Positions 1 through 64,000 of a DNA stretch of 64,000 bases are shown here, piece after piece. Each line of letters opens with the position of its first letter. Positions within the stretch are counted from its first letter, which is position 1. Made by a program: the position numbers and the translations under genes. Below the pieces are notes generated by a model. It saw only the letters and a program-made list of their open reading frames with translations. It was not told the DNA's origin and did not search any database. This DNA is from Bradymonadia bacterium (GTDB taxonomy: Bacteria; Myxococcota_A; Bradymonadia; UBA7976; UBA1532), in contig JBKAGE010000079.1 in assembly GCA_046290225.1 (NCBI GenBank), positions 64,001 to 128,000 on the forward strand, written 5' to 3'.

Positions 1-3000
1 GCCAGCGCAGCCGAGGCGCTGGAGCGCAGGTTCGCACCTCAGCAGGCCCGCTGGCTGCGCCTGCGCGCCGAGACCGAGATCGACGAGGCTGGCCGCCACC
101 TGCTCGCCGTGGGTGACTTCGAGGCCCTCGCCGCCGACAACGGCAGCGCCTCGGTGCAGCTGACCTGGACCGTCCCCAGCGACAAGGGCCCCACGGGGCG
201 TCCTGCGCGCTACGAGGTGCGCTACGCCGCCTTCCCCCTCACGGCAGAGAACTTCGAGCAGGGGACCGAGGCCGGCGCCGGCGCGCCCAGCCAGCCCGGG
301 GGCCCCGAGGCCCTCGTGGTGAGCGGCTTGAACCCCGAGACCCGCTACCACTTCGCCGTGGTGAGCATCGACGACGCCGGCAACCGCAGCGCCCTGAGCA
401 ACAGCGCCGAGGCCGAGACCCCTGGGGTGGCCCCTGGCACCGTGCTCGATCTGCGAGGCACGGAGCTGGAGCAGGATCGCCTCGTGCTGACCTGGACCGC
501 CCCTGGCGCCGACGGCGACGCTGGCGGCTCCGCGGATCGCTACGACATCCGTATGAGCGCTGCGCCCATCACCGTGGACAACTTCGAGCAGGCGGCCATC
601 GTCGAGGGCGCCGGCGGCCCCGCTGTGCCCGGTGAGGTGGAGCGCCTGCCGGTGGCGGGCCTCGAGCCCGGTACGGACTACTACTTCGCCCTGCGGGCCT
701 ACGACGGCGACGAGGCCAGCGCCCTGTCGAACGTGGCTCAGGTGCGGACCCTGGAGCCCCCGGAGCAGGTGCCCCCGGCCACAGTGCAGGACCTCGCCGC
801 CACCACCGACGAGCGGGTTGCTGGCGCCGTTGCCGTGACCTGGACCGCCCCAGGCGACGACGGCAACCTCGGCCAGGCCACCCGCTACGACCTGCGGTGG
901 TCTGCGTCGCCCATCAACGACGGCAACTTCGCCTCCGCGACGTCCGTGCAGGGTCTCGATGCCCCTCAGGCTGCTGGGGCCCAGGAGTCCACCATCGTCA
1001 CTGGTCTGCCGGGAGAGAGCGCGGTGTGGTTCGCCCTCGTGACCTACGACGACGTGGGCAACATGAGCGGCCTGTCGAACATCGCCGAGGCGGCCACTCG
1101 GGCTGAGCCCCCGGCGCAGATCGTCGATCTCGCCGCCGAGGTCCGTGGGGCCGAAGGGGTGCTGACCTGGACCGCCCCTGGCGCTGATGGCGAAGAGGGT
1201 CGGGCCGCGGCCTACCAGCTCTACATCGAGACTGCCCAGTTCGACAGCGTCGAGGGTCTCACCCCTGTGGCCGACGCCCCGGCGCCCGCTGAGGCAGGCA
1301 GCGCCGAGCAATATGTCGCCGCGCTGAGCAACGACACCACCTACTACGCCGCCATCCGCGCCATCGACCCCCAGGGCAACCCCGGGCAGCTGTCGCCGGT
1401 GGTGGGCTTCCAGACTGACGATGGCGTGGCCCCTGGCCGCCCGGTGCAGCTCGTGGCCCGGACCGGCGACGCCGCCGGTACCCTGAGCGTCTCCTTCGGC
1501 GCCCCCGGTGACGACGGCTACGACGGCACCCCCGCCCAGTACGAGGTGCGCTGGTCCACCAGCGCCTTCGACGCCGCGGGCTTCGAGCAGGCCAACCTCT
1601 ATGTGGGTGACCTCGCCGTGGGCGTCGGTGGCAGCGAGCACACTCTTACCCTCTCGGGCCTGCCCGGTGAGCAACGCATCTACGTGGCGCTGCGGGCCAC
1701 CGACGACGCCGGCCTCGTGGGCGACATCTCTGATGTGGCCAGCGCCGAGACCCCCGATGTGGCCCCGAGCCAGATCGCCGACCTCACCGCAGAGTCGGTG
1801 GGCGACGGCGGCATCGCCCTGCGCTGGACCGCCCCCGGCGACGATGGCGCCGAGGGCACCGCCGTGGCCTACGAGGGCCGCATGGGCACCGAGCCCGTCA
1901 CCGAAGACAACTTCGACCAGATGCAGCCGATCCCCAACCTCGGCGCCCCCGCTCAGGGCGGCGCCGCGGAGTCCCTCGCTGTAGAGGGCCTCGCCGGCAA
2001 CACCACCTACCACTTCGCCCTGCGAGCCATCGACGAGCGGGGCAACCGCGGCGCGCTCTCCGCGAGCGCCTCGGCGAGCACCCCCGATCAGGCGGGCCCG
2101 GCCCCTGTGGCCGACCTGCAGGCGCAGACCGGCAACAACGCCGGTGAGGTGATCCTCACGTGGACCGCCGCCGGTGACGACGGCATGGAGGGCACGGCCT
2201 CCTCGGTGGAGATCCGCTACGCCGGAGACGCCTGGCCCGGGTTCGAGCAGGCTGCTGTGGCCCAGGCCGCGGTGACGCCCGTCGCCGGTGGCGAGCGCCA
2301 CGAGGTGACTGTGACTGGCTTGCCCAGCGAGTCCGACCTGACCTTCGCCCTGGTGACCGTCGACGAGGGCGGCAACCGCGCGGCGCCCTCGAACGTCGCC
2401 GCAGCTCAGACCCTCGGCGTGGCCCCTGGCGCACCGAGCGACCTCATCGTCGCCGCCGAGGGCGCCGCGGCCCTGCGCCTGCAGTTCACCGCCCCCGCTG
2501 ATGATGGCGACGACGCCGAGAGCGGCGCCGTGGCCGCCCTGGAGATCGCTTACAGCACCGAGCCCTTTGACGGCGCCGACTTCGACCAGCAGCAGCGCGT
2601 CGCCGGCCCCGCCCCCGAGGCCCCCGGCGCCACGCAGTCGGCGGTCATCGAGGGTCTGCAGAGCAACACCACCTACTATGTGGCGGTCCGCGCCGCCGAC
2701 GAGCGGGCGCAGATCGGCCCCTCCAGCGCTGTGGTGGAGACCCGCACCGGTGACGGTGAGGCCCCCGGCCGCGTGGCGAGCCTGCAGGCCGCGAGCCCTC
2801 AGGGCGGGGGTGAGCCCGTACAGGTGGTGGCCGTGAACGGCAGCGCCTCGCTCTCCGAGGCCTGGCCGGTGTCCCACGCCTTCGACGGCGAGCAGGACAC
2901 GGCGTGGGCGTCTCCCCCTGGCGGTGGCGAGGGCAGCTTCCTCGAGGCCAGCTTCGGTGCCCCCACTCGCATCGGCCGTGTGCGTCTGTACGTCGGGGAG

Positions 3001-4584
3001 TGGGTGGATCGGTTCCCTGCGGACATCGCCCTGAGCGCTGACGGTGAGATCATCGCCGAGGCTGGGGATCTCGCCCCTGACGCCCACAGCTGGGTGGAGC
3101 TCTCCTTCGAGCCCGTCGCCGCGGAGCAGATTCGCCTCGACATCCTCCGGGCCGGTGGCGACGACGACCTGGGCTACGCGGTCATCAACGAGATCTCCGT
3201 GATGCCCGCCGACGACGCCCCCGACACCATCTCCCTCACCTGGGTGGCCCCTGGCGACGACGACAACAGCGGTCAGGCCGCGCGCTACGACGTGCGCATG
3301 AGCACCGCCCCCATCACCCCGGAGACCTTCGCCGACGCCACCCCCGTGGACGGCGCCCCGGCCCCTGGCGTCGCCGGCACCCCCCAGCAGATGCAGGTGG
3401 AGGGCCTCGACGAGGAGACCACCTACTTCTTCGCCCTGAGGACCTACGACGAGTCCGACAACGCCAGCGCGCTGTCGAACGTCGCCGAGGCCACCACCAA
3501 CGGTGTGCCCCCGGCCCGGGTGGAGGATCTCGTCGCCGAGGCCGATGGCCCCTACGCCGCGGTGCTCACCTGGACCGCCGTGGGCGCCGATGGCCACGTG
3601 GGCACCGCCGCCCGCTACGACCTGCGCTACCGCCCCTACGATCTGTCCGACGCCACCTGGCACGAGGCCATCCCCGTCGAGGCCCCGGCCCCTGCAGCCT
3701 CTGGCGCACAGGAGACCTTCCGCGTAGATGGTTTGCTCCCCGGCACGCTCTACGCCTTCGCCCTGCGGGTGGAAGATGAGCGGGGCCACGTGTCGCTCAC
3801 CTCTGTGGTGGCCCGGACCCTCACTGGCGACGGCCCCGACGAGGTCGCCCCTGGCCAGATCACTCGCCTGACGGCCCGCGCCGCCGGCGGTGACGGGCTC
3901 CCTCTGGCCCTGGCCTCTGCCGAGGCCTCGGGCTCACAGTTCCCCGACTTCCCTCAGTCCGCCGCCATCGACGGCGATCCCGACACCGCCTGGGCCTCTC
4001 CGGCGAAGGGTGAGGGGGGCGAGGAGGTGCTCACGGTGCAGCTCGCCGAGGTCACCGCCGTCGACGAGGTGAACATCCTGCCCCACGACGACTTCCTCGA
4101 CCTGTTCCCTGAGGACATGCGCATCGAGACGTCTGTGGACGGCGAGGTTTGGGACACCTTGTTCCAGTACAACGGCCCCTCCGGCTCTGGCGGTGTGGTG
4201 TGGATGGGCGAGGCCACCCCGGTACAGCACGTGCGCATCACCGTGCAGCGTCGGTTCCGGGATCCGGCCTTCCTGGCGGTCATCGGCGAGGTGCGCCTCT
4301 TCGAGGCCGGTGTGGGCGGTACCGCGCTGGTGAGCTGGCAGGCCCCCGGTGACGACGACCAGATCGGCACCGCCACCCGCTACGAGATGGCCACCGTGCA
4401 GCCCGGCCAAGAGGCAGCCTGGTTCGAGCCCGAGCTGGCTCCGGCTCCCGCTGGCGCCCCCGAGGCGGTGTTGCTGAGCGGCCTGCCCGCCGGCGACATG
4501 GTCATCATGATCCGCGCCATCGACGAGGCCGGGAACGTTGGCCAGGCAGCGGAAGCCTCGGTGACCATCAACCCGGTGCAGTAA
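1..4584 (+). CDS. Large extracellular protein, 5'-partial: 11 FN3-like repeats plus F5/8 type C (discoidin)-like domains
   Basis: Frame is open from base 1 to TAA at 4584. The motif LTWTAPGDDG...YxxR...YxFAxxxxDxxGN recurs 11 times. Discoidin-like motifs AFDGEQDTAWAS and AIDGDPDTAWAS are present. Confidence 0.85.
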   Translation, partial: ASAAEALERRFAPQQARWLRLRAETEIDEAGRHLLAVGDFEALAADNGSASVQLTWTVPSDKGPTGRPARYEVRYAAFPLTAENFEQGTEAGAGAPSQPGGPEALVVSGLNPETRYHFAVVSIDDAGNRSALSNSAEAETPGVAPGTVLDLRGTELEQDRLVLTWTAPGADGDAGGSADRYDIRMSAAPITVDNFEQAAIVEGAGGPAVPGEVERLPVAGLEPGTDYYFALRAYDGDEASALSNVAQVRTLEPPEQVPPATVQDLAATTDERVAGAVAVTWTAPGDDGNLGQATRYDLRWSASPINDGNFASATSVQGLDAPQAAGAQESTIVTGLPGESAVWFALVTYDDVGNMSGLSNIAEAATRAEPPAQIVDLAAEVRGAEGVLTWTAPGADGEEGRAAAYQLYIETAQFDSVEGLTPVADAPAPAEAGSAEQYVAALSNDTTYYAAIRAIDPQGNPGQLSPVVGFQTDDGVAPGRPVQLVARTGDAAGTLSVSFGAPGDDGYDGTPAQYEVRWSTSAFDAAGFEQANLYVGDLAVGVGGSEHTLTLSGLPGEQRIYVALRATDDAGLVGDISDVASAETPDVAPSQIADLTAESVGDGGIALRWTAPGDDGAEGTAVAYEGRMGTEPVTEDNFDQMQPIPNLGAPAQGGAAESLAVEGLAGNTTYHFALRAIDERGNRGALSASASASTPDQAGPAPVADLQAQTGNNAGEVILTWTAAGDDGMEGTASSVEIRYAGDAWPGFEQAAVAQAAVTPVAGGERHEVTVTGLPSESDLTFALVTVDEGGNRAAPSNVAAAQTLGVAPGAPSDLIVAAEGAAALRLQFTAPADDGDDAESGAVAALEIAYSTEPFDGADFDQQQRVAGPAPEAPGATQSAVIEGLQSNTTYYVAVRAADERAQIGPSSAVVETRTGDGEAPGRVASLQAASPQGGGEPVQVVAVNGSASLSEAWPVSHAFDGEQDTAWASPPGGGEGSFLEASFGAPTRIGRVRLYVGEWVDRFPADIALSADGEIIAEAGDLAPDAHSWVELSFEPVAAEQIRLDILRAGGDDDLGYAVINEISVMPADDAPDTISLTWVAPGDDDNSGQAARYDVRMSTAPITPETFADATPVDGAPAPGVAGTPQQMQVEGLDEETTYFFALRTYDESDNASALSNVAEATTNGVPPARVEDLVAEADGPYAAVLTWTAVGADGHVGTAARYDLRYRPYDLSDATWHEAIPVEAPAPAASGAQETFRVDGLLPGTLYAFALRVEDERGHVSLTSVVARTLTGDGPDEVAPGQITRLTARAAGGDGLPLALASAEASGSQFPDFPQSAAIDGDPDTAWASPAKGEGGEEVLTVQLAEVTAVDEVNILPHDDFLDLFPEDMRIETSVDGEVWDTLFQYNGPSGSGGVVWMGEATPVQHVRITVQRRFRDPAFLAVIGEVRLFEAGVGGTALVSWQAPGDDDQIGTATRYEMATVQPGQEAAWFEPELAPAPAGAPEAVLLSGLPAGDMVIMIRAIDEAGNVGQAAEASVTINPVQ

Positions 4585-5788
4585 ACACCAGCCCCACCAC
4601 AGCCCCCGTGGAGAGGGTGGCCAGGGTCCCGGCGACGAGGGCCCTGGCCCCCAGCCCCGTGAGCTGCCCCCGCCGATCAGGCAGCAAGCTGCCGAGCCCC
4701 CCCACGAGGATCCCCAAACTGCCCAGGTTGGCGAAGCCACACAGCGCATAGGTGGTGATGAGCCGGCTCTGCGCCGAGAGGGGCCCGCCCCCGGTCTTCT
4801 GGAGCAGGTCATAGGCCACATATTCGTTGAGCAGGGTCTTGGTGCCCATCAACTCACCGGCATAACCCGCCTCCTCCCAGGGCACCCCCACGAGCCACAT
4901 GACGGGCTTGAAGCACCACCCGCCGACCCGCTGCACTGTGAGCGGTGCGCCACCCACCTCGCCAAAGAGCCCGAGGCCATGATCGACCAGATATACGCAG
5001 GCGAAGAGCACGATGAGGGTGGTGGCGACGCCGACCACGACTTTGGTGCCTTCGGCGGTGCCCTCCATGAGGGCCTCCATGGCGTTGTGGGTCTGTCGTG
5101 GAGGCATCACCACAGGGCCGTCAGGGGTCGAGGTGTCGGGCATCATCAAGTGCGCGAACGTGAGGGCCGCGGGCACGCTGATCAGCGAGGCCACGATCAT
5201 GTGGCCCAGAGCGCCGGGCAGGGCGCCCTCGACGAGCTGGGCGTAAATCACCATCACCGTGCCCGCCACAGTGGACATGCCGCACACCAGCACGGTGAAC
5301 AGCCCGCTGTTGCTCATGCTGCCAAGCCAGGGCCGGATCAAGAGCGGGGCCTCGATGATGCCGAAGAAGACGCTGCTCGCCGCAGAGAAGGCCACCGCTG
5401 GAGGCACAGGGAGCACCTTGCCCAGGGCCCAGGCGAGCCCCCTGATGATCGCCGGGAGCACGCCCCAATGGAACAACACCGCCGACAGGGCGCTGATGAC
5501 CATGATCAAAGGCAGCACTTTGAAGGCCACGATGAAGCCTTTGCTGGGATCAGCGAGGTAGCCGAACATGAACTGGGTGGCCCGGGTGGTGACGTCGTCG
5601 AGCACGTGCACCACGCTGTTGAGCGACAACAGCGCCTCTTGAACCGCTGGCAGCCTCAGCAGCACCACTGCGAGGACTGCCTGCAAGCCAAATCCGATGA
5701 GGACCCGGCGCCACACGATCTCCCGGCGGGCGGTGCTCAGCCCCACTGCGATGAGCACGAGCACCGCCAGCCCCAACACGGCGATCAT
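4568..5788 (-). CDS. nupC: Concentrative nucleoside transporter (NupC/CNT family)
   Basis: Polytopic membrane protein with CNT motifs FFGIIEAPL, GMSTVAG, GTKTLLNEYVAY and TYALCGFAN. Confidence 0.9.
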   Translation of the reverse strand: MIAVLGLAVLVLIAVGLSTARREIVWRRVLIGFGLQAVLAVVLLRLPAVQEALLSLNSVVHVLDDVTTRATQFMFGYLADPSKGFIVAFKVLPLIMVISALSAVLFHWGVLPAIIRGLAWALGKVLPVPPAVAFSAASSVFFGIIEAPLLIRPWLGSMSNSGLFTVLVCGMSTVAGTVMVIYAQLVEGALPGALGHMIVASLISVPAALTFAHLMMPDTSTPDGPVVMPPRQTHNAMEALMEGTAEGTKVVVGVATTLIVLFACVYLVDHGLGLFGEVGGAPLTVQRVGGWCFKPVMWLVGVPWEEAGYAGELMGTKTLLNEYVAYDLLQKTGGGPLSAQSRLITTYALCGFANLGSLGILVGGLGSLLPDRRGQLTGLGARALVAGTLATLSTGAVVGLVFTAPG

Positions 5789-6576
5789 TGATGGGGCTCC
5801 GGGTCAAAGGTGTAGATGCGATTGGCCCACTGCACAGGCTTGGATTCGGTGAGGAACCACCGAGACAGTTGAGCCATGGCCCCCCGAGAGGCTTCGAGAG
5901 AGGCGGTGATGCCACCTGTGTCGAGCTGCTGGTCACTGGCGGGGCCGGAATACTTGTGCCCCACCACGGCCACCGCCGTGGCGATGCCGAGCTCGTTGGC
6001 CATGACCAGCTCCGGCCCCACGGTCATGGAGTTCACGTGGGCGCCCTGGGCGGCCCACCAGCGGTTCTCCGCGGCGGTCTTGGTCCGTGGCCCGCCCACA
6101 TAGGTGAAGACCACCTCCGATGACACCGTGTCCTCGCCAATGCGCTGGCGCAGCTGGTCCGAGAGCGCCCGGTTGCACAGCCCCTCGTCGAGCACGAGGT
6201 GCCCTTGCCCGGGGCCAGCAGGGTGAAACACGGTGCAGGCGGTGCCGTCAGGCAGCCTGTTGTCGGGCATCAGCAAATCGGTGACCACCAGAGGCTCAAA
6301 GAGCGGCAGCTCCGCGGTGAGCACCCCCACGGAGCTGGTGATGAGCAGCCGATCGCAGCCCACGGCCTTCAGCGCGAGGGCGTGAGCACGCCACGGAATG
6401 TGGTGAGGCAAAGTGTCGTGAGGCAGACCATGTCGAAACAGCACGTAGGCCTCTGCCCCTGTGAGGCGATACAGCGTCACTTCACCCGCCCTCGTAGCCA
6501 CAGGCACTGGCTCGAGGGCGTCTCCAGCGAGGGTGGGGGACTGGAAGGCGCTGCCCAGAATGACGGCGGTGGCCAT
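5785..6576 (-). CDS. MTAP/purine nucleoside phosphorylase family protein
   Basis: Motifs LFRHG, PHHIPWRA, GPRTKTAAE and SMTVGPE. Start placed at ATG 6576 (MATAVILGS); ATGA overlap with nupC. Confidence 0.8.
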   Translation of the reverse strand: MATAVILGSAFQSPTLAGDALEPVPVATRAGEVTLYRLTGAEAYVLFRHGLPHDTLPHHIPWRAHALALKAVGCDRLLITSSVGVLTAELPLFEPLVVTDLLMPDNRLPDGTACTVFHPAGPGQGHLVLDEGLCNRALSDQLRQRIGEDTVSSEVVFTYVGGPRTKTAAENRWWAAQGAHVNSMTVGPELVMANELGIATAVAVVGHKYSGPASDQQLDTGGITASLEASRGAMAQLSRWFLTESKPVQWANRIYTFDPEPHQ

Positions 6577-6621
6577 GGATGCTCCAGCAGAGTAGTTGTT
6601 CGGTCTACGAGAGAGGCGCGC

Positions 6622-7974
6622 ATGAGTAACCCGACACGATCGATTTTCGCCACCCTGGATCTGGGCACCACCGGCATCAAAGGGGCGCTCTGGGGCCCTC
6701 GGGGTGGCCTGGTATTGAACGCCCGCACCCCGGCCCCTGTGGTGCAGACCGAAGACACCGGTCGAGCGTGGCAGTCGTGGCATGTCTACGCGCAGAAGAT
6801 CGTAGCGGTCGTGCAAAGCCTGATGAGAGCCAAACCTGCAAACACCTGGGCGGCCCTCGGCATCACCACCCAGCGCGGCACTGTCCTGGGGTTGGACGCA
6901 GATGGCCGACCCTGCACCGAGCTCATCTCGTGGCTCGACGGCTCAGGCGAGGCCGACAGGCTCACCGCCCACGGCGCCCCCGCGAACGCCCGTGTGTCGA
7001 GCTTGATGTCCATCATCGCCGAGTCTCTCGGCCACAGCGCCATCGACACGTCACAGACCTGCCCCCCAGAGGCCCACACCGTCCATCGCCCTCGACCCAC
7101 GATCCATCCACCAGGGCACCTTCTCGAGGCGCACCCGGTCGCCGATGGCCCACTGACCGGAATCCCCAAAGGCCTGCCGGTGATCCTCGCCGGCGGCGAC
7201 AAGCACTGCGAAATGTTGGGGGTGATGCCTGCCCTCGACCCGCAGCAGGCCGCTTTGAGCCTGGGCACGGCGATCAGTCTGGGCTGGTGGGTGCCGCCGG
7301 GTGAGAAGACACACGCTGAGGATGTCCCCGCCTTCGTGACGCCGACCATCTTCGACGGTTGGCAGCAAGTCGAGGTCGGGCTGCCAGGAGGAGGCTCGGC
7401 GTTTCGCTGGCTTCAGGAGGTGCTGCGTTGGTCTCCAGAGACGCCAGGTGCGTGCTTCGATGGACCACCAGAGGTCGACTGGCCAGTGTGCGTGCCCGAC
7501 TTCTGGGGGCGCTTCGGTGTACCCGGCGCCCGAGGTGGCTGGGTGGGGATAGGCCCTGATGTACCACCGGAGCTGCTGGCGTGGTCGTGGATGGAAGGGG
7601 TGCTCTGGACACTGGAGCGTGCTGCTGCGGCCCATCGAGCGGAGCCACTTACGGATGTCTGGTTGTGTGGTGGCGGAGCATCCTGGGCGCCCTGGTCACT
7701 GTGGGGCCCGGCATTGCTCGGCGGCTGTTGGCACCAGATGCAAGGTGACGACGCTGGTTTGATCGGCGTGGCCCGAGTGATGCGGATGGTGTTGGAGACG
7801 GGGGTGGGTGGGGATGGCTTTGCCAAAGCGGCGAGACGCTACAAGGTGATGTCAGGCGCGTCGAGCACGGCGGCTTCGTGGTCTGTGGAGCTGCTTGCCG
7901 AGCGCCGAGGGCGTTTCGAGGCAGCAGTTCAGGCGCTCTCTACAGCCAGCGGGGCGGGCGCATTGAGAGGATAA
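6622..7974 (+). CDS. FGGY-family carbohydrate kinase (divergent)
   Basis: LDLGTTGIK, GITTQRGT, GGDKHC, SLGT and LCGGGA motifs. Start placed at ATG 6622. Confidence 0.8.
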   Translation: MSNPTRSIFATLDLGTTGIKGALWGPRGGLVLNARTPAPVVQTEDTGRAWQSWHVYAQKIVAVVQSLMRAKPANTWAALGITTQRGTVLGLDADGRPCTELISWLDGSGEADRLTAHGAPANARVSSLMSIIAESLGHSAIDTSQTCPPEAHTVHRPRPTIHPPGHLLEAHPVADGPLTGIPKGLPVILAGGDKHCEMLGVMPALDPQQAALSLGTAISLGWWVPPGEKTHAEDVPAFVTPTIFDGWQQVEVGLPGGGSAFRWLQEVLRWSPETPGACFDGPPEVDWPVCVPDFWGRFGVPGARGGWVGIGPDVPPELLAWSWMEGVLWTLERAAAAHRAEPLTDVWLCGGGASWAPWSLWGPALLGGCWHQMQGDDAGLIGVARVMRMVLETGVGGDGFAKAARRYKVMSGASSTAASWSVELLAERRGRFEAAVQALSTASGAGALRG

Positions 7975-8098
7975 ACGCGCCCACCCCGCGACCCACACGG
8001 TCCTACCCCGGCCCCGTGGCTGTGGAGTCATTTGGCCCTGCCCGAGACGCCCGAGCGTGCCGAGCGCCCCGAGCAGGGCGAAGTCTGTGAATCAGTGT

Positions 8099-8173
8099 TG
8101 GAGCCGTGAGAGGGACTCGAACCCCCGCCTTCTCATTACGAAAGAGATATTCTCCCCGTTAAACCATCACGAC
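8099..8173 (-). tRNA. tRNA-Thr(CGU), atypical
   Basis: Cloverleaf GTCGTGA-TG-GTTT..GAAT-A-TCTCT TTCGTAA TGAGA-AGGC-GGGGG TTCGAGT CCCTC-TCACGGC-T-CCA. U31:U39 mismatch, U2:G71 pair, CCA encoded. Confidence 0.85.
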
Positions 8174-8186
8174 GGCACTGATGTTG

Positions 8187-8258
8187 AGCTGCGAGGGGGA
8201 GTCGAACCCGCGTCTCCTCCCTACCATGGAGGCGTTCTGGCCGTTGAACTACCGCAGC
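8187..8258 (-). tRNA. tRNA-Thr(GGU), atypical
   Basis: GCTGCGG..CCTCC ATGGTAG GGAGG-AGAC-GCGGG TTCGACT CCCCC-TCGCAGC-T. A32/G38 loop, C:C mismatch in the T-stem, no encoded CCA. Confidence 0.8.
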
Positions 8259-8293
8259 GCTCAGTATCTTGTTCTCAAAAGCAAAATGTGTAG

Positions 8294-8365
8294 AGCCGCG
8301 AGGGGGAATCGAACCCCCATCTCATCGTTGGCAACGATGCGTCCTAGCCGTTGAACGACCGCGGC
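8294..8365 (-). tRNA. tRNA-Gly(GCC), atypical acceptor stem
   Basis: GCCGCGG..CATCG TTGCCAA CGATG-AGAT-GGGGG TTCGATT CCCCC-TCGCGGC-T. U73, C3:G70, no encoded CCA. Confidence 0.85.
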
Positions 8366-8372
8366 GAATTGT

Positions 8373-8446
8373 TGGAGCCGTGAGAGGGAATCGAACCCCC
8401 ACCCCCTCAGTACAAAAGAGGGATTCTGCCATTGAACCATCACGGC
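8373..8446 (-). tRNA. tRNA-Thr(UGU), atypical
   Basis: GCCGTGA..CCTCT TTTGTAC TGAGG-GGGT-GGGGG TTCGATT CCCTC-TCACGGC-T-CCA. U31:U39 mismatch, C38. Confidence 0.85.
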
Positions 8447-8485
8447 GCTCAGGTACGCGTCATTTGGACATCAAACTCTGTGTAG

Positions 8486-8557
8486 AGCCGCTGGGGGGAA
8501 TCGAACCCCCATCTTCTCCTTGGAAGGGAGCCATTCTGGCCATTGAACTACAGCGGC
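8486..8557 (-). tRNA. tRNA-Gly(UCC), atypical acceptor stem
   Basis: GCCGCTG..GCTCC CTTCCAA GGAGA-AGAT-GGGGG TTCGATT CCCCC-CAGCGGC-T. G27:A43 mismatch, C3:G70, no encoded CCA. Confidence 0.85.
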
Positions 8558-8558
8558 A

Positions 8559-9055
8559 TCCGGCCCTGCGGCGGCGATAGCCGCCGTGAGGCCTCCCTGC
8601 GTTTCTCCCGTTGCGACCGTGAGGCTGATCGGGGGACGGATCGAAAGGGCGATCTCGCCGATCAGCCTTTGGCCGCATCGGATACAGGGGCCACGGTGAA
8701 GTGGCGGATGTCCAACGACAGGCAGACCTGTCGTACGATCATCGAAACATGGCATTCTCCTCGCCCCCTCGGGGCTGAGTTGCACGTGTTGTGGTGGAGC
8801 TGGCCGGAGTCGAACCGGCAACCTTCTGCGAGCCATGCAGGTGCTCTCCCAGTTAAGCTACAGCCCCACAAATATTTGGTGTTTCAGTCGTTCAGTCTTG
8901 GCCCGAAAGGGGTGCCCGACGCTGTGTCGAGGCGCCCCGATAACTTGTCCGTCTATGCCCGAGACAATCCCGCATCCCCCTCTCACCTGATCCCAGTCGA
9001 GATCGGAAATGGCGAAGGGAGTCCCCACGGCGGCTGGCGCCGCCGCAGGGGCGGA
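8559..9055. repeat. 43-bp imperfect inverted repeat (8559-8601 / 9013-9055) inside the tRNA array
   Basis: 8559-8601 matches the reverse complement of 9013-9055 at 37/43 positions by manual alignment. Each copy contains a GCGGCGGC-N4-GCCGCCGT hairpin. Confidence 0.8.
8792..8867 (-). tRNA. tRNA-Ala(GGC), atypical anticodon loop
   Basis: GGGGCTG..CCTGC ATGGCTC GCAGA-AGGTT-GCCGG TTCGACT CCGGC-CAGCTCC-A-CCA. G3:U70 Ala identity pair, pyrimidine (U) at position 37, C27:A43 mismatch. Confidence 0.85.
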
Positions 9056-9059
9056 CAAG

Positions 9060-9132
9060 TGGAGCTGGGCGGAATCGAACCGCCAACCTTCCCCGTGCGA
9101 GGGGGGTGCTCTCCCAATTGAGCTACAGCCCC
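9060..9132 (-). tRNA. tRNA-Ala(CGC)
   Basis: GGGGCTG..CCCCC CTCGCAC GGGGA-AGGTT-GGCGG TTCGATT CCGCC-CAGCTCC-A. G3:U70, C27:A43 mismatch, no encoded CCA. Confidence 0.88.
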
Positions 9133-9424
9133 AGAACAATCGAGTCCGGGTATTTCGTCAGAGCAGGGCACAGTGGTGCTGTGCCTGCTCAGGGTGGCTT
9201 GTGGATCGAAAGACAGGGGTCACTGTTCATGTGTGTTCTCCAGTTATAGATGTAAGTATTGCGTCTCAGGAGGGCGTCGATAGATAGACGCTCACCTGAC
9301 AAGAGTCATAACTTCTCGTCCGCGTGATCGATCACGGGCATGAGAAACCAGAGATCCAATGCTGCACCTTCCCCCAATACGGGGGTGGCCGAGCAAGGAG
9401 AGACCGACGTTCGTTTTCGGGTGG

Positions 9425-9465
9425 AAATGAAAACGCCCGCCTCTCCAAGCCAGGAGGGGCGGGCG
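9425..9465 (-). terminator. Intrinsic terminator (attenuator) upstream of the tRNA array
   Basis: Minus strand CGCCCGCCCCTCC-TGGCTT-GGAGAGGCGGGCG-TTTTCATTT: 13-bp stem with one mismatch followed by a U-rich tract. Confidence 0.85.
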
Positions 9466-9511
9466 CCGCGTAGAACCGTGTTGTTGAACGATTCTAGGGC
9501 GTTACCCCTCC
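9453..9511 (-). promoter_or_regulatory. Antiterminator hairpin overlapping the leader stop codon and the terminator 5' arm
   Basis: Minus strand GGAGGGG..CGCC..TAGAATCGT pairs with ACGGTTCTA..GGCG..CCCCTCC, sequestering the 5' arm of the terminator. Confidence 0.75.
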
Positions 9512-9673
9512 GATGAGACCGATACCTTTACCTGCTCTGAGCCATGAGGCTTGAGCGTTTCCGGCATCGCTGGGCCCTTCTACACACAGACCCGCCGTTG
9601 CCTCGAAGGCATCGGTACGACGTGTTGCGCTCAAGGCCGCGACGTCGATGATGTGGGTGGTGTAGAAAAACAC
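9494..9673 (-). CDS. Putative 59-aa leader peptide (uORF) of the tRNA array
   Basis: GGAG Shine-Dalgarno then GTG 9673, open to TAG 9494: MFFYTTHIIDVAALSATRRTDAFEATAGLCVEGPSDAGNAQASWLRAGKGIGLIGGVTP*. Shorter than any ORF in the supplied track. Confidence 0.65.
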   Translation of the reverse strand: MFFYTTHIIDVAALSATRRTDAFEATAGLCVEGPSDAGNAQASWLRAGKGIGLIGGVTP

Positions 9674-9751
9674 AGCAAGGGCTCCAGAGTTGTGACCCGC
9701 CTTGGGGTCATGGGTTCAATGTGTGAGTTGTGTATGTCAGAGACGTGTATG

Positions 9752-9780
9752 TTTCTATGGCTCAGTCATGTGTCGGTCAA
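9752..9780 (-). promoter_or_regulatory. Candidate sigma70-type promoter for the leader/tRNA array
   Basis: Minus strand TTGACC-17 nt-TAGAAA in an AT-richer region about 80 nt upstream of the leader start. Confidence 0.55.
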
Positions 9781-9967
9781 GGAGAAATCTGAGAAAAATG
9801 CTCTGAATAGTCACTCAGTGTCGTAAGTGGCTGTGAATATGGTGTTTTGGTCGGGAAGTTTTTTCGAGAATATACCCCTGCCCATGCGAATGGAGCCGGT
9901 GATGATCAGCCCGTTGACCCCGCGGGCTGCTTGCTTTCCGTTCGGACCCCGTTTACACCCCCAGGCC

Positions 9968-10684
9968 ATGAGCACGCCCGAGCCCAACACGATCCAGCGC
10001 CGCTTCATGTCGCTTCTCGAGCCTATGGCCCACTACCACCAGCATCGCGTAGAGGGCATGGAGCACATCCCCAGAGAGGGAGGCTTCATGTTGTTGGCGA
10101 ACCACAGCTTCGCCACCTACGACAGCTTTCTGCTGGGCATGGCTGTCTACAAGGCCACGGGCCGGCCCCCTGTGGGCCTCGGGGACGACAGCATCTTCAA
10201 GGTGCCGTTCTTGAAGGACTGGGCGCTCGAAGCTGGGCTGCACCCCGCCAACCCCGAGAACGCTGTGGCCCTGCTCGAGGCCGGGGAGATGGTGTTCCTC
10301 GCCCCTGGGGGCATGTGGGAGGCGGTGCGGCCCTCGTCACAGAAGTATCGCGTGCGCTGGGACAGCCGCATGGGCTTTGCTCGTCTGGCGATGCGGGCCC
10401 AGGTGCCCATCCTGATCGCGGCGTGCCCTGAGGCGGACGACATCTACACGCTGTACGACAACCCGTTCACCGAGAAGGTGTACCGGCGCTTCAAGCTGCC
10501 CTTTGCTGTCGCCAGGGGGGTGGGGCCCACGCCGATCCCCCGCAAGGTGCCCCTGGTGCACTACATCGCCCCGCCCATTCGTCCGCCTGCTCTGGAGGAT
10601 GGAGACGAAGAGGCGCAGATTCGGGCGTTTCGAGATCAGGTGATGGGGCAGATGAACGAGTTGCTGTTCCGCAACTCGCCCTGA
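9968..10684 (+). CDS. Lysophospholipid/glycerol acyltransferase (PlsC/DGAT-like) family
   Basis: LANHSFATYD (HxxxxD), LAPGGMWEA and GFARLA..AQVPI motifs. Start placed at ATG 9968. Confidence 0.85.
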   Translation: MSTPEPNTIQRRFMSLLEPMAHYHQHRVEGMEHIPREGGFMLLANHSFATYDSFLLGMAVYKATGRPPVGLGDDSIFKVPFLKDWALEAGLHPANPENAVALLEAGEMVFLAPGGMWEAVRPSSQKYRVRWDSRMGFARLAMRAQVPILIAACPEADDIYTLYDNPFTEKVYRRFKLPFAVARGVGPTPIPRKVPLVHYIAPPIRPPALEDGDEEAQIRAFRDQVMGQMNELLFRNSP

Positions 10685-10705
10685 GCTGCGACGGAGGCTG
10701 TGGTG

Positions 10706-11192
10706 GGGCCTTGGTAGGCAGTCATCGCTTCGCTCCGCCTGCGTAGGCGCCGGGCCTTCGGCAGTCCTGCGGACCGCCTCGTCTGGCGCGTACACGTTCG
10801 GGCATCCGCTTGCGCGGACACCCTTCCGGGTAGGCAGGGTCGCTCAGGGCTTCGCCCTTCTTGCTCACTCCCCTGCGTAAAGAGTTTCTTCTGTATCTTG
10901 TTGCTGAACCCCGCCGGGATTCGACCTACCGCGAACCTGCAAGCCTCTGAGTGTGAATGCTCGGCGAAAGCCCCAGCAGCGCCGGAATCAGTGCAAAGTC
11001 ACACCAGAACTGACTTTTTACGCAGGGGAGCGAGCAAACAAGGCGAAGCCTTGAGCGACCCTGCCTACCCGGAAGGGTGTCCGCGCAAGCGGATGCCCGA
11101 ACGTGTACGCGCCAGACGAGGCGCATCGAAGATGTGCCGAAGGCCGGGCGCCTACGCAGGCGGAGCGAAGCGACGGCTGCCTACAAAGGCCC
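10706..11192. repeat. About 180-bp inverted repeat pair (10706-10885 / 11013-11192), REP/MITE-like
   Basis: Two arms of long near-complementarity around a spacer of about 127 bp, between convergent genes. The same peptide MSAQADARTCTRQTRR appears on opposite strands in the ORF track. Confidence 0.85.
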
Positions 11193-11229
11193 AGCCCCAA
11201 CATTCATGGTGTCATGCCCACCCATCTCA

Positions 11230-11901
11230 TCAGGCTCTGCTCAGCCGACAAACCCGAATGCGCGCCGTTCCCCCAGGAATCAGAGGCCCACTCAAGGGCT
11301 TGACGAGCGTGTCCAACTGCCAGCCGGAGAGCTGCTCGAGAAACCTCGGCACGTGATCCCGGCCCGGATCTGCGATCCAGGCCACCCCGTCCTCAGCGAG
11401 CATGGCGTCGATGGCGCCATAGAGCATGGGCCCGTTCCGCGGCTCGTACAGCACATCTGCTGCCAGGATCGTACGCCAGCGCTCATCAGGGGGATGACGC
11501 CAGTCGATCAAGCGACCCGACATCTGCAGCCCGTTCTCTTCTGCGCTCGCCAGGGCGTATTGCTGCGCCTCGTCGATCCAGTCGCTCACCGTGACCGACG
11601 CTTGCTCACCGGATGCCCGAGCTGCGGCCAGGCCCACGAGGGCGAGGCCCGCGCCGAGCTCGAGCGTGGGCCCTGTGACCGGCACCACACCTTCCTCCAC
11701 GAGGGTGGCCAGGCCGATGGCCGAGGGCCACAAGTCAGCCCAGTAGGGCATCTTGTCGTCTGGATCAGGGGGGGCATCGGCGAGGGCGTCGAGGAGATCT
11801 TCGCTGCTCGCCGGTTGCCAGACCTTCAGCGGGCCCAGCGGGAGCGGGACTTCGTTGAGCGTCGATGGATAGGGCAGGGGACGGGGCGGGTTCGCTTTCA
11901 T
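11230..11901 (-). CDS. Class I SAM-dependent methyltransferase (Methyltransf_16/METTL21-like)
   Basis: PYWADLWPS, LELGAGLAL and ILAADVLYE motifs. Confidence 0.85.
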   Translation of the reverse strand: MKANPPRPLPYPSTLNEVPLPLGPLKVWQPASSEDLLDALADAPPDPDDKMPYWADLWPSAIGLATLVEEGVVPVTGPTLELGAGLALVGLAAARASGEQASVTVSDWIDEAQQYALASAEENGLQMSGRLIDWRHPPDERWRTILAADVLYEPRNGPMLYGAIDAMLAEDGVAWIADPGRDHVPRFLEQLSGWQLDTLVKPLSGPLIPGGTARIRVCRLSRA

Positions 11902-11982
11902 GGCGCGCACGGTATCACAGCGGCTCAAGGTGCAGCGGCCTGGTGTCCGAAGTACTCCGGCACGGGCGATGAAGGAGGACAT

Positions 11983-13167
11983 ATGGAGTGGGTGTCAGCC
12001 CTGTCGGAGGCCGCGGACCTCAGCGCCGCCATCGAAGCGACCGTGGAAGACGTCCAGAGCCGTATGGAGGGGGCGCCCGACATCGTCTTCGCCTTCCCCT
12101 CGGCGGACTATGAAGAGGCCATCAGCGGCATCGTTGATGCCCTCGATCGAGCGTGGCCTGGTGTGATCGTCATGGGATGTACGGCAGGGGGCGTTGTCGG
12201 CGACGGCCGGGAATTCGAAGGGCCCCGTGGCCTCGCCCTCACCGCGGCGCAGTTGCCAGGTGTCGAGATCACGACGTTCGTCATCGAGAGCGAGCAGCTC
12301 CCCGAAGCCGATGCGGGCCCAGAGGCTTGGAGCCAGCTCATCGGTGTGTCTGCCGACGCTCTGCCTCACTTCGTGGTGACCCCTGATCCGTTCACTTTTG
12401 ATGCTGAGCGGCTGATCCGTGGCATCGACGCCACCTGGCCCCAGAGCACCCTCGTCGGTGGTCTCGCCAGCGGTGGTCGGCGGCCTGGCGGGCATCTGCT
12501 CTTCGCAGGCGATCGTGTGGTGGAGGGGGGCGCCGTGGGTGTGGCCTTCACCGGCGACATCGCTGTAGAGACTGTCGTAGCTCAGGGGTGTCGACCCATT
12601 GGGCACCCCATGTTCATCACCCGGGGGAGCGGCAACATCATCTCCGAGCTCGATGGCCAGCCCGCCACCGAGGTCCTCGCCGAGCTATTCGAAGGGCTCT
12701 CTCCGGAAGACAAGGGGCTGTTTCGCAATGCGCTGTTCCTTGGGCTGGTCATGGATCCCGAGCAGCAGATGTACAGCCACGGCGACTTCTTGATCCGAAA
12801 CATCATGGGGGTGGACCCCACCTCGGGCATCCTCGCCGTGGGGGCGCGGATCAACAGCTCCCAGGTGATCCAGTTCCACTTGCGCGACGCCCGGACCTCG
12901 GAAGATGATCTGCGGGCCTTGCTCAAGGCGTCGCGAGACCGTGGAGATCGGGCACCGGCAGGTGCGTTGATCTTCTCCTGTCTCGGCCGGGGTGAAGGGC
13001 TGTATGGTCAGCCCGACCTCGAGAGCAGGGTGATCCAGGGCACCATGGGGCCAGTCCCCACGGGCGGCTTCTTCTGCAACGGTGAGATCGGCCCGGTGCA
13101 CGGGCGGACCTTCCTGCACGGATACACCAGCGCCCTGGCCCTGTTCCGCCCGAAGAACTGTCAATGA
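11983..13167 (+). CDS. FIST N/C domain sensory protein
   Basis: GCTAGGVV, GGLASG, VAQGCRPIG, FSCLGRG and GFFCNGEIGP motifs. AGGAGG SD before ATG 11983. Confidence 0.9.
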   Translation: MEWVSALSEAADLSAAIEATVEDVQSRMEGAPDIVFAFPSADYEEAISGIVDALDRAWPGVIVMGCTAGGVVGDGREFEGPRGLALTAAQLPGVEITTFVIESEQLPEADAGPEAWSQLIGVSADALPHFVVTPDPFTFDAERLIRGIDATWPQSTLVGGLASGGRRPGGHLLFAGDRVVEGGAVGVAFTGDIAVETVVAQGCRPIGHPMFITRGSGNIISELDGQPATEVLAELFEGLSPEDKGLFRNALFLGLVMDPEQQMYSHGDFLIRNIMGVDPTSGILAVGARINSSQVIQFHLRDARTSEDDLRALLKASRDRGDRAPAGALIFSCLGRGEGLYGQPDLESRVIQGTMGPVPTGGFFCNGEIGPVHGRTFLHGYTSALALFRPKNCQ

Positions 13168-13208
13168 CGAGGTGCTGATCGCCGGCGCCTCCCGCCGGTG
13201 AGCCCACA

Positions 13209-14105
13209 GTGTCCCTGATTCATCTGCCCTTCGACTTCTCCACCGAGCCCTCCCGAGAAGGCCCCCACCGCCCCCGCATGTTGATCACCATCGGCGACGC
13301 CGAGGTGAGCGGTCTGTGGGGCGCCACCCTCGACGCGCGAGTCTTCGCCGCCGAAGGCGCCCGCTGCGCCACCATCATCACCGGGACCGCCCTCGACGCA
13401 CCCGATGGGCCCATCGCCCAGACCCACTTGCCGGCGTCGGCCATCAACCTGCACCTCGGCGCCACCCTCGCTGGAGGCCCGTGTGACGGGGTGAAGCTCG
13501 GCCGTTTGAGTGACGAGGGCGCGGTGAAGGCGGTGCACGAGGCCCTCGGTGAGCAGCCCCCGGAGCCTCTGGTCGTGGCGCCGGCTCTCGCGGATCGTCG
13601 AGGCAACGCGCTGCTCTCGCCCATGGGCGTCATGGCCCTGCGCCGTCTGGTGTTTCCCAAGGCCAGCATCCTGGTGATGGATCTCACCACTGCGGAGCAG
13701 CTCACCGGGCGGCCCACCCGCACCGCCGACGAGATGCGCGACGCGTGTCGCCGGCTCTTCGACGAGGGATGTCGCAATGTGCTGGTCACTGGCGGCCAGC
13801 TCGAAGGCACCCCCATGGATCTCTTCTTCGACGGCTCGGGTTTCATCGACTACGGCGCTGATCGCCGGTCGAGCAAAGGTCTGAGGGGGGTCGGTGATGT
13901 CTTCACCGCGCAGCTGCTCTGCCGGCTCAGCGAGGGCCGCCCGACGCCAGAGGCCATCGACGAAGCCCGAGGCGCGACGATCCAGGCCCTCGACAAGGCT
14001 CTTGAGGGCCCGCCGGGCCTGCGACTGGTCGATCCCATGAACCCCCTGTATCCGAAGCTGGGCAAACACCCTGATCCTGTGTTTGATCGCCCCGAATCCC
14101 CCTGA
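13209..14105 (+). CDS. ThiD/PfkB-like (hydroxymethylpyrimidine kinase-like) protein, divergent
   Basis: ThiD-like layout (MLITIG, VKLGRL, VLVTGGQL, RGVGDVF) with non-canonical catalytic motifs. Confidence 0.7.
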   Translation: MSLIHLPFDFSTEPSREGPHRPRMLITIGDAEVSGLWGATLDARVFAAEGARCATIITGTALDAPDGPIAQTHLPASAINLHLGATLAGGPCDGVKLGRLSDEGAVKAVHEALGEQPPEPLVVAPALADRRGNALLSPMGVMALRRLVFPKASILVMDLTTAEQLTGRPTRTADEMRDACRRLFDEGCRNVLVTGGQLEGTPMDLFFDGSGFIDYGADRRSSKGLRGVGDVFTAQLLCRLSEGRPTPEAIDEARGATIQALDKALEGPPGLRLVDPMNPLYPKLGKHPDPVFDRPESP

Positions 14106-14122
14106 GCACCCGGAGCACGCAG

Positions 14123-16077
<1,955 letters not shown>

Positions 16078-16081
<4 letters not shown>

Positions 16082-18549
16082 GATGGCTCGCTCTGACGTT
16101 GGCGGCGGTCCTCGCTGCTGGCGTCGCCCACGCCGATGATCTCACCTCGGCGGTGCACCCTGGGGCCCTGCTCCAGCGCATGGAGGCCCTGGAGAACACC
16201 GGCAGGGCGCTCTATGTCTCCGCGGCCCCAGGCTCGGAGAATCATCGCCTGCTCGCATGGCTGGCTCAGGGCCGGCGGGTACACACCGCGACACTGGCCA
16301 TCACCCGGGGTGGGGCAGGGCACAACCGGTTGGGCCCTGAGCGGGGATCGCTGCTCAGTGTGTTGAGGGCCGACGAGTTTCAGGCGAGCCACCGCGTCGA
16401 CGGGGTGCGCATCTTCACGACCGGCGCCCGAGATTTCGGCGCCGCCCACACCGCCGAGGGTGCCCTCGAAGCCTGGGGGCACGAAGGCACTCTGGGCGAT
16501 CTCGTCCGGGCCATTCGGGTGTTCCGCCCTCACGTCATCATCACCGAGGCGCCTGTCTCTGGTGACGGTCAGCGCCTCGCGGCGGCGCAGCTGGTTCAAG
16601 AGGCCTTCGAGGCTGCCGGTGACTCCAGCAGATTCGCCGAGCAGTTGAAGTCCGCGCGCCCCTGGTCCCCCGTGCGGTTGTTGCACGATATGGGCGCTGG
16701 CGCAGAAGAGTCACCAGGTGATCTGCTCGTCGAGGTCTCGGGCTATGCCCCCCTGCTCGGTGAAAACCTGGGTGACATCGCCCGGGAGAGCGCCGCCGCA
16801 TATCATACGCTCCACGGTCTGCAGAAGCCCGCCCCCGCCGGTGCCGATGGCCCACGCATCGAGATCCTGCGCCCTGTGGCTGGGGCGCAGGCCACCTTCG
16901 ATCTATTCGAAGGGGTGTCACAAGGCTGGGCGGGCCTCGCCGGCGGTGCCGGCGTCTCTGCGGCCCTCGCCGAAGCCCGGACGGCATTTCGACCCCAGGC
17001 GCCCCACAGCGCGTTGCCTGCCCTGGCCCGGGCCCTCGCCGCCGCTCGGGCTCTCGGTGAGCCGGACCTGCGCCGGTGGGCTGTGCAGGCCCTCGAGCGC
17101 TTGATGGTGGACTGTGCCGGGCTCACGCTGAGCGCGACGGCGAGAGCCGAGGCGGTGATCCCCGGGGACAAGGTCTCGATTCGCCTCGGTGCGGTGCTCC
17201 GAGGTCGACGAGAGGTGCGGCTGCGCGGAGTTACGGTGGCGCTCACCTCCGCCGACGAAGGCGAAGGCCGCGCCGAGACCTCCATGAAGCCCGCGCTCTT
17301 GAGCCCCCAGGCCGCCTGGCGTGAGAGCCTCACCCTGAAGATCCCCGCCGATGCATCAGTGTCTACGGTGCCCTGGCTCAGCCGTCCCCCGACCGGTGGG
17401 CGCTACACCTTGCCCGAGGGGGCGATGCCCAATGTGCTCTGGGGCCAGGCCCCCATCGAGGCCACCTTCACCGTGGAGATCGCCGGCGCGGTCATCGACA
17501 TCGTCCGGCCCGTGACCGAGGGGCTGAGTGCGCCCCTCGATCGGCCGGTTGGGGTGGTGCCGCCCATGTGGTTGCAACCGAAAGACAAGCTGTTGATGCG
17601 CCCCGAGAAGGAAGAAGGCCGCCTCACTGTAGAGGTGGTGGCGGTGAAGAGCGGGGAAGGGGTGGTCACGCTGAAGGCTCCGCGGGGCTGGCGTGTGAAG
17701 CCTGCCCAGAAGAAGGTGAAGCTCAAAGCGGGGGCCCGCAAAGCGGTGACCTTCACGGTGACGCCCCGCAGCAGCGCCCGGGCGGGCACGGCCCAGTGGG
17801 CCATCTCTTCTGGCGATCGCACGTGGCATTGGGGCGCTCAGATCGTCGGCGGCAGGCACACGCCCCTGCGTCACGTGCCCGTCATCGCCGAGGCCAATGT
17901 CGTCCCCGGTGAGCTGGAGCTGCCGAGGGGATGGATCGGCTACCTGCCCGCTCCAGGCGACTCACTCATGCAGAAGTTGCGGCAGATGGGCCTCAAGATC
18001 AGAGCCCTCGATGCCCTCGACCTCGCCTCCGGGCCCTTGTTCGAGCTGCCTGTGGTGGTCCTCGGCCCTGGAGTCTTTGGTGATCACGAGGCCCTGGATC
18101 GTCACAGCCGACGTCTCAAGGCCTATGTCCGCCAAGGCGGCCGACTGGTGATCCTCGGTGGTGTCCCTGGCTCGGCTGGAGCGTTGGAGAGTCTGCCGCC
18201 GAAGTCGTTGACCTTGAGCACCGTGCAGGCCCTTGAGGCAGACGGAGCCGTGAAGCTGCTCCAACGCCTCGACCCGCTGATGGTGACGCCGAACCGCCTG
18301 AGTGATGCAGACTTCGAAGGTTGGGTCGAAGGCCGTGCGAGCGCGCTTCCGGAGCGTTGGGATGGGGCCTACAGCGCCCTGGTCGAGGTGGCCGACGAAG
18401 GCCAGAAGAAACAACGCGGTGCGCTGCTCAGTTTGAACTATGGCCGGGGCACGTTCATCTACACCGCCCTCGATCTGGCCCCGCAAATCGCTGCGGGTGT
18501 GCCCGGCGCCTACCGCTTGCTCGGCAACTTGCTCTCACCGCCCAAATAG
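16078..18549 (+). CDS. Exported PIG-L/LmbE-family protein with Ig-like and C-terminal GATase-like domains; metal site degenerate
   Basis: Signal peptide; TRGGAGHNRLG, ARDFG, IRVFRPHVII and DFEGWVEGR motifs. The canonical HPDD is replaced by APGS. Confidence 0.75.
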
Positions 18550-20168
18550 CGCTTGCCGGCAACGAGCACGCCCAGCGTCTTCAGCGTCTCGAGCTGAGCG
18601 CGCTCACGTGGATCTGCGCTGAGCAGCGTCAGATCGGCCACCTGCCCCACAGCGATGCGCCCACGACGATCCTCGGTGAAGCTCGCGAAGGCGGCGTCGA
18701 GGGTGAAGCCTCGGAGCGCCTCCGCAGGGGTGAGGGCCTCGGCGGCGTACCAGCCCCCTTTGGGCCCGGAGGGCTTCTGGCGGGTGACGGCGGCGTAGAG
18801 CCCGGCAAGCGGATCCGGTGACTCCACGGGAAAGTCGCTGCCCAGGGCCAGCGGTGCCCCAGCGTTGACGAGGCTGCGCCACGCATATGCGTGACGGATC
18901 CGCTCGGGGCCGAGGCGCTTCTCTGCCCAGCCCATGTCGCTGGTGGCGTGCACGGGCTGCACCGAGGCGATGATGCCCATCTCGCCCATCCGGCGCTGAT
19001 CGTCGGGATGTACGATCTGCGCGTGCTCCACGCGCATGCGGTGCCTCTGATCTTTCGGAAGACCAGCATAGGCATCGACGATCTCCCGCACTGCGGCGTC
19101 GCCGATCCCATGTACGCCAATTTGGAACCCCTTGGCGGCGTAACGGTTCACCTTCTCGATGAGCACATCGCCGGTGATGATGGGCGTGCCCTTGTGCCCA
19201 TGGGCGTCGGTGTAGTCGCTCAACAAAGAGGCCCCTCGGCTGCCGAGGGCACCGTCAGCGAACAACTTCACGCCCATGACCTGCACCATGTCGCCCCGTT
19301 GGGGTCCCGCCTCGACGAGGGGGGCGATGTGCGGATCCTGGTCGTCGAGCAACACGTGTACGCGGAATCCGAGCTGCCCTTGCTGAGCGAGCTGGCGATA
19401 CACCTTCACCTGGGCGGCGGTGGCACCCGCGTCGTGCACGCCCGTGAGGCCCACGGCGCGACAGGCCGCCACTGCCCTGAGCACCCATCGGGTGATGTCG
19501 GCTTCTGAGGGCTCGGGCATCTTCTGGCGCACGAGATCGACGGCGCTGTCGATGAGCACCCCTGTGGGCTGCCCGCTGGCGTCACGGAGAATCTGACCCC
19601 CTTGTGGATCAGGTGTCTGCCCGTTGATGCCCGCGTGCTGCAGCACCCGAGCGTTGACCCAGATGGCGTGGCCGTCCACTCGGGTGAGGACCACGGGCCG
19701 GTCGGGCACAGCAGCGCTGAGGATCTCGTGGGTGGGGAAGGCGCCACCGGGCCAGAGGTTCTGGTCCCAACCACGCCCGGTGATCCACTGGCCCTCAGCA
19801 GCTTCTGCGGCGGCGCGCTTCACCTGTGCTGCCACCGCTGAGGGAGAAGAGGCGCTGCGCAGATCGAGCCGCTCTAGGGCCTGCCCAAGGCCTGTGAGGT
19901 GTCCGTGGGCGTCCACGAGGCCAGGCACCACGATGGCCTCGGGCTCGCGGATGAGCGACTTGCCCTCAGGGCCTGTGTGGGTGGGGCCGATCCAGGTGAT
20001 GTGGCCTTTGTGTATGGCGATGGCGACGCCTTCGCCATGACGATGCTCTATCAGGCGACCCTGAGCATCGAAGCTCAGAGCCGCTCGGGCCTCGAGGCGT
20101 AGATCTACGGCAGGCTGCCCCCAAGCGGGGACGGCGAGAAGAGCGACGAGTAGGCTGAGGGCTTTCAT
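18510..20168 (-). CDS. Exported amidohydrolase (Amidohydro_3/YtcJ-like)
   Basis: PGLVDAHGH, KLFADGALGS, HGIGD, RVEHAQ and GSDFPVE motifs; signal peptide from ATG 20168. Confidence 0.9.
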   Translation of the reverse strand: MKALSLLVALLAVPAWGQPAVDLRLEARAALSFDAQGRLIEHRHGEGVAIAIHKGHITWIGPTHTGPEGKSLIREPEAIVVPGLVDAHGHLTGLGQALERLDLRSASSPSAVAAQVKRAAAEAAEGQWITGRGWDQNLWPGGAFPTHEILSAAVPDRPVVLTRVDGHAIWVNARVLQHAGINGQTPDPQGGQILRDASGQPTGVLIDSAVDLVRQKMPEPSEADITRWVLRAVAACRAVGLTGVHDAGATAAQVKVYRQLAQQGQLGFRVHVLLDDQDPHIAPLVEAGPQRGDMVQVMGVKLFADGALGSRGASLLSDYTDAHGHKGTPIITGDVLIEKVNRYAAKGFQIGVHGIGDAAVREIVDAYAGLPKDQRHRMRVEHAQIVHPDDQRRMGEMGIIASVQPVHATSDMGWAEKRLGPERIRHAYAWRSLVNAGAPLALGSDFPVESPDPLAGLYAAVTRQKPSGPKGGWYAAEALTPAEALRGFTLDAAFASFTEDRRGRIAVGQVADLTLLSADPRERAQLETLKTLGVLVAGKRYLGGESKLPSKR

Positions 20169-20218
20169 GGGGGCAACATACCTTGACTTGGTCTCTTGAG
20201 CGGGGGCAAATGCCAACC

Positions 20219-20974
20219 ATGCGCACCATCATCACCGCCTGTACGCTCAGCCTGCTCGCGGCACCGCTCTGGGCTCAGACGCCACCTGAAGAGGGCGAAG
20301 AGCTGCCAGTGCTCGATCTCACTGGAGATGGGCCCCCAGAGGGCACCACCCTGGGAGAGCCTGATCCCATCGAAGAGGTGCCACCGGCCCCTGAGCGACC
20401 TGATGTGGATCCCGGCGGGGACTTCAGCGCCGATCGCAACCTCTTCAAAGAGGTGGAGACCGATCCGGAGCGCGTCGACGCCGAGCTGGAGTATCAGGAG
20501 CGCCTGCGCAACCGCACTGTGCCCCGATATGTGAAGACCCCGAAGGTGGCCCTCACGGTGCAGGCCCTCGCCGGTGTCTTCGGCGCTGGCCTCGTGGGCC
20601 TGCTCGGAGGCGCCCTCGGCGGGGCTGTGGACGACGGGAACAGCGTCGATCCTCTCGGGGGGTTCAACGGGCCGCTCATCGGCTTCACCGCGGGCTCCCT
20701 CATCGGATCGAGCCTGGCCACGTGGGGCACGGGTCAGGTCTTCGACAAAGAGGCGAGCGCGGTGTGGCACACCTCGGGCGCCAGCCTGGGCACCGTGCTC
20801 GGTGGCGGGGTCGCTGCAGGGATTCTGCTCGGCATCGACGATGGCGACAGCGGATCCACTGTAGCCATCATCAGCTTCCTGGCGATTCAGACCGCTGGGG
20901 CGCTGCTCTTCGGCGAGCTCGGGGAGCCGCCACCTCCTGCGGCGCCACCCCCGCCACAGACAGAGAGCCGCTGA
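20219..20974 (+). CDS. Exported/membrane hypothetical protein with Gly-rich hydrophobic segments
   Basis: Signal peptide, acidic N-terminal region and four Gly/Ala-rich hydrophobic stretches. Confidence 0.7.
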   Translation: MRTIITACTLSLLAAPLWAQTPPEEGEELPVLDLTGDGPPEGTTLGEPDPIEEVPPAPERPDVDPGGDFSADRNLFKEVETDPERVDAELEYQERLRNRTVPRYVKTPKVALTVQALAGVFGAGLVGLLGGALGGAVDDGNSVDPLGGFNGPLIGFTAGSLIGSSLATWGTGQVFDKEASAVWHTSGASLGTVLGGGVAAGILLGIDDGDSGSTVAIISFLAIQTAGALLFGELGEPPPPAAPPPPQTESR

Positions 20975-21064
20975 GCAGCCCTCAGGCTGGGTCGTATCAA
21001 CAGCGTGTGAAGTTGGAGAAGGGGCTGGCCCTGGTGTGGGCCCGAGGCGGAGTGCTGTGTTCGC

Positions 21065-22984
21065 TCAGCGCACGTCGCAGGGCGGGATGAAGCAGGCTGC
21101 CGGGGGCAGGGTGCTCGGGGGCGGCTCGGCGGTGCAGTCACTGCCGATGGAGAGCTCAGGGGCCCAGGTCCATTCGCTGAACTGCATCTCGCCGAGATCG
21201 GTGGCCAGACCGCAGAGATCGTAGCCCTTCACCGTGGCGGTGCGCACCCAACGGGTGGTCTGCCGGTAGAACACGCCCACCTGATCGTTGGGGATAAAGC
21301 CCGAGTAGTTCTGGCTGACCTCGTCTGTCGACGACTCCAGCCAGGTCTGCCCTTCACGCTCGGAGCTCCCCTCGGCGACGGTCTCGGTCTGACGCAGGCC
21401 CTCGCTGAAAGACCACGTGCGGGTCTGCTCTCGGGTCATGGTGTCGTTGAAAGAGCGGTTGCGGTCTGCCGAAAGGGCATAGGTGCCCGAGAGGTTCTGA
21501 GACCGGCTGTCGGTGGTCGTGCTGCCGAAGCGGCTCGTCTCGGAGCGGTCACCCGACATGCCCCAGCCGCGATCGGTAGAGGTGCCGACGCGCTCACCGT
21601 TGGTGCCGTTGAATCGCCCGCCGACCTTCACGCCGAGCGTGGTGGAGGTGTTGCCGGTGACCTGGCCCATGCCCGGCACGCCGAACTCTCCCTTGACGCC
21701 GACGGTGCCTTTGACACCGGCACTGCCGTACACACCGGCCATGTAGTCGCGATAAGTGGAGTTGTTCTCACCCTCGCTGTAGCTCGAAGACCAGGACTCG
21801 CCATCTTCGGTGCTGTAGCCCACATCGTTGCGCTCGCTGTTGTTGTAGCTCACTCCGTACGACTCGCTGCTGGTCTCACTCTCGCGCTCGGCGCCGCCGA
21901 CGCTCTGGCTGATGCGCTCGCCCTCGGAGATGCCTTCTTTCCAGCTTTGGGAGTTGCTCACCCCGGCACGGGAGACGAAGTCACGGCTGAAGGCCACGCT
22001 CACCGTCTGCTGGCGGGTCTCCGAGGTGGTCTCGGAGTATTTGACGTTGCTGCGCAGATCGCCGCGGATGCAGCCGGAGACGGGCTGAGGCGCGTAGCGC
22101 TCGGCGAGATGCAGCTTGCCGCTGTAGTTGACCTCGATGGGCCGGTGCACGGTGAAGGGCAGAGCGGTCTCGACGCTGTTGCCATCTTTGTCGAAGGCCA
22201 GCACCCGCACCCCGGAGACATAGAACTGATCTGCGTCGGGGACGGGGTTGAAGAGCACGTACTCGTCTTGTACGCCACCCTCGTCGAGGGGGTAGCCCAG
22301 CGTGTCGGCGCCCACGGGGGCGCTGTACGTGTGGTCGAAGCGCACGACGCCAGACTCACCGTTGACGTTGGCCACCTCGTAGATGAAGCGGGTGGCCTGG
22401 ATGCCCACAGGGCGAACCCGCAGCCGGTAGGGCATGCCTGCGAGCCCTCGGAGGGCCGGGGCGCCACACTCGGCGTCGAGGGGCTGGAGTTCCTCGATGA
22501 CGATCGACGGCCCCACCTCCATCTGGAAGTCACCGGGCTCACCCTCTTCGATGAGCTCGCCGTCGAGCTCGGTGGTCATGACCGAGACCTGGCCCTTGAA
22601 GATGCCGGGGCGATCCTGGCTGTCGAAGGGGTTGGCGAAGGGCCCGAACCGGTTGAGCCGGAGGATGCGCCTGCCCTCGGGGTTCTCGTCGTCTTCAAAG
22701 CCGTCGTAGATGGTGGTGAAGGTGACGTCGACAGGCTCTTGCCGGCCATCGTCGGTGGTGTAGGTGCCCAAGAAGTGCACCTTGTTGAGGCCTTGCTCCG
22801 GGGGCAGAAAATTGTACCCGGCAAAGTCGATGGTCTGGCCGATAACGACCCGACTGGCCGAACTCTCCTCGACGACGGGCCCCGTGGGCGCACTCGCCTC
22901 TTCGGCTTCGGTGCCACATGCGGCAGTGAAGGTGAGCAGCGAAGTCAGCAACCAACGCTGGAGGGGAGACCTACGACTTGTCAT
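21065..22984 (-). CDS. Lipoprotein with aerolysin/ETX-like extended beta-hairpin (paralog B)
   Basis: GAGGA SD, lipobox TAA-C, Ser/Thr/Gly-rich region centred on GVKGEFGVPGMGQVTG; colinear with the upstream gene. Confidence 0.75.
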   Translation of the reverse strand: MTSRRSPLQRWLLTSLLTFTAACGTEAEEASAPTGPVVEESSASRVVIGQTIDFAGYNFLPPEQGLNKVHFLGTYTTDDGRQEPVDVTFTTIYDGFEDDENPEGRRILRLNRFGPFANPFDSQDRPGIFKGQVSVMTTELDGELIEEGEPGDFQMEVGPSIVIEELQPLDAECGAPALRGLAGMPYRLRVRPVGIQATRFIYEVANVNGESGVVRFDHTYSAPVGADTLGYPLDEGGVQDEYVLFNPVPDADQFYVSGVRVLAFDKDGNSVETALPFTVHRPIEVNYSGKLHLAERYAPQPVSGCIRGDLRSNVKYSETTSETRQQTVSVAFSRDFVSRAGVSNSQSWKEGISEGERISQSVGGAERESETSSESYGVSYNNSERNDVGYSTEDGESWSSSYSEGENNSTYRDYMAGVYGSAGVKGTVGVKGEFGVPGMGQVTGNTSTTLGVKVGGRFNGTNGERVGTSTDRGWGMSGDRSETSRFGSTTTDSRSQNLSGTYALSADRNRSFNDTMTREQTRTWSFSEGLRQTETVAEGSSEREGQTWLESSTDEVSQNYSGFIPNDQVGVFYRQTTRWVRTATVKGYDLCGLATDLGEMQFSEWTWAPELSIGSDCTAEPPPSTLPPAACFIPPCDVR

Positions 22985-23013
22985 GGTGATTTCCTCGTGG
23001 CGCGTGTTCACCT

Positions 23014-24939
23014 TCAACCTCCACAGGGCTCGATGCGGCAGACGGCGGGGGGCAGCTTGCTCTGCGGGGGCTGACCTTCACAGGAATCCGCAGTGACCAG
23101 CTCAGGGGCCCATTGCCAGTCGGAGAACTGCAGCTCACCCATGTGCTGCGCTACGCCGCAGAGGTCGAATGCCCGGACCTCGGCCCGCCGGACCCAGCGA
23201 GTGGTCTGACGGTAGAAGATGCCGAACTGGCCGTTGGGGATGAACCCGCCATAGCTCTGGATGACGCGGTTGCTCGAGGTGCTGCTCCAGGTGCGCTGCT
23301 CCGCCTCGCTCATGCCCTCGCTCACCACCTGCTCCATGGACTGACCTTGCTCGAGGGACCAGGTGCGGCTGCGGCTGCGGGCCTCGGTATCGGACTGGTT
23401 GCGACTGCGGCTGCGGGAGAGGGAGTACGACCCGCTCACGCTCTGGGAGACGCTGTCGGTGTTGCTGCTGCCGTAGCTCACGGTGTCGCGGGTGCTGGAG
23501 CTGCCACCCCAGCCGCGGCTGCTGGTGGTGCCGTCGCGGCCGCCCCAGCCGGTGCCCAGCTCGGCGCCGCCGGTGACGCCCACTGTGGTGCTGGCGCTGC
23601 CCGAGCCGTTGGCCACGAGGGGGATGCCCACCTCGCCTTCGACGCCGACGGTCATCTCGTAGCTGCCCTCGACATAACCCTTGGCAGTGCGGTTCCGGTA
23701 CTCCTCGGTGCTCTCGCCCTCAGCCATGTTCCAGCTCCAGCTCTCGCCGTCGCTGGTGGAGTAGCCCACGTCGTTGGACTCGCTGCGGCCGTAAGTCACG
23801 CCCTGGTTTTCCTGGATCTGCTCCGCCTCGGTGTTGCTGCTGCCGATGGTCCGGCTGCTGCTCTCGCCGTCGCTGATGCCTTCCTGCCAGTCCATGCTCG
23901 TCTGCACCCCCTGACTGGTGGTGAAGTTACGGCTCATGGTGACGCTGACGCTTTGCTGACGGGTCTCGGTCTTGGACTCGGTGTAGCTGACGTTGGTGCG
24001 CAGGCTGCCGGCGATGCAGCCGGTGACGGGCACGGGCTCGTAGCGCTCCGCCACCTCGTGGTTGCCGTCGTAGAAGACCTCTACGGGGCGGTGCACGGTC
24101 ATGGGGAGGAACGTCTCGACGCTGTTGCTGTCGGCGTCGTAGGCCACCACCCGGATCCCGGTGACGTACATCTGGTCGTCGAAGGGCACGGGGTTGAAGA
24201 CGATGGGCAGCGCGGCGCAGCCCTCGGGGCGCTCGTCGAGGTTCCTGAGCTCGGTCTCGTCGGCGCAGGGGTAACCCAGGGTGTCGCGGTCGATGGGGCT
24301 CGAGAAGGTGTGCTCCACCTGGGTGATGCGATCGTTCCCGTTCACTTTGCCGATGGCGTACTCGTACCGCACAGGCTTGATGCCCACGGCGCGGACGGCG
24401 ATCTTGTAGGGCAGCCCGGGCATGGCCCGCTGAGCAGGGGCGCCACACTCGGCGCCGAGGGGCTGGAACTCTTCGATGATGATCGAAGGCTCGACGTTGA
24501 GCTGCATGTCCATGGCCACGGGGTCGAGGCCGTCGAACTCACCGTCTTCGGTCTCCACCTCAGGGGTCACGGTGCCCTCGAAGACGCCGGGGCGATCATT
24601 GCTGTGGAAGGGGTTGCCGAAGGGGCCCACCCGGCTCCACCGCAGCATGCGGAACCCGTCTTCAGTCTCGCCGTCGAGCACGGGCGTGATGCGGAAGTCC
24701 ACAGCCTCTTCGCTGCCGTCATCGGCGATGAAGCGGCCCTTGAAGGTGAGCCGCACGGTGCCCTCTCCTGGTGCCGGGAGGTTGCGGCCGTAGAAGAAGA
24801 GCGTCTCGCCGACCACCACGTTGGCCTTGGAGATCGCTTCGAGTCGAGGGGCGTCGTCAGAGATCCCGCTGTCGGGATCTTGAGAGGCACAGCCGTGTGC
24901 GATGGCGGTGGCCAGCAGCCCAATGGCGAGTCGGCGCAT
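23014..24939 (-). CDS. Lipoprotein with aerolysin/ETX-like extended beta-hairpin (paralog A)
   Basis: Lipobox AHG-C, Ser/Thr/Gly-rich region centred on GVEGEVGIPLVANG. Start may be 24948. Confidence 0.75.
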   Translation of the reverse strand: MRRLAIGLLATAIAHGCASQDPDSGISDDAPRLEAISKANVVVGETLFFYGRNLPAPGEGTVRLTFKGRFIADDGSEEAVDFRITPVLDGETEDGFRMLRWSRVGPFGNPFHSNDRPGVFEGTVTPEVETEDGEFDGLDPVAMDMQLNVEPSIIIEEFQPLGAECGAPAQRAMPGLPYKIAVRAVGIKPVRYEYAIGKVNGNDRITQVEHTFSSPIDRDTLGYPCADETELRNLDERPEGCAALPIVFNPVPFDDQMYVTGIRVVAYDADSNSVETFLPMTVHRPVEVFYDGNHEVAERYEPVPVTGCIAGSLRTNVSYTESKTETRQQSVSVTMSRNFTTSQGVQTSMDWQEGISDGESSSRTIGSSNTEAEQIQENQGVTYGRSESNDVGYSTSDGESWSWNMAEGESTEEYRNRTAKGYVEGSYEMTVGVEGEVGIPLVANGSGSASTTVGVTGGAELGTGWGGRDGTTSSRGWGGSSSTRDTVSYGSSNTDSVSQSVSGSYSLSRSRSRNQSDTEARSRSRTWSLEQGQSMEQVVSEGMSEAEQRTWSSTSSNRVIQSYGGFIPNGQFGIFYRQTTRWVRRAEVRAFDLCGVAQHMGELQFSDWQWAPELVTADSCEGQPPQSKLPPAVCRIEPCGG

Positions 24940-25225
24940 CGTGATCATCCTCAACTCCAGTAGCCACCCGGCTGATCGACTGGCCAGGGTCTGTTGTCTC
25001 CACTGGCCCCCGATCATCTCGGGAATCTCTAATGTTTATTGCCGCGAAGCCCTCAGCAGCCTCGTGTGGCCCGGTAATATAGCACAGGCCGTGCCGGGGA
25101 TTGAGGTCGCCAGCCAGTGTCATTTTGAGGGGGAGCCCACAGTGTGTGCAAGCATTCGTGCTGTGGTGACTGCCGAGGCCGGAGATGTCGCCCTCCGAGC
25201 GTCGAGCGGGCGGGCCTGAATCTGT

Positions 25226-27493
25226 TCAGTTCAAGCCGTTGATGGAGAGGGTGTAGCTGCTGAAGCAGGAGTGACCGCTGTGACGGTGCACCTTGATGAT
25301 GTAGCGGCCACCGTCGTCGCTGTTGAGCTCTTCGGTCCAGGACAGGGCTTCGTCGTTGTTGCCCCCTCGGGTACTCGAGGCCAGCGGTGTACCAGCATCA
25401 CACGCAGCGCGATCTCGATAGAGGAAGATGTCGAAGTCGGCGCCGTTGGGCACGTTGGTGAGCTCGACGTCGATCTCTTCGTAGAGATCAAAGGGGTTGA
25501 GCGGGCTGTTGTCCTCGGCATCAAAGCAGAAGAAGTCTGCGTCGCCGACGTTGTCGATGGTGGCCATGAAGCTGTCGTTGATGTCGAAGTCGTTGGCCCC
25601 CGGGGTCAGGTTGCGACACTGACCACAGCCGTTGTTGGGCTCGAAGTTGTCGGGGTTGGTCTCGTCTTCGCCGTCGCAGTCCTGGTCGAGGCCGTCACCG
25701 CAGACGTCGAAGTCCTCGGGCAGCACCGCGCCGCGACATTCGTCGAAGTCGCCCCACTGACAATTGGCGCCGCAGGTCCTGACCTGTACCCCCAACTCAC
25801 AGATGCCGACGTTGCTCTCGCCACAGTCCGCGCGATCGGTGTCCCCTGGGGCGCAGATGCCCTCGCCCTGGCACACACCCCAGTCTTCCCAGATGCACTC
25901 GTCGCTGCACCCGCGGCTGCGGGTGCCACAGGCGCCACAGGCCTCGTTCTCCTGGTCGCCGGGGGCGCACTGGCCGCCACCGGTGCACTCGCCGAAGTCG
26001 CCCCAGGTGCAGGCGTCGGTGCAGGTGCGAATGCGGACAGAGCAATTGCCGCACGACTCAGCGTCTTCGTCGCCGGGGGCGCAGAGGCCCTCGTCGATGC
26101 ACGCGGTCCAATCACCCCAGGTGCAGGCGTTGGAGCAGATGCGGCTCTGGGTGCCGCATGCGCCGCAAGGGCGCTCTTCACGATCGCCAGGGCCGCAGCC
26201 GTCGCCTATACCTTCCATGCCGCCACAGGCGCTCCACTCGCCCCAACCACAGGCGTCCGTGCAGGTGCGGCTGCGGGTGCCACAGCCGTTGCCGCAGGCT
26301 TCGCTCTCCACCTCGCCGGGCTCGCAGACGCCTTCATTCTTGCAGTCCTGCCAGTCGCCCCACTCACAGCCCGCGGTGCACACGCGGCGGGCAGAGCCAC
26401 ATCGCCCGCACCGCATCTCCTCGTCGGTGCCGGGGGCGCACACCGCCTCGGACTCGTCGCAGGCGCTCCACTCGCCCCACATGGCCTCGACGCACATGCG
26501 GGTGTGGGTGCCGCACTGGCCGCAGACCTGGTTGTCGAGGGTATCGCCGGTGCAAGGGCACTGCTCGGGGGCGGTGCATTCGACCCAACCCCCCTCGACA
26601 CAGACCTCGAAGCCGCTGCCGCAAGCGTTGGAGCAGTCGCGGATGATCTCTTCGTCTACCTTGGCATCGCAGTCGTTGTCCTGGCCGTCGCAGACCTCGT
26701 CGAAGGGCTGAGGCGCCGAGCAGTTGCGGAACGTGGCCTCGATGCAGGTCTCGGTGCCTTCACCGCACTCGGTCTGACACGGGCGAGTCTCCCCGTCATT
26801 GCAGCCGTCGCAGCCTTCGTCGATCTCACCGTCACAGTCGTCGTCGATGGTGTTGCCGCAGAATTCGTTGGGCCGGGGCCTCGGCGCGTCGCAGCCACGG
26901 AACTGTGCCCCGCGGCAGACCTCTTGCCCTGTGCCGCACTCGGTCTCGCAGGGTCGAGTGTCGCCCTCACCGCAACCGCCGCAGCCTTCATCGCTGCTGC
27001 CGTCACAGTCTTCATCGAGGGTGTTCCCGCAGATCTCCAGGCGGGGCATGGCGCTGCAAGGTCCGAAGACCCCGCCCATGCATCGCTGCACCCCCTCACC
27101 GCAGTCGGTGAAGCAGGGCTGTAGAGCACCATCGGCGCATTCGTTGTTGAAGCAGGTGCCGTCGACGCAGCGACGATCAGCGCCGCAGTCTTCGTCTCGC
27201 TGGCACTCGATGGCCCGTCGGCAGACGCCGGAGACACACTCCTGACCTGCAGGGCAAGGGTTGGCGTCATCACACGTAGCCGCCCCCATGCACTCGCCGG
27301 CGACGCACGTCTGGCCGTCAGGGCACCCGCCCTCGCAGAGGCTGGGCCCTGCGTCGGGCTCTGGGGGTGCCGTGGTGCAGCCGCCAAAGGCGAGCACCGA
27401 CATGAGCAGCATGAAGAGCAACGATGTCGAGGGGAGACGCCCGGGGGCATCGGTGACGACAGCGGACGGGTCCTGGGAAGTGCGGGCATCCAT
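25226..27493 (-). CDS. Cys-rich repeat lipoprotein with C-terminal PPC-like domain
   Basis: Lipobox FGG-C; repeats CGxxxDxDCDGxxDE and CGxCGTxxRxCxxxCxWGxW; C-terminal DNFEPNN...DFDIFLY domain. Confidence 0.8.
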   Translation of the reverse strand: MDARTSQDPSAVVTDAPGRLPSTSLLFMLLMSVLAFGGCTTAPPEPDAGPSLCEGGCPDGQTCVAGECMGAATCDDANPCPAGQECVSGVCRRAIECQRDEDCGADRRCVDGTCFNNECADGALQPCFTDCGEGVQRCMGGVFGPCSAMPRLEICGNTLDEDCDGSSDEGCGGCGEGDTRPCETECGTGQEVCRGAQFRGCDAPRPRPNEFCGNTIDDDCDGEIDEGCDGCNDGETRPCQTECGEGTETCIEATFRNCSAPQPFDEVCDGQDNDCDAKVDEEIIRDCSNACGSGFEVCVEGGWVECTAPEQCPCTGDTLDNQVCGQCGTHTRMCVEAMWGEWSACDESEAVCAPGTDEEMRCGRCGSARRVCTAGCEWGDWQDCKNEGVCEPGEVESEACGNGCGTRSRTCTDACGWGEWSACGGMEGIGDGCGPGDREERPCGACGTQSRICSNACTWGDWTACIDEGLCAPGDEDAESCGNCSVRIRTCTDACTWGDFGECTGGGQCAPGDQENEACGACGTRSRGCSDECIWEDWGVCQGEGICAPGDTDRADCGESNVGICELGVQVRTCGANCQWGDFDECRGAVLPEDFDVCGDGLDQDCDGEDETNPDNFEPNNGCGQCRNLTPGANDFDINDSFMATIDNVGDADFFCFDAEDNSPLNPFDLYEEIDVELTNVPNGADFDIFLYRDRAACDAGTPLASSTRGGNNDEALSWTEELNSDDGGRYIIKVHRHSGHSCFSSYTLSINGLN

Positions 27494-27597
27494 GCCCGGT
27501 AAGATAATGGTCTACCTGGTCTGGGGAAAGTCGCCCCCGGCCTTTGTCGCACAAAAGCCACGATGTCGGCCCCAGATGATGCCTCGGAATGCCCGAT

Positions 27598-27813
27598 TCA
27601 GCAGCCTCTGAGCTCAGGCTTCCGGGCCTCGGCCGCCATTTCGGGCACCGGCGTCACGTGCCGCAATGCCCCAAAGAGCGCCGCGGTGGCCAGCAGGTCA
27701 GCCTCTTCCTGGTCTTTGGCCATGGCGATGGCCTCTTCGTACACCGCCCGAGCGAGATCGAGCACGGTGACGCTGGAAGGGGCTGCAGACTGCGGTGACG
27801 AGGGCTGTTCCAT
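27598..27813 (-). CDS. Small hypothetical protein (71 aa)
   Basis: GGAG SD before ATG 27813; helical Ala/Glu-rich sequence filling an intergenic gap. Confidence 0.5.
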   Translation of the reverse strand: MEQPSSPQSAAPSSVTVLDLARAVYEEAIAMAKDQEEADLLATAALFGALRHVTPVPEMAAEARKPELRGC

Positions 27814-28006
27814 CTCACGACTCCAGGTGTTGGCCCTTTCGAACACGGCCAGGACCCTCTCGTACGCGCCCCGTGGGTCTTCGAAGACCCACTGAGATCC
27901 ATGCGTGCCAGAGCATGTGTCGGGCGGGATTCCCTTGCTCTGAACAAAAGCCTTGGAGATCCTGCGGTCTCGGGTCGTCTTCGAGACGACACAGAGAGGA
28001 ATCGGC

Positions 28007-30037
28007 ATGCACATCCCCCGGAAGGTCGCCTTTGCCCGAGTATGGGCGGCCTGCATCTTCGCTTGCGTCGTCACCCCAGGGCTCAGCTTTGCCCTGCCCA
28101 CCCTTGAGACCGTGGAGACCACGGTGGACGACGCGCGTCTCGTGCTCTCTGCCCGAACCGAGTACATCACCGGAGACACGCAGAGTGAGTGCACGGTGCG
28201 CCTGGTCGTAGACGGAGAAGGGGTGGCCATCGGGGAGGGAGATCGCGCTGTCGTTCGGGTCTACGAGAACGACTTCATCGGCGACGACGCCTACTGGTCC
28301 ACCGAGTTCGAATTCAGCCCACGGGAAATCTCCGAGCAGCAATCTGATCGTGTCTTCGACTGCAGCGGTCAGTTTCCGGGAGATGGCAATGACGAGATCG
28401 AGCTTGTCGCCACCGCGGAGGTGCAGAAGGGTTCCTGCGGCTTCTTCTGTGTTTGGGATCGTCCCACCACCCCTGAGATCGTGATGACCGACGTGGGCGA
28501 CGACGCAGCTGAGCAGGACGATGCTGTCGATCAGGCCACTCCGCTGCCGTTGGGTCTCACTGAAGGCCGGGTGGGCATCGATCAGGACTTCTTCGAATTC
28601 GAACTCGTAGGCCCCACCCGGGTGCTCTTTCAGGCCGAGCACGTGGCCAGTGTGGGTCGGCTCGAGGTGAGTCTCTTCGGCAGCGACGGTGAGTCCCGAG
28701 TGGGCGAGGGCATGAACGAAGATCAGGCCACCGTCCTCGACGCGCCTTTTCTCGACCGCGGCACCTACTATGTGCGGGTCACCCCCCGTGAAGGCGACAA
28801 CTTCAACTTCTACGACGTGCGTTTCGCCGTGGCCCCCGTCCAGCAGGATTGCTCTCCGGGCACCGAAGAAGAGGAAAGCTGCGGGAACTGCGGTGTCCGG
28901 GTCCGGTCCTGCGATGCCATGGGCAGCTGGGGCATGTTCGGACCCTGTGAGCAGGAGGGCATCTGCAGCCCTGGCGAGAGCCGAACTCAAACGTGTGGTC
29001 TGTGCGGTGAGCGCACCGAGACGTGCGATGACACGTGCAACTGGGGTGATGCTGGGCCTTGCGAAGACGAGGGGGAGTGTCTGCCCGGTGACATCGACAC
29101 CCTGCCATGCGACGGCAATCCCGAGATGGAGAGCATCCGCGACTGTGATGATGCCTGCACATGGGGGCCGTTCTCCTCGTGTGAAGGCGCAGCCTGTGAA
29201 GAGGGCGAAGAGGAGAGCTGCTACTCAGGCCCTTCTGGGACTGAAGGGCTCGGCGCCTGCCGAGCAGGCATTCGCGTGTGCGCCGAAGGTGTGTGGGGGC
29301 CGTGTGAAGGCGAGAAGCTGCCCACAGAAGAGCAGTGCGCCGACAACATCGACAACGACTGCAATGGCGCCACTGATGACGAAGACGCAGTCTGTGGCGG
29401 AGGCGCTACCATTGGTGAGCCCTGCATGGGCACGCCTGATTGCGCGCGGCCCTTCGAGTGTGTGGGCCCCGCAGAGCACCCGATGTTCGTCGACGGTTAC
29501 TGCGGCCTCACCGGGTGTGATTCCGATTGTGGCCCCGAGGCGGCCTGTGTCCGGGTCTTCGGGTTGCCCTACTGCCTCAAGCGATGTGATCGTCTCGATG
29601 ATTGTCGCGAGGGGTACCTGTGCAGCCCCATCGGGGCCAGCAGGGTGTGTGTGCCGCGATGTACGGCAGACGTGCACTGCCGGGATGCGGCGCGACCATT
29701 CTGCGACTTGAACACGGGGCGATGTGCCGAGGCCCCTGGCGCGGAGCTGCCGGACGCTGGCGTGACGCCGGATGCGTTCATGCAGCCACCTCGGCCGGAC
29801 GCAGGGCGCATCATGCCTGATGAGGGCGTAGTGCCCGGCGACGACGTCGCCGTACCCGCTGCATGCGAATGCAGAGCGGGATCTGGGGGTCAGCCCCCGT
29901 GGCTCTGGTGGGGCATCCTCGCCTTGGGCGGGGTGATTACTCGGCGCCCTTCTCGGGGGTCTTCTCGCCAGCTTCGCCCCCGTGGTCCTTCTTCCCCTCG
30001 GCGTCGAGGGCCTCGAGGCTGGTTCCTACGAGGTTGA
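28007..30037 (+). CDS. Cys-rich surface protein with PPC-like domain and MYXO-CTERM-like sorting tail
   Basis: Signal peptide, PPC-like DQDFFEF...GTYYVRV, Cys repeats, C-terminal ACECRAG..PWLWWGILALGGVITRR. Confidence 0.8.
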   Translation: MHIPRKVAFARVWAACIFACVVTPGLSFALPTLETVETTVDDARLVLSARTEYITGDTQSECTVRLVVDGEGVAIGEGDRAVVRVYENDFIGDDAYWSTEFEFSPREISEQQSDRVFDCSGQFPGDGNDEIELVATAEVQKGSCGFFCVWDRPTTPEIVMTDVGDDAAEQDDAVDQATPLPLGLTEGRVGIDQDFFEFELVGPTRVLFQAEHVASVGRLEVSLFGSDGESRVGEGMNEDQATVLDAPFLDRGTYYVRVTPREGDNFNFYDVRFAVAPVQQDCSPGTEEEESCGNCGVRVRSCDAMGSWGMFGPCEQEGICSPGESRTQTCGLCGERTETCDDTCNWGDAGPCEDEGECLPGDIDTLPCDGNPEMESIRDCDDACTWGPFSSCEGAACEEGEEESCYSGPSGTEGLGACRAGIRVCAEGVWGPCEGEKLPTEEQCADNIDNDCNGATDDEDAVCGGGATIGEPCMGTPDCARPFECVGPAEHPMFVDGYCGLTGCDSDCGPEAACVRVFGLPYCLKRCDRLDDCREGYLCSPIGASRVCVPRCTADVHCRDAARPFCDLNTGRCAEAPGAELPDAGVTPDAFMQPPRPDAGRIMPDEGVVPGDDVAVPAACECRAGSGGQPPWLWWGILALGGVITRRPSRGSSRQLRPRGPSSPRRRGPRGWFLRG

Positions 30038-30170
30038 GGTACTCCTCACCACGGGCCTTCATGGGGATCTCGCGATCTCCGTTGACGCCCTTGGGGTCGA
30101 GCTTGTCCCAGCAGGCGCTGGTACCCAGGGCTACGGCGGCAATCATCATCACGTGTACGATCTGCTTCAT
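29937..30170 (-). CDS. Small lipoprotein (77 aa)
   Basis: GGAG SD, MKQIVHVMMIAAVALGTSA-C lipobox, typical high-GC codon usage. Confidence 0.65.
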   Translation of the reverse strand: MKQIVHVMMIAAVALGTSACWDKLDPKGVNGDREIPMKARGEEYLNLVGTSLEALDAEGKKDHGGEAGEKTPEKGAE

Positions 30171-30246
30171 GGTCACGCTCCGGTGCGGGGGGGTGAACAT
30201 CAAAGCCTGAGTCGGCTTTGGGCGCAGATGACTACACCGAGGTGGG

Positions 30247-31764
30247 TCAGAAGTCCAGCCCTGAGCACACCCCAATGCCTCGAAGACCCTGCAATTGATT
30301 ACCTGCTGCAGGTTGGCACGCCTCTGGGGGCGGGCAGTCGTCGAAGCCGTCACCGAGCCGGCAGAGGGGCAAACAGCGTGGATCTTCACCTTCTGCCGAG
30401 GCGACACAGCTGTATCGGTGCAGACAGTTCGAGCCTCCGGTGAGCGCGTCGACGGTACAGGGCTGACCGGGCCCTGCGAGAGGCCCCTCTGGCCTCGGGC
30501 GGCACCAGCCTGCGAGTGTGGGGCGGCCACGGTCGTCGCGACCCTCGTGCACCGGCGTGCACAGCGCCCCGCCTGGGCAGTCGCTCACCATCGCCAGGGG
30601 GTCACACTCACCGATGCATAGCCCCACGTGGTCGAGAGGGCCTGTGGCCGTGCGGCCCTGTGACAACACGTCGAAGACGCAGGCGCTGTTGCCACGGCAG
30701 GGCTCCGCCAGGGTGAGATCACACCAGCGTGTGCAGCGGTGCAGCCAGTCCGGGCCCACCGCCGCGCAGACGTGACCAGGGGCACAGGTGCCGCCCAGCA
30801 CACGGTCGGATGGAGTGCACGGATCACCCTGCTGCCCTGAGGCGCTGCTGCGTCCACCAGAGATCAGACATGCCCCCACCATGGCGCCGTTCTGCTGATC
30901 GACGACGACGCACTCTGCCGCGGGGCCGCAGCCTGCGGCCTCCAGCGGATCACAGGGGCGATGGCAGAACTGGTACCGCGTACCCCGCAGTCGAGGGCCA
31001 TAATCGATGCAGATCTCACCCTCACCACACTGGCTGAGGGCGTCACAGGGCGCTTTGCATCGGCCGTAGTGACAGAAGAGCCCCGCTCGACACAGCTCTT
31101 CCGCAGGGCGCACCCCTTCAGGATCGATGACACAGGTCTCTCCGGTTTCAGCGAAGCCCGGCCGGGCGCACAGCGAGAGTGGGGGCAGGGTGATGCAGCT
31201 GCTGCGATCGCCGAGCGGGCACATGCTGCGATCCTCGGTGCTGCACTGGGGCGAAGGCCAGCACCAGCCGCCGGCCTCCGGTCGCTCGGCGTCGAAGGCG
31301 ATACACGCCGCGGTGCCCTCACAGGGCGAGACGGCTGTGGGATCACAGGTTGCACGGCAGGTGCCTGCGCCTGCCTCGCCCACACATCGAGTGCCGTCTT
31401 CACAGGGCAACTCGTCGGGACCGCACGGTTCGCCGAGGGGTAGATCGACACGGGCATCAGGGGGACCGGCATCTGGGGTCGCTGCGTCAGGTGTCCCGAG
31501 ATCAGGCGCCCGCGCATCAGAAGGCTCGGCGTCCGGGATGCGAGCGTCTCTCGGCAGCGCGTCGGCAGGGGCACCCTCGTCAGGTGGAGCGAAGGCGTCG
31601 TTGACAACATCACCATCGACGGCAGATCCGTCGGGACTGTGGGCGTCGGCGTCCTGGGCGAGCGCATTGGCGTGCTCGGCGTCTGTCTGCTGTGTGTTCT
31701 CGGCGTCGTCACACGCGACGAGCGTGAGCGAGATCAGCGCCGCAATGGCCCTCGTGCACACCAT
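30247..31764 (-). CDS. Cys-rich lipoprotein with PDA-rich linker
   Basis: Lipobox LVA-C, Asp-Ala-Pro linker and repeated CDP...C modules. Confidence 0.75.
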   Translation of the reverse strand: MVCTRAIAALISLTLVACDDAENTQQTDAEHANALAQDADAHSPDGSAVDGDVVNDAFAPPDEGAPADALPRDARIPDAEPSDARAPDLGTPDAATPDAGPPDARVDLPLGEPCGPDELPCEDGTRCVGEAGAGTCRATCDPTAVSPCEGTAACIAFDAERPEAGGWCWPSPQCSTEDRSMCPLGDRSSCITLPPLSLCARPGFAETGETCVIDPEGVRPAEELCRAGLFCHYGRCKAPCDALSQCGEGEICIDYGPRLRGTRYQFCHRPCDPLEAAGCGPAAECVVVDQQNGAMVGACLISGGRSSASGQQGDPCTPSDRVLGGTCAPGHVCAAVGPDWLHRCTRWCDLTLAEPCRGNSACVFDVLSQGRTATGPLDHVGLCIGECDPLAMVSDCPGGALCTPVHEGRDDRGRPTLAGWCRPRPEGPLAGPGQPCTVDALTGGSNCLHRYSCVASAEGEDPRCLPLCRLGDGFDDCPPPEACQPAAGNQLQGLRGIGVCSGLDF

Positions 31765-31838
31765 GTTTCTTCTTCACCTCTTGCGCTGTGAACGCGCCTG
31801 GCTATCCTCTGCCGTTTGTTCAAGAAGACAAGTGCCAC

Positions 31839-32315
31839 ATGTCTCAAATCAACTACATCAGCGCTCAAGGCGCCAAGAAGCTCCGCGACGAGCTTGATCA
31901 TCTGGTCCGGGTAGAGCGCCCTCAGGTGGTGAACACCGTCTCCGCTGCTGCCGCTGAAGGCGATCGCAGCGAGAACGCAGAGTACATCTACGGCAAGAAG
32001 CGGCTGCGAGAGATCGACCGTCGCGTGCGGTTCCTGGGTAAACGACTCGATGACTGCGAGATCGTCGCGCCGCCCACCACCACGGACAAGGTAAGGTTCC
32101 TGTCGTGGGTGGTTGCGGAGGACGAGGAAGGCGCGCCGCACACCATGTGCATCGCCGGCGCCGACGAGAGCGATCCCAAGGCAGGCTTCATCTCTTGGAA
32201 GTCACCTGTGGGCCGGGCTCTGCTCGGCAAGCAGATCGACGACGAGATCACTGTGAACACCCCTGGTGGAGAAAAAGAGTTCGTGATCCTCGAGATTCAC
32301 ACCGAGCGCCCCTGA
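31839..32315 (+). CDS. greB: Transcription elongation factor GreB
   Basis: GDRSENAEYIYGKKRLREIDRRVRFL and ISWKSPVGRALL motifs. Confidence 0.92.
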   Translation: MSQINYISAQGAKKLRDELDHLVRVERPQVVNTVSAAAAEGDRSENAEYIYGKKRLREIDRRVRFLGKRLDDCEIVAPPTTTDKVRFLSWVVAEDEEGAPHTMCIAGADESDPKAGFISWKSPVGRALLGKQIDDEITVNTPGGEKEFVILEIHTERP

Positions 32316-32346
32316 GCAGAGCCTCTCCTGAGCAGAGGCCCCACCA

Positions 32347-34743
32347 TCAGGGCATGTCACAGGCAGCTTCATCTGCCTCGCCGTCACAGTCGTCATCTTC
32401 GCCGTTGCACAGCTCGTCCGAAGGTCGCACTGCGCCGTCACAGCTGCCCCAACGGCCGGCATCGCAACGCTGAAGACCACCGATGCAGCGCCCGACGTCT
32501 TCTGTGCCGCCCGGGCCGTCGTAGCAGGGCCGAGTGAGGTCTTCGTCTACCCGGCCGTCACAGTCGTCGTCGAAGTTGTTGCAGTCTTCCTCTGAGGGCC
32601 CCACCGCATCTGCGCAGGCCCCCCAAGCGCCGCCGGCGCAGGTCTCCACTCCGAGCGTGCATCGGCCGACGTCGATGCCACAAGGGCGGGTGAGGGCCTC
32701 GTCGGTGGCGTCGTCGCAGTCGTTGTCGAGGCCGTCGCACAGCTCGGCGGAGCCATCCGGGCCCTCAGCTGCACACTCGCCCCAGGCCCCCGCGACGCAC
32801 AGCTCGACGCCGGTGCCACACAGCCCTTCGATCTCACAGGCCCGGGCTACGGCCTCGTCGACGAGGCCGTCACAGTCTTCGTCGGTGTTGTCGCAGGTCT
32901 CTTCTGTGGGCCCCGTGGCGCCCTCGCAGGCGCCCCATCGGGCGTCGGTGCACGTCTGCAGACCGCGCTGGCATCGACCCTCGTCCTGGCCGCAGGGGCG
33001 GGCGAGGCGCTCGTCGACGAGGCCATCACAGTCGTTGTCCACGCCATCGCAGGCTTCGAGGGCAGGGGGGATCTGACCGACACATGCGCCGAAGACGCCC
33101 TCCCGGCAGAGAGCCTGACCGGCCACGCAGGCGCCGACGGTGCCGCCGCAGGCCTGGCTGACGCCTTCGTCGATGCGGCCGTCGCAGTCGTCATCGGCGT
33201 TGTTGCACTGCTCTTCCGCAGGCTCCACCACCCCGATACAGCCCGTCAACTCTCCGCCGATGCATCGCTGAATGCCCTGGCAGGCGACGACCTCGGGGCC
33301 GCAGGGGATCTCGATGGCTTCGTCGACGCTGCCGTCGCAGTCGTCATCGATGTTGTTGCACAGCTCTGCCGTGGGCGTCGTCGCCCCCTGGCACACCGGG
33401 CCGTCGGGTCCGCAGGTGATGGTGCCTTGGGTACAGGCGCCACCCTCGACGCCGCACGACGCCCCTGCTTCACAGGGGCAGGCTTCATCGGTGAGGCCGT
33501 CGCAGTCGTCGTCGAGGCCAGTGCACTCGGCGCCGGTCTCGGCGTCGACAAAGGCAGGGGCTGTCAGGCGGTAGTCTTCGAGGGTGCACACCAGCCACCC
33601 TTCGGCGCCACCACATCGGGCGACCGCTGCCCAGCACAGGCCGTCGACGCGCTCGCACTGTGGCGCCGTCAGCGCCTCGTCCGTGTTGCCATCACAGTCA
33701 TCGTCGAGGCCGTTGCAGATCTCCTCGACGGGCTCTTCGGTGAGGCTGTTGCACACCACCAGGCCTCGAGCTGGATCACAGATGGTCTCCCCGGAGCGGG
33801 CGCACTGTCCGAGGCCGGACTCGCAGGGCTGCCCGGTGCCCTCTACGCCCTCGTCGATGCGACCATCACAGTCGTCGTCTTCGCCGTTGCACAGCTCCTG
33901 GGGCACGGGGCCACAGGTGCCACAGCGGTTGGTCACCCCTTCATCAGTGAGGGCGTCGCAGTCGTCATCGAAGCCGTTGCAGCGCTCTGCCTCGGGCACG
34001 ATGTCGCCCTCGCAGTCACCGAAGGCGCCCCCTGAGCAGGTCTGCGTACCCGCGAGGCAGCGACCTACACCCACCGTCCCAGCAGGGCCGCCATAGCATG
34101 CCTGGCTCTCGTCGCCAGCACACATGCAGCCCTCGTCGGCTTCGTCGACGTTGCCGTCACAGTCGCCATCAAAGCCATCACAAGGTGGCGCGTCAGGGGT
34201 GGACGCTGTCGCCGGAGTGACCTGCTCGAGGCACAGGCCGCCGCCACAGTCGCTCAGACCCTCGACGCACAGGCCGACGCCTGCAGTGCCCTCAGGTCCG
34301 GCATAGCAGCCTGTGAGCGCGCCCTCATCGATACGGCCGTCGCAGTCGTCGTCGGCGCCATCGCACTGCTCCTCGGCGCCAGGGAAGCGATCGGCGTTCG
34401 TGTCGTCGCAGTCGGGGCCCGCAGGGCAGTTTCGCCCGAAGTCGTCGCCGTCTTCGTCGATGCAATCCGTCGACGCGTCGGGCAACGCGGCGTCCACCGC
34501 TGCATCAGCGAGGTCGAGATCCGGGCCACCTGCATCCTCGCCTGCGTCGGGCGCAAGATCGGCGTCCACCCGGGCGTCGGGCAGTTGTGGTCCGGGGACG
34601 CAGGCCTCGGCGACGCAGCGCTGACCCGCAGGGCACTGATCGTCGCTTCGGCAACCTTCCACGTCGATGAGCAGGCTGCAGCTGGAGAGCCAGAGGCCTG
34701 AGAGACCGATCGCCGTATTGAGAGAGAAACGCTTGAGCTTCAC
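32347..34743 (-). CDS. Cys/Asp-rich repeat lipoprotein (MopE-related/putative metal-binding repeats)
   Basis: Lipobox LSS-C; more than ten ExCNGxDDDCDGxxDE repeats. Confidence 0.85.
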   Translation of the reverse strand: MKLKRFSLNTAIGLSGLWLSSCSLLIDVEGCRSDDQCPAGQRCVAEACVPGPQLPDARVDADLAPDAGEDAGGPDLDLADAAVDAALPDASTDCIDEDGDDFGRNCPAGPDCDDTNADRFPGAEEQCDGADDDCDGRIDEGALTGCYAGPEGTAGVGLCVEGLSDCGGGLCLEQVTPATASTPDAPPCDGFDGDCDGNVDEADEGCMCAGDESQACYGGPAGTVGVGRCLAGTQTCSGGAFGDCEGDIVPEAERCNGFDDDCDALTDEGVTNRCGTCGPVPQELCNGEDDDCDGRIDEGVEGTGQPCESGLGQCARSGETICDPARGLVVCNSLTEEPVEEICNGLDDDCDGNTDEALTAPQCERVDGLCWAAVARCGGAEGWLVCTLEDYRLTAPAFVDAETGAECTGLDDDCDGLTDEACPCEAGASCGVEGGACTQGTITCGPDGPVCQGATTPTAELCNNIDDDCDGSVDEAIEIPCGPEVVACQGIQRCIGGELTGCIGVVEPAEEQCNNADDDCDGRIDEGVSQACGGTVGACVAGQALCREGVFGACVGQIPPALEACDGVDNDCDGLVDERLARPCGQDEGRCQRGLQTCTDARWGACEGATGPTEETCDNTDEDCDGLVDEAVARACEIEGLCGTGVELCVAGAWGECAAEGPDGSAELCDGLDNDCDDATDEALTRPCGIDVGRCTLGVETCAGGAWGACADAVGPSEEDCNNFDDDCDGRVDEDLTRPCYDGPGGTEDVGRCIGGLQRCDAGRWGSCDGAVRPSDELCNGEDDDCDGEADEAACDMP

Positions 34744-35204
34744 GTGGCGAGATCACCGTTCAGTGTGTCGAAGGACTCCGCCATGAGGCGGTCGAGCTGA
34801 TCATGGGGCAGCGCCCGCTCGTCGGAGAATGCCAGGCCCACCACCCCGAGGAGGGCCGTGGGGGTCGAGGCCACGTCGACCTCTGGCGGCGCTACGGGGA
34901 GCGCCACCGCGGCGTGGGCGCTCACTGCCCGGGCGCCAGGGCGTACCCGCCCGGTCTCGTCGGTCTTCAGGTTGCACGTGTCCACAGGTCGGCCCGTGGC
35001 CCAGGCGATGCCCGCCATGCCCTTGCCGTGGGGGATGCGCGCCGTGACCTCTACGACGGGGGTGGGCAGGCCCACCCAGGCGACGATCTCAAGCGCATCG
35101 CGCACCCTGAGATGCACGCTGCCAGCAATGGCATCGTGACGACGGAGGAAACCCTCGAGCCACTGCTGAAGGGCAGGGTTGGGGGTGGGCGTCGAGTGGG
35201 ACAT
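34740..35204 (-). CDS. Stand-alone GAF domain protein
   Basis: IPHGKGMAGIAWATGRPV and AVALPV...GVVGLAF motifs; GTGA overlap with the next gene. Confidence 0.8.
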   Translation of the reverse strand: MSHSTPTPNPALQQWLEGFLRRHDAIAGSVHLRVRDALEIVAWVGLPTPVVEVTARIPHGKGMAGIAWATGRPVDTCNLKTDETGRVRPGARAVSAHAAVALPVAPPEVDVASTPTALLGVVGLAFSDERALPHDQLDRLMAESFDTLNGDLAT

Positions 35205-35226
35205 CAGGGCGACGGGCTCCTCAGTG

Positions 35227-36339
35227 TCAGCCTTGGGGGAGCCGCACCACGTGCTCGGTGCGGTCGAATCGTCTGCTGTCGGTCTCTTTGTAGCTGCCCT
35301 CGGGCTCGGCGTAGACCTGGGTGAACCCGTCGACGTCCTCGTGGGCCTCCATCTGGTCGAACCAGTCGTGGACCGCCTGATAGGCCGCCTCGACGTCGTC
35401 GCTGTGATACACCCGCTTGCGCAGCTCGGACCCCTGAGGGATGCCCCGGGTGAAGAAGCCGGTGACCTTCTTGAGCTTGCCCAGGGCCGCCTTCGGGTGG
35501 GGGGCCTCTTCGCAGATGAGATCGAAGTACTGAATCTGCACCGCCCGGCGCTCGCTCAGCGAGGGCACGTAGGGGGTGTTGCCAGCGAGGGCTTCGGCGC
35601 AACGGCGCAGCAGCCACGGGTCCCGCATGAGCCCGCGGCCCACCATCACGCCATCGGCGCCGCTGATGGCCAGGGCGCGCTTGGCGTCTTCCCAGGTGAG
35701 GATGTCGCCGTTCACCAGCAGGGGGATCTGCACCGCCGCCTTCACGTCTTTGATCGACGCCCAGTCCGCCTGACCCCGATAGCCGTCCATGCGGGTGCGG
35801 CCGTGGACCGTCACCATGGCTGCACCTTCTTCCTGGGCCATGTAGGCGATCTCTGCAGCGTTGAGGCGGTCTCGATCCCAGCCGAGGCGCATCTTCACCG
35901 TCATGGGGATCTCGATGGCCGACTTCACCGCCGTGAAGATTTGCCGAGCGAGGGCGGGCTCTTTCATGAGGGCAGAGCCGCTGCTGCCGCTGGTGACGCT
36001 CTTCGAGGGGCAGCCCAGATTGAGATCGACCATGTCGGCGCCGAGGTCGACGCAGTATTTCGCCGCCTCGGCCATGCGGTGCGGGTGCCGCCCGTAGATC
36101 TGAATGCTCACGGGGTGCTCGTCGGCGTCGATCTCCGCCATCTTCCAGATGCGGGCGATCTTGCGGCTGAGCCCTTCGCTGCTGACGAACTCGGTCACCG
36201 TGAGCCCGCAGCCGCCGAGGCCGCGGATCAGACGCCGAAACGGCCGATCGGTGATCCCCTCCATGGGGGCGAGCACGCAGGCTGGGCTGATGGTGATGCC
36301 GCCGGCGTCGATGCTGAGTGGGTGCAGTGGCGTGTTCAT
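35227..36339 (-). CDS. dusB: tRNA-dihydrouridine synthase (DusB-like)
   Basis: LAPMEGITD, DLNLGCP, TVKMRLGW, VHGRT, NGDI and GVMVGRG motifs. Confidence 0.9.
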   Translation of the reverse strand: MNTPLHPLSIDAGGITISPACVLAPMEGITDRPFRRLIRGLGGCGLTVTEFVSSEGLSRKIARIWKMAEIDADEHPVSIQIYGRHPHRMAEAAKYCVDLGADMVDLNLGCPSKSVTSGSSGSALMKEPALARQIFTAVKSAIEIPMTVKMRLGWDRDRLNAAEIAYMAQEEGAAMVTVHGRTRMDGYRGQADWASIKDVKAAVQIPLLVNGDILTWEDAKRALAISGADGVMVGRGLMRDPWLLRRCAEALAGNTPYVPSLSERRAVQIQYFDLICEEAPHPKAALGKLKKVTGFFTRGIPQGSELRKRVYHSDDVEAAYQAVHDWFDQMEAHEDVDGFTQVYAEPEGSYKETDSRRFDRTEHVVRLPQG

Positions 36340-36447
36340 AGCGCAGGGAGGGTACATCATCTGGGGGCGTCGTGGCCAAGGGCCCGATGAATCAGCAGGT
36401 GGGTTTCCACGCTTGTTCGAGGCGACGGGGCGATGCACTCTGAGCGT

Positions 36448-37644
36448 ATGACGCTCGAATTCTACTACGACATTGTCTGCCCGTATGCCTACATCGCCTC
36501 GACCCGTGTGGAGGCCCTCGCTGCCCGAGCCGGGGTCTCGCTCACGTGGTGCCCCGTGCTCCTCGGCGGTGTGTTCAAGGCCCATCAGAGCCCTCAATTC
36601 CCCGGAGATGCCATGGGCCCGGGGAAGGCGAGGCTCAACCTGCTCGACATCCACCGCTACGCCGCCCATCACGGCGTGCCCCTGGAGATGCCCGAGGGGC
36701 ACCCCCGGCGCACGGTAGAAGCCATGCGCTTGATCCTCGCTGCCCCCGAGACCGTGCGGTCGGCCTTGAGCCACGATCTGTTCCGAGCCTATTGGATCGA
36801 GGGGGCAGACATCGCCGATCGGAGCGTGCTCGCAGGCATCGGCGCTCGCCACGGGGTGCCCATCGAGGCCATCGACGGCCCCGAGATCAAGCAGGCGCTC
36901 TTCGATGCTGTCGACGCCGCCGTAGCCCACAACATCTTCGGGGTGCCCACGTTCAGGCTCGGTGGCGAGGGTGGCTCTGGGGAGATGTGGTGGGGTCAAG
37001 ATCGCATGCCCCTCGTGGAGGCCGCCGCTCGGGCCGCCGGGGGTGGTGGTCCGAAGGTGGAGATCTTCCACGACTTCGCCAGCCCGTTCAGCTATCTCGC
37101 CTCGACTCAGGTGGGCCGCATCACCCGGCGACGGGGCCTCACGCTGACGCATCGCCCGATTCTGCTCGGGGCGATGTTCAGGGACATCGGTACGCCCAAT
37201 GTGCCCATGATGGCCATGTCGCCGGCGAAGAGGGCCCACGCCGGCCAGGATATCCTGCGCTGGGCGGACTGGTGGGGGGTGACCTTGCGCTGGCCCAGCG
37301 CCTTCCCCTTGCGGACCGTGGCGCCACTTCGGGTGGCGCTGCAGGCGCCAGAGCTCACCGACGCCCTGTATCGGGCCGCTTGGGTGGATGATGTGAACAT
37401 CGGTGACCCGGAGGCGCTGCGAGGTGTCATCGTCGGGGCAGGGGGGGATGCCGAGGCGCTGCTCTCGGGCACTCAGAACCCCGAGATCAAAGCCCAGCTC
37501 AAAGCCAACACCGAGGCAGCGATCGCCCTGGGTGCATGTGGAGTGCCCACGGTGGTGATCACCGCCGTCGATGGTACTCAGGAGATCTTCTGGGGCCAGG
37601 ATCGACTGCCGCTCATCGAGGCCACCCTCGACCGCATGTTGTGA
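36448..37644 (+). CDS. 2-hydroxychromene-2-carboxylate isomerase/DsbA-family protein with tandem duplicated domain
   Basis: Two copies of (Y/H)DxxxPxxY...GVPT...WGQDR. Confidence 0.85.
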   Translation: MTLEFYYDIVCPYAYIASTRVEALAARAGVSLTWCPVLLGGVFKAHQSPQFPGDAMGPGKARLNLLDIHRYAAHHGVPLEMPEGHPRRTVEAMRLILAAPETVRSALSHDLFRAYWIEGADIADRSVLAGIGARHGVPIEAIDGPEIKQALFDAVDAAVAHNIFGVPTFRLGGEGGSGEMWWGQDRMPLVEAAARAAGGGGPKVEIFHDFASPFSYLASTQVGRITRRRGLTLTHRPILLGAMFRDIGTPNVPMMAMSPAKRAHAGQDILRWADWWGVTLRWPSAFPLRTVAPLRVALQAPELTDALYRAAWVDDVNIGDPEALRGVIVGAGGDAEALLSGTQNPEIKAQLKANTEAAIALGACGVPTVVITAVDGTQEIFWGQDRLPLIEATLDRML

Positions 37645-37663
37645 ACCCCCAGCCGCTGCAGGC

Positions 37664-38596
37664 CTACCAGCGAAAGCCCACGCTTCCCGGGCCGACGATG
37701 ACGCCGTTGGGCTTCTCATCGTCTTCTGAAGAGAAGTACCACCAGGCGAGCCCACCGATCACCGCCGCCCCGCCGATGCCGTAGGCGATGTACGAGGCTG
37801 TGACCTGCCCCTCGTAGGTGTCGCGGGTGTTCAGGTTCTCGGTGGTGCTCAACTCACCATCGATTTGATTCCGGCTATCGAGGGCTGCGAGGGTCAGGCC
37901 TCCGCCGACGACGAGGAGCGCCCCGCCTGCGCCGGTGACGATCCAGGGCATGAGGCTGTCGCTGTCTGCAGGCGACGGAGCCGCCGTGCGGGCAGGTGGT
38001 GGGGCAGGGCTCAGCGTGAAGGAAAGTTGCACCTCGACACCGGGCTTGATCTCCACAGGTTTCGACTGAGGCTCATACCCATCGCGGGTCACCGTGACGG
38101 TGTACTGCCCCAGACGTACGCGGGCCTGCCACGGACAGGCTGAGCCATCGTCGAGCACGCTGGGCACCTGCACATGGGCCCCCTCGGTCTGACACTCGAT
38201 GTTCAGACGACCAAAGGCCTCTTCGGCGAGGGCGCTCACCTTCTCTCTGATTTTTGCCTGCCGCGAGGTGTCGTCCTTGAGCTCGAGGTAGGCCTCGAAG
38301 GCCTCTACGGCGTCGGCCTTGCGTCCGAGCTTGAGCAGGCACTGGGCGATGTTGAGTCGGATGATGGCCCGGGGCCCCTCCTCGGTGGCCAGGGGCTCGG
38401 CCCGCCTGAACTCCTCGAGGGCGCCGCCATAATCTTTGGCTTGATACAGCTGCTCCGCCAGCTCGACGTAGCTTTGGGCCTTGGTCAGCTCAGTGCCCTC
38501 CTGGCCAAGAGCGATCACTGGGGTGAGCAGAGCGGGCAGGCTGAACAGTAAGACACGCAGTGACAGGAGCGGCTGGCGCAAGAGCGGCTGTGACAT
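37664..38596 (-). CDS. TPR + PEGA domain protein
   Basis: Signal peptide, TPR helices, GQYTVTVTRDGYEP and a Gly-rich C-terminus ending VGFRW. Confidence 0.85.
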   Translation of the reverse strand: MSQPLLRQPLLSLRVLLFSLPALLTPVIALGQEGTELTKAQSYVELAEQLYQAKDYGGALEEFRRAEPLATEEGPRAIIRLNIAQCLLKLGRKADAVEAFEAYLELKDDTSRQAKIREKVSALAEEAFGRLNIECQTEGAHVQVPSVLDDGSACPWQARVRLGQYTVTVTRDGYEPQSKPVEIKPGVEVQLSFTLSPAPPPARTAAPSPADSDSLMPWIVTGAGGALLVVGGGLTLAALDSRNQIDGELSTTENLNTRDTYEGQVTASYIAYGIGGAAVIGGLAWWYFSSEDDEKPNGVIVGPGSVGFRW

Positions 38597-38618
38597 GGGC
38601 GAAGATCTCCCGAGTGTT

Positions 38619-40229
38619 CTACTCGTCGATGAGTGGTTTGACCTTGAGGCCCTTGTCCTCTGCGGGTTGGGGGGGCGCTGCTGGGGTCTCTGCTTTCGGG
38701 GTACGCTCGACCTCGGGCAGATCATTCCGCTTTTTTTCGATGGGGGCATCTTCCGGGTTCACTCGGGGCGTGCTGGTGCGCCGGCGCCCGCGTTTGGGGT
38801 TGCGTGCGCGCTTGGGTGTCTTCGGTGGAGGCACGGATGCATCTGGGACCACCGGAGCTTCTGCGTCAGGCACCTGAGGAGGCGCAGGTGGGGCGGTCGC
38901 GTCGGCAGGTGCCGCGGCATCAGGCTTGGTCTGTACCACTGCGTCAGGCGTCGTGACCGCGCCTGTAGGCGGACCCGAGTCAGGTGGTACAGCACCCACT
39001 CCACCATCACCTGTGCTGAGCGCCCACCACGCGCCACCACCCGCAAGGAGCGCCAGCACAACCCCTGGCAGCAACCAGGCATTGCCGGCAGGGCGGGTTT
39101 CTGGAGGTGCCTCTCCGGAAAAAGACGGCGTCACCACAGGTGCAGGAGAGGCGTCGGAGATCGCCTCTCCAGGGAGGGGCAGCGTCTCCAGCTTGCCGTC
39201 GGCGCTGCGGCGGGCCCCGGCGAGGCCACCGAGACCCTCTGCGTCGGGCAGGGCGGCCACGAGAGAGCGGGCCATGGTCTCGGCGTTGCCGAAGCGCTCG
39301 TCAGGGCGTTTGCTCAGCGCTTGTCGGATCGCATGCTGTAGAGGCTCGGGGATCCCCAGGCGCTCGGGCATGGGCGGCACCGGCTCGTTGATGTGGGCCA
39401 GCAGCACCGACAGTGGCGTATCGCCGTGGAAGGGGGCCTTGCCCGTGAGCATTTCGTAGATCACCACCCCGAGGGTGTAGAGATCGGTGCGGCCGTCGAT
39501 GGTGGCGCTGCGGGCCTGCTCTGGGGCCATGTAGCGGGGGGTGCCCAGCACATAGCCCTTCACTGTCTCCACCGTGAGGGTCTCTCGATCAGCGCCCTCT
39601 TTCTCGCTCACCATCTTGGCGATGCCGAAGTCGAGCACCTTGGCCTTCTCGGCTCCCCAGGGATCGAGGGTGATCATGACATTGTCGGGCTTGAGATCCC
39701 GGTGCACGCAGCCCTGGTCGTGGGCCTCGCTCAGTGCGCCGAGGATCTGCACCGTGAGGTCGACCACCCGCTTGGGGGCCATGGGACCGTCAGATCTGAG
39801 CAGGCTCGCGAGAGAGCGCCCCTTCACCAGCTCGAAGACCATGTAGAGGGCGCCGTCTTCCTCACCATAGTCGTGGAGCGTCACCGTGGCAGGGTGGCTC
39901 AGTCGCGCCACCACCTTGGCCTCCCGGAAGAAGCGGGCCCGCATCTCGGGGTTGTCGCCTTCGCCTTGGCGGATCACCTTCACCGCAACTTCGCGGCCCA
40001 CGGGGTGTTGAATCGCCCGGTAGACAGCGCCGAAGCCCCCCTTGCCCAACAGATCGATCAGGGCGTACTTGTCACCGAGGCGCCGGCCGAGCATGGCCTC
40101 GCGCTGATGTCGCGCCTTGATGGCCGGATCGAGGAGGGCTCGATCCGGATGATCCGGGCAGGGGTGCCCCACAGGCAGCGTGCGGGGCACGTCGCACAGA
40201 GGGCAAACTGTGTGTGACGGTGCAGACAT
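38619..40229 (-). CDS. Membrane Ser/Thr protein kinase
   Basis: GKGGFGAVY, VAVK, HRDLKPDN, DFG and APE motifs; one TM helix. Confidence 0.95.
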   Translation of the reverse strand: MSAPSHTVCPLCDVPRTLPVGHPCPDHPDRALLDPAIKARHQREAMLGRRLGDKYALIDLLGKGGFGAVYRAIQHPVGREVAVKVIRQGEGDNPEMRARFFREAKVVARLSHPATVTLHDYGEEDGALYMVFELVKGRSLASLLRSDGPMAPKRVVDLTVQILGALSEAHDQGCVHRDLKPDNVMITLDPWGAEKAKVLDFGIAKMVSEKEGADRETLTVETVKGYVLGTPRYMAPEQARSATIDGRTDLYTLGVVIYEMLTGKAPFHGDTPLSVLLAHINEPVPPMPERLGIPEPLQHAIRQALSKRPDERFGNAETMARSLVAALPDAEGLGGLAGARRSADGKLETLPLPGEAISDASPAPVVTPSFSGEAPPETRPAGNAWLLPGVVLALLAGGGAWWALSTGDGGVGAVPPDSGPPTGAVTTPDAVVQTKPDAAAPADATAPPAPPQVPDAEAPVVPDASVPPPKTPKRARNPKRGRRRTSTPRVNPEDAPIEKKRNDLPEVERTPKAETPAAPPQPAEDKGLKVKPLIDE

Positions 40230-40378
40230 CCAGGTTCCTGACGGATGGGCGTGGCGATGCTGCCGTGCCCCCTCGGGGTGTGAAGTATAGAAGCCACCTG
40301 CAAGAGGTCAATGGATCGTGTAGGGGTGATAGAGGCCCACAAAATCGGACGATGTGGGTGAAAGAGGGAGAGCAGCAC

Positions 40379-41488
40379 ATGTCAGTACCGTTCCTCGATC
40401 TCAAGGCGCAGCTGGGGGACTACCGCGAAGAGGCGCTGGCGGCCTTTGTCGACGCCATGGACGCCCAGGCCTTCATCATGGGCGCTCGGGTGAAGACATT
40501 CGAAGAGTCACTGGCGGCGTACACCGGTGTCGGTCACGCCATTGGGGTGTCCTCGGGGACCGACGCCCTGATGGTGGCCCTCATGGCCCTCGGCGTGGGC
40601 CCGGGGGACGAGGTGATCACCACCCCGTTCACGTTCTTCGCCACCGCCGGTGTCATCGCGCGGCTGGGAGCCCGGCCGGTCTTCGCCGACATCGATCCGG
40701 GCACTTTCAACCTCACCGGCGAGGCCATCAACCCCCTCGTCAACACCAGGACCAAAGCGATCCTGCCCGTGCATCTGTTCGGCCAGATTGCCGATCTCGA
40801 CGCCCTGGCCCCCGAGAGCCCCCCTGTGGTGGAAGACGCCGCTCAGAGCCTCGGCGCCACCCGTCGAGGCAAGATGACCGGTCATCATGGCGCGCTGTCG
40901 TGCATCAGCTTCTTCCCCACCAAGAATCTCGGGGCCTTCGGTGACGGTGGAGCAGTGATCACCACCGACGCCGAGCTCGCTGATCGGTGCACTCTGCTGC
41001 GAGTACACGGCGCCCGGCCCAAGTATCATCACGCCATCGTCGGCGGGAACTTCCGCCTCGACGCCCTGCAGGCGGCGATCTTGAGCGTCAAGCTGCCCCA
41101 CCTCGAGGCGTGGACCGAGGCACGCAGGGCCAACGCTGCCCGCTATGTGGCCATGTTCACGGAGTCAGGCCTCGTGGAGCGCGGGTTGATCACGTTGCCG
41201 GTGGTCCTCGATGACAACCGGCACGTCTACAACCAGTTCGTCGTCCGCGCGAAGGATCGTGACGCCCTCAAGGCCCACCTCGCTGCCCAGGGCATTGGCT
41301 CGATGATCTACTACCCCAAGCCGCTTCACCTGCAGGCGTGCTTCGCCGATCTGGGCCACGGCCCGGGGGATTTTCCTGCCGCCGAAGAGGCATGTGCCTC
41401 GGTGCTGGCCCTGCCGATCTACGGTGAGCTCACCGCTGAGCAACAACATCTCGTGGTCGAGGCCATCGCCGGGTACTACGGTGTGTGA
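40379..41488 (+). CDS. DegT/DnrJ/EryC1/StrS aminotransferase
   Basis: VPFLDL, SGTDAL, EDAAQSLG and SFFPTKNLGAFGDGG motifs. Confidence 0.95.
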   Translation: MSVPFLDLKAQLGDYREEALAAFVDAMDAQAFIMGARVKTFEESLAAYTGVGHAIGVSSGTDALMVALMALGVGPGDEVITTPFTFFATAGVIARLGARPVFADIDPGTFNLTGEAINPLVNTRTKAILPVHLFGQIADLDALAPESPPVVEDAAQSLGATRRGKMTGHHGALSCISFFPTKNLGAFGDGGAVITTDAELADRCTLLRVHGARPKYHHAIVGGNFRLDALQAAILSVKLPHLEAWTEARRANAARYVAMFTESGLVERGLITLPVVLDDNRHVYNQFVVRAKDRDALKAHLAAQGIGSMIYYPKPLHLQACFADLGHGPGDFPAAEEACASVLALPIYGELTAEQQHLVVEAIAGYYGV

Positions 41489-41531
41489 GCGCTGGGCTCA
41501 ACCTCGCTGAAGGCGCACCCGTGCAGGCCTT

Positions 41532-41554
41532 TGCCCCTATGAGGGCATTTTTTT
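41532..41554 (+). terminator. Probable intrinsic terminator
   Basis: TGCCC-CTATGA-GGGCA followed by T7, about 45 nt after the DegT stop; the stem is short. Confidence 0.55.
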
Positions 41555-41841
41555 CTCGATTCTTGATGGCGGCTCTGTCAGTCTCTGACAAGACTACTGG
41601 TGCACCACCGGTGCGCCACGAGAGCGACATGACGCCCAGGTGCTGCCAAAGAGGCCGCCTCAACACCGTCTCGCTCATCCCTTCTCCACCCCGATCAACC
41701 TGAACAGATCAGCGTGGGCGTGCGCACACCAGCGCAAGGGGGTACCAGATGTACACACCATCGCCCCACGCCTGATCCCGAACCCAGGTGGATGCTCATG
41801 CACCCAACATGTTCTGATGTCTCTGCTGTGATGTACCGCGT

Positions 41842-43683
41842 ATGAAGCTCTCACGTTTTGCTCAGCGACGGCGCACTCTGCGCGACACCGACACCTCCCT
41901 CGACACCATCGACGCCCTGGAGCAGGCCATCGGCAACGACACCGATTTGCCCGGGCTGCTCAAGCTGCGGACCACCACCCTGAAGGTCCTCAGCCCCCAG
42001 ACGATCGTGTCGTGTTGGCGGGCCAACCAGGCCCTCGTGGCCCACAAGGCTCACCTGCAGAGCGTCGCCACCCGCCGGCGGACCGAGGGGTTGTCTCAAA
42101 TCCCCTGGGGCTTGCTGCACCTCACGAGTGACGCGCAAGAGGTCTCGATCCTGGAGAAGGCCGACGCCCTGGCCCCTGCGGGCCGTCGGGCTGCGGAGCA
42201 CCGCCGCCGAGATGCGATCAAAGAGGCCTTGATGGTCTACACCGCGTGTCTGGCCATCGCCCGGCGAGACGCGCGACTGCGGGTGGAGCTCACCGCCGAC
42301 GACGAGGAGCTGCTCGAGCAGTTCGGGGCCCTCACCGGCACCACCACCCTCGGGGCCATCGACATCGAGCGCTGGTTGAAGATCCGCGCTGCAGAGGCCG
42401 ACTTCGCCGTGGAGCTGATGGTGGATCTGCCCATCGAGGCCATGGAGGCCCAGGTGGAGGCCCGCCGCGTGGCCCTCGGCCCGCTGGCGAACAACCTCGA
42501 TGCCAGCACGGTGCTCAAGAACTTGATCCTCAAAGACCTCTCCGAGGCGGCCCTGACCGACAAGGATCGCGAGGTCACCGAGCGTCTGCTCGAGCGTGGG
42601 GGGGCGGCCTACCTGCAACTGCTCAGCACGCCGCGTCCGAAGACCGCCATCCTCGCCGGGGTGCACGTGCTCCCCGGCGGCGATCGTCTCGCCGTGGCCA
42701 TCGTGCAGCGCGACGGGCGCCTGCTCGATCAGGGCGTGGTGCCCGTCGGTGACGACGCCATCGCTGCAGTGGAGAAGGTCTTCGGTGAGCACGCCGTAGA
42801 AGGCGTGGCTTGGACGGCCCCCGACGACGAGGGGGAGGCCGAAGCTGCCGTAAGGGCGCAGCTCCGCGGAGGTTTCGCCGCCCTGGAGCGCTTCGAGATC
42901 CTTCACGCTGCCCTCGACGCTGGCGTGGCCGAGATGCAAGAGGAGATCGACGCCGACGCTGCCGCTGCCGTGGTGGTGGCTCGACGGGCCGTGCGGCCGC
43001 TCAAGTACTGGGGTCAGGTCGATCCCCTGGTTTTGGCGCTGCCCGAGTACCCCGAGAGCATCGAAGACGATGTGCTGCGGAGCGTCCTGCAAGACATGCG
43101 CACTGCTGCCGCTGCCGGTGTACGCATCAGCGATCTCGACACCCCACATCAGCTGCCGCCTCAGATGCGGAGCGCGGGCCCCCGGGTACCGCCGAAGCCG
43201 CTGAACCCGCTCGTGAAGAACGTGCACGATCTGCGGCCGGGCATGGAGGTGGAGGGCATCGTCACCAACATCGCCAACTTCGGCGCCTTCGTGAACATCG
43301 GCCTCTCCCACGAGGGCCTCATTCACATCAGCGAGCTCGCCGAGCACTACGTCAAGGATCCGAACGAGGTGGTGAAGGTGAACCAGCAGATCAAGGCCCG
43401 AGTGTTGGGGGTGGATCCCAGCCGTGGCCGCATCTCGCTGTCGCTCAAGCCCGATCGTCTGTCGATGCCCGTGCCGGCTCCCCGCATGGAGGCGCCAAGC
43501 CGGGAAGGAGCGGCCCCTGGCCAGCCCAAGCAGCGGGTGCGCCTCGATGACATCCCCGGCCGGGGTCGGCCCCGTGGCGGCGGCTTCCGCCCTGGCGGTG
43601 ACGCCCCCCACAAGCCCGCCACGGGCGCCAACCGGGATCGCGCCCTCGCTGATCTCGAGGCGCTCTTCAAGAAGAACGACTGA
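41842..43683 (+). CDS. Tex-like protein, divergent, with C-terminal S1 domain
   Basis: DLRPGMEVEGIVTNIANFGAFVNIG...GLIHISEL...RISLSL is a Tex-type S1 domain; a degenerate YqgF-like region precedes it. Confidence 0.75.
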   Translation: MKLSRFAQRRRTLRDTDTSLDTIDALEQAIGNDTDLPGLLKLRTTTLKVLSPQTIVSCWRANQALVAHKAHLQSVATRRRTEGLSQIPWGLLHLTSDAQEVSILEKADALAPAGRRAAEHRRRDAIKEALMVYTACLAIARRDARLRVELTADDEELLEQFGALTGTTTLGAIDIERWLKIRAAEADFAVELMVDLPIEAMEAQVEARRVALGPLANNLDASTVLKNLILKDLSEAALTDKDREVTERLLERGGAAYLQLLSTPRPKTAILAGVHVLPGGDRLAVAIVQRDGRLLDQGVVPVGDDAIAAVEKVFGEHAVEGVAWTAPDDEGEAEAAVRAQLRGGFAALERFEILHAALDAGVAEMQEEIDADAAAAVVVARRAVRPLKYWGQVDPLVLALPEYPESIEDDVLRSVLQDMRTAAAAGVRISDLDTPHQLPPQMRSAGPRVPPKPLNPLVKNVHDLRPGMEVEGIVTNIANFGAFVNIGLSHEGLIHISELAEHYVKDPNEVVKVNQQIKARVLGVDPSRGRISLSLKPDRLSMPVPAPRMEAPSREGAAPGQPKQRVRLDDIPGRGRPRGGGFRPGGDAPHKPATGANRDRALADLEALFKKND

Positions 43684-43700
43684 GGCACCGGTCAGGCACC

Positions 43701-44366
43701 TCACTCACCCCCGTACCACACCGCTTCGATGCCCAGGCTCACCGAGCTCAAGGTGACGTCGCTCCCGCTCTGAGGGGGCGTCCAGTTGAGCCGCAGTGAA
43801 GGGGCCAGCGTCAGGCCCTCTCGATCTGGCCCGCTCACGTCGAACTCGTAGAGGGCGCCGAACATGTACATCGTGCCGCCACCGCTCCCAGTGGGATCAC
43901 CCTCTGCCTCTGCCGTGAGCCCGCCGCCGCCGAGGCCGACGCCGCCGATGAGCAGCAGCTCTGGTGTGCTGGCGGGCAGGGGGCGCAGACCGCCATGGAG
44001 CAACAGGCCGCCGAGGCTCGCGGAGTAGCCTTCACCGTTGCCGAAGGTGCCGCCGATCTCGAAGCCCACGAGGCCCCACTCCACGATCTCTTCACCGAAG
44101 CGCAGGGTGAAGCTACTTCCAGTGAAGCTGCCTTGAGAGACGCCGTCTTCATCTGTGGCCGCCCCGATGGCGAAGCCGGTCATCAGCGAGAAGAAAGCAC
44201 CCCGTGCGGGCCCTTCTTCTGCCGGGGGCTCGACATCGGTGTCTGCCGGTGGGGTCGAGGTGGCCTCGGAGACCGTCTGGCTGTGGGCGGTGCTGGTGGC
44301 GAGCAGGCTCCCGAAACCCCACAGCGTGAGGAAAGAAGCGCGGGCGATGAGGGGGCGTGTATACAT
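43701..44366 (-). CDS. Exported hypothetical protein, probable small outer-membrane beta-barrel
   Basis: Signal peptide, Gly-rich amphipathic strands and a C-terminal aromatic strand. Confidence 0.65.
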   Translation of the reverse strand: MYTRPLIARASFLTLWGFGSLLATSTAHSQTVSEATSTPPADTDVEPPAEEGPARGAFFSLMTGFAIGAATDEDGVSQGSFTGSSFTLRFGEEIVEWGLVGFEIGGTFGNGEGYSASLGGLLLHGGLRPLPASTPELLLIGGVGLGGGGLTAEAEGDPTGSGGGTMYMFGALYEFDVSGPDREGLTLAPSLRLNWTPPQSGSDVTLSSVSLGIEAVWYGGE

Positions 44367-44425
44367 GCCTTCTCCGGCGATGAATTCCTTGGGCGGCAGT
44401 ATGGCCTGCCCGGCAAGGCCGTGCG

Positions 44426-44835
44426 ATGCGTAAAATCACGTTGAGCAGGCGCTCGGCGCTCATCATAACGAGCATCGTGGCCCTGGACGCGTTTCAGGGC
44501 ACGGTGATGGTGGTCTGGCCTGCCCTCTGGCACGAATGGTCCCATCCTCACCTCACCGCCCCGGCCCTGTTCACGTGGCAGTACCTCGGCGCCCTCCTGC
44601 TGGCGCGGTCGTGCTGCTTGACATGGCTCTGGCGGCGACGCAGAAGCATCCCCGCTGCTCTGTGGTGGGTGGAGTGCCCTGCCAACCTGCTCCTCGCCTG
44701 GCGTATGAGCGCCGTCGCAGGTTGGACTTGGGCGTTCTATCTCGGCCGGAGCGTGGCGATGTTGCTGGTGGGCTGGTTCCTTGGCACCCTCGCCGGCATT
44801 CACGTACGAGAGCGAACAACACAGGAGAATCGAAC

Positions 44836-44839
<4 letters not shown>
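44426..44839 (+). CDS. Small membrane protein
   Basis: Several hydrophobic segments; ATGA overlap with the next gene. Confidence 0.5.
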
Positions 44840-46158
<1,319 letters not shown>

Positions 46159-46252
46159 GAGGCTCTCACACAGCAGCTCGGAGCGCCTCGCTCCGGCTTC
46201 ATCCACCTGCCCAGGGGCCACTTGTTTGAGAAGTGGCAGCCTCGATCCTGAC

Positions 46253-47845
46253 CTATCCCAGACGTCGTCGAGTCGTGCTCACCTGGAAGCTCTTACCCAG
46301 GCGTCGAGCCAGAGCAGCGTGAATCTGCTCCATGATCGACTCTTCTTCGGGCTTCAGCTGAGTGCGGCCGTCGTTGTAGCGGTAGGAGATGCGACCCAGG
46401 CGACCCTGAGGGCTGCGCAGGTCGAAGGTGATCTCCAGGCCTTGCTCCGAAGAGGTGGCCCGTGCTTGCCCAGGCACCCCAGGCAGAGTCTGCTCGCTGT
46501 GTGCCGCTGGCCGGGGAGTGGCCGAGCGGCTCCACTCCAGGCGGCGGTTCACCGTGGGATCAATCCCCTCAGGCACCGGCGTCAGCGCCGAGGCCTTGTG
46601 CACCTCGGGGCCCTCGGGACCGTACAGCTCCAGACGCACCTCGTCGTAGTTGTGCAGCTGGTGGATGCGATCGAGCAGCGAGAACAGCTCGTCGACGTCT
46701 TCAGCGGCCTGAATCGACGAGGTCACGGCCTGCACCCGATCACGCACGCCGCGGCGTCGCTGACGCTCTTCTCGACCCTCGTGGTATTGCGTGGCCCAGG
46801 TCTCGTAGCGGATGTAGCCGAGCCGGCGGGCGAAGAGCAGAGCCACCACCGTGAAGCCCCCGAGGATGTAGACGCTCAGGCGGCCGTAGGTGAACACCAC
46901 CCCCATGGCGGAGAGGCAGGCGAGCAGACAGAAGCTCCACAGCGCCAGCACCGCCCTGCGGTGGGTGAGCCCCATCTTCAAGAGGCGGTGGTGCATGTGA
47001 TCCATGTCGGCGGAGAAGGGGCTCTTGCCACGGAGCATGCGCCGGAAGGCTGCGAGGGTGGTGTCGATGAGGGGCAGGCCCAGGGTGAGGACCGGGATCA
47101 ACAACGCCACCGTGGTGCTCGACTTGGTGTTGGTCATCAAGCTGACAGCAGCGACGAGGAACCCGATGAAGAGGCTGCCGGCGTCGCCCATGAAGATGGT
47201 GGCGGGGTGGAAGTTGTGGAACAGGAACCCCGAGAGGGCCCCAGCGAGGGCCGCGGTGACCAGCCCCATGACGATGTGGCCGTTGAACACCGCCATGACG
47301 CACATGGTGGTCACCGAGAACAGGGCCACGCCGGCGGCGAGGCCGTCGAGGCCGTCGATGAGGTTGATGGCGTTGGTCACCCCCACCACCCAGATCACCG
47401 TGAGCACGTAGCCGAAGGCGCCTACGTGGATGGAGCCGCCCCACGGCAGGGCGATGTCGGTGAAGGTGAAGTCGAGGGCGCAGAGCAACAGCGCTGCGGG
47501 GATCTGCACCGCGAGCTTGAGGCGGGCGTCGGCCCCGTGGATGTCGTCGTAGACGCCCAAACCCAGCATCATCAGCCCGCCGATGGCCAGGGCCAGCACG
47601 CGGTTGATGTCTTCGCTGAAGATGCGAGCCACCTGAGTCTCCAGGAGCAGCAGCATCGTCAGGGACAAGAAGAAACCCAAGGCGATGGCCAGGCCACCGA
47701 GCCTCGGGGTCACCCGGGTGTGCACCCGCCGCGCCCGCTCGGGGCGATCGACGGCCCCCCACGCCACGGCCTTTCGCCGGATGAAGGGCACGCTGAAGGC
47801 GGCCACCAGCAGCGAGCACACAAAGGCGAGGGAGATCGAGATCAT
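46253..47845 (-). CDS. Undecaprenyl-phosphate GlcNAc-1-P transferase (WecA/TagO-like) with C-terminal cytoplasmic extension
   Basis: PRLGG, GVYDD, NAINLIDGLDGL, IFMGDAGS and DMDHMHHRL motifs. Confidence 0.9.
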   Translation of the reverse strand: MISISLAFVCSLLVAAFSVPFIRRKAVAWGAVDRPERARRVHTRVTPRLGGLAIALGFFLSLTMLLLLETQVARIFSEDINRVLALAIGGLMMLGLGVYDDIHGADARLKLAVQIPAALLLCALDFTFTDIALPWGGSIHVGAFGYVLTVIWVVGVTNAINLIDGLDGLAAGVALFSVTTMCVMAVFNGHIVMGLVTAALAGALSGFLFHNFHPATIFMGDAGSLFIGFLVAAVSLMTNTKSSTTVALLIPVLTLGLPLIDTTLAAFRRMLRGKSPFSADMDHMHHRLLKMGLTHRRAVLALWSFCLLACLSAMGVVFTYGRLSVYILGGFTVVALLFARRLGYIRYETWATQYHEGREERQRRRGVRDRVQAVTSSIQAAEDVDELFSLLDRIHQLHNYDEVRLELYGPEGPEVHKASALTPVPEGIDPTVNRRLEWSRSATPRPAAHSEQTLPGVPGQARATSSEQGLEITFDLRSPQGRLGRISYRYNDGRTQLKPEEESIMEQIHAALARRLGKSFQVSTTRRRLG

Positions 47846-49071
47846 CGAAGCTGCTCCACCAGCTCGACGAAGCGGGCACAGGCAGAGGACCGATCGAAGC
47901 GGGCCATGAAGTCGGCTCGGGCCTTCTGCCCCATCTGTGTCCGGAGATCGTCGTCCCAGGACAACGTGAGCAGGGCTTCGACCATGGCAGGGCCGTCATC
48001 GGCTCTCACCTGGAACCCGCAGGCTGTATCGCGGACGATGTCGGCGGCTTCACCTTCGCCTGGACCAGCGAGGAGCACCGCGCGGCCGGCGGCCATGGCG
48101 CCATAGAGCTTCGAGGGCACCATGAGGCCCGAGACCTGGTCGTCCATGCACACGAGGTGCACGTCCGCGGCGGTGAGCATCTCCGGCAGCTTCTCGCGGT
48201 CCTGGTAGGGCAGGAACTTGATGCGGGCCCCGCCCTCGATGGCTCGGGCGGCCATGGCCTCGACCTCGTGCTTCCGGTTGCCTTCACCGATGAAGCCGAA
48301 GCAGAGCCGCGAGCCTTCAGGGTGCCCGGCGAGGGTGTTGAGGGCGTGGTCGACGGCGGTGAAGTTGTGGGCCATGCCCATGTTGCCCGCGTACATGATC
48401 AACACGTCGTCGGGGCTGGCACCGAGCAGTCGGCGGAAGGCGTTCTCTGCCCTGGGCGGGCTCTTGGCCGGATCGATGGCGCTGCCGTCGGACCAGTTGT
48501 GGATGATCACAGGGGCAGAAGCACCGCGAGCGCTGAGCACCTCGGCCATACGCTCACCGATGGAGACCACCGCTGCCGATCGGCCCAGAAGGTGTCGAGA
48601 GGCCTGGTCGAGGGCCTTCGCCGCCACGCTGTCCGCTTGAAGCACGCCCAGGGCCACCGCCATGTCGGGGTAGACGTCCTGGCACCAGTAAATCATGGGG
48701 GCCCGCCGCAATCGAGCGGCGTAGAGGCCTGCCAGCGCCACCATCGGGGGGGTGGAGAGGCAGATGAAGACGTCAGGGGCCTTCACGGTGAGCAGCGCCC
48801 CGGCGGCGAGGCCGTAGAACGAGGCATAATCGGTCAGCCGCAGGAGCTTGTTGCCCTTGCCAAACGAGGTGGCGGGCAGCCGTACGATGTCGACCCCGTT
48901 GTGGTGGGCCCGGGCGGATAGCCGGGGTGCATCACCCACGTAGTCGCCCTGGCTGCAGATGACCGTCACCTGGTGCCCTGCCTGCACGAGGGCCTCGCAC
49001 AGATCAGCGGACAGCTGCGCTGTAGCGGCCACAGAAGGCCAGTAGAACTGGTTGAGCAGGACGATGTGCAC
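47842..49071 (-). CDS. Glycosyltransferase family 4 (WcaI-like)
   Basis: NQFYWP, QDVYPD, YAGNMG and VPSKLYGAMAAG motifs; GTG start at 49071. Confidence 0.9.
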   Translation of the reverse strand: MHIVLLNQFYWPSVAATAQLSADLCEALVQAGHQVTVICSQGDYVGDAPRLSARAHHNGVDIVRLPATSFGKGNKLLRLTDYASFYGLAAGALLTVKAPDVFICLSTPPMVALAGLYAARLRRAPMIYWCQDVYPDMAVALGVLQADSVAAKALDQASRHLLGRSAAVVSIGERMAEVLSARGASAPVIIHNWSDGSAIDPAKSPPRAENAFRRLLGASPDDVLIMYAGNMGMAHNFTAVDHALNTLAGHPEGSRLCFGFIGEGNRKHEVEAMAARAIEGGARIKFLPYQDREKLPEMLTAADVHLVCMDDQVSGLMVPSKLYGAMAAGRAVLLAGPGEGEAADIVRDTACGFQVRADDGPAMVEALLTLSWDDDLRTQMGQKARADFMARFDRSSACARFVELVEQLR

Positions 49072-49250
49072 GGTCTGACTCTGCCTCCGCTCCCCCTGGG
49101 TGAATTGGGTTCGGGTGTCGCGCCTTATGGGGCGAAACGGCCAACACACGCTGGCCCTTGAGGCGAACCGGGACGGCGGATGGCACCATGTGCCCGTTCA
49201 TCCGTCAAGTCGACGCCATCTGTACAGAGCCCTCGAGGCGCTCAAGTGTC

Positions 49251-50258
49251 TCATCCGCTTCGAGAAAGTCTCTTTTTCAAAGACACTGGGTGCTGGGGAA
49301 TGCGGGTCAGCTCGAAAGCCCCCGTGAGCACGTCGAGATCAGAGGTGGCCGGCAGGCCGGAGATCTCAGCGAGGGCCTGGACCACCTCGGCGGCCTCGAC
49401 GCCTTCTGACCTGAGGGCGGTGAGACCCACGGCGCGATCGCGTTTGGCGAGGCGGGTGCCATCGGGTCCGAGGACGAGGCCCGGGTGGGCATATCGAGGT
49501 CGGGGCAGCCCGAGTATGTCGAGGATGATGAGCTGTCGGGCGGTGGAGGGGAGGAGATCGTCGCCGCGGAGCACCTGGGTGCAACCCATGAGGTGATCGT
49601 CGAGGGCGCAGGCGAGCTGATAGGCGGCGATGCCATCTACTCTGCGCACCACGAAGTCGCCCATGTGGCTGCGGACGTCGTAGGCCACGTCACCGGCGAT
49701 GAGATCGGGCACCACCACAGGGCCGGGGTTGCCCAGGCGGTCGAGGGCGAGGCCCACGTCGAGACGGATGGCGGGCCGGCGGCCGTTGTGATCAGGCAGG
49801 GCGTCGAAGTCACCGAGAGAGGCGCCCACGGGCGTCTTGTGGCGGCAGGTCCCTGGGTAGACCGGCCCCTCGTCAGAGGCGTGGGGGGCCCGGGCTGCTT
49901 CTCTCACCTCTCTGCGGGAGCACCAGCACGGGTAGAGCAGCCCCAGCTCATCGAGCCGAGTGAGGGCTTCGCGATAGAGGGCGCTCCGCTCCGACTGCCG
50001 ATATGGGCCCACGGGGCCGCCGAGGGTGGGGGACTCATCGTACGTCAGGCCCATCCACTGGAGATCGGCATATTGCCCTTCGAGGCAGCCAGCAGGGATC
50101 GCTCGGGGATCGAGATCTTCGACGCGGAGCACGTTGCGCAGGCCTGAGGCCCGGGCCCAGAGCCACGCCAGCAGGGCGGTGCGGGCGTTGCCCAGGTGAA
50201 GCGGACCTGTGGGCGTAGGGGCGAAGCGGCCGGCGCCCTTGAAGGCAGGGTCGATCAC
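49251..50258 (-). CDS. gluQ: tRNA glutamyl-Q(34) synthetase GluQ
   Basis: GRFAPTPTGPLHLGN, RVEDLD, YPCWCSR, YQLA..LDD, RGDDL and RLAKR motifs; no anticodon-binding domain. Confidence 0.9.
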   Translation of the reverse strand: MIDPAFKGAGRFAPTPTGPLHLGNARTALLAWLWARASGLRNVLRVEDLDPRAIPAGCLEGQYADLQWMGLTYDESPTLGGPVGPYRQSERSALYREALTRLDELGLLYPCWCSRREVREAARAPHASDEGPVYPGTCRHKTPVGASLGDFDALPDHNGRRPAIRLDVGLALDRLGNPGPVVVPDLIAGDVAYDVRSHMGDFVVRRVDGIAAYQLACALDDHLMGCTQVLRGDDLLPSTARQLIILDILGLPRPRYAHPGLVLGPDGTRLAKRDRAVGLTALRSEGVEAAEVVQALAEISGLPATSDLDVLTGAFELTRIPQHPVSLKKRLSRSG

Positions 50259-52006
50259 ACCAGCGCCACCCACACACCCACCGCAGCGGCGACGACACCG
50301 ATGACCACCCCAGCCATGAGCAGCAACATCTTGCGATCAGGCCGACGGCGTTGGCGAATCGTGTTCCGTGGGGGCGGGGGCTCGTCGTGGGCGTCGAGGG
50401 GGCCACCTTCGGTGGTGGCGATGGGCAGGGGCACCGGGTGGCCCTCCACCGCAGGCGAAGGGGCCGGATCAGTGGCCTCGTCGATGGGGGCGCGGTTGAG
50501 GATCGACTGAGGGATCGCGAGATCGTCGGCAGAGGCCACGATGGTGGCTGCCGCCGAGTGCGCTGGCTCGGGCTCGAGATCGCCGGGTTGAGTCGCCACC
50601 GCATCGGCCACGGGAACCGTGGGTGGCAGCTCGTTGGAGACCTGAGTGTCGACGATGCCTGGAGGCACCGGCGGGACGGGCACCTTGGGCAGGCCCGACT
50701 GTGTGTTGCGCACGGGGATGCCGCGCTGAACCGCCCGGGCCTGAGGCCGCTGAGGAGGCTGAAGCGCACCGGGGCTCGATGTCGCTGCAGGGGCTGGTGT
50801 CGGCGCGAACTGAGGCGGCTCGAAGTCCACCGGCAGCTGGTACGTGTCGTCGGCGAGCTCGGGGACCGGAGAGCCAGAGCCCACGACAGAAGGTGTGGCG
50901 GTGCCAGTCACCATGAAGGCCGGCGCGCTCCCCGCATCCGTCACCGCGGACTGGTCGAAATCATCGGTCGATTCGGAGAACGATCCTGGAGGCGGCGCTG
51001 CAAGCAGGTCGTCCGACGTGTTGGGATCGGGTTCGACCGCCGGAGAGACCGCCGTCACCAGAGGGCTCACAGCGGTCGGTCCACCGGCAGGCATGGGCAC
51101 CGCAGGCATACCACCTGTCGTTCTGGGGATGGCGGGCATGCGCTGGCGGAGCACCTGCACCGAGGCCAGCATGGAGCGGGCGTCGGGGAATCGCTGGGCA
51201 GGATCAGGGTGCGCCGCCCGGGCGATGGACTGGGCCAGCAAGGGGGGCACCTGCTCTCCGCCGGCGGTGATCTCCAGGGCTGGACGTTGCTGGTGCAAAT
51301 GCGCCTTGCACACGTCGATGGGGTTGCCCCGCTGGATGAAGTGGTCGCCGGTGACGAGCCAGTAACCGATGAGACCCACGGCGTAGAGGTCGGTCCTGCC
51401 GTCGACCTGTCGACGGAGCCACTGCTCGGGAGCCATGAAGCGTGGGCTGCCGAAGACCTGGCCGTTCACCGTGAGCGCGGTGGCGGCCTCGTCGGAGACC
51501 AGCTTGGTGAGGCCGAAGTCGATGACCTTCACCACGGGCCTGCCGTCTCTGATCTGCACCAGCAGGTTGCCGGGCTTGAGATCACGGTGGACCACCCCGC
51601 GATCGTGGCAGGTGGCCAGGGCGTCGAGGGCCTGACACAGCAGCTCGATGATCTCGTCGACGGTGAACTTGCGGACCTCGAGCAGCTTCTGGAGGCTCAC
51701 GCCGTCCACCCGCTCCATGACCATGGCGGGGGTGCCGTCATCGAGGATGTCGTAATCGAGCAGGGTGACGAGGTTGGGATGCACCAGGGCGGCGATGGCC
51801 TTGGCCTCGCGCTGGAACCGTCGGCCCATGTCGGTCTGTTGAAACGACGAGCCCTTGTGCTGCAACACTTTGATGGCCACATGGCGACCGAGGCGTTGAT
51901 CTTCCGCTTCGTACACCACCCCCATGCCTCCAGAGCCGAGCACGCCCACCACCCGGTAGCGGTCGAGGAGCACCTCGCCTACACGGCTGTCGCTGGAGTT
52001 GTACAT
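50255..52006 (-). CDS. Ser/Thr protein kinase with Pro-rich linker and C-terminal TM
   Basis: GSGGMGVVY, HRDLKPGN, DFG and APE motifs. Confidence 0.95.
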   Translation of the reverse strand: MYNSSDSRVGEVLLDRYRVVGVLGSGGMGVVYEAEDQRLGRHVAIKVLQHKGSSFQQTDMGRRFQREAKAIAALVHPNLVTLLDYDILDDGTPAMVMERVDGVSLQKLLEVRKFTVDEIIELLCQALDALATCHDRGVVHRDLKPGNLLVQIRDGRPVVKVIDFGLTKLVSDEAATALTVNGQVFGSPRFMAPEQWLRRQVDGRTDLYAVGLIGYWLVTGDHFIQRGNPIDVCKAHLHQQRPALEITAGGEQVPPLLAQSIARAAHPDPAQRFPDARSMLASVQVLRQRMPAIPRTTGGMPAVPMPAGGPTAVSPLVTAVSPAVEPDPNTSDDLLAAPPPGSFSESTDDFDQSAVTDAGSAPAFMVTGTATPSVVGSGSPVPELADDTYQLPVDFEPPQFAPTPAPAATSSPGALQPPQRPQARAVQRGIPVRNTQSGLPKVPVPPVPPGIVDTQVSNELPPTVPVADAVATQPGDLEPEPAHSAAATIVASADDLAIPQSILNRAPIDEATDPAPSPAVEGHPVPLPIATTEGGPLDAHDEPPPPRNTIRQRRRPDRKMLLLMAGVVIGVVAAAVGVWVALV

Positions 52007-52126
52007 CGTGGGAGTGCACCGCCTCTGAACAGGTCAGACTGAGCCATTGATCTGCTGAACACTGGCGACGGTACACCACCACAGTCCACGCGTCGAGTGA
52101 ACCGCAGAGAGGATCTCGGCGTGACC

Positions 52127-53140
52127 TCAGGGGGCGCCGGGGGCTTTGGGGGGCGCGACGAGGTCGGCGCTGCCCCTGAGGAGGGCGGCTTCTACGGCGT
52201 ATTTCGATGCCAGGACCACATAATCGCGGTCATCTGCCTTTACGTACATGTAGGCAGATTTGCCTTTTTCGACGCCCACGCGGTAGTGCGCGGTCTTCTG
52301 GGTGGCCGCCTCTCCGTCACCCTCGGTGTAAATCAGAGTGACGTCAGCGCCTTGGCCCAGGCCGAACTCCGGCTTCTCTTCTTTGCTCACCGGCGTGTTG
52401 AGGTACACCTTGCTCACCCCGCTCACCAGGCTGTTCACCTTGGTCTCGTCGAGGGCGGCGCCTTCAGGGGCGCCTTCGAGGGTCCACTGACCGTTCACCT
52501 TGAGCAGCTTGAAGCTGCCCTTGGCGTTGGTCACCGCGATGGACTCGAGGCGGTCTTTGTCCACGCTCACATAGGTGGTGTCGAGGTAGGTGCGGGGCGT
52601 GGCGCCGATGGACCACTCCGAGACGCCGTTGGCTCGATAGACGTCGTCAGAGTCAGCGCGGCGCACGTGAATGGTGTTTGCAGCCCCTGGGCCCACATAG
52701 AAGGTCTTCTGCTCGCCCTTCACCGTGACGGTGACTTTCTTGCTGTACCCGACCTCGTCCACCTTGAGGGCCTCGTGGTTGCCCTTGCGGGTGGCGATGG
52801 GGCGGCGCACCTGCAGGTCGGTGAGCTTGCTCACCACGTCGTTCACCTTGTCGGCCTTGGCGGGGTAGTCGCCGGCAGAGCTGATGATCCAGCCCTCGCC
52901 CTGGCGGGTGAGGGTGACCGAGGGCACCTCGGGGGGCTCGTCGGAAGGCCTGGCCCCATCGGTGGCCTCTTCGGGCTGCCCCACGATGGTGAGGGCGGTG
53001 ACGTCGTCGATGCTGCCGTCGACGATGGCCTGGGCCCCGGGCGGGGCGCTGGCGCCGCCGCTGGTGGTCCAGGTGATGGCCACGAGAATGGCCTGGGCCG
53101 CGATGAGGATGCCGAGGATGTTGTTGAGCTTCTGCATCAC
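52127..53140 (-). CDS. DUF4340-like membrane-anchored protein
   Basis: N-terminal TM, two LTRxxxxW repeats, position downstream of a GldFG-type gene. Confidence 0.75.
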   Translation of the reverse strand: MMQKLNNILGILIAAQAILVAITWTTSGGASAPPGAQAIVDGSIDDVTALTIVGQPEEATDGARPSDEPPEVPSVTLTRQGEGWIISSAGDYPAKADKVNDVVSKLTDLQVRRPIATRKGNHEALKVDEVGYSKKVTVTVKGEQKTFYVGPGAANTIHVRRADSDDVYRANGVSEWSIGATPRTYLDTTYVSVDKDRLESIAVTNAKGSFKLLKVNGQWTLEGAPEGAALDETKVNSLVSGVSKVYLNTPVSKEEKPEFGLGQGADVTLIYTEGDGEAATQKTAHYRVGVEKGKSAYMYVKADDRDYVVLASKYAVEAALLRGSADLVAPPKAPGAP

Positions 53141-56019
53141 TTCCTCTCCGGAGCCAGGGTGAGGGGTCGACGGCGGCGGGTGCCGGCGGCGAGGAAGACC
53201 ACGAGGGCCAGGGCGATGAGGGCGAAGCCGTAGTTGCTCACCTCCCAGGTGGTGCGCTCGCTGTCCTCCATGGGGTCGAGGGTGCGGGCAAAGGCCCCGG
53301 CGCTGCGGATCTGCAGCAGATCGGTGTCGGCGAGGGCCCAGTCCACGATGTTGCGCAGGAACTGGAAGTTGCCCCGGTACACCCCGCCGCTGGCATCTTG
53401 AGCGAGGCCGGTGATGATGTCCGAGGCGAAGGTGGAGCTGCCCACGACCACGAGGCGGGCGTCGCCCACCGACTGTTTGATGGTCTGCCCTGAGCGATCG
53501 ATCTGCTGACCTTCCGCAGGAGGCGCACCAGACAGATCGACGAGGGGAGAAGGCTTGTCGTTGAAGTAGCTGGTGATCTGGCCCACGAGGGTCACGGCTA
53601 CGGGTCGACGCCCGATGTCACCCTCCACCTCGAAGACAGGGCGGCCCTGCTCATCTGTGGTCTTGGGCATCATGACCATGCTCTTGCGCATCCAGGAGCC
53701 GCTGGAGGTTTCGAGCAGCACTTCGCGCTGGAGCCCCTCGGGCAGGGTCTCCGCGAGCTTGAGGGGCGAAGCCCAGGTGAGAGCCACGTTCGCCAGACCC
53801 GCGAGGGCCACGTGGCCTTCGTTGAAGCCGTCGCGCCGGATGTCGGGGAAGAAGGGGTAGCTCACCATCTCGATGGCCCGAATCTGGAACCCCCGAACCT
53901 CTTTCTGCACAGGCAGAGGGATCTGAGCGCTCTGCGGATCCATGGCGAAGGCGGGCTCCACTCCGACGCCGTAGTGTGCCAGCAGCTTGAGCAGCCGGGG
54001 GTTCTCCGCTGCAGCGGTGAAGCCCTTCTGAGGGTCGAAGTTCACATCGTATCCCGCCAGGGCGACCACCGAGCCGCCCCGCATGAGGAACTGGTCGATG
54101 GCGTATTGCTGCTTGGGGGTGAGCTGCCCGGGCTTGGCCACCACGAGCACATCGACGTCGCTGTCGATCTGGCCCTCCTTGGCCTCGATGCGCTTCACCT
54201 GGAACTCTTGGGAGAAGAGCTGCTCGATGGCCCGGTAGTCCGCCTGCTTCGGCGGTGGCTGCATCTGCGGCGGCAGCATGGGGTTGTTCTGTGGCTGCTC
54301 TGGCTGCTCTGTGAGCAACGCCACAGTCTTCATGAAGCCCGGGGTGGCGCGCTTGAGGGCCGACTCCACGGCGGTGCGCAGGTCGGCCTCCTTGATGTCG
54401 CCTTGCAAGAAGATCTGCTCGAGGCGGCCTTCCACGTCGATGAGCAGGTACATGTAGAAAGTCTGCTCGCTCAGGAAGTCCATCGACATGGGCCGGAACC
54501 CGTACTTCATGTTGATGGCCTGGGCGAGGGCTTGATCCTTGCTCGGATCCTTCAACTCATAGCTGAACTTGCCCCCGGCCTTCTCTTTGAGCTCGTCCAC
54601 CACCTTCTGCAGCTGCTCGGGCACCTTCTTGAGCTGGTCGGGCAAGCTGTCGGGGGAGATGTAGGCCGTGAGCTTCGCCCCAGTCTTCATCTGGGCGAAG
54701 ACCCCCTCGAGGCTCTGGAACTCCTGGGTGATCTTCTTGATCGAGCGGGTGACGTCGTATTCGAGGTTGCGCAGCCTGATCTGCACCTCGTTGCGATCGT
54801 CGGCGTAGACCTCGATGAGCTGAGGGAACGACAGCACCTCGTACTCATCACCGTAGCGCACCAGAATGTGGAAGAACGAGTTCACCACCGACTTCTGGTG
54901 ACGATCGGAGACCGGGAGCGGCTCGCTGCGGATGCCGTACTGATCACCGATCTCGGCTTCGAGGGCCTCGTCCGTCGTGGGATCGGCGAACTCCACCACC
55001 ACATTGCCGCCGCCGTGGATGGCGTACTCCTGCAGAAGGTCCTTCACGCGGGGTACCAGCGGAGCCAGCTTCGGGTGCGTGCGGGCGGAGAAGTAGCCGC
55101 TGATGACCAGCTGCTCGTCGAGCCCCGCGAGCATGTTCTCGGTGACATCGCTGATGCTGTAGTCGCCGTTGGCGGTGAGATCGACGCGGATCTGATTCAC
55201 CGGGGCGAGCCACATGTTCAGCAAGAGCACGTTCACCCCGGCGAGCAGGGTGGTGAGGGTGAGGGCCACCCGCGGGTTTGCCCGATCAGTGGGGCCCTGG
55301 TCGAGCCGCTTGCGCTCGAGGAACACCCCGTTGAGCAACAAGAAGAACGTCGTGAGGCTGAGGTAGTAGGCCAGATCTCGAAGATCGAGCACACCGCGCT
55401 CGATGCTGGCGAAGCGGCTGCCGGTGCCCATGGCCCGCAGCACGTCACCGGTCTGGTTGCTCACCAAGTCCACCAGGGCCGGGGCGCCGATCAGGTACAG
55501 CACGCCGCAGGCCACGAGGGTGGTCATCAAGGCCACGAGCTGGTTGTCGGTGAGGGCGCTGATCCACAGGCCCAGGGCCATATAGGTGCTCGCCAGCAAC
55601 AGCGCAGCCACGTAGCCACCGAAGACCGGCCCCCAGTCGAGATCGCCGAGCATGGACACGGTGATGGGCAGGGGCAGAGTGAGCAACAGCGCGAGACCCA
55701 CCAGGGCCATGCCGGCGACGAACTTGCCCAGCACGAGATCGCGGGTCCTGAGGGGCAGGGTGAAGAGCACCTCGAGGGTGCCCATCTTCTGCTCCTCGCT
55801 CCAGGCCCGCATGGTGATGGCCCCGGTGAGCAGGATCATCAGCAGGGGCAGTCGGGAGAACAGAGGCCGAACGTCGGCGATGTTCCGGGCGAAGAAGGTG
55901 TCCCAAACGAAGAAGGACAGTAATGTGACGAGCAGAAAGATGCCCAGGAAGATCAGGGCCACCGGGCTCTGGAAGTAGGCCCGGATCTCTTTGCGGGCCA
56001 CTGTGCGGATGCTGCTCAT
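53137..56019 (-). CDS. GldF/GldG-type fused ABC permease and accessory domain
   Basis: KEIRAYFQSP, EEQKMGTLE, VDLTANGDYSIS and EYDVTRSI motifs. Confidence 0.88.
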   Translation of the reverse strand: MSSIRTVARKEIRAYFQSPVALIFLGIFLLVTLLSFFVWDTFFARNIADVRPLFSRLPLLMILLTGAITMRAWSEEQKMGTLEVLFTLPLRTRDLVLGKFVAGMALVGLALLLTLPLPITVSMLGDLDWGPVFGGYVAALLLASTYMALGLWISALTDNQLVALMTTLVACGVLYLIGAPALVDLVSNQTGDVLRAMGTGSRFASIERGVLDLRDLAYYLSLTTFFLLLNGVFLERKRLDQGPTDRANPRVALTLTTLLAGVNVLLLNMWLAPVNQIRVDLTANGDYSISDVTENMLAGLDEQLVISGYFSARTHPKLAPLVPRVKDLLQEYAIHGGGNVVVEFADPTTDEALEAEIGDQYGIRSEPLPVSDRHQKSVVNSFFHILVRYGDEYEVLSFPQLIEVYADDRNEVQIRLRNLEYDVTRSIKKITQEFQSLEGVFAQMKTGAKLTAYISPDSLPDQLKKVPEQLQKVVDELKEKAGGKFSYELKDPSKDQALAQAINMKYGFRPMSMDFLSEQTFYMYLLIDVEGRLEQIFLQGDIKEADLRTAVESALKRATPGFMKTVALLTEQPEQPQNNPMLPPQMQPPPKQADYRAIEQLFSQEFQVKRIEAKEGQIDSDVDVLVVAKPGQLTPKQQYAIDQFLMRGGSVVALAGYDVNFDPQKGFTAAAENPRLLKLLAHYGVGVEPAFAMDPQSAQIPLPVQKEVRGFQIRAIEMVSYPFFPDIRRDGFNEGHVALAGLANVALTWASPLKLAETLPEGLQREVLLETSSGSWMRKSMVMMPKTTDEQGRPVFEVEGDIGRRPVAVTLVGQITSYFNDKPSPLVDLSGAPPAEGQQIDRSGQTIKQSVGDARLVVVGSSTFASDIITGLAQDASGGVYRGNFQFLRNIVDWALADTDLLQIRSAGAFARTLDPMEDSERTTWEVSNYGFALIALALVVFLAAGTRRRRPLTLAPERK

Positions 56020-56972
56020 GCGGTGGCCTCCTGGTGGACGCTGGCGTGATCGCTCATCAGATCGCGGAACACGTTCTCGAGGCTGGTGATCTCCGGGGCG
56101 ATGCCTCCGAGGACCCAGCTGCGCTCGGTGGCAGCCTTGATGATCTCGGGGATGGGTCGAGTCTCGCCCTCACAGGTGACCCGCCACCGCATGAACCCGC
56201 TCTGGTGGGGATCGGCGTCGTGGGCCTTCACCTTCTGCACCCCCTTCACGCCCCGGAGCACGCCCACGACGTCGTCGGTGCCGTCGGCGACGCTCACAAG
56301 GACCGTGTCGGTGGCGAGCATCTCTTCCAGGCGGGCGTCGGCGGCGAGGTGGCCGTCGATCATGATGAGCACCCGATCGCAGATGGCCTCGATCTCCGAG
56401 AGGATGTGGGTGGACAAGATGACCGTGGAGTGCTCGGCGAGCTGCTTGATGAGCCGACGGATCTCCACAATCTGCACCGGGTCGAGGCCGTTGGTGGGCT
56501 CGTCGAGCACCAGCACGTCGGGGCGGTGCAAGATGGCGCCGGCGAGGCCCACGCGCTGCTTGTACCCTTTCGACAGGGTGCCGATGCTCTGGGTGAGGCG
56601 CTCGCTGAGCCCCGTGGCCCGAACGGCGTCGCTGATGGCCTGCAGGCGATCCTTCTGAGGGATCTGCCGCAGCTCCGCCATCATGATGAGGTACTCCTGC
56701 ACCAGCATCTCCGGATAAAGCGGGGCGCTCTCCGGCAGATATCCGATCTGCTTCTGCACTTGCAGGCGGGCCTTGAGGACGTCGGCGCCGCCGACGGTGA
56801 CAGTGCCCTGGGTGGGCTCGAGGTAACCCGTCAGGATCTTCATGACGGTGGTCTTCCCGGCGCCGTTGTGGCCCAGGAGGCCGACGATTTCGCCTCGGCC
56901 CACCTCGAAGGATACGCCTTTCACGGCGACGAGATCACCATAGCGTTTCTTGAGTCCATGAATCGAGATCAT
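56016..56972 (-). CDS. ABC transporter ATP-binding protein (GldA-like)
   Basis: GHNGAGKTT, LSKGYKQRVG and LDEPTNGLDP motifs; start at ATG 56972. Confidence 0.92.
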   Translation of the reverse strand: MISIHGLKKRYGDLVAVKGVSFEVGRGEIVGLLGHNGAGKTTVMKILTGYLEPTQGTVTVGGADVLKARLQVQKQIGYLPESAPLYPEMLVQEYLIMMAELRQIPQKDRLQAISDAVRATGLSERLTQSIGTLSKGYKQRVGLAGAILHRPDVLVLDEPTNGLDPVQIVEIRRLIKQLAEHSTVILSTHILSEIEAICDRVLIMIDGHLAADARLEEMLATDTVLVSVADGTDDVVGVLRGVKGVQKVKAHDADPHQSGFMRWRVTCEGETRPIPEIIKAATERSWVLGGIAPEITSLENVFRDLMSDHASVHQEATA

Positions 56973-57227
56973 GCGCAACCCTCGGGTGTGTGATGTGTGT
57001 GGCTCACCGATGGAGACCCACCGGTTTCGCCGGAGCGGAACCCTTCGCGGCCTCGACATATTCCTTACAGTGAGCGGCCATGGCCTAAACACAACGAGAC
57101 CTGGGGTCAAGGGGGCCTGAGGAAATTCAGCGGTCAGCGCCGAGGGCGATCGCCTGGTGACCTGGGTTTCGACCACCAGATACGGTAGTCTTACGGGGTC
57201 GAAGGCGACGACCCTTGGAGATGTACG

Positions 57228-59300
57228 TTGGTGGTGGAGAGGCGCAGCGCGGGGAGACGGCTGAGGGCGACTGGCGCGTTGGCGCTGTTGTGTCTCGGCG
57301 GGGCGTGTCTGCCCAAGGGCCCCGAGCCCGCGCACTATGTCCTTACCCCCGACGCTGAGGTGCCACCCACCGCCGACCCTGCCGATGCCGAGCTGCCCAT
57401 CGACCCCGCCGACGCCGGCGCACCCCCGACGCTCGATCCCGGCGGTCCCGAGACTCCACCCCTCCAGCCCGAGCTGCCCGGCGGCGGAGGCACACCCCCA
57501 CTGACCCCCCCTGAGCTGCCGCCGCCCTGGACGCGAGATCGCATGGCCTCGCCGCCTCTGTCGCCGAGCCTGTTGCGCCAGGTGGTGGCCACAGAGCAGC
57601 CCGTAGGCGTGTTCACGCTGGGCCCCGGCCGGCACCTGGTCGTGGAGCGCTCTGGGGGCCTCTTCTCCGCCACCGATCTCCGCGGGTGGAGCCCGTTGCC
57701 CACTGATTTGCAGGGTCCGGTGCTCCGCGCTCACGCCTATGATGGTGGCGTGCTGGCCTGTAGGGGGGCAGAGCGCCCCGCGATGATGGGCTATCCGGAC
57801 GGGCTCGACGGCATCGAGTCGATGCGATGGTCCTCAGCCGGTTTTGCATGTGGTCACGATGGTCGGCGCACCGTTGCTGTGGCTGGTGACACATTGCTGG
57901 CCTTGCACGCGGGTCAGCTGAGGGTCGAACGCCCGGGTGAAGCGCCGGTATTGCATCCCATCCCTCTCGATGCGCCACAGGTCATCGCCGCAGTGGATGA
58001 CAAGCGTGTGATCGTCTTGGGCGCCGATGGCGTCCGGGTCAGCTACGACGGCGGCGTCACCTTCCGGCAGGGGGTGATCCCTGATGCCGTGGTTCTCGAT
58101 GAGGTCCGCGATGCCCACGCCTTCGGAAAAGACGCTGTGGTGGCGGTGGGGGTCGGCGCCGAGGGTCGCCCGGGCGTCATGCTCAGCGAAAACCTGGGGT
58201 ACCGATGGCGCGGGATCTCCCAGCCCGCCCGAGGGCTCGAGGCCCTGGAGTTCGTGGCCTTGGACGCTGTGGGGGCCGGGGTGGCCGTGCCTCAGGGGGG
58301 TGGTCCTGGCATCGCGGTGATGCCTCGGGCGCTGCGATGGCTGCCCCTGGAGCCCTTCAGGGGTCTCACAGGGGCCCCGCTGGTGGTGGGCAGCGGTCAG
58401 TGGTGGGCGCCCCAGAGCCGTGGGCTGGTGGGTGGCATCAACGTCGACGCACCTCCACCCCCTGGCCTCGACCAGCCGCTGTGGCGGGCGATCTATCTTC
58501 ACCCGCTCGTGGCGGTGGGGGCAGGCCTCGACGAGGGCCTCTTCACTTCTACCGACGGCGGCCGTACGTGGCGCCGGCTCCCGGGCACCTCCGGGGTCAG
58601 GTTCCGTGGGCTGGCGCACTCCGGCCCGGGGACCTTCATCGCCACCGGGCCGTCCAATCTCTGGACGGCCGATCTCTGGTCACAGGGCGGGTGGTCGGTG
58701 CAGTGGCAGCGCGCTGCGGCGCCTAGTGACTGCAATGTGCAGTGGGTCAGCGTCGCCCCCGAAGGCGACATGGTGCTCGCGGGCTGTGAGGCCGGTGCGA
58801 TCCTCCGCAGCATCGACGGTGGGGCACAGTGGACCTGGAGCGCGACGGCGGAGCAGCCTCTGGCGATGCCGCTCTGGATGCCCGACGGCACCCTGTTGGC
58901 TCTGGCCAAGGAGGGGGGCTCGATCTATCAAAGCGCAGATGACGGCATCACGTGGCAGGAGCGGGGCGAGGCGACGCTTGCTCTTCCTGGAGCCGCCATC
59001 AGCTTGAAGCGCACCGATGATGGTTTCTCACTCCTGCTCGCTGATGGTCGACTGGCTCGGAGCACCGACATCGAAGGCCCATGGACGGTGGGGCCGGCGA
59101 TCCCCCGTGCATTTGAACTTCACCCGCTCGCTGGCGGTGCCGATCTCGTGGTGGCAGAGGGGGGCGTCTATCGCGTGGAGCGCACCCTCTCCGTGGCACA
59201 GATCATCCCTGCAGAGGAAGCCCTCGCCAGCACGCTCACAGGCGATGGGGGCGTGCTCGTGCTCACACCCTCTTCCACTGCGCTCTGGCGCCCTCGTTGA
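57228..59300 (+). CDS. Lipoprotein with BNR/Asp-box beta-propeller repeats
   Basis: Lipobox GGA-C; SYDGGVTF, STDGGRTW, SIDGGAQW and SADDGITW repeats. Exact start uncertain. Confidence 0.8.
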   Translation: MVVERRSAGRRLRATGALALLCLGGACLPKGPEPAHYVLTPDAEVPPTADPADAELPIDPADAGAPPTLDPGGPETPPLQPELPGGGGTPPLTPPELPPPWTRDRMASPPLSPSLLRQVVATEQPVGVFTLGPGRHLVVERSGGLFSATDLRGWSPLPTDLQGPVLRAHAYDGGVLACRGAERPAMMGYPDGLDGIESMRWSSAGFACGHDGRRTVAVAGDTLLALHAGQLRVERPGEAPVLHPIPLDAPQVIAAVDDKRVIVLGADGVRVSYDGGVTFRQGVIPDAVVLDEVRDAHAFGKDAVVAVGVGAEGRPGVMLSENLGYRWRGISQPARGLEALEFVALDAVGAGVAVPQGGGPGIAVMPRALRWLPLEPFRGLTGAPLVVGSGQWWAPQSRGLVGGINVDAPPPPGLDQPLWRAIYLHPLVAVGAGLDEGLFTSTDGGRTWRRLPGTSGVRFRGLAHSGPGTFIATGPSNLWTADLWSQGGWSVQWQRAAAPSDCNVQWVSVAPEGDMVLAGCEAGAILRSIDGGAQWTWSATAEQPLAMPLWMPDGTLLALAKEGGSIYQSADDGITWQERGEATLALPGAAISLKRTDDGFSLLLADGRLARSTDIEGPWTVGPAIPRAFELHPLAGGADLVVAEGGVYRVERTLSVAQIIPAEEALASTLTGDGGVLVLTPSSTALWRPR

Positions 59301-59524
59301 GACGCCCGATGGGATGGGCTGAGGGGTTGTCAGAGAGGGGGGCTGCGAGACCTTCTGCGAGGTGGACTGCCAGACCCACAGTGAGGGAGCTTACATTTCG
59401 CGGGGTCCTCTGTATCATGACCTGAATGCATGGATGAGGCTGGTCATGGCGGTCGAATGTCGACCCCGGGCCTCAGCCTGTGCCTGAGACAGCCTGCACC
59501 CGAGACAACGCGACGCGGAACGAC

Positions 59525-61180
59525 GTGAAGACCAAGGCGTACAAACTGGCGGCGGAGCTGGGCCTCGAAGAGGGCCCTCTCCTGGAGTGGCTCAAGGCCA
59601 ACGGCTACCCCAACATCCGCCGAGCCGACACCATCCGCGCCGATGTGTGCCAGGCGGCCCGCAAGGCCCTGGGTCGAGGGGGCAGTCGTCGCCCTCAACG
59701 CAACACCCACCGGCCCACTCAGCGACCCGAGCCGCGCCATACGGGCCGTCCTCGGGAAGAGCGAGGTCCGGATCGAGGCGCCTCAGATGGCCTGAGTGTC
59801 TCCTTTGCAGAGCTGCTCGAGTCCCATATGCCTGGTGGGGTGCGTCCGACCAAGGGGCAACGGCCCACCAAGGGACAGCGCCCCGCGAAGGGCACACAAC
59901 GCCCTGCTGCCGGTCATCCCTCTGCCGGTCGCCCGTCCGGGCAGCCGACGCAGGCCCACGCCACCCAGCGGACCGAGGGTCCGCCCCCCAAACACAACAG
60001 CAACCGGCCTCCCTGGGAGCTGCCTCAAAACGGCGCCCAACAGTCCGGATCTCATCCGAAGCCCTCCACCGTCGATCTGGAGATGGCCCGCAAGGTCGCC
60101 GCCGCCGAGAAGGCCCGTGACGAGGCCCGGCAAGATGCCGACGGGTGGCGGGTGAAGTTTCAGCGGGCTCGCCACGAGCTGGAGACGATCCAGGGGCGCT
60201 TTTCTGCCCTGGAAGAGGCTGAGGCCCAAAAGGCTGCCCTCGACGAGGAGCGGTCGCGTCTCGCCCTCGAGGTGTCCACGCTCAAGCTCAAACTCAATGA
60301 GGTCGAGGGGGAGCGGGCTGCGCTGGAGCAGACCGCAGGTGAGCTGCAACAGAGCCTGAATCAGTCCGAGTCCACGCTGATGGCCCTGGAGAAGGCCCGC
60401 AACGAGCACGTGGCTCAACAGCAGGCCGAAGCCGAAGCCCTGGCGAAGGAGAAGCTCGCCTCGGCGGCTCTGAGAGAGAGCGCGTGGCGGGCCCGGGCCC
60501 TCGAGCTCGAGCGCAGCGCCAGCAGCGCCGTGTCGCTGAGCGGTGCCCTGAGCCGAACGGGTCTCACGGAGATCGAGCAGCAAGCCCGCCTGCTGCAAAG
60601 GATCCTCGACAACCCCCAGGGGGCCCGGGCGTTGATCCGAGCCATCCGCAGCCTCGACGCCGACGCCTTTGCTCAGCTCACTCGAGATCGAGTGGCCCGA
60701 GTGTGCGCTGATCCCATGTGCAACCAAGTGGCCACCAGCAGCGAGCTCTTCGCCCTGCGGGTCGACATCGCCGCCGACTGCGACATCTGCAGAGGATCTG
60801 TCGATCGGCGCTGGTTCAGGCGCATGGTGAAGGAGTGCGAGCGGGGCGGCATCCGCCGGATTCTGGTCATCGGCGGCGCCGACGAGGTGCATCAGAGCCT
60901 GAGAGAGCTGAGCCAGGGCTTCCCCGTCGACCTGCGGCTGGTGTCCGGTGACGAGGCCCCTGAAGGCCCACGGGTCCGTAGCCGCGTCGAGGGGTGTGAC
61001 GTGCTGGTGCTCTGGGGGCAGGCTGTGGTGCCTCGGGGCATTACTGGGGCCTACCTCGAGGCGGCTCAGCGCGAGAGCCGTATGACCATTCACGTACCTG
61101 GGCAGCGTTGCGCGGTGGACGCACTGGCCCGCGCGGTGGCCCATCGGCTGGCGCGACATCTGATATTGGCCACCGCCTGA
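59525..61180 (+). CDS. IF2-N-like HTH + coiled coil + Cys motif + DUF2325-like protein
   Basis: KAYKLAAELG N-terminus, long heptad region, CADPMC..CDIC and C-terminal ILVIGG...DVLVLW. Confidence 0.65.
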   Translation: MKTKAYKLAAELGLEEGPLLEWLKANGYPNIRRADTIRADVCQAARKALGRGGSRRPQRNTHRPTQRPEPRHTGRPREERGPDRGASDGLSVSFAELLESHMPGGVRPTKGQRPTKGQRPAKGTQRPAAGHPSAGRPSGQPTQAHATQRTEGPPPKHNSNRPPWELPQNGAQQSGSHPKPSTVDLEMARKVAAAEKARDEARQDADGWRVKFQRARHELETIQGRFSALEEAEAQKAALDEERSRLALEVSTLKLKLNEVEGERAALEQTAGELQQSLNQSESTLMALEKARNEHVAQQQAEAEALAKEKLASAALRESAWRARALELERSASSAVSLSGALSRTGLTEIEQQARLLQRILDNPQGARALIRAIRSLDADAFAQLTRDRVARVCADPMCNQVATSSELFALRVDIAADCDICRGSVDRRWFRRMVKECERGGIRRILVIGGADEVHQSLRELSQGFPVDLRLVSGDEAPEGPRVRSRVEGCDVLVLWGQAVVPRGITGAYLEAAQRESRMTIHVPGQRCAVDALARAVAHRLARHLILATA

Positions 61181-61187
61181 GAGATCT

Positions 61188-62138
61188 GTGAATCCCAGCG
61201 AGATCGTCGTCTCCCGCCCCGCCGTCAAACCGCTCCTCGAGCAACTCGAGCAGGTGATCCGAGGCAAACAGGCGGTCATCGCCGATCTGCTCATCGCCAT
61301 CCTCGCCCGGGGGCACGTGCTCATGGAGGATGTGCCCGGGGTGGGCAAGACCACCCTGGCCCGGGCCCTGGCAAAGGCGTTCGAACTCGGGTCGAAGCGG
61401 GTGCAGTTCACCCCCGATCTCATGCCCACCGACATCGTCGGCTCTGCGGTGCTGCGCCCTGCCGAAGGCACCTTCGAGTTCATGCCCGGGCCAGTGTTCA
61501 CGCACATCCTGCTCGCCGACGAGATCAACAGAGCCTCACCGCGTACACAATCGGCTCTGCTCGAGGCCATGAGTGAAGATCAGGTGTCGATGGACGGCGT
61601 GACCCGGGCGCTGCCCTCGCCGTTTCTGGTCATCGCCACCCAGAACCCCGTGGAGACCGAGGGCACCTTTCCGCTCCCTGAGGCTCAGCTCGACCGGTTC
61701 TTGATGCGGCTTCATCTGGGCTATCCCACCCTCGACCAGGAGCTCGAAATTCTCAGCGCTCGACGGGTGGCGGATCCGCTCGACGCTGTAGAGGCTGTGG
61801 CCAGCGGGGATGATCTCTCCAAGTGGCAAGGTGAGGTGCAGGCGGTGCAGATCGCCGAGCCTGTGTCTCGATATTTGCTCTCTGTGGTGCACTGGACCCG
61901 GTCACACACAGATTTGTCCCTCGGTGTGAGCCCCCGTGGTGCACTGGCGCTCTATCGATGCGCTCAGGCCCGGGCCTGGCTCGAAGGACGGGCCTTTGCG
62001 ACACCCCACGACGTGCAGAGCCTCGCTCAGAGAGTCCTCGCTCACCGACTGATCCTGACGCCGCAGAGCCGGTACGCCGGCCGCAGCGCGGCGCAGGTCC
62101 TCGAAGAGGGCATCCGGGCCATCCCCGTGCCCACGTGA
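61188..62138 (+). CDS. moxR: MoxR-family AAA+ ATPase
   Basis: EDVPGVGKT, QFTPDLMPTD, DEINRA, ATQNP and LPEAQLDRF motifs. Confidence 0.95.
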   Translation: MNPSEIVVSRPAVKPLLEQLEQVIRGKQAVIADLLIAILARGHVLMEDVPGVGKTTLARALAKAFELGSKRVQFTPDLMPTDIVGSAVLRPAEGTFEFMPGPVFTHILLADEINRASPRTQSALLEAMSEDQVSMDGVTRALPSPFLVIATQNPVETEGTFPLPEAQLDRFLMRLHLGYPTLDQELEILSARRVADPLDAVEAVASGDDLSKWQGEVQAVQIAEPVSRYLLSVVHWTRSHTDLSLGVSPRGALALYRCAQARAWLEGRAFATPHDVQSLAQRVLAHRLILTPQSRYAGRSAAQVLEEGIRAIPVPT

Positions 62139-63385
62139 ACCTCAGAGAGCTCAACTACATCCTGATCCCGCGCTCGCCCGAGGTGCTCGAGCGATGGGCG
62201 GAAGGCCCATCGGCACGTTTGATCGGGCCCCTCATCTGGCTGGCCCGCCACGGCACCCGAGAAGGGCAGGTCGTCTTTGTGATCACTCTCGTCTGCGCCG
62301 CAGCGGGGGTGAACATCCGGTTCTCCCACCTGTACCTGATCTTCTGTGCCCTCATGGGGCTTTGGGTGGCGGCCTTCTGCCTGAGGCCACTGGCGCGGAT
62401 CCCCGATGTGCAGTTCTCCATGAGCCACGCCCCTCGGGTGGAGGCCGACGCGGTGATCGAGCTGACGGCGGTGGTGCACAACGCCGGGACGAAGCCTGTG
62501 TACGCCCTCAGAATCAACGGGCCTTTCCTCAACTGGGATGGCGTGTGGGTGGGCAACCGGCCGGAGATCCCTCATCTGGGCCCCGGTGAGACCGTGCGGG
62601 TGTCGGCCCAGGCGAAGTTCAGCCTGAGGGGCCCACGGATCATCGGTCGCTTTCGTCTGGGATCCGTCCGCCCCCTGCTGTTGCTCTCGGGGCCCCAGAA
62701 GGCGAGTGAGCCGGTGCGGTTCACCGTGGTGCCGCCGTGCCCGCAGGTGCAGCTGCCTCCACCGTGGGGTGGAGAGCAGGATGGTGGCAGCTGGCGCAGC
62801 AAGGGGCTCGTGGGTGGCGCAGAGCTGCGGGGCGTGAGGCCATATCAGCCCGGCGATCGTCTACGTGATTTGCACAGTCGATCATGGGGCCGCGTTGGGG
62901 TGCCCATGGTGCGGGAGTATCTCGTTTCCAGCAGACCACGGGTGCACATCTGGGTCGATCCCGGCACGGGTGGAGAGCGGGGCAGGCGAGAGCTGATGAA
63001 CGGCATCGCGGCCATGGCTCACGGGGTGGTGGTGGCCATGCTCCAAACAGGGGCCGAGATCATGTTCACCGTGGTGGGTCAGAGCGAGCACGTCGTCGGC
63101 CCCATCGCCCCGGGAGGGGCCATCGAGCCGATCCTCGACCAGCTCGCCGTGGTGGGCCCGGAGGTGCCTCCGAACACTGCGCCGCCGATGGTGTCAGGCG
63201 CTCTCGCTGTGGTGATAGTGCGTCCGAAGCGGTCCTCTGACTGGACCCGAGCCATGCAGCCCACCCGTGGTCTCATCGACATCGAAATCTCTGACGAGCG
63301 GCGGTTGCACACCATCGAGCGCGACGCGCCGGGCCAGTACCGCGTGCCGCTCGATGCCCTGAACGACCCTGTGGTGCTCTGGTGA
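62135..63385 (+). CDS. DUF58 domain protein
   Basis: LRGVRPYQPGD motif, N-terminal TMs, GTGA overlap with moxR. Confidence 0.85.
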   Translation: MNLRELNYILIPRSPEVLERWAEGPSARLIGPLIWLARHGTREGQVVFVITLVCAAAGVNIRFSHLYLIFCALMGLWVAAFCLRPLARIPDVQFSMSHAPRVEADAVIELTAVVHNAGTKPVYALRINGPFLNWDGVWVGNRPEIPHLGPGETVRVSAQAKFSLRGPRIIGRFRLGSVRPLLLLSGPQKASEPVRFTVVPPCPQVQLPPPWGGEQDGGSWRSKGLVGGAELRGVRPYQPGDRLRDLHSRSWGRVGVPMVREYLVSSRPRVHIWVDPGTGGERGRRELMNGIAAMAHGVVVAMLQTGAEIMFTVVGQSEHVVGPIAPGGAIEPILDQLAVVGPEVPPNTAPPMVSGALAVVIVRPKRSSDWTRAMQPTRGLIDIEISDERRLHTIERDAPGQYRVPLDALNDPVVLW

Positions 63386-64000
63386 GGCGCATCTCCCAGG
63401 CGCTCGTGGGGTTCGCCCTCATGATCCCCCCCGCCCTCGGGGCATGGGCCATGCGCTTTGATCCCCTCGAGGCCTCTGCCCAACGCATCTTGCTGGTGGC
63501 GGTCTTCGTGCTCACTGCGGCGCGCGTGGTGCGGCCGATCAACCTCGGGCCATTGGTGGTGCTGTTGTTGATCCCCTTCGCGCTCACCACCGACTTCGCC
63601 GCCCTCGGGCGAGGGCCCATGGTCACCCTCGTGGCCACCGCCGCGGGGATGATCTTCGCGGGGTGGTCCTCGAGCACACGGAGCCTGACCGCGGTGTGTG
63701 CCCTGAGCGTGATGGCCCTCATGGGTCTGGGGCAGGCCACCGAGCGGCTCGACTTCGCCCTGGCGACAGGTCTGCAAATCACCTGCATCACCGTCGGCCT
63801 CGTCACCGCCCACCGGATCATGCCCACCCTCGCCGGTGAGGGCTGGCGCCTGCACAGCAGAGCCATTCTGGTGCCATGTCTCGTGACGATGATCGTCGGC
63901 GGGGCCGTGATGAGCGCTCTGGGGCACTGGCTGCCTCTGGCAGAGCCCTATGTCACTGGCTGGGTGGGGTCGATGCTCGATGATCGCACAGCGAAAACCG
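63382..64000 (+). CDS. Polytopic membrane protein, 3'-partial (likely transglutaminase-type partner of MoxR-DUF58)
   Basis: GTG 63382 overlaps the DUF58 stop and gives a hydrophobic frame running off the window. Identity is inferred from operon context only. Confidence 0.6.
   Translation, partial: MRRISQALVGFALMIPPALGAWAMRFDPLEASAQRILLVAVFVLTAARVVRPINLGPLVVLLLIPFALTTDFAALGRGPMVTLVATAAGMIFAGWSSSTRSLTAVCALSVMALMGLGQATERLDFALATGLQITCITVGLVTAHRIMPTLAGEGWRLHSRAILVPCLVTMIVGGAVMSALGHWLPLAEPYVTGWVGSMLDDRTAKT

Follow-up and report, generated by a model that had tools for sequence, protein, structure and literature searches.

Seven tRNA genes on the minus strand of the window (the whole stretch of 64,000 nucleotides that was analysed) lie behind a short open reading frame (ORF) rich in Ala, Gly and Thr codons and a pair of overlapping hairpins. 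As modelled from the sequence, these elements probably form a ribosome-coupled attenuator that would release the seven spare tRNAs only upon stalling at the cognate codons. The preliminary description did not note that this leader is one among six codon-matched units in the same genome.

Spare tRNA genes of the window

Both ARAGORN and Rfam returned seven tRNA genes on the minus strand between 9132 and 8099, in the order that had been described:

9059..9132, minus strand: tRNA-Ala(CGC), G3:U70 present
8792..8867, minus strand: tRNA-Ala(GGC), G3:U70 present, position 37 an unusual U
8485..8557, minus strand: tRNA-Gly(UCC), Thr-like scaffold (C3-G70)
8373..8446, minus strand: tRNA-Thr(UGU), ARAGORN/Rfam
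8293..8365, minus strand: tRNA-Gly(GCC), Thr-like scaffold (C3-G70)
8186..8258, minus strand: tRNA-Thr(GGU), ARAGORN/Rfam
8099..8173, minus strand: tRNA-Thr(CGU), ARAGORN/Rfam

All seven score 52-67 bits with Rfam, and CCA is encoded in three of them. The 'reserve' role given to them earlier agrees with the rest of the host genome (8.58 Mb, 99% complete), which has a housekeeping gene elsewhere for each of the seven anticodons, with 59-74% identity to the array copies. The spare Gly and Thr genes have a common scaffold (67-82% identical) and the two Ala genes share 84% identity, which makes the block look as if it had grown by duplication. Both spare Gly tRNAs carry C3-G70, while the housekeeping Gly tRNAs have G3-C70; by the usual identity rule, the spare ones may charge poorly. 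Downstream of the leader there are tRNA genes only, with neither a biosynthetic or synthetase protein gene nor a WhiB7 gene, and the locus is flanked by FGGY kinase and acyltransferase genes on the opposite strand.

Other features were observed in the surroundings. A 13-codon ORF with a Shine-Dalgarno sequence is found at 9189-9230, between the terminator and the first tRNA. An inverted pair of a palindromic element occupies 8559-8601 and 9013-9055, with further copies on other contigs. A repeat protein of 1,491 residues, in which Ala, Gly, Thr and Asp seem abundant on visual inspection, is encoded at 109-4584, at a distance of 3.5 kb from the array. Regarding the assembly, rRNA primer sequences gave no match and no intact Ala(UGC) gene was called, hence the rRNA operons are probably unassembled. 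By its genome features, the host may be a predatory bacterium of the Myxococcota type.

The leader ORF and its codon content

Upstream of the array, the following elements were identified:

9775..9780, minus strand: predicted sigma-70-type -35 hexamer TTGACC (from sequence; comparable pairs of hexamers stand ahead of each of the other five leaders)
9752..9757, minus strand: predicted -10 hexamer TAGAAA, 17 nt past the -35 (from sequence)
9682..9685, minus strand: Shine-Dalgarno-like GGAG (from sequence; unchanged in four runs of relatives)
9494..9673, minus strand: leader ORF of 59 codons, GTG start, TAG stop, with 10 Ala, 8 Gly and 6 Thr

The hexamers and spacing of the promoter proposed earlier are present, but a consensus promoter scanner called 0 promoters at the window leader. 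This scanner called no internal promoter between the terminator and the tRNAs either, and it is the same one that misses the leader's promoter. The 59-codon ORF was found as described, GTG-started and preceded by GGAG at 9685-9682, and it gave no Pfam match.

Ala, Gly and Thr make up 24 of the 58 residues of the window leader, which places this triple at the top among all 1,140 amino-acid triples. The enrichment has a p of 0.001 against base shuffles and of 0.009 against the proteome, the latter being the weakest among the five multi-residue leaders. The window leader contains all 20 amino acids (about 5% by chance), with Ala as the commonest, and the other five leaders of the genome hold 13-15 each. 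As an additional signal, codon diversity was not significant in five of the six leaders (p 0.12 in the window leader). The leader had first been read as a general stall sensor, a view that is incomplete rather than wrong: general stalling would open the switch, but the codon match to the gated tRNAs had been overlooked.

Overlapping hairpins and switch energetics

Folding of the end of the leader and the region behind it gave three hairpins:

9453..9511, minus strand: predicted antiterminator, -32.6 kcal/mol, 5' arm formed by codons 55-59 and the stop
9471..9496, minus strand: inner hairpin across the stop codon, -8.4 kcal/mol, common to both folds
9424..9466, minus strand: predicted intrinsic terminator including the U tract, -27.7 kcal/mol

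The antiterminator, beginning in the last five codons, was recovered at the same coordinates as before. The terminator, described as mutually exclusive with it, has its stem at 9466-9433, followed by a short interrupted U tract. Both structures use the segment 9466-9453, which is the 5' half of the terminator, and position 9457, the only mismatch within the terminator stem, has a pairing partner in the antiterminator. The stretch 9410-9530 folds better than 200 out of 200 shuffles (z -3.5).

In the window leader, freeing the 5' arm of the terminator costs 18.9 kcal/mol, a value attained by 1/100 base shuffles and by 4/100 synonymous recodings of the last 20 codons. With a modelled ribosome whose footprint was taken to extend 9 nt beyond the A site, the cost stayed at 18-20 kcal/mol while the ribosome stood at codons 38-51, was 12 kcal/mol with it at codon 52, and did not exceed 7 kcal/mol once it had reached codon 53; 20 of the 24 cognate codons lie upstream of codon 52. 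A clear drop near the leader end was seen in 18 of 20 leaders, all but those of the C/M/P unit and of G084; the C/M/P leader also has no U tract and no clean switch. Antiterminator strength passed the shuffle null (5/100 or fewer) in 13 of the 20 leaders and the recoding null in 10.

When complete leaders were folded at equilibrium, the terminator was preferred at almost every ribosome position as well as without a ribosome (P about 0.9-1.0), and no switch was visible by ribosome position in the 8 of 20 leaders covered. In the window leader, the terminator plus the stop hairpin reaches -37.8 kcal/mol versus -32.6 for the antiterminator. Since equilibrium favours the terminator, read-through would need kinetic trapping, in which the antiterminator, complete first, must persist. 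The geometry of the attenuator that had been proposed is supported in silico, but folding with a ribosome constraint favours termination nearly everywhere at equilibrium.

Six codon-matched units in one genome

A second set of tRNAs, grouped by amino acid, is present in the genome and comprises 39 spare tRNAs for 18 amino acids in six dispersed and intact units whose amino-acid sets do not overlap. Each unit is preceded by a promoter-like hexamer pair, a short ORF and a hairpin. Cognate residues in each leader, with the base-shuffle p, were as follows:

A/G/T unit (window, minus strand): 7 genes, cognate 24/58, p 0.001
V/R/K/I unit: 9 genes on contig C20 and 2 on contig C24, presumed to be joined over the contig break, cognate 20/34, p <0.0001
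L/S/Y unit: 10 genes, one ARAGORN Thr call being a Tyr-like gene and counted as Tyr, cognate 20/34, p <0.0001
D/E/F/Q unit: 7 genes, cognate 17/31, p <0.0001
C/M/P unit: 3 genes, with a nucleoside hydrolase gene inside the operon, cognate 14/36, p <0.0001
W unit: 1 gene, cognate 2/25 (a Trp-Trp pair), p 0.12

Among the 720 possible pairings of six leaders with six operons, the true assignment is the best. If wobble is allowed for, 90 of the 97 cognate codons can be read by the arrays; among the 7 left unread are the three GCA codons of the window leader, which have no matching tRNA in its array. The output 'Ala/Gly/Thr only' given in the preliminary description is correct for the window operon but not for the genome, in which this operon is one part of a genome-wide second set.

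Some spare genes and leaders present particular features. The C/M/P leader (L025:2120-3800, contig C42) has 5 His codons, though there is no His tRNA downstream. Spare Asn and His genes, and further Pro genes, lie behind a sigma-54-like motif (40 occurrences in the genome) and have no leader. The Asn and His pair is found at L027:1612-2000 (contig C44), and the same design appears in G081, G083, G084 and G085. A tRNA-Arg with the rare anticodon GCG is located at L021:480-555 and also occurs in L086 and L087. The Tyr-like gene called Thr(UGU) by ARAGORN is at L023:2333-2418. Finally, at L030:1498-2314 (contig C14), a tRNA with the amber-reading anticodon CUA follows two small ORFs without Pfam match.

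A genome scan blind to tRNAs

Scanning the genome blind to tRNAs, we obtained 581 terminator-like sites; a promoter-like pair accompanied 12 ORF-terminator pairs, which fall at 8 places. Six of these places showed a switch: five lie before spare tRNA operons and one before a second EF-Tu gene, with none before housekeeping tRNAs. The known loci were in sight when the scan filters were chosen, and the specificity comes from the promoter filter; the switch energy test alone, without it, passes 42 places among the 581 sites. The EF-Tu leader (L149:6300-6750, contig C57, minus strand) is rich in Leu and Ser and has the same switch, and the second EF-Tu shares 55% identity with the main copy.

Matched leaders in other genomes

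A DNA search with the locus in 41 relatives gave single matches of tRNA-Ala length only, and no leader homologue. None of the seven closest acyltransferase loci in the family has a nearby tRNA, and the Thr/Gly pattern of the window occurs in 1 of 113 class genomes, being one narrow pattern searched in genomes of which many are incomplete. Conserved synteny, proposed earlier as a check, was absent in the assembled relatives searched, but matched leaders were found at other loci of other genomes.

For this wider comparison we used 53 regions, taken from a tandem-tRNA pattern in the 113 class genomes and from the tRNA lists of three genomes, with 46 tRNA matches left out. A leader and a terminator precede spare clusters in G052 (3), G059 (3), G081 (3) and G084 (1). 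Leaders matched to their tRNAs were seen again in three genomes belonging to two other families, and also in one Bryobacterales array, where three promoter-leader-terminator units each stand ahead of their matching block. At L110 (G081:C658), two attenuator-like leaders in tandem, with 40/53 and 52/70 cognate residues, precede nine tRNAs (an Asn/Cys/Gly/Phe/Ala/Thr cluster). The sigma-54-like motif was found across L095-L148 at nine clusters or genes, one of them also with a leader, and cluster L112 has neither. Housekeeping clusters presented no matched leader.

We then scored the best ORF ending 25-110 nt upstream of each terminator against 16 tRNA sets, treating true and wrong sets alike, for 19 units from 6 genomes. 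The own set came first in 13 units, second in 2, third in 2, and seventh and ninth in the two misses. The summed own-set score was 70.8, compared to a permutation maximum of 50.2 (0/200,000), for units that were picked after their terminator and ORF had been seen and that lack independence within one genome. Without the host genome, the sum over the remaining 13 units was 45.2, compared to a permutation maximum of 41.1 (also 0/200,000). Leaderless clusters were left out, as were three whole arrays covering all amino acids (G235, G236 and G260), whose leaders hold all 20.

Regarding single arrays, L086, L087 and L088 contain 37, 37 and 27 called tRNAs, each with one leader and a terminator; the leaders have 100, 108 and 61 residues and all 20 amino acids. 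In leaders of 100 and 108 residues the full set is expected by chance (35-42%) and was rejected as a signal. The Bryobacterales array (L034:2419-6400) has 26 called tRNAs with an HNH gene inside and a downstream ORF that is TROVE-like by eye. The Thr pattern gave 22 loci over genome contigs, 21 of them unrelated single or housekeeping-like genes and one a useful array. With the Gly pattern we obtained 51 metagenome loci, all discarded as unrelated lower-GC contigs without matched leaders, and 0 loci in viral sequences. The phage and plasmid collections held no similar block, giving tRNA-Ala matches only, with a best cover of 9%.

Natural variation and RNA contigs

Four runs containing close relatives were compared at the locus, with 5-8% of the sampled words in each. 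In these relatives the leader ORF shows 9 substitutions, without stops or indels, and the frame, the start and both stems are kept. Two of the changes add Ala or Gly and one removes Gly; 4 of the 9 are synonymous, with about 3 expected, so no coding signal was detected in these substitutions. One relative DNA contig has an unchanged terminator energy and an antiterminator of -32.4 kcal/mol. In this contig, in which the antiterminator is nearly unchanged, a change at 9476 in the inner hairpin turns G-U into A-U.

RNA contigs from two studies cover 9508/9511-9727 only, whereas DNA contigs continue beyond. On the tRNA array there were no RNA contigs except short pieces of other tRNAs, an absence of cover that proves nothing. 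The leader-only RNA contigs, which give neither ends nor levels, are a weak hint that fits a transcribed and terminated leader.

Comparison with known systems

Leader-peptide attenuators of amino-acid operons include trpL, hisL, the multivalent thrL and ilvGMEDA, and pheM-pheST. Like the trp/his/thr type, the window operon combines a short ORF rich in regulatory codons, a mutually exclusive antiterminator and terminator, and codons matched to the output. Its output, however, consists of tRNA genes and not of enzymes, and the cognate codons are dispersed over 59 residues. In the trp/his/thr type, a protector or pause hairpin brings about termination when the leader is not translated; in the window leader, the terminator is preferred at equilibrium with or without a ribosome. 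Rfam leader families gave no match at the window leader.

In the whiB7 attenuator of mycobacteria, the kind of shortage that opens the switch depends on the composition of a long uORF, dispersed codons can sense each amino acid contained, and knock-downs of tRNAs and synthetases activate through stalling and antitermination (available passages of PMC10274678). The whiB7/wblC uORF described there is, like the window leader, long, biased to Ala and provided with nearly all amino acids. In those passages it gates one transcription factor, whereas here six leaders of different composition would gate six tRNA sets.

Supernumerary same-strand tRNAs and redundant anticodons are common to the window operon, the Anabaena trn operon and L-arrays; a patchy occurrence may be a further similarity, and a role in translational stress has been proposed for the latter two (available parts of PMC8421152 and PMC10272220). 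As described there, trn forms a single unit of 26 genes repressed by TrcR, whereas the operons here have 1-11 genes and are sorted by amino acid. An L-array is one long, rarely periodic array; the window operon has 7 duplicated-looking genes, and 39 are reached only on summing the six units. The terms 'attenuat' and 'leader' are absent from the main texts of both papers, the first of which describes bacterial regulation of individual tRNA genes as largely unknown (PMC8421152). Phage tRNAs have been proposed as nuclease-insensitive replacements and, like those of the window, are divergent spare tRNAs proposed to offset tRNA-targeting attack; the available text does not mention leader regulation (PMC10264068), whereas an attenuator is predicted for the window. 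By word search, the accessible text of a T-box survey (PMC2494555) has no passage on tRNA genes as targets, and we found no description of leader-peptide control of tRNA genes in the open-access literature, supplements excluded. According to these comparisons, the window system works like a multivalent attenuator but differs in output, and it resembles an L-array in role, not in form.

Proposed switch and alternative explanations

The leader would be transcribed and translated constantly. A ribosome at about codon 53 would cover the G-rich arm, so that the terminator forms and transcription ends near 9430. If the ribosome were held before codon 52, the arm would stay free and trap the 5' half of the terminator before the 3' half is made. 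Normal reading speed at Ala, Gly and Thr codons would lead to termination, and a loss of that speed to production of the spare tRNAs. Leader translation, kinetic folding and read-through are the steps that we infer.

The best reading is likely a codon-sensing attenuation of the trp/whiB7 type with replacement tRNA as its output, serving as a guard against tRNA loss. A ribosome could not distinguish a lack of amino acid from a lack of tRNA. Because extra tRNA does not cure a lack of amino acid and the output is divergent tRNA, we lean slightly, within the attenuator model, towards divergent copies standing in for a tRNA family that has been lost through cleavage or modification. As the window leader is alone of the six in holding all 20 amino acids, it may also answer general slowing.

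One could argue that the leader is simply a sensor of slow translation, of the whiB7/antibiotic type, with its codon bias of little effect and the operon induced by translational stress of any kind. The arm would be freed wherever a ribosome stalled before codon 52, and the complete amino-acid repertoire of the window leader, shared by the whole-array leaders of G235, G236 and G260, points in the same direction, as do the Leu/Ser-rich leader of the same build at the second EF-Tu and the response of the Anabaena trn operon to general stress (available parts of PMC8421152). However, six different leaders each matching their own operon would be left unexplained, and the other five hold 13-15 amino acids only; we consider this explanation unlikely.

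Codon-sensing attenuation has also to be weighed against the idea that phage-like tRNA blocks, once acquired horizontally, have been silenced and persist as relics, with a terminator that fires every time and leaders that are inherited leftovers. The patchy occurrence (1/113 class genomes, 0/7 acyltransferase loci), the atypical tRNA bases, the termination favoured at equilibrium and the lack of RNA contigs past the terminator are consistent with such decay. Yet the seven tRNAs keep scores of 52-67 bits, relatives conserve the frame, start and both stems, six dispersed intact units divide 18 amino acids without overlap, and the best cover in phage and plasmid collections is 9%, which together make a relic quite improbable. 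A leader RNA that binds tRNA directly, T-box-like and untranslated, would have tRNA both as the sensed species and as the output. Nevertheless, no T-box or other cis-regulatory Rfam family matched at gathering score, nor any over the leader at E up to 10, and the match spans many in-frame codons behind a Shine-Dalgarno sequence and ends at a stop on the switch, so we regard direct binding as highly improbable.

A possible backup tRNA set and RNA repair genes

We see an even chance that the attenuators serve a complete backup tRNA set partitioned by amino acid, each block with its own codon-written attenuator, as family-specific feedback and toxin defence beside sigma-54/RtcR repair. In such feedback, the loss of one tRNA family would cause stalling on one leader and turn on only the divergent replacements of that family. 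The sequence itself reveals the sensor and allows a prediction of the block that each shortage would turn on. Six natural leaders in one genome are a ready leader-swap set and would be selective reporters of tRNAs depleted by toxins or stress. The genome has 3 RtcB matches, 1 RtcR match and two TROVE genes, which fit a setting of tRNA loss and do not prove it.

We also observed RNAs of tRNA shape, 107-142 nt long and carrying an insertion at the anticodon arm, at L028:1070-2160 (and L150) and L029:1414-1865 (and L151), behind sigma-54-like motifs and before TROVE-domain genes. These places gave no YrlA match and, judging by their motif, the RNAs are presumably Y-RNA-like.

Follow-up and report, generated by a model that had tools for sequence, protein, structure and literature searches.

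Why should glycine and threonine tRNAs share one body in a bacterial genome, and what might such genes be for? The question is raised by positions 8099-8557 of the window (the whole 64,000-nucleotide stretch of Bradymonadia DNA analysed here, part of a 281-kb contig of an 8.6-Mb genome), where ARAGORN and Rfam (52-67 bits) place five tRNA genes on the minus strand. Read position by position, all five carry U73, a 4-nt variable loop, a GTTY-AAYGG D-arm and a G-rich T-stem, both Gly tRNAs have C3:G70 and Thr(CGU) has U2:G71, just as the initial annotation had described. The array is larger than that annotation gave, since two same-strand Ala tRNAs and an upstream leader region (approximately 9780-9425) belong to it; the order of transcription is Ala(CGC), Ala(GGC), Gly(UCC), Thr(UGU), Gly(GCC), Thr(GGU), Thr(CGU), and all seven tRNAs have a cloverleaf fold.

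9059-9132, minus strand: tRNA-Ala(CGC), spare copy (ARAGORN, Rfam)
8792-8867, minus strand: tRNA-Ala(GGC), spare copy (ARAGORN)
8485-8557, minus strand: tRNA-Gly(UCC) with C3:G70, C5:G68, U73 and a 4-nt variable loop, CCA not encoded (ARAGORN, position-by-position reading)
8447-8484, minus strand: spacer 1 of a duplicated Gly-spacer-Thr unit (spacer alignment)
8373-8446, minus strand: tRNA-Thr(UGU) with U5:A68 and U31.U39, CCA encoded (ARAGORN, position-by-position reading)
8293-8365, minus strand: tRNA-Gly(GCC) with C3:G70 and C5:G68, CCA not encoded (ARAGORN, position-by-position reading)
8259-8292, minus strand: spacer 2, homologous to spacer 1 (spacer alignment)
8186-8258, minus strand: tRNA-Thr(GGU) with A32/G38 and a C50.C64 mismatch, nearest to both Gly genes (ARAGORN, Rfam)
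8099-8173, minus strand: tRNA-Thr(CGU) with U2.G71, likely a duplicate of Thr(UGU) (ARAGORN, position-by-position reading)

The array is flanked by metabolic genes (FGGY-type kinase, acyltransferase-like, MTAP-like and NupC-like, all below family cut-offs), and no phage genes were seen beside it. A sub-cut-off hit to the MYXO-CTERM family and a tmRNA tag of myxobacterial type suggest that the organism is probably related to the myxobacteria. A REP-like pair of 43-nt inverted repeats (8559-8601 and 9013-9055), with further copies on at least six other contigs, surrounds Ala(GGC), and by eye a GC-rich hairpin (7949-7989) separates the array's end from the convergent kinase gene. Elsewhere in the window, positions 109-4584 encode a 1491-aa protein with fibronectin-like repeats and discoidin-type domains, probably surface-exposed.

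The initial annotation had called the shared body chimeric and had named, as one result that would count against it, housekeeping Gly and Thr tRNAs with the same features. The housekeeping tRNAs share U73 with the array but differ in loop and 3:70 pair: housekeeping Gly has G3:C70 and a 5-nt loop, housekeeping Thr a 5-nt loop, and U73 is present in 3/3 of each, so that U73 is not diagnostic of the spare body. In pattern searches, Gly with C3:G70 and U73 occurred in none of 30 genomes of the order and none of 400 of the phylum, two other genomes of the class that lay outside these samples (G421 and G424) carrying a C3:G70 Gly(GCC); Thr with the D-arm and 4-nt loop of the array was likewise found in 0/400 phylum genomes. 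Yet each of the two patterns matches at least 120 viral stretches, and the Thr pattern also matches 61 GTDB contigs, some with arrays and others with a solitary Thr(CGU) gene in Patescibacteria. The body is thus odd among relatives, and "chimeric" overstates its oddity because phages and tRNA arrays commonly carry either type. The lone Patescibacteria gene (L263-L322) is a conserved Thr(CGU) with a Gly-like D-arm and a 4-nt loop, present in many Saccharibacteria and Parcubacteria genomes. Among 213 external Thr tRNAs, the U31.U39 pair of two array Thr genes recurs in 35 and the U2.G71 of Thr(CGU) in none. A DNA search of 40 relatives returned no orthologous Gly/Thr array, matching only housekeeping-type tRNAs and short repeats, and pattern searches of metagenomes gave 0 and 2 matches, the 2 being unrelated. 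The corresponding search for an Asp/Glu array gave 0/400 phylum genomes (two candidates scored per genome, with G023, a relative discussed below, outside the sample) and no viral stretch; T-loop counts are a poor guide to spare sets, G218 having 51 tRNAs and G023 57.

With the anticodon left out, the Gly and Thr genes of the array are 0.70-0.80 identical over 64 positions (mean 0.75, six pairs), against 0.63 ± 0.06 (maximum 0.81) for body-matched external pairs (20 x 151 genes) and 0.64 for housekeeping pairs. Three of the six pairs lie in the top 1.3% of external pairs and the other three at 5-13%, and no other cross-isotype pair of the four main spare arrays reaches the Gly-Thr mean. The two Gly-to-Thr spacers align as none of 5000 shuffles did, and their homology means that the Gly-spacer-Thr unit was duplicated. 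Thr(CGU) is 0.86 identical to Thr(UGU) and likely a copy of it, and Thr(GGU) is closest to the two Gly genes (0.80). The duplicated unit and the raised Gly-Thr identity suggest, at the level of sequence, that the Gly and Thr genes share ancestry. Where duplication with anticodon shifts had been proposed, the duplication is borne out by the spacers and the Thr pair; a shift of anticodon is plausible, and gene conversion fits equally well. The anticodon arm is left free by both search patterns, and a profile built on it sorts 122/150 Gly and 175/213 Thr correctly; it reads the three array Thr as Thr-like (-3.9 to -6.5) and the two array Gly as neutral (-1.4, -0.8), and scores housekeeping Gly at +8.0, +6.3 and -0.7, the last, neutral value being that of Gly(GCC). 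If an anticodon switch did occur, Thr to Gly would be the slightly likelier direction. In a phylogeny, which had been suggested as a check, the five do not group together when the topology is unconstrained; an AU test does not reject their monophyly (0.19) and does reject a clean Gly/Thr split (0.005). This tree of 38 tRNAs and 64 positions is weak and does not settle direction, being built by a fast search with few replicates and neighbours picked by likeness.

In two relatives, nine tRNAs (L363 on contig C781 of G421; L390/L391 on contig C65 of G424) with Cys, Arg, Ser, Glu, Met and Trp anticodons and U73 have one GCCGC/GTCGC-type body, 0.61-0.86 identical, the Ser tRNA having no long arm. 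To judge by these features, the set reads as a stronger case of anticodon switching than the studied window; no leader was found at these arrays.

As given in the accessible part of PMC9976931, bacterial Gly identity lies in U73, G1-C72, C2-G71, G3-C70, C35 and C36, and Thr identity in G1-C72, C2-G71, G4-C69, G5-C68 and the anticodon, positions 35-36 being read by both GlyRS and ThrRS; of the acceptor pairs, emphasis falls on the third in yeast and archaea, but on the first in E. coli and Thermus. The acceptor determinants of the two overlap and the anticodon decides, so that a common body is cheap and acceptor sequence cannot separate the two identities. G1:C72, C2:G71, U73 and the cognate anticodon are kept in four of the five array tRNAs. 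C70 is contacted by the tetrameric GlyRS (PMC9908026), the alpha chain of which is absent from this genome; the four PF00587 hits are SerRS, ThrRS, ProRS and dimeric GlyRS. There is a single GlyRS and a single ThrRS, both on contigs other than that of the array, and no paralogous synthetase was found beside the array or in the genome. The array tRNAs are thus very probably charged cognately for the most part, although they may be charged less well owing to C3:G70, U2.G71 and the flipped 5:68 pair. The use as mischarged tRNAs or decoys envisaged by the initial annotation loses ground here, in view of the retained Gly/Thr determinants and cognate anticodons and of a leader in which the amino acids specified by these anticodons are enriched; mischarging appears unlikely.

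Evasion of toxins by the array tRNAs is possible. For FaRel2, the pairs G1-C72, C2-G71, G4-C69 and Pu5-Py68 matter and 3:70 does not (bioRxiv 2024.07.05.602228, accessible part), and C3:G70 was accordingly rejected as a FaRel2-escape change. Py5:Pu68, which occurs in 5/5 array and 0/6 housekeeping Gly/Thr tRNAs and would remove one FaRel2 determinant, appears to be the better candidate, bearing in mind that it is also present in 73/102 viral Gly and 78/121 viral Thr tRNAs and that the five array genes are kin. No position-level rule for GNAT toxins was found in the accessible part of PMC9177977. That escape from toxins or nucleases is the purpose of the spare tRNAs is conceivable, though we consider it somewhat doubtful.

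The array is one piece of a larger set. ARAGORN gives 96 tRNA calls in this genome (G000), five of which (on C13, C34:37879, C37:220911 and two on C75) were discarded as spurious because of poor folds. The housekeeping set has 46 parsed genes with 42 anticodons, and beyond this full set there is a second, divergent one that covers 19 amino acids in sub-arrays of 1-10 genes, grouped by amino acid and spread over several contigs: Arg/Lys/Val/Ile on C20 and C24, Leu/Ser/Tyr on C37, Asp/Glu/Phe/Gln as well as Cys and Pro on C42, a further Pro on C34, Asn/His on C44, Trp on C77, and Ala/Gly/Thr at the studied locus (window 8099-9132, minus strand). Spare Arg(GCG) (C20, 480-555 and 559-633) has an anticodon missing from the housekeeping set, and the array that bears it also holds the sole assembled Ile(GAU) of the genome; no Ala(UGC) is assembled among the ARAGORN calls. 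On C14 (27995-28067, minus strand) there is a CUA-anticodon tRNA, called Pyl by ARAGORN and possibly an amber suppressor, and inside the Leu/Ser/Tyr array (C37:77832, minus strand) a Tyr-type long-arm tRNA with an enlarged anticodon loop that ARAGORN labels Thr(UGU). On C34, three tRNA-like RNAs (L329:1133-1587; Rfam tRNA 47-53 bits, missed by ARAGORN) have in common an insertion of roughly 35 nt within the anticodon arm and stand directly before two spare Pro tRNAs, between which lies a fourth similar insert-bearing element.

Upstream of the seven tRNA genes we found the parts of a candidate transcription attenuator:

9752-9780, minus strand: candidate sigma-70-type promoter (-35 TTGACC, 17 nt, -10 TAGAAA), read from the sequence and not listed by a consensus scan
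9494-9673, minus strand: 59-codon leader ORF with GTG start and GGAG 8 nt upstream (sequence, RNA contigs)
9505-9511, minus strand: G-rich segment within the final codons of the leader, a predicted antiterminator that would pair with the 5' arm of the terminator at 9459-9453 (co-transcriptional folding)
9471-9496, minus strand: inner hairpin beginning at the leader stop codon (folding)
9425-9467, minus strand: intrinsic terminator, a -28.8 kcal/mol hairpin with a U-rich tail, 27 nt past the leader stop (folding)

The terminator (9467-9425) stands 292 nt ahead of Ala(CGC). Ala, Thr and Gly account for 24 of the 58 leader codons, 15 being expected (fraction 0.26; p = 0.009), with synonymous codons mixed and a GC3 of 0.59 versus 0.80. 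This enrichment is the weakest among the multi-residue leaders of the genome, Ala, Gly and Thr being common residues, and the leader's own amino-acid set ranks second of 12, behind a superset. In transcripts cut in the terminator loop, the 5' arm of the terminator is predicted to join a long helix with the end of the ORF when the ribosome is at least 9-12 codons upstream (for the Cys leader described below, at 9-12 codons only); the lack of pairing with the ribosome at the stop is true by construction, and the test lacks specificity, since in the whole genome 14 of the 34 combinations of short ORF and terminator pass it. RNA contigs from two metatranscriptome studies cover the leader only (9508-9727 and 9511-9727); both end at 9727, DNA contigs extending past it to 9770 and 9862, and their lower ends coincide with the base of the predicted antiterminator. 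Being of low depth, from related strains, possibly DNA and drawn from four of six listed runs, with neither ends nor strand, these contigs give a weak hint that the leader is transcribed; missing cover over the tRNAs does not mean silence, mature tRNA often being lost from such libraries. Nine variants fall in the leader ORF, four silent and five missense (two toward Ala or Gly, one away from Gly), with no stop or frameshift among them, and in one run (X1) a variant at 9476 turns a U.G pair of the inner hairpin into U-A.

Similar leaders recur at other spare arrays. Ten of the 50 tRNA clusters of the genome have a short ORF and a terminator upstream; five of these, at spare arrays, match their own tRNAs, and by inspection the other five do not. 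Besides the studied case, codons for the array's own tRNAs make up 20/34 of the Arg/Lys/Val/Ile leader, 20/34 of the Leu/Ser/Tyr leader, 17/31 of the Asp/Glu/Phe/Gln leader and 2/25 of the Trp leader; a sixth leader, ahead of spare Cys, was found by eye. When the six leaders are set against their arrays, the true pairing is the best of 720 permutations. A leader is present at 6 of 13 spare loci here and at a minority of loci in relatives, none being seen at the remaining seven, one of which starts 179 nt from a contig end. In a blind genome-wide scan, 755 terminators were reduced to 34 with a short SD-led ORF and 14 with a predicted antiterminator, at 11 places: five spare tRNA arrays, one divergent EF-Tu, one DRB0094-family RNA ligase and four unexplained. 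A stricter scan with a promoter filter kept two loci.

We then surveyed the tRNA clusters of four genomes of the class, picked for array hits or high T-loop counts, and obtained nine further leaders, 15 in all from five genomes and three families: three at two arrays among 21 regions in G421 (L332, and a tandem pair at L362 with 40/53 and 52/70), and two each in G424 (20 regions), G023 (8 regions) and G218 (5 regions). Two of the nine are weak alone (p 0.07). The stop-to-terminator spacing is 20-28 nt in 6/6 leaders here and 15-33 nt in 9/9 elsewhere, each with a predicted antiterminator. Scored against 12 amino-acid sets, 13 of the 15 leaders fit that of their own array best, and 0/100,000 permutations reach the observed score, a value that overstates the case because several leaders, or their starts or frames, were picked by eye and homologous arrays are not independent. 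Leaders follow array content across genomes, an Asn/Cys/Gly/Phe/Ala/Thr array, for instance, having an N/C/G/F/A/T leader. Of two homologous leaders identical at 79/99 nt, that of G023 has seven Arg codons and that of this genome one; the G023 array includes Arg(GCG) and Arg(CCG), which can read all seven codons (CGC, CGT or CGG), and the counterpart here has no Arg tRNA. A matched leader at p < 0.05 was found in 0/22 housekeeping clusters of the relatives. A scan of 227 external clusters gave four leaders at p < 0.02, of which we accepted one (L332). Candidates at L363, L365 and L397 (p 3e-4 to 3e-3) were dropped, having no clear ribosome-binding site or lying inside coding sequence. At L365 (contig C35 of G421) a terminator and a 47-codon ORF precede two Arg(GCG) genes, but the ORF is not rich in Arg codons, a mismatch of leader and array.

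Taken together, the parts, the composition match, the recurrence and the covariation argue strongly for ribosome-mediated attenuation at this array, with leader translation, switch and trigger as its conjectural steps. The locus as a whole is probably the Ala/Gly/Thr module of a spare tRNA set, controlled in this way and cognately charged. RNA polymerase would transcribe the short leader while a ribosome translates it. With working Ala, Gly and Thr tRNAs, the ribosome would reach the stop and cover the G-rich segment, the terminator would form and leader RNA alone would be made; a stall at Ala, Gly or Thr codons, their tRNA being cleaved, blocked, uncharged or scarce, would let the G-rich segment capture the terminator arm, so that the seven tRNA genes are transcribed. 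An extra tRNA would be of little help in amino-acid starvation, which makes loss or blocking of tRNA the likelier trigger. The single dimeric GlyRS and single ThrRS would charge the products by anticodon, and the shared phage-type body, presumably derived by tandem duplication with anticodon change or gene conversion, would be tolerated because the Gly and Thr acceptor determinants overlap.

The same switch might sense translation stress in general, such as ribosome-targeting antibiotics or slow elongation, with en bloc induction as in the Anabaena trn operon and a composition match that is secondary or historical. Any stall at least nine codons before the stop opens it in the folding model, the same architecture stands ahead of the divergent EF-Tu and the RNA ligase gene, and ribosome antibiotics induce the Anabaena array (PMC8421152). 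A general sensor needs no match between leader and array, yet leaders match their own arrays and Arg codons track Arg tRNAs; we regard it as unlikely, although both readings can hold together. A decaying, horizontally acquired array with no regulated function, its leader and hairpins being due to chance, would accord with the patchy distribution (C3:G70 Gly and 4-nt-loop Thr each in 0/400 phylum genomes), the mismatches in the Thr genes and the modest p of this single leader. We consider it highly improbable, since the architecture recurs at 15 leaders in five genomes with matching composition and spacing, the variants keep the leader frame, and all seven tRNAs fold as cloverleaves.

Recent anticodon switches could also have produced tRNAs charged by the other synthetase, with Gly/Thr mistranslation, or uncharged decoys for acceptor-stem toxins. 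The raised Gly-Thr identity would agree with this, as would the precedent of Streptomyces tRNA-ProX (PMC10404621) and the relatives' single body with Cys, Arg, Ser, Glu, Met and Trp anticodons. Both Gly anticodon arms are neutral to slightly Thr-like (-1.4, -0.8), but so is housekeeping Gly(GCC) (-0.7); Gly(GCC) of the array resembles one external Thr (0.84) more closely than it does any Gly from outside (0.72), but the external Thr tRNAs had been chosen for having this body, so that the likeness is inflated. Positions 35-36 are read by both synthetases (PMC9976931), there is no paralogous synthetase beside the array or found in the genome, and Thr with this body is a lone Thr(CGU) gene in many Patescibacteria contigs, all of which makes such charging very unlikely. 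We therefore retain attenuation of a cognately charged spare module as the preferred reading.

Multivalent leader-peptide attenuators besides trpL include thrL, ilvL and pheM. In classical trpL attenuation, stalling opens the terminator (PMC4007540), and the present loci share with trpL-type attenuators an SD-led short ORF rich in the sensed amino acids, a G-rich antiterminator near its end and an intrinsic terminator about 25 nt past the stop, here known from sequence and folding. They differ in that the controlled genes are tRNAs for the sensed codons rather than biosynthesis or synthetase genes, and in that each module of a divided spare tRNA set has a separate leader, with synonymous codons mixed. 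Like the L-arrays and the Anabaena PCC 7120 trn operon (PMC8421152; TrcR, PMC10272220), the set consists of supernumerary divergent isodecoders beyond a full housekeeping set, patchy in relatives; as in Anabaena, it is plausibly silent until translation is impaired, with RNA repair genes in the same genome (three RtcB hits, besides four RelA/SpoT-domain hits). Unlike L-arrays, it is not one long, rarely periodic array, but a dispersed set grouped by amino acid, here seven genes with tandem duplication. The trn operon is controlled by a DNA-binding repressor, TrcR, whereas control here appears to be attenuation; the words "attenuat" and "leader" have no occurrence in the accessible text of PMC10272220. 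The Streptomyces tRNA-ProX/ProRSx pair (PMC10404621) likewise offers an accessory tRNA with a non-standard pairing of anticodon and body, but there a synthetase isoform is encoded alongside and mistranslation has been demonstrated, whereas this genome has no such paralogue and the determinants agree with the anticodon.

Phage-encoded tRNAs reportedly evade tRNA-targeting defences. The array shares the body types of phage Gly and Thr tRNAs, with a pyrimidine at 5:68 in 5/5; unlike phage tRNAs, it is chromosomal and flanked by metabolic genes, and any escape is putative. A full-text literature search, with most subscription journals and supplements outside its scope, returned no published account of leader-peptide attenuation of tRNA genes. 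The array is best read as a case of a known control, attenuation, applied to spare tRNA genes.

Little is settled about how single tRNA genes are regulated in bacteria (PMC8421152). A leader spelling out the codons read by the downstream tRNAs would feed decoding speed straight back into tRNA supply, and, where matched, would give a sequence-only readout of the amino acid that an odd tRNA is expected to serve; its design suggests that these bacteria are under pressure from tRNA damage and bears on the role of supernumerary tRNAs. More tentatively, a near-complete spare set in amino-acid modules, each gated by a leader reading exactly those codons, could form a codon-specific rescue circuit. 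If so, whenever a toxin or nuclease removed one class of tRNA, altered and resistant substitutes would be called up for this class and no other; a spare EF-Tu and an RNA ligase would be under switches of a similar kind. The divergent EF-Tu (C57, at about 44459; L422:3015-4238, minus strand) lies behind a Leu/Ser-rich leader, a terminator and a predicted antiterminator, and the DRB0094-family RNA ligase (C34, at about 31141; L423:2405-3496, minus strand) behind a similar short ORF and terminator.
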